A DNA stretch of 64,000 nt, taken from Adineta vaga. Its lineage: Eukaryota > Animalia > Rotifera. Positions 1-64,000 of the stretch are shown here, piece after piece. The DNA lies in assembly GCA_021613535.1 (NCBI GenBank), contig CP075495.1, positions 12,152,001 through 12,216,000 of the forward strand, given 5' to 3'. The notes beneath the pieces were generated by a model. The model saw only the letters and a list, made by a program, of their open reading frames with translations. It ran no database searches and had not been told where the DNA came from. Position 1 is the first letter of the stretch. The number at the start of each line of letters is the position of its first letter. The position numbers and the translations under genes are program-made.

Positions 1-2167
1 GAAAAGAAAAATCATCATGTTATTGAAAAACACTTCGATTAATTGAATAGATAGTATAGAGAATTACGAATATTATCTTTAAAGATGATTTCTATAAATT
101 TGATGATCTTCAACTACGGATTTTAAATGTTATTTACTACCTGTTGATCTGGAAAAAGGAGTTTTGTTTCGTATGAATCAATGACGAAGTACGAGAACTA
201 AAAACAAACGGATGTACGATAGCAAAATAATCAGTAAATGTCTTAGATCGGACGAAGACAACGAGGTACTTAGCTCTATTACATTGCGAAGAACTAGAAA
301 GAGAAGAAAAATGAAGAGAATATTCTTCATGATAAAGACTAAAAAGAAGCAGAAATGATCACAATATGTCAGTCCTCTAAATAGTTACAATTACTAAAAA
401 GAAAAGATCAACCAGTATTCCATTTTATCACGAGGTGCATATCAATCTTTCTTGTCTCTTGATCGATATATATATATTATCGCTTTAGGACATAGATTTA
501 AATAATGATCAAATTACATTTTTTTTACTCTATAATTTTCATTCGTATGCTTAACTCCAATATAAACAATTATAAATATGATCAAATCATCCATATAATC
601 ATTTCGAATTAATTAAATTGAAATCTGAATAACAAAGAATGACTTTTCTTATTCTCATAATAAAATCTATATCAAAAGAACTATGATCGGTTCAAATTAC
701 AAAATCTAATTTAAAGTATACTATATCATTAATTAATAAACAATTGAAACATTTTTTCGTACATTCTAATTACGCAGTTATCTATGCTCTGATAGAATTA
801 CAACTTATTGTGAATCAGTTTGCGTTTTTTGTTCTTCTTATTATTAACATACTCAAACAAAAAAAAGTTTCATATAATTGTTTCTATTTTCATTCCTCGA
901 CGTTTTTGTTAAGAATCACTTGCCTAATGAAAGAATCTGATTTCCGTTCCGATAAAATTGGAAAGAAAAAACGCATCAAGTTCATAGATTATGACTATAC
1001 TATTGATGTTGATAAAGTTATGTTTTTTTTCATATAAAAGATCAGAATTATTATTTGTATATATATATATATAAATAGAAGAATAATGAATTAGTTGAAA
1101 TCTTGATGACAACAACGTTCTTATCTGATTATCATTGATAGAAAGAGAAGTTTTATACATATCTATCAAGAAAAACATATCTCATTTTGATAAGATAGAG
1201 AAGATTGATTTTAGCTGTTAAAAAATGCATATAAGTGTAGATATGTGTCTTGTTGGAAGTGATGAGAGAAAATTTTGTGAAATATACTTCGATTAGATTC
1301 TATCCAATTGATAATATACACAATATCTCTTGAGAAAACTTCTTTTCGTCTTTATATGTATATAGTGATTGCTTAGAAACGTCTAACTACCTTGGAGAAT
1401 TATTTATTTTATTGATATCTCAAATGTCACATATAAGAATACTGAGAATTGTATCATCATATTAAGATAGTGTCGTGAAGATTGACTATGATAATGATAT
1501 AATGTCGTTTTTTTTGTCTATTAATCTGAAAATTTTATTAAATTATATATTTAATCAAGTTCGATATTTATTTATCTTCAGATGGAATCTTTGACATAGA
1601 CATATTGTTTATACAAGTAATAACAAGATTTTACTCTATTGGAGAAGATAGTTTGGATTGCATTAATATATATATATATATATGTGGAGAATCTATTAGA
1701 CAAGACTTTGTTGTTGGATTAATCCAGATGTTTAGAATCAAAAACAAAGATTGATAAGAGATGTTTTTCTTTTGATAACATTTACCATAACTACGGGTAC
1801 ATGTATACTCTAAAAGCCAATGTAGTCTATGTATTTATTACAATTGTCTGTATAGAAAACTTTTCGAAACATTCAAATTAAGAAGTGTACACACTTGTAA
1901 GATCCTGATTTTTTAACATGTGAAAATTGCTGTCTTTTATAATTAAGTTAACATATACCGTAAGCAATCTGGTATTGTCATAACATCCAGAAAAGTATCC
2001 CTGTACTTATAGACAGTTTTTGAGAAGAACTAGTTCTAATTTATTCTATAATCTAAAAAATGTTTTTTTTCCGGAACTCTATCTGACATACATTGTCAAT
2101 AAATTCACTAATATTTTATAATAAAAACGAGGGGGGAGGCGAACAAAGACTGATTGAATCATATAAA

Positions 2168-5032
2168 TTAGAGTATATTACAAAGACGACTTCGTTTTCG
2201 TTGTTTACTTTCATCTTTGGAATTGTTTGGAATTACACTATTACTATGATTTTGTTTTCGATCAAATAAATTTTGAAGTTCACTTTGTAATGAAACATAT
2301 TCTGTAATTGGAACACTTGTACCTGTACGTTGAAGAAGTTCATCATTTAAACTAAAATACATGGATGTTGGTTCCATTGATAACATTTCAGCAAGATGAA
2401 CAAGTGCAGAACCATTAAGACGTCTTACTAAAGGTTTTAATGTGTCGAAATTACCATTTTTAGTATTACACCATTCGCTAACATCTTCTAGAGACCAATC
2501 AAGTACAGGACATGTCATATAATTATTAGATTGATTAAGAATTAATTGATCATCTGTTTGATTTACTAGACGTGAATTATGTTCATCAATGGAATGTAAA
2601 TGACGACGAATTTCTTTTAAAATTGAATTTGTATCAATGATTAAAATTGATTCAAGCCAACTACCTTCAATATCACATTGTTGATCAATTTCAATTGTTA
2701 ATATTGGAACTGAATAGGGTTGAAACGAAATATATTGATAAACAAAATGTGTTAAATTATCAATTCTCATTTTTGAACTTGCACAAAAAAGGCATAGTAA
2801 GGATTGATCAATAAGATGAATGATTGCATCAAGTGATTCACATTTTGTTGTTAGAATAAGTTCAAATGGATATTCGAATTCAGTTTGAAGACGTTCACGA
2901 AATGTTTCACATATATCATAATAAGATTCATCGGCATAAAAGATACAAATCATATTATTTGATGTTAAAGATAAACCATGATTTGATATTGTTCGATCTA
3001 AAGATTTCAAATTATGTATAGAATTCAAAATTAATAATAAAATTTAACTTACTTAAATTTTGATTGCCTGAATCTAGTAGGAAAAGAATTGCTTGTGAAG
3101 CTAAACATATGTTTGGTGTCGATGTATTGAGATTTGTTGTTAACCATTGACATAAATCTAAACGTTTTTGTAAAATTTCATGAATATTTGTTGATGTACT
3201 AAATGAAAAAGTCCACAATAATTCAATCATAATTTCAATTAAATTCAATGAATTTTCATCATCTTCTACTAAAGATAGTATTGTATCGATAATCATCGAA
3301 ATTAAATTGATTTTTTTCGTATATTTTATTAATTCATCAACAATCATTATAAATGATAAGAAATGTGTACGTAATAAACTAAACCAATCAAGTGCTACAA
3401 TATAGATTTGATCACGTGATGATGATGTTGTCGAATCAAATGATGTATCATCATGAGTTTTAGTTAATATTTGAAGAATTTTAATTGTTCGTTGTGCTAA
3501 TAGATGTATTAATCGTTTAAAAAATGATGATTGATAAAAATCACGTTGAGTTATTAATAATGATAATGGATACCAAAGACTATGTGGTGGACGTTTTATT
3601 GTTCGTAAAATATGTTGAATATAACCTAAACGACGTAAATGTCGTTTACCAACGATGGTTTTTGAAATGGTTACTAATAATGAAACAATATCATCCATAA
3701 CATATAGTGTTAAACATAAATTATCAAAATGTGGAATAAAATAAGCACAAATATTTGCTTCAATAATTGCATCGTGATATGTCAATGCTAAACGATTGAT
3801 AAGACGTATTAAACGAACAATTAGTGGTGATAAATCATCAATTGGATTTTGAGGAATTTCACACCATATATGAAGAATTTTACGTATGGATGGTATTAGA
3901 TCAAGTGTCGATGTTGTAATCGATGCAATACAATAATCTAAACATGTAAATAGAAGAAAAATTGAATGAATCGAAATTTTTTCGTTTAATGATGTAGTTC
4001 TCAGAAAATCTGTCGACAATTGAATGAATAATGGAAATTTTAAACAATCAAGAAGACATGGTGTTAAATGATCATTGACAATTGTATTTGATATTAAAAT
4101 TGGATGACTAAATAAAATAATTAAAGAATTAACACATCGGTAAAGAACATCGATAATATCCTTTTGATTTGCTTGATCATCTGATGTAGTTTCTAGTTGA
4201 ATATCGTCTGGAGAAACTTGATCTTCATCATTCTGAAGAAGAAGAAGAAGAAGAAAAAAGAATAAACCATCAACTTAGACATATGAAGATGAGAGTATCA
4301 CTTATATTCGTCACGACGTATGGATTTCAATTTCAACGTGACAATCTCATTCTAATTTTCTTTCCTTTTTTTGTATCAAAGCATTGAATAACAGCAAAAT
4401 CTACTTAAGATTTTCAATGATTAATTTCTCAACATGATTTTGCTTTTTAATCGAATGCACATTTCTTTTTGTTATGTTCTCAATGTTAATAATAAAACTT
4501 TAAAATGTGTTCGATTTTCTTTTCTTTTTTCTTCTTTTCTATTATTTACCGTTGAATGACTTGTAACTGAACAATGTTGTTCATTGTTTTCATTGGTAAT
4601 CAATTGATCAATAACACGACATAATGTATTTAGAAAACCTTTGTCTACAAATAAATGTGTTAAAACACGTTGAAAGATTTCTTGTTTATCGTCAGTAATA
4701 TGAAAATGATCCTGTTGGTTTAACCATTCGGATAAAAGTTTAAATAATTGATGCATGTAAAATAAAGCTCGATGTTCTTCTCCATTTATTGTATTATTAA
4801 CTAACCATAATTGTAATAAACGTTCGAACCATTGTCGTATAACCAGAAATAATTGATGATTAATTAAATCGATATTCAATTGTTCAATTGGCATACATGA
4901 TATCGATTGACCGATGAGAGAAAGTGATGGAAGTAGATATTGAGGTGGACATGCATGAAAAAGTGCAAGAATTTCATCCAGATGTTCTGTTGGTAATAAG
5001 GATGATGTGCATAATTGACGAATTTCATTCAT
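2168..5032 (-). CDS. ARM-like helical + degenerate TIR-like + SAM-like protein (~830 aa); exons complement(4550-5032, 3053-4232, 2168-2997)
   Basis: Three ORF-track segments join in frame through GT-AG introns 4233-4549 and 2998-3052 (2493 nt, 831 codons). The N-terminus is Leu-rich and helical (e.g. IELLWTFSFS). ICIFYA...ICETFRERL...DAIIHLIDQSLLCLFCASS...VPILTI...GSWL follows the TIR_2 pattern. PVLDWSLEDVSEWC...LNGSALVHL is SAM-like. Confidence 0.75.
4235..4255. repeat. (GAA)n microsatellite that forms the polypyrimidine tract of a minus-strand acceptor
   Basis: gaagaagaagaagaagaagaa lies directly beside the CT (AG on the minus strand) at 4233-4234. Confidence 0.8.
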
Positions 5033-6121
5033 CGTTTTATCGTCTGTATGGATGTGTTTGTTTTCTTTGAAATAAATGAATAAATAAGTTTATAAAAAAC
5101 GACAGAGATGAAGGAAAAAAAGAAAGAGAATCGATAAGATTTCTTTTCGAAAAATGTAGAAAAAAAAATGGTATTTGACGTCCAGACAGTCTTTTTCAAT
5201 TGTCGTTTACTTTTACTGTTTAGTATTGAAAGAACTGAATCATCTCGTCTATTACATGATGTGAGATGAAGAAGAAATCAAACACATTGAATTTCTTATT
5301 ATTGAATCTATTATTGTATTCAAGTATTTACTAAGTGTTATATGTCTTTTAAAACAAGTCTTCATATCTATTAAATTGACTGAAGAAACAAAGAAAGCAA
5401 TTCTTTTTCAAGTTTGATAGATTTTTATTGCATATTTTAACAAGTGACAAGTTGAAGTTATACATGCAATTATTGACAAAAGAAATACCATTTATGTTTG
5501 ATATCAAGAAAAGAAACAAGTAGTACTTTTCATCAAGTAAATTATGAACTTATTCAGTTCCCAAACATAAAACTTATAATTAAAAAAAAAGCGAGCAGAT
5601 ACGAGAAGGTTTTCTTCCTTTCAAATAGTTGTTCATGAAATATCTTCCTGCTGCGTATAATTATCGTTATGAATAGTAGTTGTAAAAATTCTTCTCCCAT
5701 TGAGTCTCCAGTTGTCCTAGTTAGAAGGTCAATACACATCTTTTCGAACCTCGATCAATTGAATAAGATTATTGCCTTTGATCTTTTGAATATTTATTGA
5801 TTTAATAATAATCTATAAGTGATTTTAATTTATAGCTTTATTGTTCTACTACTCTCCCATGTTCTATCGATTATCATTCACATGTGTATTTCAAAAACAC
5901 GCACACATATATATATCAATATATATATATATATACACGCACACAAATAGGAAAGGATATAGGACAACAATAATAGCGACAACAAGAAGAATGCCACCGG
6001 GGTTACTGTATAACAAAAAGCCAGAAGAAAAAGAAAAGAAAAAACATGACAATAAATGATTTTCTGCGAAGTGAAAATAATCTTTCTTTCAATTGATCTC
6101 GAAGATGATGAAATTAGTAGA

Positions 6122-9100
6122 TTAATATGGCACATAAGTTGCTGAACCACAATTTTGTTCAAGAAATAATTCTAATTGTTCATGAATCAATGAAGAAGGA
6201 TTGGAATTCCATTCATAAATATTCGATGTACGATATAATTTAGCTATTTTTTCTCGTGCTTTTATTGATGATGATTGATGATTATATGGATCATCATTAA
6301 CAAGTATAAGAAAGATTCTTATTGATGAACATGTTGATAAAATCTTCATATAATCATGAATAATATGATATGGTTTACGTAAAATGATAATTGTGACACA
6401 AGAATTTTCAATTAACCAATCTAATTCTCCCAACATACGATCACGATGTATGAAATAAAAACTAAAACGTTTTCCGTACATATCTTCAAGATTTTCACCT
6501 ATGTTTCCATGTACTAATTCACTATCATTTATTGAATATAAAACTAGAGCATCAAGTTTGATTTGTAAACATGAACGAGTTGGTTGTAATGTTGGTTGTG
6601 CTTGTTTTGATCCAGATGAATTTGTACGTTTTAACATAGGAACAATGGATCGAATGGTAGTCGAAGTCGAAACAGTTGATGAATGAGAAATAGGTCGATT
6701 GGATAATGAACGTTGTTGTTGTTGGGTTTGCCGAGGTGGAGGTAAAGGTGGAACAACTGGTTGAGGACGAATGACAGGTGATAATTCTATTTGAGAAACT
6801 GTTAAAGGTATTGAAGCATAATCATCTTCATCATCATCATCATTATCTGAATAAGATATTGAGACATCATTTTCTTGTTGTTTATATGCAGTAACCGAAC
6901 TTAAACCTGAAAGAAACATGAAAATAATGTCAAAACTTGTCTTCAAAAAGAAAAACAAAATACATACTTTTTTGTTTTGTTGAATGAAGTAATTTCTGTA
7001 TTGCAGTTGTCGATGATGACGAAGATATTTGTGGTGGTGTTGTCGATGATGATGTTGATTGTAATGTTTTATGATAATGATTCGATGTTTTTTTCGAATC
7101 TCCATTTGATAAAAGTTTTCTTTCGGCAGGTGATGGATGTTTTGAATGTTTCTTTCGTTGACAAAGACAAAATAGAATACATAAGATAATAATACATACA
7201 ATAATCAATATTGTAATACTGACACCAATTAAAACATAGATACGATATTTTTCATGAAATACTAATTGAAAAAATCGTTTCGGATATGGATTATAATTAA
7301 ATGATAATTGTCCTTGTTCAGGTTGAAGATGATGTTCATTGATATTTAAATTTTTTTGACATGATTCACTATTCGAATGTTGACAACAATCATCAGCTGT
7401 TAATGGTACTTCAATATTAAAACTTGATGATAAAATCGATCGATTGCATGCAAAACCTTTTCCATATGTTAAAGATTTTAAACGTGTATTGAATTGAAAT
7501 TCTCCATTATTATTACTATAAAATTTCGGTATCCATGGATTATTATGAAGATAAAGATAACGAAGATTGAATAATGTTGAAAATGTTCGAGAATGAATTG
7601 TTTGTATTTGATTTGATGATAGATCTAGATGTTCCATTTGAATTAAAGTTGAAAATTCTTCATTTGATAACTGTTCAAGACGATTATTTGATAGAAGTAA
7701 ATAGCGTAATTTAGTTAAATGTGTTAGATTTTTCTCTAAAGATTTCAATTGATTCAAATTTAAATTTAAATGTGTTGTTGAATGTGGAATATTCGATGGA
7801 ATCTTATTTAAATAACGATTTGAACAATTGACATAATTTTTTGTTAAATCAAATGAATGTTTACATGTACAATCCATTGGACATTGATAATAACAATCAC
7901 AATTATTTATATTGAATAATAAGGATGATTGTGATAATGAACAACATGAACAAGTTGATGGACAAGATTTAATATATGAACAGAAACTATTCGAAGAATT
8001 CAAATCAAATAATGAACGATGAAGAGTTGATTCAATCATATCTTGACATGTTAAATTCGATATATGTAAAAGTTTAATACGTGCTTGTTTAACAAGATTT
8101 TGTGCAAGTATCGTTGCAGGTGATGGAATTGTTCCAGAAAATAATTGACGACGGCGGCGACGTTGAAAATAATTTGGTGGATTTCGAGGTGACGGAGGAA
8201 TATCCATCGGTATATATTGTTGAGGATATAATCCTGATGGAAATTGTTGTGGAGATGGTTGAAATGCAGGAGGTACTAAATAAGATAAACGTTTTCTACA
8301 GATCAATATCATCAATTATAGATATATATATAAAGAGAAGATTGTTTCTTATCGATTCTATCAATCGATGTCTAGTACAGTAAACATATTTCTCACGCAA
8401 TATTGATGCTAATTAAGTTATAATTGCTTTTCTATTCCAATCTAGAATTGAAGCGTTGTCCTTACGAGATCGATAACTATCATTGAATGATTATTCTATT
8501 TGTTTATATTACTGAGATTATTTCTTTTTTCCTTGTCATAATTTACCTATTATCCAAGAAATAGTTATTGACCTTTGTTTCAATTATTTCAATCGTATTC
8601 TGACATTTAGTAAGTAAAAGATATCGAATGATGTAATTTAAACTTTAAAGAAAATTGAACGAGAAACTATTGTTTGATCAATTCGTTGCATCTGAACGTC
8701 ACGCAGAAGGAGGGAAGAATAATTAAGGAAAATGATAGAGAAGAATCAGTTCATCTAATCGAAACGCGAGTTAATCATGCAATTTATATGCAAAGCATGT
8801 TGTCATTGATAGGTCAATAAGAATATTGGAACAGCTGGGCTTATTAAAACGAAAGAAAAGAAAAGTTTGAGACGTTTTCCAAAAAAACATTTGCTTTTCA
8901 TTAGATCAAAAACAAACAGTAGAATTCATTCAATCTACTTACATTGAAATGATGTGGGTTGTGACGACGATACATCATTTTGTAGTAAAGGAAAGATATT
9001 TTCATGTAAAATACAATCACATTCTAATGGATTATTATTAATATTTAATTCAATGAGTGGTCCACGTCGTTTCATTCCAGTTGATAATGATAATGGTAAT

Positions 9101-10464
9101 TGTAACGTTTTCAATTGATTAGAAGATAAATCAAGTGAAATGATATATTTATCTTGAGTTGACGCTGATGAAAAGATATCAAAATCGATTTGATTGATAT
9201 TATTCAAAGACATATCAACATATAGGACAGGTAAATGATGATCATAACTAACTATCGTATGTGCATCATATGGGACGGGAAGACGTGGTAATGAATTCAA
9301 ATTATTGGATGAGATATTTAAATAACGAAGTTTTTGTAATGGAAGAAATAAATCATCGAATGGTAATGAAGGAAAGGTAGATGTTAAATCAAGTATTTCT
9401 AAATAAGGTATACGTGTAAATGTATCTTGTTGTATATCTAATGGTGAATTATAACTTAAATTTAATGTATTTAATGAATATAAAGATTTAAATGATGTAT
9501 AATCTAATGATTTGATTTGATTGTTTGATAAATCTAAATAACGTATAGTTGATGGAAATTTCGTTTTTAAAACAGTAATATGATTGTTAGATAGAATTAA
9601 TGTTATTAAATCAGGTATTTCAATTTGTGAAAATAATTTATTTAATTGTATATCATCTAATTGTGTATGACATAAGTCAAGATAGATTAAATTTGGATAT
9701 GAACCAATAAGATCAAAATTTGTTGTATGTGTAATAGTTAAATGTATAAGAGAAGAAAGAGAATTTAAAAGAAATGGTTTGAATTGAAATTTAACATAAT
9801 AAAATGCTAGAGTTGTTGTTAAACTTGTTAAATTTAATGAATTGATATTGAATGTTGTATTATAAAAAATTAATGTTTCAGGTTTTGTTTGTAAAACTAA
9901 AAGATTATTTTCAATAATAGTATCGAGAAAACGTAAAGAAAGAAGATTTAATTGACATTGATGAAATGATATATTCGAGTGTAAACGATAGAATGTTAAA
10001 CGAGATTGATTTAATGAAGAACAAAATTGTTCAAAATTGACAAGATTTTGCATGATATCATTATTAAAATGATCGAATTCATATTCGTATTCATTGAACG
10101 TTTTTTTTGGTAGATGAGAAAAAGATGTTTGAAATTGATGATTCGTTTCTGATTCAATTTCATCAAGTCGTAGACGAAGAATATCTTCATTGAGAATTTT
10201 CGTTGAATTATCTGAACAAATGTTTGAGAATATTGTTGATAATGATGAACAAAGATTGGATGATGAAAACATTGGAGGTGATGAGAGACACGTACACATG
10301 TCACATTTATATATACGTTGATTGAGATCTTTATAATGACATGGATATATAGGACGAATTGATGTTGATATTGGTGTTGTTACTGGTATGATGGTTGAAA
10401 CGAATAGAATTGTCATTAAGGTGGTAAAAAGTTGAAAATTAATGTCGATATAATCATCGTTCAT
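6122..10464 (-). CDS. Toll-like receptor, protostome multi-cysteine-cluster type (Toll-7/Tollo/18w-like ectodomain) with degenerate TIR (~1204 aa); exons complement(8943-10464, 6968-8275, 6122-6906)
   Basis: Hydrophobic N-terminus, LxxLxLxxN repeats, and an LRRCT start NNNPLECDC. The Cys cluster CPSTCSCC...CDCYYQCPMDCTC...VNCSNRYLNKIPSNIP resembles Toll-7/18w and is followed by ~4 more LRRs. TM helix IYVLIGVSITILIIVCIIILCILFCLC. The C-terminal LDALVLYS..D..LV...LE...FYFIHRD...IENSCVTIIIL...YEW is TIR-like. Introns 8276-8942 and 6907-6967 are phase-compatible (3615 nt, 1205 codons). Confidence 0.85.
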
Positions 10465-13400
10465 TCTAAAAATTAAAAAATCAGAATATTGTTGTTTCTT
10501 TTCGAAAAGATTCTTTAATAAACCTATTAAATGTATTTAATCAATGATAAGTTTTTTTTTTACACTATGCTAACCTATACTTTAAGATTAACGATGTTCG
10601 CATGTCAACATATATCTAAGCAAATGAAACGAAGGTAGTTAATCCGTTTCCGCCCATTGAGGTTCACACTTACAATTGTCTCACACGCTCTATATCATCT
10701 CTTACTATTTCTTTTGCCTTTTGCATCTATTTATTTTTTTCATATTCTAATCGCATGGTGTCAAAATGCAGTTGTTATTTGATTAAACAAATGTCAAGTT
10801 CTTCTGTTTCTCTCTGTCTCTCTGTCTCCTCTCTCTTCATTTTCCTTTTTTCTCCTTCTTCTATCTCACCTATGGTCGGCATCGACGAGTAGATTTTATT
10901 GTTGAACTTCACCAGTGGCAGGAAGGTGTCGAGCATACAGATCATCATCGTTATCATTCGATCATATATAAATATATAAAATCGTTTTTCTTTTTTTCTT
11001 TTTTTCTATATTCTTTTTCGTTTTTGCTGGAAGATGTAGATAAATGAATCTGTTGTGGATGAAAGAAAAGCAAGATATGAATGTCTGAAAGAAAAGAACA
11101 TATCAAGATGATGATAGTCTCTCGTTTTTTTTTTATGATTATGTAAGACGAATAGAGAAGTAACAGTGTAATGAACAAATAATTTGTGCGTAACTGTATG
11201 CGTGTGTGTCGTGTCGTGTATATGTATGTCGATGGATGGATACGTTTGATTCAGATTTCATGGAGAACAAGGACTAATGAAGCGAAAAATTGTCTCGCCG
11301 CTATGTCACTCACCTTAATACATGTACATATGTACTTGTAAGTGAAAGAGCGTTAGTAGGCTTTCGGAATAATTAATCGAGCGAAATTCACATCAGTGAA
11401 CAACGATTTGAAAAAAGAAGACAGAAAGAACCCTAATTTATGAACCGAACAAGTGGGTGGGAGAGAAAAAAAGAGACAGAAAGAAAATATCCGATGTATC
11501 CACCGTGAGTTTATTGACTTAGCTAAATGCGAAGTGCCTGAGCTGTTCAGCCATAAGCTAAAAAAAAAGAAAAAAGAGAGCACAAGAGAGAGAAAGAATA
11601 TTTCATGGCATTGCGTCTCTATCCATCTCGCTCTCTCTCCCTCGCTCTTCTCAATACATATATCAAACATAAGGGAGTAGACAATTGTGTATTGATATGT
11701 ATGTGTATTGTTCTCTCGGTACCACTTTATAGAAAAATAATGAGCATAACAGCCGGCGAAAAAAAAAAGAAATCTGTATGACAGAACACAATAAACGATG
11801 TGTGTTTTGAACTAGTCGACGCCGTTAAAATGATGATGATGATGATAATTATGGCACGGAGTCTGTGTTTTTTACAGATGAAATGTGGCAATTTAATCTT
11901 TCGGTCGAATGACTATTTTTCATTTAGTTTTAAACAAGAGATTTAATATAACGTCTTATTAACTTTCATCGAAATCGATCCGATTAGATAGTTTTTCTTT
12001 TAATAAAGAAAAAAGAGAAGAAAAATACTTTCAATGAACTGTTAATGAAATACATTCAGTATGTTCAGATCGATTACAGTCATATAGAAATGCTAATATC
12101 TTTCACTGGTGAGAACCAACCGAGAACGAACTACAACAGTACAAATAATACCAAGGTTATTACTTGCATGAATAATATATTTATACCACATATATATATA
12201 TATATGTAGAAAGTGTTACGTAAAATCAGGTCTTTTATTTGTCAATCGAGAGTATATATATATATGTGCGTGTGAGTAAGTGTGTTTATCTCCCCCTACT
12301 GGTTAGAGTGCAGTCATATCGTGTAGTAAGCAAACGAAAGATTGTGATGGCATACATATGCTAACTATGATCAAAAAGTCAAAATCACAACTGTACAGAT
12401 TTGAACTCACGTTCTTTTTAAAATATTGACTAAAAAGAAAATAAGAAAAAATGAATCTATATCAATGACGAAACACCTGTAAATAGAATTGTCACGTGTA
12501 TATTGAATGCACGTGTTTGACATTCAGTCTAATGTGGAAGTTTAACAACGTCCGTTTCGCGGCGTCAAAAAGGAACTTTACTCTTCTCTTACGCGTTTTT
12601 TCTTTCTCTCTCTTTCTGCCCCCTCCCTCTCCCACTTGCTGATCATCGGTGTCGAAATAAATAAAATATATAAGAAAAAAAATCAACTCCAACCATGTCG
12701 AGACATATGCGCGTGTCGTACGTCAACAAAACCGAGTGCACGCAAGAAGAAAAAAAAACAGAGCGCACACAACTTCATATTTAACGTCTTTTACTCATAC
12801 ACATTCAAGGTTCTTACTCTATGGAATTAAACGAAGCAAGGAACAAGAAGAAGAAAAAGAAAGAAAAAGAGAAGACAGTCAGTCAAAAAAAAAGAAAACT
12901 AGTAAATGATGTATAAGATACATACAGTTCTGTCCCCCTCACCCACCTCTCCTTTTTATGATATATAAAATGAATGAATGATCCTTGAAAGAGAATGACT
13001 TTTCTCTTGAACACTACACTTTATTTTTTTTAAATTCGAATGGAATCAAAAAGAAAACTTAACAATTATATTCAATCTTTAATAGAAGTTACGTAGTTAC
13101 GTATTTGATGTGTTCTATTTGACCTTCTTTTTTTGTTGTCTTCAATTCGATAGAAGACAAGCTTCAAAAGTCAGCCTTTCAATTGATTCTTTATTCATCA
13201 TACCTGATTATGTACATATATGCTCATAGAAGGACTAATGTATTTCATTTCTATTCTTTCGAGAAAAAGAAAACAATATTAGTAAGTGTTTACTAGATAT
13301 TTCGGTGCTTAGAAGAGGTATGAATACGAATAAGGATGATTATAGAACGATCAATAGCTAAATAGTGAATGTAACAAGTGAATACTACGATCAATTGATT

Positions 13401-16400
13401 TGGCGCCGACATTACTTCGCTGCCCACATTTATCGTTGAGTGGTTGCGCCTTTCATTTTCTCTCCCTCTCCCTCTCTCTCTCTCTCATTTCTTTTACGTC
13501 CACTATATTTGATTCATTAAAATATTTTCTCTTTCTACTATTAGTACTTCTCGTTTGCTTGTCATTATTGATGTGTGAGCAATAGAAGAAGGAAATGAGA
13601 AGAGAGAACGATGTTGAAATATGTCACTTGTCTAATTTTAGTTGGACTCTTTTGACAAGTATATATGTGCTATTTTAAATCGTACATGATGTATGTGTTC
13701 AATCACGCACATCTGTAAAAAATCAAACAAAACACAATTTACCAAGGATAAGAAGACGTTCGCAATCATTATGTATATATCAATATACGTGTATATGTGT
13801 GTGTGATGACAATAGTGGCGATCATTGTATTGATAACAAAAGTTGACCATTTTTTCCTTTTACTAAAAATGATATGTCGTTTTTCTATTATTTTTTAATG
13901 GCAAGGTTACTTCCGTTGTTCTCTTGTCAACGATCGTCAATCGGCATATATACTTATATGTATATATATATAAGAAAAGAAATCCCCAATTGATTAATTT
14001 TTATAGTAGGTTATTGTAGTCGAAGAGCTCGATCATTGCATCATCTATGGCTTTCGTTTGCATTTTCTTTCTTCTTTTTCTTCTCTCTGTACAATAGCAA
14101 GTCATCAAAGCTGACAAGTGAATACAAATCATTCTATGTAACTAGATCTAATCAGGTACAATTTACTCATTGATATTATTGATAAGCAATAAACAACTTG
14201 CCATGCTGATTAGTTTTCATATATCTTCTATCACTAGATTGGTTTCTTTTTTTTATGAGTATATATATATATATATTCAAAAAATATCGAATTGAAGAGA
14301 AAAATGTACGTGAGTAAAACAATGAAATTGAAAAGATGAGCGATTACGATAAGTAAACTTCGTTCGTCGATATATGTATATACGATTGATTGAAAGTATA
14401 CGGTAGTTCTAACACTTAAACATATGAGACAAAGAAAGAAAAGAAATGCTGTTATTGTTGTTGCTTAATTCTTGTTCAAGAAAAAAAAGAAACGAATCAA
14501 TGAGAATCTACTTTGATCAACGAACTATACTTTAATGGTTTGATGTCTTGTCGATGGTTGTTATCGTGTGGACATATACACATCGAAGTGAGTTACACAA
14601 TCTAGACAAACTCTTCGAAGAATTTCATCAGACGGACAAAAATATTTTTCTTTCAATGATAAAATTGAACTAATTCAATGGATTAACCAATGAAATATGT
14701 TTTAAAAAGATAGCGTGTGAATTTAACTTCATACAAATCTTTCCTAACGAGAAAGAAAAGAATAGTTGATTTGATTTTGTAAAGGTTATTCAAAGATATA
14801 ATTGTTCAATAGAATATGTGTAATATGATCAATGCACAACTGACATAAAAAAGATAAGATATTTTTTGGTTCATCAACCGTCAAAGAAGAAGAAGAAGAA
14901 GCAGACGATGAGCAAATAGTAAATACTTTTGATGATTTTGTTTTCTTTCCAGGAAACCTTTTATTGATATGAAGAAGATGAAGACATGAAATATTCTAGA
15001 TTCATTTACCCTAAGAATATTAATTAATACATAATGATCTCTTGTTCAGCTCATTTTTTTTCTTCATCTTAGCCGTTGACAGGTCAAGGTAGTATGATGA
15101 AATGGAAGTCCATCTGTTCTTTCTTCAGTAACACATATGTCGTGTAAAGTATTGCGTGAATGACTACAGCGCAATTAGATTATTCAAGAACATAATCAAG
15201 AAAATAGAACTTATTTTTCATTGATCAAGTGCACGAACTAACTAATTAATTTCTCTAGCAAGGAGGGAAAAAAAGAAAGAAAACCAGAATTATCTCCAAG
15301 GATTGAATTTAATCATCGGTAAACTTGTGATATGTTCGACAGCGCACAAAAAAATGATTGATTAGTAATCAATATTATGTCAGACATAAATAAATTAGTT
15401 CCATTATGATGTCTGTCATTTCTTTTTGGTGTTAAAATATATTCATGTTCGTTTAGTTTTGTATGAAGATAAAGCAAAGAAGTATGATCATTCAAATGAT
15501 TATATGTATATCTGAACTTGTTTATATAGTTGAAAGGTATATCTATGATTTATTGGTATGAATAAGAACAAAAAAAAACAATGTATGATATAAGGTTTCT
15601 ATTATTGAATGAAATTGAATAAAATTACAATCTGTTGAATGTTTTCAATATCTTAAAATGTTTTTCTACGAAAGTAATGATAGACAGGTTTCACTTTCAA
15701 ATAGCTGATCTTGTTTTGATAAGATATGAATATATATATATATATATATGTAAGAAAACTGTCGTTGATTATTTAAATAAAAACAATAGTCGACGATAGG
15801 TTGATAACCTATAGTGTTTGTAAATCAATTTATTACTCTATTCAATGAATTTATAATTTGAATATTATTGTCTAGCGGATATAGTTCATAATATTTATGA
15901 TACATTTGCATATTTTCTTCTATTATTTAAATGCTAATCAAACAATTGAAATCAATGAATATTATAACATAGAATACATCTATTGAATATTAAGTTTACA
16001 TATAGACGACATGAGATCGAAAAGATTTCGTATAGAAATTTATCGATGGAATTGATTATATTCGATACTAAATTTATGATCTATTTTAGAAATTAGCAAT
16101 GAAAATCAAGTTGAACTCTGTGTCGCTACGAAACCAGAAAGACATGATTTTGATATGAAAATTTCTCGTACTATTGATTTATGTACAGATGAAATGGTTG
16201 AGTGCAAGGTGAAAGAAAGAAAAAAACTCGACCTAATACACTTCAAACAAAATTTGAAGTGTTAGTGACGTACGTATGAAGTAGGCAAATCTTTTCTTTT
16301 GAAAAAAGAAAGAATATACTGTGTAGAATTATTTGGGTTCCTACAATTGATTTCCTAATGTTTTTCTTTACTTTTGGAATGATTGCACAATTTTGAGATT

Positions 16401-16922
16401 TCTTAAGAAGAAATTATTGTTCAAGGAAATGAAATAATACAACCAGTTCATATATTCTGTCTACTATTCGATTTCTGATCAAGGCCGATTTTCATATCTG
16501 AACAGCCATCTATAGAATCAATTGCTGTTAATAAACCAGCGTCCTCTTTCGTTACTATCGTATAATTTACTTACACGAATAAGAAATATTTTGTGTATTT
16601 AATATAAATATACATTTTTTCTGCATGCATACATTCGACATCTTTTTTTTCGATTTACATACTTCTTTTTATCGATCTGAAAAGAATAGAATAACAAAAA
16701 AAAACTCTTGCATTCAGTTTTTTTTATTTGTTGAATAAAAAGCCAAATGAAGTTTATATTTGTTCGTTCGCCACCAACATTACAAATGATTCATGATTCT
16801 CATAAGAAAAAAAGTCCAATACCGAACAATTCTTTCCCGTTATATTCTCGATGCGTTTCCTTCGAAACGTTATAAGAACAAGTAAAAAGCAATGTTAAAA
16901 TGACAAGATCTTTTTAGTTAAC

Positions 16923-19553
16923 ATGAAATCAACAGAAGTAAAATGCGCTGAAAAGAAAAATTTTATCTCCTAGTTATTGTGTTCTGTATCTTTAGCCTAA
17001 TCTAGCAAATGGTGGAATTTCTAAACCAGCCCTTTATCCTGTGGAACCATCGATGGTAGTTAATGATCCAAAAGTTCCTGAAGCACATTTAACTGATCTT
17101 GTTTCGTAAGTTATGAATCAAACATGATGTTTTATTTGTTTCATTACTATCAGAGCTGTTCAATATGGTTATTATGATCGTGTAGTAGAATTAATTGAAC
17201 CTGCTCCACAGCTCGCTTCAACACCTGTGGATGGAAATATAACATTACTTCATTGGGCAGCAATTAATAATCGAATTGAAATAGCGAAATATTTAATTAA
17301 TAAACGAGCAGATGTCAATGCTATCGGTGGAGAATTAAATTCAACACCATTACATTGGGCTACACGTGATGGTAAACTTGAAATGGTTATTTTTCTTCTA
17401 TCTCAACAAGCAGACGCATCATTATTCGATGGTGAAGGTAAATCTATAATAGAACTAGAAAAAATAAATAGCATTTTGAATCTCTTTTGTGTAAAACAAG
17501 GTTTTTCATCTTTACATCTGGCAAGTATGTTTGGTCATACAGCTATTGTTGCGTATCTAATTGCAAAAGGACAAGAAATAGATCTTCCGGATAAACACGG
17601 CATGACATCTCTAATGCATGCTGTTAGTCGAACTAGATCTCGTGATCCAACTCAATTACTTGTTCGGTAAATTGACATCCGAGTATTTTTTTGTTAGGAA
17701 AAGAGTCTAATTATGGAAATTTTAGACTTGGTTCTCAAATTAATTATCAAAATCTAACGAATGGATTTACAGCACTTCATTATGCAATTATTGCAGCAAA
17801 TAGAGATGTTATTCAAATGTTACTCACAGCTGGTGCAAGTACTGATATACGAAATTCTCATGTAAAGATTTTAGATAATAAGAAAAGTGTAGAAAGATTT
17901 TTTCATCTTTGCATTAGAATGAAACGCCATATGATCTTGCAACAAGAGCATCGGAAAGTCGATATTTAATACATCTTTTATCACAAAATCAATTACTCAA
18001 TCCTCGTTTACCTAAATCTTTACAATTTCATAAATCAACTCGACGTTTAGGAACAAAACTTTCACCCTATTTTGGTCTATTCTTTGTTGCCTGTTTATTT
18101 CAATGGAATATCTCATTAATTTATAAAGGTGTTTTACTTTTCGTCTTATTCATTGTATCAAAAGGATATATCATGTAAGTCATTTTAATAAAACAAAACT
18201 TTGTTATTTTTATCTAAATGATATATTTTAGGATATTCTATGATAATGATGTCGATCGAAATCTACCCATATCTATAGCACAAGCATCCATCTTTTGGCT
18301 ATACATTTGTTACTTTTATTACATTGTACCAAGTAAAATTCAAATACAAATAATAATTATTTCCTCTTATGAATTGTTGTTATCATTTAGATATACCTGT
18401 AACATTATGGTTAATGATTTTGATTGTTATTTGCACCTATCTTTCGTGGAGTAATTATTATCTTGCAGAAAAACGTGATCCAGGCTTTATTACTGGAAAT
18501 CGTGAGCAGTTATATCGAGTATAAAGACAGATTCGATAAGAATGTCAAATAAGGAATTTGTTATTTTAGATCATTATTCAATTAGTGGAACAAAATTCAT
18601 TTGATGATACGAATTTTTGTTCGGCATGTCTTATACAACGACCGATTCGATCAAAGCATTGTAAAGAATGTCGAAGATGTGTTGCAAAATTTGATCATCA
18701 TTGTCCTGTAAGTATTTCAAATAATATAGAGATGTTGAGAAGCGTATAAAAAATAGGGCGGAATCATTCATGATTGAACTGAATAGTAAAATAAACATTT
18801 AATCATTTTCAAGTGTTAAAACCTTAGAAGAACATCAAAATATATGTTTTGTAAGATAATTGGAAAAAGCATACCTTATAAAATTATCTTCCCGACTGTA
18901 TCACTCATTTTCTATTCATTTTTAGTGGATTGATAATTGTGTTGGTGAAAAAAATCTTCGCTATTTTGTTGGTTTTCTATTCTTTACACCTTTATGTCTC
19001 GCATTATATCTATATGGTGCATATCTATGTAAGTTTTCTAGTTGATATCATATTTATCAAAACAAAATTTTATGTAACTTAGATTATCGATATCACTGTC
19101 ATTTATTCGCATCAGAAACAATATTACAAGGTTTAACAACAGCTTTTACGTGTAAACCTGCTGTTCTTTTATTTACTGGACTTGCATTTTTGCATATAAC
19201 TTGGATAAGTGGATTATGTTTAACAATTCTCTTTCAGGTACAATAAACTTTCTAATGATTAATTCGTTTAATTTTTCCTTCTCAAGATTGCAAATGGTTA
19301 CACAACGAATGAAAAAATGAATTATTGGCGTTATCAATATCTTCGATCAAATCTTCGTAGTCCATTTTCATTCGGATATGTACAAAATTTAGTAGATTTA
19401 ATTAATCGATCAATATGTGGATATTCACCAATTATACTTGACTGGTCAAGGATCTATTCACTTGATGATTTTCATGACAATATCCCAATACGAATACGAC
19501 AAAAGATGAATTTATCATCGGTGAAGTCTTCAACAGATTTCTCGAATGTTTAA
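16923..19553 (+). CDS. ZDHHC17: Ankyrin-repeat DHHC palmitoyltransferase (HIP14/ZDHHC17-ZDHHC13 family), multi-exon
   Basis: Ankyrin repeats [33 protein letters not shown] and TALHYAI. The [38 protein letters not shown]|[14 protein letters not shown] lies at 18613-18966, followed by TTNE and SPF motifs. Start MKSTE at 16923 is spliced via intron 16938-16995. Confidence 0.93.
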
Positions 19554-19606
19554 ATGAAATGTGATAAAGCATTTGTTGATTTGTTTGTTTGCTTTTGATA
19601 TGATAA

Positions 19607-19632
19607 TATATATATATATATATATATATATT
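19607..19632. repeat. (AT)n microsatellite; similar tracts occur near 1665, 14260 and 15730
   Basis: Uninterrupted AT dinucleotide run in the ZDHHC17 3' region. Confidence 0.85.
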
Positions 19633-20173
19633 ATTCTTATTTTAAGCAACAATCGCTAGAATGAAATGTGTGATGAAAATGATATCCTTTGCTTCGCTTT
19701 TCTATTCAATAAAAGGCTTTGTGTGCTTGTAATGAGAATTGTTGTATAGATTTGATTTGAACAAGAATCTATTGCTTTTTGTGATTAATGGACAATGTCG
19801 GACATCCGTTTGCTTTTTGTTAACAAAATATCCGAAAGCATGCGCAAAACGGATTGATATGCTTCTCTTTTATTCGTTTGTATCTTTCTGTACGATTAAT
19901 TAGGAGTTTTCATTTTATTTGATGTGTCTGTGTCATTTTTTTTATTTCGCATATTGTAATCTCTATTGATTTGTGATTATTATTTTAAAAATGCTCTGAC
20001 TCATTACGTCTCTTAAATTGCATACGGTTCGAATGAATGATTCAGACAAATATAGTTGCATTTAGACATAGATTTTTCTTTTCCTTTGATCGAACAGAGA
20101 TACTAGTTGGAGTTATTCGACCGAAACGACTATTCTCTTTTTTTTATTTTCTTTCTTTCATTTTAGATATTTC

Positions 20174-22035
20174 ATGAGTATGTCTAATAGACGAACTATT
20201 GATAATAATCTGTCGTCGTCTTCATTTCATGGTAATACGAGACAGATGACGCATAGTATTCATCAACAAGTACATATGCAAGAATTGGTTCGAGGTTTAC
20301 CAGCAATTTTTACTGATCAACAAATTAAACGTTTAAAAGAACATAAATATGCATCAGAAGGTACAACTTTACTTGATCCATATATGCAAATATTCTGGAA
20401 ACGTCTTGTGGAATATTGTCCACTATGGGTAGCACCAAATCTTCTAACAATCATTGGTCTAGTATTAAATATTGGAACTAGTGTATCATTATTGATTTTA
20501 ACAGATGGTGCCAAAGAACAGGTAAAGAAAATCTTTCTGCTATAAATCATAAGGCGAGAAAAGTAAGATATGTTTTGATTTAGTGTACACGATGGATGTA
20601 TCTTTTGACAGCACTTGGTGTTTTTATTTATCAATCACTTGATGCAATTGATGGTAAACAAGCACGTCGAACAGATTCATCAACACCATTAGGTGAATTA
20701 TTTGATCATGGATGTGATTCCGTTTCAACAGGTAATGTCATTTTTCTAATCAATATCTTTTCTATTTTGCTTTCATTTTCTTTAGTATTTGTTACTCTCG
20801 CATTTTGTTGTGCAACACAACTCGGTGTTTATCCATGGTTAATGTTTTGGTGTTGTATGTTTTCATATGTTATTTTTTATTGTGCACATTGGCAAACATA
20901 TGTTACTGGAAAACTTCGATTTGCTAAGTAGAATCTTCTTCATTTTCGATTTACACATCATCGATCGATTTATTTAGATTTGATTGTACAGAAGCTCAGT
21001 TTTTCTTCCTCTTTGTCTGTATGTTAACGGTCATTTCACCAGCGTTTTGGACAATATCGGTTGGTAATTTACGGAATTATGCTTCATTCAACGTATAGTT
21101 TTATTTCATTCTATAAGATACCGATTGTTCATATTGAATTTCGTGTTTTTGCTGCATTGGCAATGATCATTTCCGGTCTATGTAATGCAGCTAAAAACGT
21201 CTATACCATATCACAGGGTGGTTGTGGAAGAAATTCTTCATCAATAGCTGTATGTATTGATTCTATATTTTCTTTTTTCAATATTGATTTAAATATTTTG
21301 TTTCTTTTCAAACAAAGGGCACAAGTATAATTTTTCCAGCATGGCCAATTAGTTTTCTTATATTTCTTGCATTTATTGCTTCTTCTCATTCGTTATCAAC
21401 TGCACTTCAACAACATACTGCATTGCATTTACTTTGTTATGGAATTGTTTTTTCAAAAATTACAAACCGATTAATTGTAAGTGAATGTAAACTTAAGAGA
21501 TAATTTTCTTCTTACAATCTTCTTCTTCTTCTAGGTCGCTCATATGTCAAAAAGTGCTTTGAATGCTTGGGACCATGCTTATCTTGGTCCGATTGTATTT
21601 TGTATTAATCAATATTTTGGTTGTTGTATTTCAGAGCATAAAGTACTCTGGGCTTTTCTTGTAAGTTAAAACAATGATGAACGATGTTCCTTTTTTCTTA
21701 ACGACAATTTTTTTTCATCGTGCAAGAAAGAGAAAGAAATGAAAAGATTTCTTGTAATTAATGTATGTAGTTCAAATATTGAAAAATGATTTGGTCAAGG
21801 TAAACTAAGATTAAAGTATTATACATGTATTATAAGAAGAATATTCTTTTCATATGAAGATTATCATTCAAAAATTCAATCGTTTATTCATTTTTTCTTC
21901 TCTGTTTAGATTTTCAGTTTAGCTGATTTACTTCGATATAATATCAAAGTATGTCAAGAATTATGTGACGCATTAAATATCCACTGTTTTCGAATCAAAA
22001 CACCGGCAAACATCAAGTCTGATGTTACTCATTAG
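20174..22035 (+). CDS. CEPT1: Choline/ethanolamine phosphotransferase (CEPT1/CHPT1), multi-exon
   Basis: [19 protein letters not shown] and the CDP-alcohol phosphotransferase motif [26 protein letters not shown] are present, followed by [12 protein letters not shown] and [14 protein letters not shown]. The last exon is 21910-22035 and ends in TAG. Confidence 0.95.
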
Positions 22036-22334
22036 AAAGATCAAAATATCTACTTCTTTTCTAATTTCTATGTCCAAGTCTCACATATTTCTTCCTATCA
22101 AAACGTTTTGACCTGTGCCTTTAATTTTTTTCCGTTTTTGTTTTGTGGCTTATTGTTATATCATTAGAGATATTATCGTAATATTTAATTTATTATCCTA
22201 CTCGTATCTTTCGATAAAAAAAAAGCAAAATGCAATACTCAAAAGAAGAAACTAAACGATATTTTTGTTTGTTGCCTACTTAAATAGATTTATAGATATT
22301 TTTAGATCAATATATATATATATTCTCTTTTTCC

Positions 22335-23640
22335 ATGTCGGAAGAAAATGAACCTACAACATTTGAAGAAGCTTATGAACGTTATATTGAATATCGAACA
22401 CGCTTTGAACGTTTAGAAAATGAATTCGATGAATATCAACAATCATCATTAAATTATGAACAAGAATTAGAAGTTCAATTGAAACAATTAGATAATCAAG
22501 CACATCGTTATCAACAAGAATTATTTGTTGAACGAGCACAAAATGAGCAATATCGTGAACGTACTGAACAAACTATTAAACAATTCGATAAACGTTTCGA
22601 TCAAATTCAAGACGAATTGAATGCATGTAAAAATTTAAATGAAAAATTAACACATTATATACGAGAATTAGAACAAACAAACGATGATCTTGAACGAAGT
22701 AAAAGAAATATTAATAGCAAATAGAAATTTTTCTTCTTCTTCTTTTCTTTAAGGCAAACGAACATTATTGGATAGTTTATCAACATTTGAAACAAGACTT
22801 AATCGAGCATTAGAGCAGAATGCTTTATTAGAAAATGAACTTGATGAAAAGCAACAAGTATTTTCTTCATTTTATTAAAATATGTATGAATTTTATTTTA
22901 TTGTAATAGTTAACAGAAACTGTTCAACGATTACGTGATGAAACACGAGATTTACGTGAAGAATTAGATGTATTACATAAAACAAATATAGAAAAAATGA
23001 TGAATGCGAAAGAAACACCACATGTTAATAGTCTTCGAATGAAAAATATTCTGTCCGAAGCTGCAGCAATAACTGGAAATCTATCCCGAGATTCTAATAT
23101 TCAATCAGGTAATTCATTCTCCAAGATTTGATAAACTTTCTGATTTGATAATTAAATTAGTTAAGAATTGAAGATAAGTCTAACTAGAATTAATTCCTTA
23201 GTCGTAAACACTTTTATCAGTCATTGTTACACACAATTGAGAATTATTCTAAACATCTGTTATATATGTATATAGATATATCAAATAATGATTCACATCT
23301 TCCGTCTTCTTCACATGAACATTCAAATGGTGTTTCGATTCACAAAGTTTCAATTCCACAAGATTTTATTCATACTAGCTCGATCTCAAATGATATTCAA
23401 TCTCCAAAAGGAAGTGATTTTTATCAACCAATAACCAATTCTACTCGATTACAATCATTAAAATTAATCAATGAAGCATTTCGACGTTTTAGTTCGATTG
23501 AATCCACTCTATCCGGTCAACGAAAACGTTCTCAAATAACAACACCAATTACAGCTAATCGTTCTCGATTTAATTCAACAGCAAGTAATTCAAATTATAA
23601 TACTAATAATGATTCGAATGTAACTCAAACATCATCCTAA
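22335..23640 (+). CDS. NDEL1: Nuclear distribution protein NudE (NDE1/NDEL1) homolog
   Basis: Coiled coil EFDEYQQSSLNYEQELEVQLKQ, YIRELEQTNDDLER|SKR, RLNRALEQNALLENELDEK|..VQRLRDETRDLREEL matches the NudE signature. The Ser-rich C-terminal exon ends at 23640. Confidence 0.92.
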
Positions 23641-24362
23641 ATGATTTTCATTTTCTTTTGTTTTGTTTCTCAGATATACATATATATAGAAATTTCTATC
23701 TATTTATGTATATATTTATATATATATTTATTGATATAAAGCTATTTGTCATAATTGTTTTGATCCGAAATAAAAGAATATTTCATCCTTTTAGATGAAA
23801 TTGCTTGAAAAAAAATACTATCGAAAATATAACTTATCTAATGATTAAAAAGAAATATTCTCTATAAACATGAAAAAATATGGCTTTTCTCATTGTTAAT
23901 TCTGGATAATATCGAAGTCTTCTTTCAAGGAATTAATATCATAATCGATCTGATACATGTTAATACAGAATGAAAGATGAAAGAAGTTTCAGTTCTTTAA
24001 CTAATTAGTTTTTTACAACTATCACGATATAGAATGCCATCTATCGATGAACTTAAATTTTTATATTAAATTTTTCAATTAATTTTTTAATTATTTTTCA
24101 AAAGATTATTCAAGAAATTTCCATTAAATGAATATGAATTAAGTCGAGCGCTACATTCGTCGAATAATCAATGATAGCATTTAGCGACATATAATATTTA
24201 TCTGTTCTTCATCGATTTCCTTTCCTTTCCTTTTTTTTTCTTTTCCGTATATATCAAAAAATCTTCTTCAGTTTCTGAATAGATAAGAAAACGAAGGAAA
24301 ATAACTGAAAGACAGAAGAAAAAAAAGAAAACGATTTGACATTTCGTGAAAGATTTTAAAAA

Positions 24363-25824
24363 ATGCCCTCAACGGGCGGTGTTGTCGATTCAACAATTGT
24401 CTCGATAAGACCAATTGATGTCATTCCAACATCGAGACAACCTTCTGCAGGTACGGCAACAACAACGACAAATGCACCAGATGATCGTGAAATCTTTAAA
24501 GTAAATTTCAAAAATTCCATTATCATTCATTCTTGTTTGTTTGTTTCTATAGGCATTACATGATTGTATGAAAGATGTAGGCAAATTTCGACAATATGTT
24601 TATTATATTGGTACATCATGTGATACAACAAAATTACGAAATAAAATACAGAAACTTAAAGAACGACTTAATCGAAGTTTTTTCTATCAACGAGAATTAA
24701 TAGGAAAAGCAGCATCTACAACAGCTTCGTAAGTTGTATACGACAAAAGAAAACAACTAAACAGTCTATTCATATAATTTAGAGTTAAAAGTGAATTAGC
24801 AATGGTTAGTTTTGAAAAATGTCTATGTTTTACATTGGCATCATTAAGTTATTATGAAGATTTACTTCATAAATTTTCTATACTTCTTGTTTATTTTCCA
24901 TTAGCTAGTGGAGGTATGATCAGATGAAAATATATTCCAATGATTTGTTTATTTTTCTCGTTTAAAGATCGTACAAATGTTGTTAATTTGGGTTTTGAAG
25001 ATTCAACAATTAATGCTGATGAAGTTTCATACGAAAATCATGAAGCTGAAGAAAATGAAACAAATCGATACATTGAATTATTAAAGTAAATCAAATCTTA
25101 TTTATCGTTGAATTGAATAAATAAAAGGACGTATTTTTTTTGTCCAGTCAAATTCAATGCGTACAATCACTTCGAGAAGAAATCGAACAAATTGATGTTT
25201 ATCAATTACGAACTCATGCGACATCTTATTCAAAAGAATTCGGTAAATATTATTTAAAAAAGAAAAGAACAGAACTTTTTTCTTTTTATTTGATTGACAA
25301 TTCATTTTTTTTCTTTTGCAGTGGAAAATATGCACAAATATACAACTGAGATAACTATGGATAATCTTCAACGACAAGAAAGAAATCGTTATACACTCCG
25401 GCGTTATTTTAATGAAGAACCATCGGGAGCCGTATGTTATTGTTGTTGTTGTTATATAACATTGCATGTAGATTGAATGATATGCTTATGCTTTCTATGT
25501 TCGATTGTATTCTGTTTCGTCAGTGAATGAGAAAAGAAAAAAAAAAGGCAAACATGAAACAAGACTAGATAAAAGGTAATTTATTTTTCTTTTGCTTTTC
25601 TTTAGTCTTGTCAAGGTTATTTACTCATTCATTTTGACTATGTTTATTATGTTGAAAGTATTCTATTGATATTGATTTTCATGATTTAGGCCGGAAGGTG
25701 TTATCAACAATGTAATCGACGAAAATTTCTTTGTACACTAACAATTGTCTTGTTAGTCTTGGTGATTGTCGCTGTTATTGTAACAGTCATTGTAGCTACA
25801 AATAAAGCATCTACTGGTGGTTAA
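24363..25824 (+). CDS. RGS9BP: R7-RGS membrane anchor (R9AP/RGS9BP - R7BP/RGS7BP family, syntaxin-Habc-like); TM-anchored isoform ends 25824, Cys-tail isoform ends 25476
   Basis: Exons 24363-24500, 24553-24728, 24783-24913, 24968-25085, 25148-25242, 25322-25431 and 25690-25824 splice in frame. ALHDCMKDVGKFRQYVYYIGTSCDTTKLRNKIQK, SFEKCL and YFPL...VVNLG parallel R9AP as recalled (VGGSADSQNLRQELQK, EFERLW, AFPL...LVRTG). No SNARE motif was recognised. Confidence 0.72.
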
Positions 25825-26144
25825 CTAAGAACAGTTTTTTTTCTACGGTCAGATCAATTTTAAATTGCCGCCCGTTTTGAAGAAAAAAACGAATGAATTA
25901 GTATTCTAACTGATTGAACTTCTATTATTATTATTTTTTTGTTCTTTTTTGCTTTATCTATATTTCTTTTTTCTATATTTGTGTATATATATATATATGT
26001 ATATCCCGTCCAATGTATTACAAATTGTTTAGTTCGATTTCTAATTTATTTTAAAATACAAAACAAAATTGCTTGCTTACTTTGTATGCATATATATATA
26101 TATACATATATTGCTAATTGATGTTTTATATTTCAGATTTGATT

Positions 26145-28087
<1,943 letters not shown>

Positions 28088-28364
28088 AATAAACAGTAAA
28101 ACAGAATAGTTTCAAAGTGATTTTCTTTTGCTCAAAACCGACAACAACAGCAACAAATGGAAAAGAATTTCTATAAATTTATTTATTTATTTCTGTGTGT
28201 ATGTGTGTTTCTTTTTGTATGTTTATGATGAAAATGTGTGATATATTTGTATTTTTTATCCGGTTTGATTTGACAGTTTCTTTTCTTTTGTTCATTTTGT
28301 CAGATAGAATTAAAAAAATTCTTGCTGTTTTTAGATTTCTAAGAAAAGAGAAAAAAAAAGAATC

Positions 28365-30090
28365 ATGATTGAACGATGCTTATACATATTTCCACTTTCA
28401 GTGTGTTTACTTGTCCCACTTGCTTATTTTCTTTCGTAAGTCTAGAATTTCTTTTCTTTTTTCTCAGAAGAATTATTTAAAATGAAAAATTCTTTAGTTT
28501 TTTTGTTGCCGTTCAATTGGGTCATTCAAAAGTTGAATTTCCATTTCTAAGGTAAATTTTCATGTCATATGACGTTAGATTTTTGTTTGTCTATCAAACA
28601 TGTTTTAAAATTCTATTAACATGATGTTAGTTGAACGTGATTGTACGTGTTTTTTCTTTTCAGTCGTTCATCAACCGATTCACCTGAATCATGCATTTAT
28701 TCACAAATCATTAATTTTGCATCATTTGTTCGTAAGTAATCTTTGATTATAAATAAACATGATGAATTATATGAATTGTAGTTATGATCACGGTCTATAT
28801 TCGTTATCGACAAATGTAAATAAAGAAAGATCAATGAAAAACTTATAATATCTACTATTTTTTTTTCTTCTTCTAGTGCTGAGCTTATTCGAAATAATCC
28901 AACGTGTGGAAGTAAATATTCACAATCAAATTTTGCTTTTCTAATTTGTGGTATCACAAGTGCATTGAGTATGAGTATTATTTCAAATTTCCCAGTATGT
29001 CATTTTTAGTTTTCGTTCTCTCGATTTTATTTTATCATTGTTATTTTTAGCATGCTAATGTATTTCCTGTTCGATTATTTGCGACATATTTAACATTTGT
29101 TGCCAGTGTTGGAGCACTCTATTGTGAAATGCTCTTATCATTATGGATTCAACCATTATTATATTCAAGTCGAATAATACCAATTATTCGCACGATACTT
29201 ACAGCGATTGGAACTTTAGCACTGATCACATGTAAGAAAATCAATATCGACTATGATTATGTTGTTATTCGAGATATAATAGGAATGATTGATGAGAAAT
29301 ACATATGAATTTTGAAGTTCCGTTTTAATCAATAGATTATTTACTATAAATGATTTCTAGGGATGAGAATTATTGTACTTGAAAACGATCTATTATTAAC
29401 ATTTCTGTAAAACATATAGAGTTCAAAGTCATTAAATCGGAACTTATTAATAGTAAATGAAATGACGTTGTTTATAATAAATTTTAAATATAATTATCAT
29501 ATAAATTATAACAACGATCAAAACGGAAACTAAAACTTTCGATTATTTCTCTAACAGGTCATCCATCTGCAAGTTTTTTTTTAATATCCAAACAAAAATT
29601 AATCATTTGTTATTTCCTTCAATGTTTTGTTCTTTATTTATTCGTTGTCATATGTTCTATCAGAGATATGAATTAACTAATCAGAAAATAATGGCTCGTT
29701 ATGACTTTTAGACAATATAGACTATTGATTAGAAAATTAACTGAATACTACTTGACTTTATTGACGTATCACTTGAAGAGAAAAAAAACGTTTTTGTTTA
29801 CTTTTAGTTATTATTTTTCAAACAATTACAGTTGTTAAATATGATAACGAACAAAAATTATGGACATCAACAAGTCCGGTATGTCGAAGAATAATAATAT
29901 GAAAACAAAGCATTGTGTTTTCTTTTTTCCCTAGGGTTGGATGTATCATTTATGTACGATTATATCAGCATGGATTTTAACAAGTTCTCTACTTATTTAT
30001 ATGTTAACATTAATAATTGATTTTCATCATATTAAAATAATCTCACCAAAAATTTTTCTTACAAATGATATTATTGATGATCAAGATTAA
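28365..30090 (+). CDS. DRAM2: DRAM/TMEM150 (Frag1/DRAM/Sfk1) multi-pass membrane protein; missed by the ORF track because its exons are short
   Basis: Spliced reading MIERCLYIFPLSVCLLVPLAYFLS|FFVAVQLGHSKVEFPFLS|RSSTDSPESCIYSQIINFASFVL|MITVYIRYRQI...SIISNFP|...GWMYHLCTIISAW...LTLIIDF matches the DRAM pattern (AV..GH...PYIS..G..PPES, YxRY, NFQ, T...DF). TAA at 30088-30090. Confidence 0.85.
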
Positions 30091-33000
30091 TTGATTTATA
30101 TATGTGTATATATATATATATAAGATGATTTGCATTTTTTTGTATATAAATAACAGTGATTTGTTCTTTCTTTTCTTCCGTATTAATCTCTTCTTTTCTC
30201 ATACGTGGATAAATATAATTAAAAAAAAACACCGCTGGAATTGTTCCTCTCATATGCACGAAAATTCATTTTTTTTTGTTTAATCATTAATATATATATA
30301 TTCACTTCACGTTGTATTGTCTCATCTATTCTTTTATAAGAAATAAATTTAATTGAAAGAAGGACAAACGAGAGAAATCTATGTTGTATTTGTTGTCACC
30401 GTCAAATTTGATTAATGATCAATATATTCCCATTTTGTAGATTGGCTTTGTCTTTTATTAACGTTGTTTATTTACATATGTATACTGCTGACAAAAAAAG
30501 TAAGATAAATTTCTATTGTATGTAATATAATGAAAAAAAAGTCGAGTAGTATTTTGATATATGATCAAGGAATGTTAATTCTATTAGACAATGATAAATA
30601 GAAGAAAAGTGTTTTTCTTTTTTCTAAATGAAAGAATGACATTTGTTGAAGTATTCGTTACACTCAGAGATAAGAACTAATTAATAAACATCATTTTTTT
30701 TCTTCTTCTATTATTTGATAAAAATAGATTCTTCTTTGTTAATCAAAAATAAACTAAACTAACTTTGCTATTCAAGTTTTTCTGTGCAAAAACTCTGTTT
30801 TATTTCTTTGTATTAATTTGGAAAATGTCGATCTAATGATTATAAAATAGACATATTAAATAAGATAGATTCGTCGTAAATAATAATAAATCAAGTGATG
30901 ATATGTCATGTTCTTTTAATTGAATACGTGATGTGTAAGAAATGTGTTTTTCTTTTTTTTTGTTGAAAACTATTGACCCATTGTCTGTCTATTCAGAAAA
31001 AGAAAGAAAAGGGTTATCGATGATTAAAACAAAATATGTTTAAAAACGAGAGTCTTCAAGGAATAAGATAATAATGAAATGAACTAATTTAGTTATCGAT
31101 TTATAAAATGCGTTAGTTTTTGAACTTCTATGATGAAATATTTTTGTTGAATGATTATAAGTGAAAGAAAGTTAACGATGATTGATGAGAAAACATTTAC
31201 GATTTTATTTTATAGTGTATAGAAGAAATCTTCTTTCTGACAGCTATTTTTAACTTCATATTCTCTTCTTAGGATTAAGCATGATCATTTTCAACAAACT
31301 ATCGCCGTAAGGCTTATCTATGATGTCTTTTTAGGAGAGTGGCCTTTTCTCTTCTTATTCCGTTGATAATTTCCGTCTAATGAGCACATGCAACTGACGA
31401 TCTGTATCTCAAGAGACGGGTAGATAGCAAAAGTGCTGTAGTGAACATGCGCGGTAAATTACTTCGATGAGGCTAATAAGATCAGTGTTTTCTATGCATC
31501 TCGTTTTCTATAGATTGAATGTCATGTTTATTTAAGTTCTACTCGATGAATACGCTTCAATTGATATAATATAGATGTAACTCTTCTATTGAAGATAAAT
31601 GCAGCAAATGATGTCATATTATTGATTGACTGAATAATGATGACAACGAGGGTTTTCCCTATGCCCTTAGACAACAGAATTCACATACCGTGATCATTTG
31701 TTCGATTGGGCTAATAGGGTGCGAACAATTAGCACTTCGAACTAAGGATAAAACAAATATGTTGATATTCTAATGTTGAAAAAAAAAGAACTTTTTATCC
31801 GGCATCTATCATTATTATCGTCATCATCTGTGGTATCACTGCTAAGAGGCAAGCGTTAAGTCAATGACGTACAAAGCATGCTAAATAACAATTCGATGTG
31901 TTTATATGTTTGATTTCTTCGACATTCTTATTCTAATATCTCTTCGAACAGTTCTTCTCTTTCTAAACGTCATTTACAAAGAATGCAAAACAGATGCTAA
32001 CGTTTCTTTTCTCGTTCTGCTACTAGAACATTTACAGTAGAAATAAGAATAATCATGATTCTAGCAATATTCCGATTCTTATGATAATTATCGTCATTAT
32101 TAAACGCAGCATGTCTATATACATATTCTCGTAGAAGATTCTACTGTCATAGTAATTTAGTTCACTCGATTTTCTTTTGTTGAATTTCTTTAGAAAATCA
32201 TTTCTTTTTTTCTTCTTCGTCTAAAAATCAACAAGCTTTTCATGTTGTTTTCTCGATTACTCCAGCATGGCGTCATTGTTCCTTTTATCTACAAAGCAGT
32301 AGGACTCGTTTATATGAATATATTTAGAAAAGAAAATCAAAATAGATGCGAGGAAAAACCAAACTAGTTTCTACTCAAATGACATGTACATTATTCTTAA
32401 ACATATCTACCGTTTTTAATTCTATTCACTGGAGGAAAATCTAATGATTTCTTCATTACTCTACAATAATATAGTGTTATTGTTTTTCTCTCTAAGACAT
32501 TTTAAAACGTTCGATGTACTTGTTCGTTTGTTATACAGGTTTAAAAATAGATTATGAATAGAAATTCCGAAATACAATGAAGAAAAGAAGGGGAAAGAGA
32601 AGGAGAAAAGGAAGAAGCAGAAGACGAAGCAGAAGAAGAAACATTGACACCAATCTCTGTATGTCTGTGCGTGCACACACATGTGTATGTAGCTTGTCAA
32701 AGTCATTCTTGTCGAATAAGAAAAGAGAAATTATATTTTGCCATTCTTTTCATTGTTCTATCTAAGCATACTTACATATACTGACGATTCAAGACTAAGA
32801 GTAGAATAGTTGTCAACAAGCTACACTGTGTTCCATTACAAAACAGATTTATATATTGAGTAAAGAGTGCATAATCGTCTTATCATTAAAAAAAGACCTT
32901 CGTCAATGATGCTCATTCTATAGTAATTTATTTCATTATATTTTTCTTCATGCTCATGAGAGATTTAGATGTTTTTTTCCTTCCTTATTCTATGTTCGTC

Positions 33001-33303
33001 TTTTCTCGTTCACTCTTTATCAAAAAAAAAAAGAAAGAAATACATCTCGTTCTTTAGTTCCATTCGATTATTTCCTTTTTTTCTCATCATAACGAGCATC
33101 AAATAACATACGGTAGTGGTGACAGAGCACTGTCATCAACATATAATCTAACTAGAATAGTGAAATTACGCATACACACATCTATATTTTCCTATGCGTT
33201 TTAATTCATTTGATATTTGTTTACTAATCAGATCTTTTCTATTTTAGAATAGGAATTAAACGAAAAACAAAAACAATCGTATGGCAGCCTTTTGTAGGCA
33301 TTG

Positions 33304-36300
33304 ATGATTAAAATTCCATTACGAAACTTCCGCATTACAAATGATTTAACAAATGAAAATGATATTAATTATACAATATATCTCTCGACTATGAACGGTG
33401 AACATATTAAAGACGAAGAAATTGATGAAAATCATCTAACTAATCTTCATTCATGTTCAAATAGTACAACATCAACGGTATCTTGTCGATCATCATCTGT
33501 TTGTACAACAAGTGCCTTACGAAAACAACAACAAATTAATCGACGTCGAGCCTTCTTTCAGGATGATATTCCTGTTACAAGTATGACAACAACGATTACG
33601 AATAATAATACTAATCATTCATCAACGATCGATGATAATCAACAAATCTTGACAACGAATAATAATGATAATGATGATATTAATCAGGAAGAAAGTTCAA
33701 CAACATTAACAAATCATAATGAAGAAAATCCAACGAATAAATCATTCAAGAGAAAAGTCGTTTCATTCAGTACGATGCCATTCGAAAAGAAAGTTGCTGA
33801 TGGTAAATAATCAATTAATTCAATATCTCTTGTTACTTCCTACATAAAAAAACTCATTTTCTTTCTTTAGTTTGTGATTGTCTTCGTTATATGCAAGAAG
33901 GAAGTGATTTTCTTAAAGTTCGTTCCTATGCTCGACAATTTCGTCGTTTATATAAATTAAATGATACATTGACAGCTATTAGTTGGTATCCAACGTCAAA
34001 AAAACCGTCAAAAGCAACAAGTAATATATTGATGAAAGATTCAATTCAATTCGATTTGATAATTTCCTTTTCACTCTCTCTTTTTTTTTTATTAGTTACG
34101 ATTGATTCTATTAAAGAAATACGATTAGGCAAAACCACTGAACGTCTTCGAGAATATACACATCAATTTCAAAATGAATCACTTTTTTCAATTGTTTATA
34201 CGAACGGAAACAATCAATATATTTCACTTGATCTTGTTGCAAGTAGTGCAGATGAAGCAAATATATGGGTTACTGGTTTGTCATGTCTTATTGCTGGGCA
34301 AGGTGCATCACCATCACCAGCAGGTAATAATCAATCGAATAAGAGAAGAAAATTCTATCCGTTCTTATCGATAGTACACGTATATAGTCGGAAATTTGAA
34401 AATCTTTTTCTTCCGTTCATATCGAATCGTTTAGAGTTCGGATGAATAAATGAAAAAGATTTGATCTTAATAAATTTATCTCTATTTGTAATAATTCTAA
34501 GATATTTCTACTTGAATAATCAGGAAAATAGATTTTACTTTTTATTGAAAAGAAATCGTTTTTTTATCTATGATGATATGTATATGAGAAAAAAAAGCAA
34601 AATCATATGTTTTGTTTCAAAAGATTTTGAAGATCGTCAACAAATGCGTGATCGATGGTTACGCGATGCATTTGCAGTTGTTACTCCTGAACAAGTAAAT
34701 CAAGATGAACATCGATCAAGTACGAATTCAATTGATGAAGAAGAAGCCATACGATTATTGATAGATTATGGTATTTCTGAAGATAAAGCTAAAGTTCGAT
34801 TACAGGTAAACGAATAAGAAAATTCATTCATCATTCAAATAAAGCTAATTTACAGGAAATTCAATCGAGTAAAACTGAAGATGCACGTGGATATTTTACA
34901 ACAGATGAACTCATAAATGTCTTCAAAGAACTATCAACTCGACCAGAAATCTATCATCTTCTTGTCAGGTATTTTCTTTCCATTCTTTAATTTCATTTGT
35001 TATTCATAATTGTTTTTTTCTTCTCGATATAGATATTCTCGTAATCAAGATTTCTTATCAACGCAAGATCTAACATTATTTCTCGAAGCTGAACAAGGCG
35101 TAAAGAAATAATCTTCTTTCTTATCCGTACATCTTGTTCTTCTTTACAATAGATGTCTAAAATAACACGTGACAAATGTGCAGAAATCATTCAAGAATTT
35201 GAACCATCAACCGAAGCTAAGCTTCATGGACATTTGGGTATCGACGGTACGTTGGAACGAAGTCGAAATCGAAAATTCTATTTTCTTCTATTCAAGGTTT
35301 TACGAATTATCTTCTATCACCCGAATGTGATATATTTAATCCAAATAATCGAAATGTCTCTCAAGAAATGAATCATCCACTTAATCATTATTTCATAGCA
35401 TCATCGCATAATACGTAAATATAATTTTTATCAAGATCTTTTCGATGTAAAGGAATTAATAATTATATTAATATCGTTCATATCGGGTACAAAAAGAAAA
35501 GAAAAAAAAATGAGTTCGATAAGTTCCTTCGATAGATGAATTTTGATGAGAAAATCACTCGACTTTATCCTAATAAATATTTGACAAAGAAAAATCAAAT
35601 ATATCATGATAAAATCTCATATATATATATATGTATAAAACCAAGAAAATGAATATGATTAATAGATTCGAATCATGCTATCTATTCACATTAAGAGAAA
35701 TATAAAGAAATCACTAATTCCAAATAACTTCATTTAACATAACAAATAAATCATACAATCGTTTGTTTATTCATCTAGATTTCTCTTAGCTGATCAATTA
35801 AAAGGCCCATCGAGTGTTGATGGATTTATACATGCATTGATGCGTGGTTGTCGTTGTTTAGAACTTCATTGTTTCGATGGAGCTGACGGTCAACCATCAG
35901 TTCATAATGGAACACTAACAACTCGTATACCTATAAATGAAGTTTTAGAAGCGATTAATAGTTATGCATTTGAAACATCTAGGTTGGTTTATTTGTTCAA
36001 ATCGAAATTCATATCAATACAATTATCTTTTCTTTTCGTTTTTAGTTATCCACTGATATTATCTATTGAGTTACAATGCACTGTTAGTCAACAGCAACGT
36101 TTAGCTCAATTATTGATTGAAATTTTTGGTGATAAAATCTTTTTTGATCATTTATTGCCTGATGTAAATAGTATATCCAATGAATATCGACCACTACCAT
36201 CACCGAATGATTTACGTGGAAAGATTATTATTAAAGTAAAATCACTTACTTTTGTATACGAAAGAAAATCTTCTTTTGCTTTTCCTAGGGAAAAAAATTA

Positions 36301-38951
36301 CCGCCGTCATTTTCGAATGAGATTAATAAAGAATATGGAGAAACAACTGATGATGAAGATTGTTATGAAGATAATAGAAGACGATCAAAAAAAGTTTGTT
36401 TTTATATAATTTGATTGATGCTTTTATTTTATGAAATTTTCATATACACAGGATACGAATAGTAAACGACATCGCCGATTAGCTTTAGCTTTTTCTGATC
36501 TTGTTACATTACTTCGTTCAGCACCATTCGAAGATTTTGAAACATCATTTAATGAACGTAAGTAATCGTTTGTTTGTTTTTTTGTTCAGAATAAAAATCA
36601 ATTAAAGAAATTTTAGAACAATCTGGTCAAGTTTGTACCTTCAGTGAAAATGCTGGTTTACGTTTAGCTACAAGTGATGCTGAAGAATTCGTTAATTATA
36701 ATAAACGTTTTCTCTCTCGTATATCTCCTGGTACATGGCGTGTTGATTCATCGAATTTAAATCCACAAGATTTTTGGAATGTTGGCTGTCAAATGGGTTT
36801 GTTTCATAATCTTATAATTACAAGAAGAAAAATTCATATTCATCTTTCTCTTTTGTTTTTCTGAGTTGATAAAAAAAAAACATCACACTCGAGAAAGAAC
36901 TATTTCGAGTTATCGATAGTTTTTCTTTTTCCGAGAAAAATCTGGTGAATAGATGCTTTAGCTAAATTGCTTGTTTGCTTGAGGCCTTCTAATGTATTTT
37001 GATTTGATGAGAAATGATTCGTTTCCTACTTGAAAACTAAGTTGATTACTAAAATGAAGATTAATTCTTTTCTCTTCCTGATTTAGTGTCTATGAATTAT
37101 CAAACAGCAGGAAAATTTATGGATGTATATTTTGGTCGATTCTTAAGTAATGGAGGTTGTGGTTATGTACTTAAACCAACATATTTACGTTACGATAATG
37201 CAGCGGCTGCAGCAGCAGCTTCATCTTCAATTGTTAGTGGAAGACTTTCCACAAATCTTTATTCATCAAATACGCCTCAAATACTTCATATTAAAGTATT
37301 TATTAAGAATAAATAAAATGAAAACTTTTTTGTCTAATTTTCATAATTAAACAGGTTATTAGTGCTCTACATCTTCCAAAACCTGAACAAGCAGAATTAA
37401 AAGCAAATTCTGTTGATCCCTATGTTGTTGTACAAATATTCGGTGTACCAAGAGATTGTGATGAAGTACGAACAAAAACTGTTTATCATAATTGTAAGAA
37501 ATATTCTTTGATTTTCTTGTTGTTTTCAAAACAATTAATGATATCAAAATATCTTTAGGGGAAAGTCCACAATTTAATGAAGCATTTGAATTTGAAATAG
37601 CTTTTCCTGAGTTAGCACTTGTTCGATTTGTTGTATTAGATGACGAATCACTCGATTATGATTTTATCGGACAATATACATTACCATTTGATTGTATTCA
37701 ACCAGGTAATAAACTAATGAAATATCGTTCTTATCTATTAGTACAATGTTTTCTAGGCTATCGACATATTCATTTATATACCATTGGTGGTGATCTCATT
37801 GCCAATGCTTATCTATTTGTACACATTGTTATCAACAGCAAATCATTAGCTGTTGTATGTATTTTTCTTGTTTTCATTTTTATCTCTTATAATCACTTTT
37901 ATATTAAAATAGAAACCTCGTCGATCAATGTCTCGCTATCGTCGTTCTTTATTACGTCGTAAATTACGTGTTGCAGCATTTCGACCTGTAAATCATCGAC
38001 AAATCGATGATCTTTTTAAAGTAAAACGAAATAGAAAACAAATATCGAACATTCGATTCGTTGTCTTTTGTAGTCTGTTGTTCAAGCATTGGAAACTGCA
38101 TTTGAATATCGACATGCCGTTGAACAAAGTCTTTGTGAATTAAATGAAATGTGTGGCTTACCTGATATATCAAATGTCAAACAATGTGTCAGAAAAATTG
38201 CTAGCCGATTACAAAAAGCCAATCTTGTCGGTGCTGTAACTATTCGAAATCAATCAGATGTAAGCATTTTAATCAACATTTAAAAATCAGGTTTCTCTCT
38301 CTGGATTGGGAACAAATAGATAAATAAATACATGTCTGCACAACTAAAGATAAATATAAAATGAACAGATGTTTTCTATTTCTTTGTTTTCTTTTTCAAA
38401 GATTCCTATCTTCGAATATTCTGCAACATTACCTGGATTATCTCGACAAAGTGTTGTTGCTCTAGAAGAAGTAAGTATCATTGTATTTGAGAACAAAATA
38501 AAACTATGAATTTTCTAGGTAATTAATCGATGTCGAGCACTAATTGATAATGGTAGTGTGATACATAAAAAAGTAAGAAAATTCATCTGTATAGATAGTT
38601 AATTATTTTCTATGTTCTTGGATTGATTATTTTAGTTATTCGGTGTTCAATCTGAAGTATGCGAATTGAGTAAAGACATTCCAAAATTACTTGAAGCCAG
38701 TGGTTTACGTGGAAAAAAATTTACGAAAGCAATTGATAATTTCTCTTATAATCTTGTCTATTGCATGGTCAAACAGATTTATTAAATAAAGCTAAACAAG
38801 ATGCGATTGTGACTATTCGACAAGTAAACATCAAAGTTTCTTTTTCTCTGCTGATTGAAATCTTATTATTTGAAAATATTTGATTATTTTTCTTTTGTAA
38901 TAGATCCTTGAAGCAGCTGAAACAACACATTTATTAGTACAATCCGAATAA
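33304..38951 (+). CDS. PLCL2: Inactive phospholipase C-like protein (PLCL1/PLCL2, PRIP), multi-exon; apparent 1-nt frameshift near 38756
   Basis: [15 protein letters not shown] is the PRIP PP1-binding RVxF region. It is followed by a PH domain, EF region, X box ([10 protein letters not shown]|[15 protein letters not shown]), Y box ([19 protein letters not shown]|VSMNYQ), C2 ([13 protein letters not shown]) and the PLCL-specific C-terminus ([29 protein letters not shown]). The start codon is uncertain (33304 or 33391). Confidence 0.9.
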
Positions 38952-39128
38952 ATATCAATATAGAAAAGATCAAAAACACAGCAACTATGTTTCCCATCCG
39001 GTGTTTTATTTCATTTAATCGAGTCATTTCATTTTCATTTTTTTTTCCTTGAAATATTTGTTTTCTTTTACAGTAAAATGCTATATTTCTCCTAATTGTA
39101 TACGTGTTTTACCTGTGCCTATCTTTAT

Positions 39129-39149
39129 CTCTCTCTCTCTCTCTCTCTC
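39129..39149. repeat. (TC)n microsatellite
   Basis: tctctctctctctctctctc in the PLCL 3' region. Confidence 0.8.
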
Positions 39150-39780
39150 CATGTATGTGTCATATCTATATGATTATTTTTTCTTTTGTTATAAGAACAA
39201 GATTTGTTTTTTTTCGTTTTTTTTACAAATAAAATAATCTTCAATGAATGATCTAAATAATCTAAGACATCTGTATATGTCGACACAACAATTGACTAGA
39301 ACAGATAATACATACTGCTCTCATACAAACAGTGGCTAACATTTTTGCTTTTACGAATCGTTCTCATTATTATCAATACTAGAGGAGATGTAAACGATGG
39401 GCATATACACAAGTCTATGTCTGATGTTTGTACCATTTATCGATAGTTGCTTCTCTTTCTCTCTTTCAGCTACTATGTAACCTATCGTTGTTCTTCTTTC
39501 TTTCTTCGAACCATTTTCTTCTTTACCAATATGAATTCCATTACAGAAGGATAATACTATCGAACACTACTAGCGAAAGCCTTGTGTTTGTATGGTCGAT
39601 GGTTACTATTAGTACGACTCAAAGAAAAAACGAGTTCTTATACATTTCATCCATCATCAATAGTAAACGAGTCTATCATATCCGAAACAGAACAACTGTC
39701 AAAGGTCGACAAGTTTTAGTCATAGGGTGGTGGTGAAGATTTCATACATAACGAGATAATCAAATTAAGTTTAATAACCG

Positions 39781-42700
39781 ATGGCCGAACACCTAGAAGA
39801 GCAAGAACATCACCACCCTCATCGAACGAAGGCCTCGGCTAATATACGAACAGGAAGTAGTGGATCAATATCACAAGTGAATGTTAATGTAGCCGATCTC
39901 GATGGAATCTTTAATTTAAGTGATAATCCACCAACGACAACAACAATTAGTACAATTGCTGTACAAGCTGGTGAAGCAAGAATTGTTTTAGTTGTTCTTC
40001 GAGTATGTCAATATTTTTCTTTCTCAACGAATATTCTATATTGATTGATTGCATTAAAATAAATCTAGAGTTCGGATATTGTTCAAGTACGTATTCAACA
40101 GATGGAACCAGATCTTCTGGATTTCGGTTCAAATCTTGATGATACAATAAAACATCAAACACTTCATGAAGAATTAATTAGTAAATTAAAAGTAATGTTG
40201 ATAATAATTCTTTTTCTTCGTTGAAATATTACCTATTAACACCATATATAGGCTAAACAAGATCATATAACTGAACTGTTGACACGTGCAGATGATCTTG
40301 TCACTCAACAAAGATCTTACAATGAAGTGTACGAAGCAATGGCACGTAGTTTAGGTGAAGCATGGAAAGAACTTAATTTACAATTGGAAGGTCGAAGAAA
40401 TCTCTTAAATCAAGCCATATGTTATCATACAATAGCTGCTCGAGTTTGTTGAAAATTTTTCATTTCGAAAGATAACAATCTACACTCTTTCTTTGTCTTC
40501 TATGTTTTCTTTTAGTTCATCGATCGAGTTAAAACTGCTCGTTCATGGTTCATATCATTGGAAAACGCAGATTTCGATAATAAATCAATAAATTTCCTCT
40601 TCGATGAACATGATCTATTTCGAAAAGAAGTTCTAGAAGCATCACTAGATACTTTGAATGAAGGTCAATTATTGTTAGAATGTGTTCGAAAATTTGGTTC
40701 ATTAAATGACGCTATCAATCAACATTCAACAGTTGCTGCTTGTTATGAAATCGAACATTTACTTAGTTTGCATAATGATGAACGACATCAATTCGAAGAT
40801 GAATGGGAACGAAATCGAAAGATTTTAAGTGAATATATACAAATGTCAGAAACTAAACAAGATATTGATCAAGTAAGAAAGCGAACTAAGATTGATTTCT
40901 TCTTATGAGTTTGTTTTCAGCTTTTGAATTGGTTACATGAACGAGGTCAGCCATATCTTGAAACTACAGATCTTGGACGAACACTTGATGAAATTGAACG
41001 ATTACAAACTATACACAATGAAATGGAAAATGAATCACAAGTAATTTAAAGTTCAATAAGTTTACTTCGGATATACATACGAATTTCTTTTTTTCTAGAC
41101 TATCCATGATCGAGTTATTCGTTGTATGCGAGCGGTAGATTCTTGGGTGCATACTGGTTTAACACGAGCGGATCGTTTACATGCTTATGCTCATACATTA
41201 TTAGTCTTATGGGAAAAATATGCCCTTAAACTTGATATTCGTCGTCGATTATTACGATTAGTACATAAATTTTATATTGATTCATCGAATGCATTTTCCG
41301 TACTTGATTCTCTTGATAGTCAATTATTATCCCTATCATCAAATGATTTACGATCAAGTGAAGATCTTTTTCTAGAATATCAACAAATGAGTGAAAAATT
41401 AATTCAATCAACAGATATTCCACTACGTGAAGGACATATTTTAATAGAAAAAAGTTCAAACAATGATTCGAGTACCTATATGATTCGACAACGTGTGTCT
41501 GATTTAGAAAAACGAATCGAAAAAATTCGTCATCGTCTACAAGATGAACATGAAAAATTAGATCGACAAGGTTCAACATTATATCAAACATTTGATAATC
41601 AATGTACAAGATTACAATCATGGTTACATAATGTTGCTGAACGTTTTCTAAATTCCAATCGATTTTTAATTGATTTAAATAATTCAATTGATTTAACAAA
41701 ACAAGCAAATGATTTTTTAGAATCTCATCAACAAATTATTGAACATGATCTGAAGGTTAGGATACTTTTCATTTTTCTTTTTCCAATAAAACCTATTATC
41801 CACAAGAGATCAACAGTTGTCAATGTGTTGATGACGATCTGTCATTGTCTATACATAGAAAGATAATGTAACTGATGTCAACGATAATGATACTGTTAAT
41901 CTTATAGTTAGAATTCAGAATTGCCTATTTTGTTCTTCGATATATTTCGATAATCAGATCATAGAAAACAAAAGAATATCTGAATTTTATAAATGAATAA
42001 TGATGACAGTTCGAAACAAAGTTAGGTCATATCATTAGATTAACACGTATTTATATATGTGTGTTGTCTAGTGCTTTTGCGTAATATATCAACATACTTT
42101 CATCGTCCGCATTTCTATTGTTATGTTTAGCACAACGGCATTTGTCTTGTTTTTCTTCATGTATAGAAACATATCGTTGTTATTTAGATGTGATGTTGAT
42201 GATGAAGATGAACATTTAGTAGAAAATCAATGAATGATTTCCTCTTGATCAAATGACATTTATAGGAAAATGTTTCGTTACAGCTGTTATTTACCAAGAA
42301 TTTTAACTTGTTTTTTTAAGAATATAAGTTTAGAATTTTGGACATGTGTTATTCTTTGATTTAATTAGTAGATATTTCTACAAGAAAAATGATTTTTCTT
42401 ATGTAAGAGATAACACCACCACCAACAACAACAACAGCAGCAGCAGCAACATATGTTTGAGACAGAAAGAAAAGGAAAATAAGTATCTTGACCTCTTCAT
42501 AATCGAATGAGAGATTCTTCTAATGATTATTACGTATATAATGCCCAACACTAATGTAACTTTGTTTTAGAACAGTTATTTGTATTAACTAGCACTAATA
42601 ACATTGTATATTGTTAAATAAAAAGTCGATTTGATTAAATTTTCCATAAAATCAATTGAATAAACTTTGATATTTCCTTGAATTAAATGCTTAGTCTAAT

Positions 42701-45700
42701 GTCGATATTATCGAACATAGCTGTCACTTTCAAGGTATAGCTCTCTATGGGGTCATCAAAAACGATTTATGCTTACTATATCATTCTCTATGTCATATAA
42801 ATAGTACTAATAGTTGTTGATTCTTGTCGATCATTGGATAATGTGAGGGGAGGGGAGGTTGATTTATCTGATTATATCTTTGGAATTGTTAAGGAATGTG
42901 TACAGTTAAAACTAGATTCACTTTACTTTCATCGAGAGATTTAAATATTTTTATTCGAATGAAATTTCTATAGAATCGTGAAGAAGATATTCATCATCTT
43001 GGAACATTAGTTCATGAATTACAAGCAAGTAATGATCGTAATTGTCAACATGCTCGAAGTCGTTTTGATAATCTATTTTCACTCTGGCAAACTTTATCGG
43101 ACAAAATTATTCGACGTCATACACTTGCTCAATCCTATTTAGATTTTCGATATCAAACTGAACAAGTAGATCTTATGCATAATATTGATGTTTTGTGTTA
43201 ATCAAATTTCTTTGTTAGTTATCAAATGGTTTAGCTAGTATTGATGATGTAATAAGTTTTCGTGATAATATTGATCTGTTACCTGAATCAGCTATAAAAC
43301 ATATTGAAGAAACATGGTCAAATCTTCGAAATCATTATCATGAAATAATCAATACAAGTAAACGAATTCGTCATGTTTTTCAAACGGTAAATAAATCAAT
43401 TGATTTTTGAGATTTCTATTCGATTATTTTATATCTATTAAAAGGAATCGGAACAAGTTGGTTTACATTCAAATGATATTCATCGAGCTATATTTGATCA
43501 ATGTGAACAAATCACGCGTAGATTTGAACAAATATCTTCAAGTTTTGATTTATGGATACGAAAATTAGCAAATTTAAAAGATTTTAAAAATCAATGGCAA
43601 CAATTCATTCATGATGCACGAAATGTATGTTCATATTTCTACATTGATTTCTAAATTTTATCAATCAATTTTCTAGACAATTGATAAAGTTCATCGATTT
43701 GAATTACATATAACTCCATCGTCCATAATTACAAATGATAATATCGAAAAATATCAACGTTTACTTAGTGATTTTGCCAATACTGTTCAAGTAGAGATAT
43801 AATTCTAAACTTTTGCGAGACTTAATTTTCTTTTTCAGGAAACTACTCGTGAAATTGAAGATCGTTTAAGAACAGCAGAACAATTAAATATGCGTGGTGA
43901 AACAAATGGACAAAAAGAACAAATTGTTAATGAACTTATCAAAGCACAACAACAATATTTATCGCGTATAAATCACACACGAAGTTTTCTACATACAATG
44001 ATAAATTATTATAAAAATACATCGAAAATTGAAACACAATTAATTACAAATACTCAAACATTATCATCCTTACCAAATGATATTCGTAGTACAGAAGTAT
44101 TAATAAGACAATATGAAACGGAACGAGACAAAATTATTCAAACTTATGAACAATGCCGACAAGATGCACTTCTGGTTGAAAATAAAGCTAAACAGGTTAG
44201 TAATTATTCTACAATGACTGATATAGATCACAGAATACAATAGATAAAGTATTCATATGATTTTTCAAAATGTTTTTGAAAACATATGAAATATGATGTC
44301 AGATGTTATATATTTTGTTTCTCTTATGAATCTTTCCAGTGTGGTGAAACATCATTTCTTAATGAGATCTATTTAAAACAAAATGAAATTGAATCGAAAT
44401 ATACTCAATGGCAACAGCAATGTGAAGAAAATCGATCGAAATTAAAACAACGTGTTGAATGGTGTCAATTTCTTGATGATAAATATCAAGTTTGTAATTG
44501 AAAACAAAAAACGAACAAAACAAAAAGAATTTAAGTTCTATTTTAAGATTGTGTATGAAATTGGTTCATTACAACAAGAAATCGATCGACGAAGACAACA
44601 TATTCCGCAGACATATCGAGAAGCAATTAATCGTGCAGAAACAATGCATGAAATCAATCGCCTATATGATGTTCGTATACAGATTTGAATTTATCAAATA
44701 AATATATATATATCTGCATTGATTGTAGAGTTGTGAACGAGCTGTTCGAAGATTTCGTACAACAGCTGAAATTATGCTTGAACAAAAACATCCCGAATAT
44801 GAACAAGTTCAATATGAAGTGAAAGATGTCGAGAAAAAATTATCCGTTGTTCATATATCTATTGGAGATTATCGAGAATATGTAAATAGAACAACTGCAT
44901 ATTATAAACTTATTGATGAGGTTTGTTCTATCAATTGATTTATAATCTTTCTCTGAAGCGAACAAGAATTTTTCTACTACTTAGATCGAACAATGGCATC
45001 ACCAATCAAGTGAATTATTAATTCAAATTGGACGAGATACAATGCAGTGTCAAACAGTTTCGGATACGAAAAATTTACTGGAGAAAGTTTCGATTGCTAT
45101 TGATCGAGGCAAAGAATATGAACAAGAAAAAATGAAATATATCAGTACATTAGCTGTAGAAGTTTTTGGTTCGTATTTATTGTAGGTATTAAAAAAAGAA
45201 TTTGTATTGGGATTGATTTTATAGGACCTGATGAAGGCCAACATCGTGTAAAACATGTAACTGCACGAAATATTGAATTAATCAATGCATTTATTAAAGT
45301 TCATCAAGATATATCCGTTGTTCAACGTAATTTTGAACATCGAACAGATTCTTTTCAAGAAACTAAACAACAATTACCTGTTTTTGTTAAACCATTAAAA
45401 GATATAACTATTAATCAAGGATCAAAGTAAACAATCGTTTCTTTTTCGAAACAAACTGTGTTTTTTTACATAAAATATATTTGTAGATTTATATTGGAAT
45501 GTATCATTGATGGAAATGAACCGATGACGGTCATTTGGTTGAAAGATAAAAGATTTATTTCTTCATTAACACATGATATACAATACGGACGTGGGCTTGC
45601 GACGTTAACACTTGTTGATGTACAAAAAGATGATTCGGCTTATTATACATGTCGAGCAAGTAATAATGTAGGCACAACAGAAAGTTCTGCTTATCTTATC

Positions 45701-48627
45701 GTTCGAGGTAATTATCAAAAACATTCTTTCTATACCAATCAAAGGCTATGAAAATCAAGTATTGTTCAACTGCAAAAGAAATCAAATATAGATATTCGAT
45801 GAGGATTGTAGATAACTAACGATAGTGTTAAACTAAACTTGATGAAAGCATCGTAATCAATGATCTATCGACGGGTTAATCCGTCATCTTACATAATCAA
45901 ATGTCTTATCAAAGATTTACAGTCACTAGTGAATAAAAAATCAGACGCAAATATCTATGATATCTTTATAGAAATCGAAACGAGAAGTTCACTATTATTC
46001 ACAATTGCTTTCCAAGGAAAAGCCGATATCAAATCAAAAAATCTATCCTTGCTGGTATAACATTCGAAGCGAAGTTTGTCAACGAATATCTATAATATAG
46101 AAACAACGTTAATGTTTGTCTTCTGATATCGTATGACAGACAGAGGGTAGGCTATGACAAATATTACCATCGACAAACAGTGAATGACATGAAACATCCC
46201 TGTTGTATTGTTTTGTAATATTACAGTAAACTAGTTTTTCAGCAATGTTTCAGAATAAGTTATCAGTTATTTTATTTAATGCAAAAACATATCTCGTTTC
46301 AGTTGAACCACCTACAATTATTATTGACAATAAATTTCAACAATGTCATGCTCCAACATTTATCGAACCTTTACGTTCACAAAATGCTTCCGTTGATTCT
46401 ACTGTTATTTTCGAATGTATTATCTATGGGGAACCAACTCCTCATGTTATATGGGAACGTGATGGTATTGAATTATGTGAAGGCGATTCTCTATCTGAAT
46501 CGACATCTAAACATCAACTGTATCGTTTAACACTTCGACATGTACAAATAAGTGATACTGGAAAATATGCTTGTAGAGCAAGAAATCTTAGCGGTGAAGC
46601 AACATCAGTAGCTGATCTTTGTGTTTATTCTAGTCAACAACAACATGGTAAATACGAAAGAGAAACATATGTAATATTCTATCAGAGAGCAACAGAAAAA
46701 AGACGAAGAAAAAGAAAAATACTAAAGGAAAAGAAAAGAAGATATTAGAGATACCCAATCGTTAGTTTGCTAAAAAAATTGATGATGTTGGTAATGTTGG
46801 CGCTTTCGTACATATAAATCGAGAAGGTCGAGAAAGGCAACGGTGGTAGTTTGCCATATTGTCTTTTTGTTGACTGTGACAGATAAGCAAGTTGTTCGGA
46901 TGGAAGATAAATGGATTTCTAAAGTAGAATTATTAGTTTTACTATCGGCAAAATTCAAGGATAAATTGAAAGCGTTTTTACAATTATCTAATATAACGTT
47001 TTTATTCCTTGTATTTTAGACTTCATTATGACATCGGAATACGAGCCACGTCTTACGGAACCATTAAAAGCATTATATATCAATACGAGAAGGACAACCA
47101 GTGAAACTTTCGTGTCGTTTTGATGCAAACCCTCGAGGGGAAATTCAATGGTTGAAAGATGGTATACCAATTGATTTTGATGAATTAGGAATTTCACGAG
47201 ATTTTACGGTTAGTAAACAGATTTTATTTTTGGAAAAATATTCTTTTGCTTGATTGATTAGGTTGTAAAAGAAATTGATTATACAGCGTTATTAATTAAA
47301 GAAGCATTTCCTGAAGATGCAGGCTCGTATACAGTTTTAATTCGGAATTCATTAGGCGAAGCAAGATCATTTACACAATTAACAGTAGAAGAATTTTTTT
47401 GTCGAACACCGTAAATTATAACATGATTAACCAGAAACAAAATTTCTATTATTTCATTGTCATTTTTCTAGTGAATCAGAAATGTCCGATACGCCATGTA
47501 AACCTATTTTCGTACAACCACTTCTTGATACAATGATTAACGAAGGACAAAAACTTAAATTACATGCAGCAATCAATGCTCATCCTGAACCTGAAGTAAC
47601 GAATTTTCTCAAATCATATCATTTTATTCTTTTTTCTTCTTCTAAAGATTATTTGGTATTGTAATAATATTCCTTTAAAAAATACACGCGATGTCACATT
47701 AACATTCGATGGACAATTGTGTACATTAGTTAAAGATCGATGTGAAAAAGAAAATGATAGTGGATTCTATCGTATAACGGCTGTCAATTCCATGGGACAA
47801 GCTGAATCCATTTGTAAAGTTACTATTCAATCGAAAGATACACCACATTTTCGTGAACGTTTACAATCTGTTCGTTCAGCACCAATCATTCATCAAGCAT
47901 TCAAAGATCAAACAATGAATGAAGGTGATCGTATTCTTTTTCAAGTAAGAGTAACTGGTCAACCAAAACCACAGATTGTATGGTATAAAGATAATCAACC
48001 ATTAAGAAATACTCATGACCACAAAGTATGTTTTATAGAATGAAGAAAACAATCGACAATTCTTTTTTTTTTATCTAGATTCGAAATCAAGATGATACAT
48101 ATACACTTGAAATACCAGAACTATTTCTTGATGATGCTGGCATATATATGGTAAAAGCGATAAATATTGAAGGAGAAGCGAAATGTGAAGGCATCTAACT
48201 ATTCTATCAACGACACATCCAATTCCAGTTGATACCGAGCAAATCAATATTCAATCAACTGGTTTTCCACCTGAATTTCTTCAACTATTTACTGATCAAC
48301 AAACACCAGTAAATTCAACAATCAAATTTGAAGCACGATTGATTGGTACACAACCATTAAATGTAAAAACAAAACTAGAACTATGTTGTCGTCATGTAAT
48401 TCTTTATTGATTTTCTTTAAGATTTACTGGTTATTCAATGGAGAACCCATAAAGAATTTATCAAATAATCAACGTTATCAACAACAAATTTTGAATGATA
48501 CATATTCATTAATTATACATGATGTTCAATACGAAGATGCAGGAAGATTTACTTTAAATGCTGAAAATTCATGGGGAAAAGCAACATGTACTGCACAATT
48601 ATTCATTCCACCAACTTTGATGTCTGG
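39781..48627 (+). CDS. CCDC141: CCDC141/zormin-like spectrin-repeat protein continuing into six titin-type I-set Ig domains (5' part of a large sarcomeric-type gene); apparent frameshift near 47078
   Basis: TTTISTIAVQAGEARIVLVVLR|...EPDLLDFGSNLDDT...HEELISKLK|...VYEAMARSLGEAWKEL closely follows the recalled CCDC141 N-terminus. Spectrin-like helical repeats run to ~45350. Six Ig domains (PxFxxPL...WxKDG...DxGxYxxxAxNxxG) lie between ~45375 and 48610. Donor G|gtaag at 48627/48628. Confidence 0.85.
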
Positions 48628-50202
48628 TAAGATTTTGTTCTTATATAAATAGAATATTTCAATTTCATTTCTATAAATCATTTCTTTGCATCTAATTGCT
48701 TTTCATAAAGACAGTATTCATTGATAACAAATAGAGTACATTATCGGACAATACAATTGATTCAAAATATTTTGATATAATACTGCTTGTAATCCAGCTA
48801 TTAATATGTCTGATTTGAACCAATAATGCACATCATTAGCTAACATCTAATTGGTATCAAACACATTTTTTCCTTGACAATTACTTGATTGTTCTCTTGA
48901 AACATCTTTCATCATCATTTGATTTCCTTGAGAAAAGGGAGAAAAGAGAGATAAAGAAATAGTAACGTTACATATCTATCCTTCTTCTTCTTCTTCTTTT
49001 TCTTCTCTTTCTGACTTGATCTTGATGTCGTCAACAAATGTCGTTTGTCCTCCTACGAATTTCTCTTGATCTGATGAATGTTAGCCAACGTTTTTCTTAC
49101 TTTCTTTTCTGTCATTAGTAACGAACAGAAAGATAACAACTCATTGCTATATATCGAGCTTGATACCATAGTCGGACGTGTTAAGAGCTATTCTTGTTGC
49201 TGCAATAACTGAGCAAAGAAAAAATATATAAACGATCGACACGATAAATGAAGAGGATAACAGAGAAGAAAAGAAAGAAAGAAAAAAAAAGAACTTCGAT
49301 GATATATATCCATCTGTAAGCCATTTGTTGTTCTCTATAGCTTCAGCTTATAGAACACACCGTATGAGATAATGATTGATTCGGAAAAAAAAGAAAACAT
49401 AACCTACAGAGACAACGAATACGAGGATCATAGAAAGTGAGAATATAGTTCTCTTGCCAATGATAGAAGAGAAAAGACTTCTAATAGATTGTTGTACCGT
49501 CAGTTGCTTATGTTGTCATATCATAATGAGAAGTGATGATCTGTTTGTCTCATTTTTCTTTTTGATGTTTATTGTGTAAATCTTCCATCTAAGGTCATCT
49601 TTCTATCTTTTTCGACATCACTTGTGGAAGTGGGAACAGTTATACATCAAATTATTAGTTGTGAGAATGTCATTTGCAGAGGTGCATATAAAAACCAAAA
49701 TAGCCTAGATTCCCATCTGTTTTCTTCTGTCGTCGAATCTTTTCTCTCTTCTTCTCCTATTGTAGTAGGTCTACAGATAAGATTAAACCTGTTTGGTATT
49801 GAATGCATCCATCTATATTGCATGTGTTTGTATCTGAATGTGTGTGTGTGTCTGTGTGTATATGTGCGCGTGCGCGTTCGTTTGTGGATTGTTGCTTAAT
49901 GCTCGCTTTCAGCACTATCGCTGATGTACTCTCTCGTATGCGGTTGTTGAGGAGAAAAAAGAAGAAGAAAGATTAATCTGAAGAATATATATATATATAT
50001 TCGCCTACAAAATCTATCGTCTACTCTATATCTATAACAAAGAAAAAGTTTGTTTTTTTACTGAAACGACATTGAATACTGTCTCAGCGTCGCATTCATA
50101 TATATACATATCTATCTAGCTATCTGTCTATCTATATTCTTATATACATCTCTAGACAACATAATAAATTTTATAACTGTCTCTGTGTATCTTCATCCGA
50201 AG

Positions 50203-53200
50203 GTACGGAAAGTAATAGCAACATGTTGTCCGATTTACTTGTCAAAATGTCACCTTCACCACCTTCAAATCGAAAACGACATATGGAAACAAGCCAACAA
50301 CAATACCAACATCATCAACAAGCAGCAGCATCATCATCGAATACACGTTCATTCGAAAAAGAATATGAACATCGACGACATTCATCAATTAGTTCATCGA
50401 ATGGTAATAAACGTTATCGTCCATTACAATCTTCACTCGACCGAACACAATCAATGTCACGTGATGAAAACTATTGTCGTCGACGACAGTATCCGAAATC
50501 GATCGATGTCTTTATTCCATATGATCTTCTTGAAAAAGAAAAAAATCAACAAGAAACGAAATCCACTACTATGACACGAAGTTATGAGTATGAAGTTGAA
50601 CATAAACGACGTTCATCATCTATCGGTAGTAAACAACATCGAAAGACCGATTTCGATACTGAAGAAGAATATTTACGTTGTTTACGTGATATAACTGATG
50701 AATACGAGAAAAATAAACGACAAAAGAAATCAGTTGATGAGCGAAAGAAAAAAACGATTATTGATACTCAAGAAGAAATTGAAACTATCGAAGAAATCTT
50801 TCGTCAACGACCACCGCCGCCGCCAAAACCAGAAGCAATTACAACAACTACAACAACAACGGAAGAAATTATACAACGATCGGCTTATCAAATGCCACCA
50901 TTACCACCAACGACAACAACAGCAACATCATCATACAATCGTGTGAATCAATTTGAAAAACATTTTACTGATAATTTCTCACTTCGTCCACATCATGAAC
51001 AACAAACGACAATTTCATATTCAACACAAAATGATGGTGGACAACGTTTAACTGCTTCTCAACGTTCATTTTCTGAAGAATTACTTTTTAAACGTTTAAT
51101 ACCAACGGCTAAACAATTGTATAACACAACACCATCAGCAACGACAAGTGAAGCTGGTTTTGCAACAAGTGAAGATGATTTAACAACAATGGAATATCGT
51201 CTTAAACGTAAAGAACGTTTAAAACCCATACGTATACATTCATCAACGAGCTCGATTCCAGGTGAAACAAGTATTAAATATGTTCGAACTGAACGTCAAC
51301 CTGTCGAACTTCTTGTACCTAAACCACAAGTAATAACAACACAAGGTGAACATTCAACTACAGTTGTGAAAGATGTTCGACGTTCAACAGGAAAAGTTAC
51401 TACTAATCTTCGTCAACAACATCAACGCACAACTATTGAAGGTGAACATGAATTACGTATTATTAAAGAACCTATTACATCTGGACAAAACTTACCATTC
51501 GAATTTACTATTCCAAAACCAGTTGACACTTTACCAGCTGAACATTCATCAACATTTGTTGTTGAATCAAAGAAAGGTGGTCGTTTTCAAACATTAGATG
51601 TGAGCAGTGCATTAACACGTGAACATACACTGACAGGTGAACATGAACTTCGTGTTATATCTGAACCTATATCAACTGGTTTACGTAATAAAGCAGTTGA
51701 ATTATTATTTCCAAAACCACCCTTACCACCAGCACCTAGTCAACATTCATCGACAGTCGTTAAACAAACGCGTGCACTACCATCAAGTTTGATTATTGAT
51801 AATATTCAAACAACTTTGAAAGGCGAACATGAACTACGTCTAGTCGATAAACCCATACAATCAGGAGCAATTGATAGTGTCGAATTAATTGTACCAAAAA
51901 GTGTGACAGAAATAGCTGAACATACAACGACAATTATCACAGAAACTCAACCACAACGGCGTGTTTTAGAAATAACTGGTAGTGGAAGAAAAATGGAAAG
52001 TGAACATGAAACAAAATTTTTTCGTGATTCTGTTCGTGTTGAAGAAGAAGTTGAAGTTCGTTTACCTAAACCACAAATTGAACGTGCTGAACATACGACA
52101 ACCATAGTTAAACATAGTCGTGGAAAAGGACCCATTATTGAAGTTGATACAACACATCGACGAATTGAAGGTGAACATGAAACACGATTTGTCGAAGAAT
52201 CTATTGAAGCAAAAGCTGATTCAATGCAATTATTAATTTCTAAACCACAAATACCAGCTGAACACAGTACAACAATTGTAAAAGAACAACGTGGTAAATC
52301 ACAAATATATTCTATTGATAGAACAAAACCAATTCCTGGTAAGAATTCAAATATAATCAATGAATCTTGTTGTATAGATTCTCTCGTGTTTTGTTTTCTG
52401 TAAATAGGTGAACATGAAACGAAATATTACGAACAACCGGTTGAAGCATTTGGTGAAATGCATGTTCTATTTCCTAAACATCAACCTGTCATTGGACCTC
52501 TCGAAGGTGAACATATGTCAACATTAGTTAAACAAGTTCATGCAAGACAAATTGTCTATGATGATCGTTTACGAGAGATACCTGGTGAACATATTTTAAC
52601 AGTAATCGATAGTTCAAATACGAAACTAGATCGTGGTGTTGAAAGTGAAGTAGAATTTATTGTTCCGAAAACGCAAAGAAAACGTACCGAAGAACATTCG
52701 ACAACTGTTTTAAAAAATCTTGCTCATCGAGGATTAAGTTCGAGTGATTATGATGAAGTATTTGCTTCATCAGCTGGTGAAGAAGAAAATATTCGCCGCG
52801 GATATTATCGTTATGATGAAGAAGAAGAAAGTGGTTGGACTAGTGCAGGTGAACATACAACAACTTATGTAAAACAAGCACGAGCAAAATTTGAACCTGT
52901 TGAACTCGTCGTAGATAAACCAAGAATAATGCCAAGTGTATCAACATTAATTGCTGATATACAGGGACCTGCTCAAATCACATCAATAAGACCAACAACA
53001 ATTGTTGTTCCAGAAGATAGTTCTGTTAAATTAAATATGGATTTAAATAGTCAATATTTTGATGAACAATACGATGAAATGGAATTAGTTCTAGAAAAAC
53101 CACTTGTTCGTGATAGTTCAACGAAATTATTAGCTAGTGTACAACCTGGTCTTGAAATAAAATCCTTTCGACCAACAACCGATTTACAACAACAAATGAA

Positions 53201-55698
53201 AACAATGGAAGAAAGTAGTTCATCGTTAACTATGCAAATGCAACAAGCAGAAGAAGAAGAAGCTTTAGAACTTTGTATTCGTAAGCCGCATATTCAAGAT
53301 AGTTCAAGTGTTGTAATCGCTAATATACAACCTGAATTAGGTATACAAGGACAACTGAAACCTAGTCTATATATTCCACCACCCATTGAAGAATCAAGTA
53401 CAGCACTAACAATGGAATTAAATGCTGATCAATCAATAGCACCATTTGAATTAATTATACCACGTTTTGGTATTGAATCGTCAACAAGTACAGTTCTTGC
53501 TCAAGTCGCACCAGCTATGGCTGGTATTCGTGCAAAAGTTGATATACCAAAAGTAGAAAAATCGACTTCAAAATTTGTTCTAGAACAAAGAAAACGTTTG
53601 GATGAAGAAGTTGAATTGATTATGCCAAAACCAAAACGTATTGAATCAAGTACGAGTATAATGATTGCTGATGTCGAAGCTAAACTTGAAACAAAACAAA
53701 TACGTCCTAGTCAATATCAACCAGAAACTTCGACATCAACATTTTATCTCGATCAAACGACACCTGAAGTCATACCTGAACCAGTTGAAATACGTATGAG
53801 ACAACCAATACTTGGTGATAGTTCAACAACATTAATTGCTAATGTTAAAGCAACATTAGATACACAACAAATTAAAGTTCTTGGAAATCCATATCAACCG
53901 ATGGGAGAAAGTTCTTCTGCTCTAACAATTGATACCGGTTCTAACCAAGTTCAACCATCAGAAGTTGAACTTATTCTACCGCGTCCACACGTACAAGAGA
54001 GTACATCCGTTGTTTTAGCTGATGTTCGTCAGACATTAGATACATCACAAACACATGTTGTAATTCCACCACCTCTACAGTATCCTGTTAAGTCGAGTAG
54101 TGAACTTATTGTTCAACATGATGATATACAAATAGCACCTGTAGAATTACATTTACATCGTCAACCTAGTTCACATACACTTGTGGCTAAATTAGATGAT
54201 ACACGAACAAGAACCAAAGATATGTATATTTTAGGTTCTGGAAATACTCAACAACAACAATATGGTTATCAAACGAGAGATAGTTCATCGACATTATATA
54301 CTGATTTGAATAGACCAATGGATTCAAGATATAATATTGATAATCAAAGAGTATCAACAATGTCCGAACAACAACGACGAGAAATGAGTTCAAGAATGAC
54401 AACAAAAGAACGAACGATGACGACTACCAGCGGTGGTGCTGGTGGAATATCCGACAATAGTTCAACTTTTATAACAGGTAATTTATAATTAAAGTTCATA
54501 TCAAAATTTATTACTGTACTTATATCTCTATAGAAATTGAACCACGTCAATTAGAACCGGTAGAATTTATTGTATCAGGTAGTGCTACTGGAGTGAATAA
54601 TAGACTTGAACAATATTCAAATGGTAGTACAAATAATTTTGCAACAACATCGACTACAACAAAACGAACAATGAGTTCTTCTGAAAACACAAATTATTAT
54701 GGAAAAACCAATATTGATTCTAATCAAAATTATGCACCCTATTTTATTTCATCTCTACATGATCAAACTGTACGAGAAGGAGAATCTATACTTTTTGAAA
54801 TTGTTGTATCAGGTATTGAATATCTTCAAAATCATATTCAATCAATGTTTTTATTCGTTTTTGTTTGATGTTTTTTAGCTTTACCATTAGCAGAAATTAT
54901 CTGGGATAAAGATGGTGAAATCATTAGTATTGATTCATCGTTTCGTATCGATTATTATAGTGATGGTCGAGCAACATTATATATTCCTGAGACATTCATC
55001 GATGATCAAGGTTATTATACATGTACGGCAAGAAATTCATTAGGAACATGTCGAAGTACTGCACGTCTAACAATTAAATGTAATTATTAAAATTAACAAC
55101 ATAAGCATTTGTTTTATTATATTCTATTTCAGCCACCAATGAACGAATATCTCCAACACGTCGTCATGTGAATACCTCTGCAATCTCTTCAAAAGTTCAA
55201 TTTCAACGACAAACAAGTAATTCAAGATCACCATCAGCATCCTATCGAGTTTATGCTCATTCAGAACCATCTGCAACAATATATCAAGAAAGTCCATCAA
55301 CAGTCGTAACACAAGTAACTGAAGAAACTCAAGTTATACAAATTCCTCCACAAAAACCTCAAACTCAGCAATTAAATGAAGTTACTTATACAGTACAAGG
55401 AAAACAACCAAAAATTGAACCTGTTGCATTTCAAGTCTCAACAATAAAAGAAAATATTAAACCAAATGTGCCTAGTAATAATACAAATGATCCAAATCCA
55501 TTTAAAATTTTTGGTGCAAAACTACGTAGTAGACCACTTCAAGGCATTGTTCCATCCTATGATGATCAACCGACGACAAACGCTTCTCAACAAGGACAAC
55601 AGACAACTTCTTCAAATTTCAATCAATATCAACAAACTTCGTCTCAGCAACCCTTTTCTTCTACACAATCACAATTTTCTCGAGCACATCAATACTAA
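50203..55698 (+). CDS. Low-complexity + 16-unit repeat region + one Ig domain + Q/S/T-rich tail; probably the 3' part of the CCDC141/titin-like gene (joined product ~3,500 aa), possibly also transcribed separately from ATG 50223
   Basis: ORFs 50223-52403 and 52458-54488 join via intron 52339-52407. An Ig domain (APYFISSLHDQTVREGESILFE...WDKDGE...DDQGYYTCTARNSLG) spans ~54730-55078. Stop at 55696-55698. A phase-1 acceptor (ccgaag|GT at 50202/50203) is in frame with the donor at 48628. Confidence 0.75.
51261..54195 (+). repeat. Protein-level tandem array: 8 His-containing units followed by 8 His-poor units of ~60 aa
   Basis: Block A repeats GEHE(L/T)...VEL.(V/F)PKP...EH(S/T)TT(V/I)VK. Block B repeats ESSS.L.M...VEL...KP...DSST.L.A.V. 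The repeat is visible in translation and not obvious at DNA level. Confidence 0.85.
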
Positions 55699-58600
55699 AT
55701 ATAAGACAACATAAGATGAGATACAAACTAATACGTGAGAACAATAAATAAGAGTAAGTAATACAATCTGATAAATATAAACAGAATTGCAAATTGATAT
55801 TTTTACTTCTATTTAGTCTCGGGAATCAATTAGAATATATATATACATATACTCCGTTGAAGAGCAAATAGTATTACAACTATCTTGAATTAATCTTCAA
55901 CAATTTTGATTTCGAATTCGATGATAATTTCTTACTCACTCGATAAATAATTATAATTAGGAAAAGAAAAACAACAATTTCTTACTCAAACAAAGAAATT
56001 GTTAATAAAGAATAAGTTTAAGAATTTTATCGAATGAGCAACAAAACTAGATCATTGATTTCGAGATCAATTCTATTCGACTCAATTGTTTATGTGATAG
56101 ATTCAGATAAGTAAAATCGGACAACAAACTTCTCAACAAGCAAATACAACAAACGATTCTCAGGGGTTTCTATAAGTTTGTTCTCACAACAATGTTTGTT
56201 AATTTCGTCTTTTATTTTATTTTTTATTTGCTCGTCTATCTCTTCTCGTGTCACTTCATGGTCATTCTTACATTATCAATCAACTACTAATTCACCTCAT
56301 TCACTCACTCTCTTGCATGTTTTTCTTTCCTTGACTTATCTAATCATCGAATATCATTATAATAAAATGAAAAAAAAACAATGATTTTATAACGATTCAC
56401 TCTAGGATAAGTTATGATGTATTAACGTAGATTTGTTTGTTTGTTTTCTTCTTTGTATTGTGTATGGTTCGGTTCTTTATCTCTTCTTTGTTTGCATGAC
56501 ATTTCCTTTTGTTCATCGTTTTTCTTTTCTTTTTCTCAATCCCGTTCTTTTTATTTTGGAAAATTTGTTTTGCAATATCATGCGAATAAAAACACGTATG
56601 AAATTCAATTAAAATAATCTTCTCAAAACAAGATAATGACATATTATTCAAAATAAATCACAAACTATTCAATGTTTAATCCGTCTTCTCGTATGTACGT
56701 CGTTCTACTATTTAACATATTACACATCCAATTTCTTCCGGTCTTTATATAATCTGAAATTTTATTTTGAACCTTTCAAATAAAGTATGCATTTAATTAT
56801 ATGATTTTTTTCTTAGAAGGAAACATCATGCAATGTACTCAGACAGCCATCTGTCTTTCGATTTCTATTTTGAAAAAAAAGTACCTTGACGAGTACAAGT
56901 TCGAAACGCTATGACTAAAGTCAATAAATACAATAGAAGTGTAATAAGGTATCATATTTTGTAATGTACGAAGTCCAAAGATTTATCACAGATAGGTTAA
57001 AAATAGTAATGTTCTTACATTCATCGAAAGAAAAAGTTAAAATAAAGACGTATATCGTATTATCGATTCGCGTGCTTAATTTGAGTATGTTGGATTGTCG
57101 ATGTTGTAGAAAACGTTTTGATAAAATTATCTACTAATTAGATTTATTTATGTATTCAAGTATAGTTGCTTCGTAATCGAAGAGAAAAAAATTAGAATAG
57201 ATGTTCTCATCGTGATATTTAAAACATGAATCAAATGTACGCAGATAAGATTATTCAGTCGTTATGAATCTGTTATCTTTATATTAAAAATATGTCGACA
57301 TATGCAAAATAGAAATTATTATTTATGAAGATATCTATACAGATTGTCAAGTTATTTTCAATAAAAATAAAAGTACAATTACTCAATGTTAGATAAAAAA
57401 AATCAAATTTCATTCATATCAGAAAGCATTCAGTAACCCAAGAGTACTTTGTAAAATTATGAATGAGAAATAAAGGTAGAAAGATAAAAATTATTCGAAT
57501 GTTTAGAATTATATTGATTTTGAAGAAGATTTCAGTCTCATAGATCAATTCTATTTATTATTGAGTACGTCATTAATGACTGAATGCGTGTCTATTTTTA
57601 ACATTCTATGTTACATTACTTTAAAGAGAATATTCTCATGATTTTTCACTTTGATGATTTTGGAGTGGAAAATTATCTTAATTGTCTTACTCTTTGATAC
57701 ATCTACCATTTTTTGTTTATACAAAGAAAATTAGTCAAATAATAACGTTCATAAGATATCTTTATTTCCTGTGAAGACTTGAATCAAAAAAAACTTAAAT
57801 CTAGTTTTTCGATCTACCCTTTGATGAAACAGAAGTATGTATAACAATCAAATGCTTATATAAAAAAACAGAATATCTAAGTACAAATAATTGTTTCTTT
57901 AATGAAACAATCTACATTTGATCATTTTCATTTTGTTTGTATAATCTCGATAGAGTAAATCTTCTTCTTGTAATAATATCATGTCATGACGATGTGGATT
58001 GATTTTGTACTGAATTCTTAGAAGTCTTCAATCGTAATAATTCTTCATTTTTCTTTATTGTTGACAATTGAACCTGTAACTGTATGAGAACTAGTAGGTA
58101 AGACAAATCATCTAAAATTATACTTTATTTTTAAATTTTTTTGCTGGTGCACAAAGAAGTGCGACGAGACATTGATCACCTGCCGAATCTATTAAATAAA
58201 AAGAAACGAAGATCTAAGAAGAAACTACAATGTATATTACATACATTTTTCGTACGTTTTAACTACTTTTTTTGCCATGGTTTATGAAACGTTTTGCACT
58301 TGTACTAGAAGGACAAAACAAGATGACTCTCGTTTAAAAAGTTTGTAAACTTAGAGAATATATGAAAAAGATAATAAATAACAGTTATCATATATAGATC
58401 AATCTTTCCTCTATGAAAAAGATATTTTTGTAAGAAAAAAAAAGAGAAAGGAAAAACGTACCGAGCATTCACTTCTCACACATCGATTAATAATGTCAAA
58501 ATACACTAGACAGAAGAATACGATAGATGTACTTCGCTGTAAAGGAAGAAAAGAAAACAAGGAGAGGTCGATTTAAGTACTTTTCTATGTGACTTAAGAT

Positions 58601-61600
58601 CTTATTTTAATTTATAATGCTTTAGATAGTTGCCGAATAGATAGAAAGTTTATATTTCGAATTCTCAACATCGATATTACATTATTTAAAAGTAACATAT
58701 TGAACAAAAATTACCTTTGATATGAAATCCAGAAAGGATAATCAGAATGTGCCTGAAACTCACTTTCATATTTTCTGAGACACAAGACTTCCTCTACCTC
58801 TTTATAGAATATGTTCAAAATAGTTGTTTTTATATTACAAATAAATGCTCATTATTTCATGTAACTCTTGAGATATTATTTCTAAAAACAACAGTATGCA
58901 TTCAATAATACTTCCTTTTAACTATATTCCTTGACATTTCATAGCTGGTAAGTATAAAGTCTACATCGAATTAATTTAAGGATCTGATAGCAGTCTATGG
59001 TTTACCAACGATCTTCTGTTACATTTCTTTGACTTTCAAATAATTAATAATGTTATTTCATCTGTTCCTACAAAGCTCATGAGACTAACCATGTTGACTT
59101 TTTCAATAGTCGATTTAACGCTTATTCATTGATTTACATACTATTAATAATCTCTATGAAAACAACTTTGTATAAGATGAAGTCTTAACTTTGAAAAATA
59201 TTAGCAAACCTTGTTGATGTTTATTTGACTAGGCAATAAATATTGATTGTAGATATATTTTCTTTTGCTAACTTTGTTCTATATCATGTTTCTATTCAAT
59301 TTTGCTGACGTAGACATAAGTCTTAAAACCAATAATAGTATCACTTAAAATCTATTTTCTATCAGAATGTTCTTGGATCTTTTAAGAAGCCAGACAAATT
59401 AGTCAACAGAGGAAAAGATATGTCTTAAAAGTGATTTGAAATAATGGAAAATTTGTATGTAATCTTACAACAACCATTTCAAATGCTGAATATCTAAGAC
59501 AATAAATACTTCCGTTGATTAAATGTATTGATTCAATCAAGAATTTCAATACAATCCCATAAACAAGAAAATAATTATGTAGATTGTTGCTACATCAAAA
59601 TGTACACATGATAACACTATTACGCAGATTAAATTATGTTTTACTTCATGTTAATTTCTATGAGTGACATCTTTTTCTTTTATCACGATTTTATCTTTGT
59701 AACCAATGCAAGATTTATATTAATTTCAAGATAACAAAAGAAATAATTGGAAAAAAAACAACAAGATCGCACCTGTTTTGCATATTTCTCCGTAGGAAAA
59801 TATGCAAAGGTCAAATAAGATGTGAGATTATAAACGCTTATTATCATATACTGAATGGAATGGAATAGATATCATGGTAAACATAAATAATAATGCTTGA
59901 TGTACTGCGTATTTGTTTGAGCTGTTTATCAATATTATTTATTATACATGCCAATCGTTTTCGTTGTTTTTTTAGTATAGAAATCAGATTTAGTCAGATA
60001 GAATGAAAACATTGCTGTGCACATAGTCCTTATCATTTGTTCACTACTTGTTATTCACATCGTCAGATAGATTTTCGAATAACACTATATTACATATTGA
60101 ATATTTATAGATATAATATCAAAACATGTTTCTATAGCGTTGTAAAGTTTCTTGAAACGACTGATATTGAAAGATTAACAGATAAAATAACATGGTTTTG
60201 TCGATGAACTTTAGAAAATTTTTGGAGTAAAATGTATCGATGTCTACACAAGAGTCGTTGTCTATTATAAAAAGAGAAATGATGACAAACTATTATTAAA
60301 AATTAATGAAAATAATTTATCAAAAGAAAGAATTACAAATGAAGATTTTTATACATAAACAATTTGTTTCGTATATTCTTTTTTTTCTCTTTGATAGATT
60401 TAAAGGTCTTTCTCCATACTGTCATTTTCTTTTTCATTAAAGATCAGTAACGTGTCAATAAACCTCACAATAACTATTCAGTCAGTTAGTCATCCTAGTG
60501 TTATCTTTTAATCCTGTTGACAGTCGGAGTATATGTATGTTACTATTTTCTTTTGCATTTGCTTACCTAGAAGTGTATTTGTATGTCTATGTACAACTAT
60601 ACTTCGAAAAGGAATCCTTCTGTTTATACAAAAACATGCTATTGTTTTGTATAGACGATAATATTACCTAAATTATAACTTACAATCGATCTTTTCACTC
60701 GATGAATGTCAATGGCAGCAGGTGTTGTTTAGAAATTCTGAACTGTTGATAGTTATTTGAAAAATAGAATAGGTTACAATAACATTGATATATACATAGA
60801 GAAGAGTTTTATTTTGAGTATTTCTTCTTTGAAATGAAGATAGAAGAAGAGTAGAATCGTTTTACTATTGTAAGATAGTACATGACTAACTATTTGTTAT
60901 TTTAAGAATTATATGGATTTATTTGAGATGAATAGAGTTTTTATTCGAATTGATATCGTCTATTGTGACCTTCAATACTTATTTAGAATTGAAAAGCTAG
61001 TTAGTTATTTATAGTTTTCTTTTTTGTTCTTATCAATAATACAATACAAAGTTTGTATTTAGAAGTAACAATAAAATCTAATGATGAAATCATTGATCTT
61101 AGAATGCTTCTTTTTTTTCACGATATATTCATTCGTGTTTGATGTATTCTATTTAATTACATGCGATATAGTTAGGGAGTCTACTCATACAAACTCATTT
61201 GTTACTCATTCGTATAGTTCAATTTTTAAAATATACAAAATTCAGCATTTTCATGGTACATATATAAGTTACACTTGCTACGATTATTAATTTATATGTC
61301 ATCCGAAGAAAGCTAATGAACAAACTATAAATAAATATATGCATGCAAGGAATGAATAAGAACAATGAGGTCGATTAAATGTACGACAATATATGACATG
61401 TAGAAGTAACAAATATGATTTTTTTTCTTCTTCAATGACAGTTTTATAATGAGTTTTACTTTCTTTAAATAACGTGTCTTTTGAATTCCATTGAAATCTC
61501 AATCCATGTCAATGTCAAGTAGTCATTCAATAGCATGAGACAGTTATATTCATAAGGAATGATGGTCCTATTCATGTTAATATATTCACTACTATGAAAG

Positions 61601-63394
61601 AAATGTAATTCGAACTATATTAAAGTTTCGTTGTGCTTTTAAATAATATTATTGATGATTCTAACCTTTCATCGATTGAATTCTGTTATTTCGATCTTTT
61701 CATTGACATTTTCCTCGGATTTTTTTTTCTATCGGACTTTGTGTTTCTCGTTTGCAAAAAAAAACGAAGACGAACGATTGATATGCATGTGCATGCTATC
61801 AATGTACTTTTTAGTTAATCTTAATTCTCTTCGGAACGATAAATAACCAAAATAGTTGTCATCAAAACTGCATTTCTCAATCTCATATGTTGTCAATAAG
61901 CTTGTTCGTATTTTTTGATATTTTTTTATCGTTGTATGATATATACCGACATATCATTGTAATTACTCGTCTTTGGTTTATTTTTATTTTTGCCTATGTT
62001 GTGTTTATGATGTTTTATCAATATAAAGAACATAATAAAGAACGGAGTAGAAAGCTTTAATCTTATGGATATAGTGTGCATTTAGTGTTAGAGACACATG
62101 AGAGATCAATTTTTGACGATTGACTACCATCATATACCTTTTTTTTTATCCCTTCTCTAACAACGGTGACCGTCATGTGCGTTGTTATGATGATGGTCGT
62201 CGTCGTTGTCGTCGTCGTTATTGTATAGTAGAGTAGCACTAGTGAGTTTTTTCTTTCTTCTCTTCGTTTCTTTCTCATGTCCTTTCTACTGATTACACAT
62301 GCACATACGCAACTGGATCCCTTGTATTCGTTTTCATTGTCCCTTGTTCATGATTAAGACGAAGAAGAGAGAGAGAGAGAAAAAAAGCGAGGAGAAGAGA
62401 AACAAAGCATTATAAAAAAATCGAGAGAGAACTCTTTTAAATAGTTTAAGTGAGTAATGCCCGTTTTGTTCATATTATTTTACTTTTATACAGTAAATTT
62501 CTTTCTCTATGCATTCAATCTGTTGTTAAGGGACATATGCACGTCATTTTTTCCATATTACCATTGACTGTCGATCAAAGAATGATGTTTTATCTTTCAT
62601 TAATAATCGTTTAAGTACTCGTGCGTTTCTAATTTGCGACAAATATTGAGAAACAGCTGCGCTATTTGTATATCTTTACCGTCTACATCATTTCTTAATC
62701 ATTGAATAGTCTCGAATAGAATGAGAATAGTCATAACTTTGATTTCAAACCTTGCGAGAAAGAAATGTGACATGTTCAAGAGAATGAAGATATTAATCTG
62801 TTGTATCAGTTTATACCATTGTTGCGAGTATCGATTACGTGAAAAGTGATGATTAAATTATGTAAACATTCTGTGACGTCATTTGAAAAAAGGAAAAGAA
62901 AGTATATGTGTAGATATGGGTAAGTATATATCTCTTCATGGCCTCAAAAATCGACATATAGACACATACACACACACACACACGTTGTACATCTTTTCGA
63001 GGACGACAAGGATCAAAAATACTGAAAGTAATGTATATAAATTAATACAAACGAATAAGAATAAATAAATGTATTAAAGGAAATCGAGTATGTTCAGGGT
63101 CATTTGTTTTAGTTCGTATTTAATTAGAACGAAATAACAACACCTTCATATGAGCCCTCTAGTATTATTAGTAAATTTGATTAGAGATTTAATTCTATCA
63201 CACGCACATCTCAATGACTTTGTTATTGTTGTTGCCGTAGGTATAAATGACAGAGAGACAAGGAGAGAGTGAAAGAGGCGAAGAAAAACAAGGAAAGGCC
63301 GACTGTTTTCGATTCTTTACAGTTTGTAGATGACTATGTGGACAGAGAGAAAAAGCAATAGAAGAAGAAGAATAAGAATAAGAGAAAAGAGAAA

Positions 63395-63425
63395 CGTGTC
63401 GCGCCGCCGCCGCCACCGCCACCGC
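63395..63425 (+). promoter_or_regulatory. GC-rich (GCC/ACC)n island upstream of the COBL-like gene; possible promoter or 5' UTR element
   Basis: cgtgtcgcgccgccgccgccaccgccaccgc stands out against the AT-rich background, ~320 nt upstream of the ATG. Confidence 0.35.
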
Positions 63426-63745
63426 AAGCTAACTGAATTGGACTGTGTCAATAGTAATATTAGTCGGTGAAGCAATAGCAGAAGCACTAGTAGTGATTGG
63501 ATATATTCTTCAAATATTACTCTTCAATTGAGTCAAGTATTCTTCGAAAAGATAAAATACCATCAGGTTTTGAAAATGTGTGCAAGAGAAATAGAGTGAA
63601 AGAGAAGTAAAAGAATGTGATGGTATTCCGTAGGAAGAACACAAAATACTCATTACCATTTACACTTTTTTATTTTGTAGATTTCATCTTCTTCTTTTTC
63701 AGTACAATAAAATAAAGAATTCATTTGATTCTTTTCGATTACGAA

Positions 63746-64000
63746 ATGATGCCAATAATAGAACAAAGTCCTGTCCATCATCATCATCATCATGGTCATG
63801 GCCACCAAACCTATTATCATCAACAACATTCACCAGAACAAACTGGTAAGATACAATTAACACTTATCTTACCAAATGGTGTCCCATCCGTTATAAATGT
63901 TGATGCTAAGTAATGATTAATTTCTCTATATCTGTATGAACATATATTCTATCTTTCGAACATATGTTTCTCTAGTACACCAATGATGGATTTACTTGTA
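63746..64000 (+). CDS. COBL: 5' end of a cordon-bleu (COBL/COBLL1)-like gene, ubiquitin-like COBL domain; runs off the window
   Basis: MMPIIEQSPVHHHHHH...IQLTLILPNGVPSVINVDAN|TPMMDLLV (intron 63910-63975) matches the recalled COBL/COBLL1 motif L.VVLP.G......V.GS.PMMDLL. Confidence 0.7.

Follow-up and report, generated by a model that had tools for sequence, protein, structure and literature searches.

Vertebrates site R7-RGS/Gbeta5 complexes in two ways, with a permanent transmembrane (TM) anchor, R9AP, or with R7BP, whose attachment is switched by reversible palmitoylation. Can one gene provide for both, or is some other choice being made? The question is raised by a locus of the bdelloid rotifer Adineta vaga, whose coding sequence can be read to more than one end, within a 64 000-nt stretch of DNA (the window) on contig 2 of a 100.8 Mb assembly of six contigs. 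A reading made from the letters of the DNA (the sequence-only reading) had proposed that a single gene of the R7BP/R9AP kind gives a cysteine-rich lipid-type tail when its last intron is retained and a TM helix when it is spliced, and that such a gene could represent an ancestral state later split between the two vertebrate anchors. The explanation towards which we lean is a different one: the locus seems to be a conserved splice switch between anchored and unanchored forms of a syntaxin-fold tail-anchored protein, most likely the bdelloid counterpart of R9AP/R7BP.

The gene has seven exons, all with GT-AG boundaries, and its ATG is at 24363 (frame-checked translation of the spliced model; Table 1). 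Introns 1–5 are 52–79 nt long, and there is then a gap of 258 nt ahead of the last exon. Exon 2 as query recovers all the relatives, at identities of 82–35%, and the donor of exon 6 is invariant across five species. The last exon encodes Cys-x3-Cys-NRRK-x-L-Cys, an unbroken hydrophobic helix of ~25 residues and a short luminal end. The RNA evidence consists of contigs over 24200–26100 from four runs of three studies (here X1, X2, X5 and X6), taken as RNA since they contain spliced contigs; as these are assembled contigs and not reads, they show presence, give rough proportions and may miss rare forms. The five upstream introns are all removed in the spliced contigs of the four runs. As to the 3′ end, sequence and translation agree with the sequence-only reading in the placing of the donor (25431/25432), the tail VCYCCCCYITLHVD with its stop at 25476, the acceptor at 25690 and the end of the TM exon at 25824, and the RNA contigs bear out alternative C-termini at exactly that site. 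Its treatment of 25432–25689 as one last intron has to be abandoned, as the RNA contigs resolve it into two introns, a mini-intron of 40 nt and another of 114 nt, with a 104-nt cassette exon between them.

Table 1. Features of the locus (window positions) and what each is based on
Feature	Position	Strand	Basis
Exon 1, with start codon	24363..24500	+	Translation; 24500/24553 joint in four of four RNA runs
Exon 2, first helices of the tri-helical domain, GTSCD..LR.K motif	24553..24728	+	Translation, RNA contigs; weak Pfam Syntaxin_2 match, E 0.002
Exon 3	24783..24913	+	Translation, RNA contigs
Exon 4	24968..25085	+	Translation, RNA contigs
Exon 5, coiled-coil region	25148..25242	+	Translation, RNA contigs
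Exon 6, the last common to every isoform, ...EEPSGA (GGA GCC) and phase-0 GTATGT donor	25322..25431	+	Translation, RNA contigs
Mini-intron, 40 nt (GT..AG), (TGT)n run at 25441-25452	25432..25471	+	25431/25472 joint in X2, X6; unspliced in X1, X2, X5
Read-through tail VCYCCCCYITLHVD and stop TGA 25474-25476 (270-aa Cys-tail isoform)	25432..25476	+	Translation; identical to NCBI P0022
Cassette exon, 104 nt; with the mini-intron out it adds Ile-Glu, then TGA 25478-25480	25472..25575	+	RNA contigs, conservation, transcripts L003 and L004
Intron 3′ of the cassette, 114 nt	25576..25689	+	25575/25690 joint in X1, X2, X5; loose end in X6
Anchor exon: acceptor tttag/GCC, 44 codons, TAA 25822-25824 (300-aa TM isoform)	25690..25824	+	Translation; 25431/25690 joint in X2
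3′ UTR to the limit of the RNA contigs	25825..25913	+	Contigs stop at 25913, adjoining a skipped repeat

Three mRNA forms that differ at the 3′ end are made from this one gene. In the first, the mini-intron stays in while the 114-nt intron is removed, and the frame runs on into the Cys tail and its stop. It was found in three of the four runs: X1 and X5 contigs, unbroken across 25321–25573, show no other path, and in X2 it is one branch. A Cys-tail mRNA, as predicted, is therefore both real and abundant in A. vaga. Its product is, letter for letter, the 270-aa public record ‘hypothetical protein I4U23_009549 [Adineta vaga]’ (P0022), and the Cys-tail form is in that sense existing NCBI annotation, with no functional name attached. 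In the second form the mini-intron is spliced out and the cassette included, so that the protein ends ...SGA-Ile-Glu-stop and has no anchor (X6 and one X2 branch, two of the four runs). The third joins exon 6 directly to 25690, leaving out the cassette and giving the TM form; it was found in X2 (one run of the four), in one short contig whose shorter side, at 29 nt, is slightly under the advised 31. Both of the alternatives that the sequence-only reading had set against each other, the 25431–25690 junction and read-through, are thus present, the former in X2 and the latter in X1, X2 and X5. Word depth in X2 is alike for the three branches (7.7, 7.7 and 8.5), with the proviso that contig depth is a poor measure.

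The first two forms keep the 25575/25690 junction, which lies 99 and 95 nt 3′ of their respective stops at 25476 and 25480. It had been argued that retention at this site would be safe from junction-dependent nonsense-mediated decay (NMD); with the junction retained 99 nt beyond the stop of the read-through mRNAs, that argument fails as written for this copy, and the short forms could be degraded instead of translated.

Is the Cys tail a second anchor? If it worked as an S-palmitoylated, R7BP-type anchor, the one gene would give lipid and TM anchors, possibly as an ancestral condition. A C-terminal CYCCCCY cluster is of the motif type that acyltransferases modify, the read-through form predominates among the assembled paths of two A. 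vaga runs, occurs in a third and is the one annotated, and read-through of the mini-introns of four Rotaria loci also gives tails with 3–7 Cys. For all that, a lipid anchor here is very doubtful. The Cys run is a (TGT)4/(TTG)n microsatellite, to be recognized as such from the 12-mer TGTTGTTGTTGT being present twice in the window against an expectation of 0.02, and whether a triplet repeat is read as Cys is decided by the frame, with one chance in three. It is within a mini-intron that is spliced out in X2 and X6. Read-through of the ohnolog on contig 5 (L002) yields V(V)C-stop only, further copies of that (C5) type give VC-stop or VR-stop, and window-type (C2-type) copies that are without the mini-intron give V-stop. 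In the four Rotaria loci the mini-intron is 59 or 63 nt and the read-through tails are 11–45 aa; as mini-intron lengths differ by 4 nt among Rotaria and by 19–23 nt from that of A. vaga, neither the frame nor the peptide of the tail is conserved. What is conserved adjoining the mini-intron acceptor is a nucleotide motif, independent of frame. Even the Val-Cys with which the tail begins is merely the GTATGT donor translated in phase 0, and the Cys run is preceded by an acidic stretch, with no polybasic stretch directly ahead of it. The 60-aa genomic ORF containing the Cys tail, used as the query of a word search, brought up no candidate.

In character the T/G-rich repeat resembles intron rather than coding sequence, and it may be a splicing signal. 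What had been taken for a lipid-type anchor is, in the light of the ohnolog and the four Rotaria orthologs, an unconserved intronic microsatellite, an outcome that the sequence-only reading had itself named as counting against it. The idea of one gene with two anchor types is thus supported in part only: Cys-tail and TM mRNAs do coexist, but the Cys tail is not conserved. On balance the Cys tail is better viewed as a young, species- or lineage-specific variant of the unanchored form, a by-product of the mini-intron being left unspliced. There is a small chance that the microsatellite-derived cluster is nevertheless translated from the retained mini-intron and S-acylated, such that one R9AP-like gene would offer a TM anchor, a reversible lipid anchor or none. 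If so, an R7BP-type palmitoylated anchor would have been caught in the act of arising from a TM-anchored ancestor. Another way to the same end is hinted at by the stretch beside the TM helix, already polybasic and Cys-containing: the helix could be lost and the acylated linker kept.

The TM tail fares differently, being conserved from the ohnolog through to Rotaria where the Cys tail is found in neither. A. vaga and R. magnacalcarata disagree at 26 of the 44 codons of the anchor exon, synonymously at 18 and with replacements, mostly Val/Ile, at 8 (counted by eye), and 36 of the 44 residues are identical. With most of the codon differences synonymous, the pattern of substitution indicates that the anchor exon is translated in the given frame and is under strong purifying selection. 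The contig 5 ohnolog has retained the exon, with Cys-x3-Cys-NRRK-x-L-Cys and then a hydrophobic helix. Annotated proteins of 298–303 aa with the same TM tail are on record for Rotaria sordida, R. socialis, Rotaria sp. Silwood1 and Silwood2, Adineta ricciae and A. steineri. Two distant non-bdelloid relatives represented by RNA contigs, P0015 and P0016, likewise end in a basic-Cys stretch plus helix. In holding that the gene can make a TM form, the sequence-only reading was right.

The cassette is also conserved. Five genomic loci share the order mini-intron, cassette opening with ATTGARTGA, intron and anchor exon. From Adineta to Rotaria there is no variation in the cassette start ATTGARTGATATGC, where more than one frame meets a stop, in the splice sites, including the cassette donor, or in the intron blocks at window 25576–25602 and 25611–25618. 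The body of the cassette is variable in sequence and in length (75–104 nt). Rfam matches over 25380–25740 are at chance level, so no known small RNA accounts for the long last intron. At −3.2 kcal/mol and with no covariation, a consensus hairpin formed by the cassette donor and the invariant block downstream is weak and is not claimed. Pfam had no match in the neighbouring ORFs, checked for shared synteny with Rotaria, whose loci have NUDE_C upstream and DPF/PHD downstream.

How is the conserved cassette used? In transcripts of other bdelloids from metatranscriptome and Logan sources (L003, L004, L011 and L013), the upstream introns are all out and the cassette is in, and the protein ends V-stop or IE-stop one to two residues past exon 6, leaving the anchor exon untranslated. 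All six RNA-derived bdelloid protein clusters are without the TM segment, ending just past exon 6 in VC-stop, V-stop or IE-stop. In the other ohnolog lineage the result is arrived at by different means, as a terminal 42-nt intron is retained and an immediate stop gives a TM-less protein, in three samples and with no junction downstream. Since what is conserved is a stop-bearing cassette giving an anchor-less outcome, the proposed ancestral dual anchor does not follow.

Could all this be splicing noise, the alternative forms reflecting incomplete processing near unusually short introns and having no selected role? At 40 nt and at 32–42 nt, introns approach the minimum size and could be slow to splice, and one X2 contig still holds the 114-nt intron as well. 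Nevertheless, the five other introns are completely removed in the same transcripts, the boundaries of the cassette and its flanking blocks are invariant over two bdelloid families, and the same outcome is met with in at least six lineages and both ohnolog types, all of which makes noise a most improbable explanation.

A weightier alternative is a poison exon: inclusion of the cassette would yield only mRNA that is decayed and would thereby tune the amount of TM protein, the short proteins being functionless. The cassette is conserved and places its stop more than 50 nt ahead of a later junction, as is expected of a poison exon, and the combination of invariant splice sites, early stops and flanking blocks with a body of varying length is typical of the regulated ones. 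However, mRNAs with the cassette are what assembles in the A. vaga runs and in several bdelloid metatranscriptomes, which is unexpected if they are efficiently degraded. Further, the retained 42-nt intron of the other ohnolog lineage has no junction after it, and so points to a protein outcome instead of decay. A purely poisonous role is accordingly unlikely. That two different mechanisms give the same protein outcome is our best argument that the anchor-less protein itself, and not RNA decay alone, is what has been maintained; the step is an inference, as is the translation of the short forms.

What kind of protein is it? R7BP and R9AP have a tri-helical N-terminus and a heptad/SNARE-like motif, followed by a TM segment or by a polybasic stretch and two Cys, and have been described as weakly SNARE-like (PMC2171691, PMC5795056). 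In the AlphaFold model of P0021 (mean pLDDT 62.7), helices at 41–63, 72–105 and 109–143 have pLDDT 79–91, and are followed by predicted coiled-coil helices at 179–203 and 214–237 of mixed confidence, a low-confidence linker of ~25 residues and a long C-terminal helix. Foldseek's top PDB matches are syntaxin Habc domains with weak E-values, e.g. 1ez3_A with a target TM-score of 0.74 and rmsd 2.1. Pfam searches, exon by exon and with full-length relatives, gave a recurrent sub-threshold Syntaxin_2 signal and otherwise noise, the copy of Pfam used being one without PF28461 (RGS9BP_C). Model, Foldseek and Syntaxin_2 signal agree on the presence of an N-terminal tri-helical domain like the syntaxin Habc domain. 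C-terminal attachment of the R9AP type, by a TM helix, is present, and a lipid motif of the R7BP type is not a conserved feature. In ESM Atlas feature searches, which have the standing of leads, the three clusters nearest to P0016 are all named RGS9BP (0.92, 0.89 and 0.88). For the window's own protein, P0022, which is the joined read-through form, the top neighbours are unnamed arthropod proteins of Syntaxin_2 type (0.93–0.94), with Zgc:109913 at 0.92 and an RGS9BP-B-like protein at 0.79. The Atlas shape search returned generic helical bundles only, with TM-scores <0.5. Potential partners are at hand, as the genome has R7-type RGS genes, with DEP, GGL and RGS in a row at C6:6478366-6480478 and GGL plus RGS at C3:9573089-9573579.

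On the strength of the syntaxin-like fold, the RGS9BP-named language-model neighbours and the R7-type RGS genes, membership of the R7BP/R9AP kind is probable. This much of the sequence-only reading stands. Phmmer, word and profile searches (including one with a mixed alignment), for which the queries were single exons or proteins already in the databases, recovered rotifer-type proteins only and gave no significant match to bona fide R7BP or R9AP. The literature search for the R7BP/R9AP family in rotifers found nothing. The protein might instead be a divergent syntaxin-like or unrelated tail-anchored protein with a spurious link to RGS, in which case the splice switch would stand anyway. In keeping with this, the sole Pfam signal is to Syntaxin_2, the best fold matches are to true syntaxins and the closest Atlas neighbours of P0022 are not RGS9BP-named. 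It is, however, rather doubtful. Matches to the SNARE domain (PF05739) are at noise level (E 2.3–8.3) and over the hydrophobic tail only, and the family profile, run against PDB sequences at E up to 10, found no chain and hence no syntaxin. The ~25 low-confidence residues between coiled coil and TM helix are at odds with a SNARE helix, which continues into the membrane. Also, all three nearest clusters of P0016 are RGS9BP and the weak SNARE-likeness is itself a trait of R7BP and R9AP.

To return to the preferred reading of a switch between anchored and unanchored protein, splicing of exon 6 directly to the last exon would give a 300-aa anchored form, with a polybasic, Cys-containing juxtamembrane stretch and the TM helix. 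Inclusion of the cassette would bring in a stop two codons past exon 6, leaving the complete cytosolic part with no anchor and relegating the anchor exon to the 3′ UTR. Splicing in A. vaga often leaves the 40-nt mini-intron in place, and its microsatellite would then happen to be read as CYCCCCY before the stop of the cassette. The selected function would be the choice itself. The anchored form would keep R7-RGS/Gbeta5 at the membrane, and the unanchored form, with the same binding body, could hold the complex soluble, stabilize it off the membrane or compete with its anchored sibling. The switch would then be the splicing counterpart of the depalmitoylation switch of R7BP.

If the gene does belong to the R7BP/R9AP family, it represents a third solution, and one in a protostome, where a single gene toggles its anchor by means of a conserved stop-bearing cassette, with the toggle maintained across bdelloid families and in both ancient copies of the gene. 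It would then provide a testable model for the pre-vertebrate state of R7-RGS anchors, and extend a group that earlier surveys could hardly trace beyond deuterostomes and nematodes (PMC2171691, PMC5795056, PMC3357403). The locus also counsels caution in annotating isoforms where a genome has very short introns: the A. vaga record is the read-through form, and the Rotaria records are a mixture of TM and truncated forms.

Comparison with known systems shows what is shared and what is not. With R9AP (RGS9BP), the TM anchor of vertebrate RGS9/Gbeta5, the rotifer protein as modelled shares the order of parts: a tri-helical domain, then a heptad or SNARE-like coiled coil, which in the rotifer is a prediction of mixed confidence, and a TM tail anchor (PMC5795056; AlphaFold model). 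It differs in being longer, with a ~40-residue low-complexity stretch at its N-terminus and a polybasic, Cys-containing linker before the helix, and the two give no significant alignment. We know of no conserved stop cassette upstream of an R9AP anchor. With R7BP (RGS7BP), which shuttles between membrane and nucleus, there is in common a body of the family type and an attachment that can be switched off, by depalmitoylation in R7BP (PMC2171691) and by splicing in the rotifer. The clustered Cys of the A. vaga read-through tail and the basic-plus-Cys stretch of the rotifer TM exon are further points of resemblance. Yet in R7BP, which has no TM segment, the polybasic stretch leads directly into Cys-Cys, whereas the rotifer Cys run follows an acidic stretch and is intronic and non-conserved; a conserved alternative form with no anchor of any kind is another peculiarity of the rotifer gene. 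That the family exists in protostomes is known from RSBP-1 of Caenorhabditis elegans, which partners an R7 RGS protein and is the only homolog of R7BP/R9AP to have been described from an invertebrate (PMC3357403). The syntaxins (Qa-SNAREs) have a comparable three-helix bundle of Habc type, a following helix and a tail anchor, but the rotifer protein is without a detectable SNARE motif by the membrane. Some syntaxin genes make soluble isoforms through alternative 3′ exons. Finally, poison cassette exons resemble the rotifer arrangement in cassette conservation, in placing an early stop ahead of another junction and in their highly conserved flanking intron; the rotifer stop-bearing mRNAs, to judge from the contigs, are abundant at steady state and leave a complete cytosolic protein, predicted to be folded, minus its anchor.

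Two very short yet functional introns attend this gene and its relatives, one of 40 nt in A. vaga itself (window 25432-25471), the removal of which is seen in two RNA runs, and the other of 32 nt (~935-966 of a relative's sequence, L017, by comparison with the bdelloid transcript L013). Of two Logan transcripts belonging to one study, the first has this 32-nt intron spliced out and the second keeps it.

Downstream of the stop-bearing cassette exon, two intron blocks (Table) are without change when A. vaga is compared with four loci from Rotaria, and their conservation exceeds that of most of the coding sequence. They probably constitute an element that controls splicing. A hairpin involving the cassette donor and the invariant downstream block is weak and lacks covariation, and Rfam gives no match. 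Within the cassette, an A10 run (window 25537) differs in length by one base in the A. vaga RNA runs X2 and X6; the cause is polymorphism between strains or else a homopolymer error.

The splice switch at the 3' end has confused automatic annotation. The public models for the Rotaria socialis and R. magnacalcarata orthologs (P0030, P0033) disagree there, with one translating through part of the intron and the other ending at the cassette, with Ile-Glu-stop.

Features in the gene, 3' of it and among its expected partners
Feature	Location	Strand or position	Character
Conserved intron blocks	window 25576-25602 and 25611-25618	immediately 3' of cassette donor	GTAATT..TCTTTTGCTTTTCT, then TCAAGGTT
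Non-coding element	window ~25997-26030; L005 (relative) ~4706-4736; L004 (bdelloid transcript) ~1227-1257	between studied gene and next gene	CCCGTCCAATGTATTACAAATTGTTTAGTTC
R7-type RGS gene	G000:C6:6478366-6480478	(-)	DEP, GGL, RGS matches in order
R7-type RGS gene	G000:C3:9573089-9573579	(+)	GGL and RGS matches

Beyond the gene, the non-coding element is kept from Adineta to Rotaria and forms part of one long transcript contig. It could belong to the 3' UTR, or else to the promoter or 5' UTR of the downstream gene.

The two R7-type RGS genes are an ohnolog pair and encode the partners that an R9AP/R7BP-like anchor would be expected to have. The anchor exon opens with Cys-x3-Cys-NRRK-x-L-Cys (window 25690-25735), directly before the TM helix, and this is kept in both ohnolog types (database proteins P0018-P0032; the contig 5 ohnolog L002, 2690-2735). 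Such a polybasic, Cys-containing stretch adjoining the helix is a candidate acylation site, and possibly a precursor of an R7BP-type motif.
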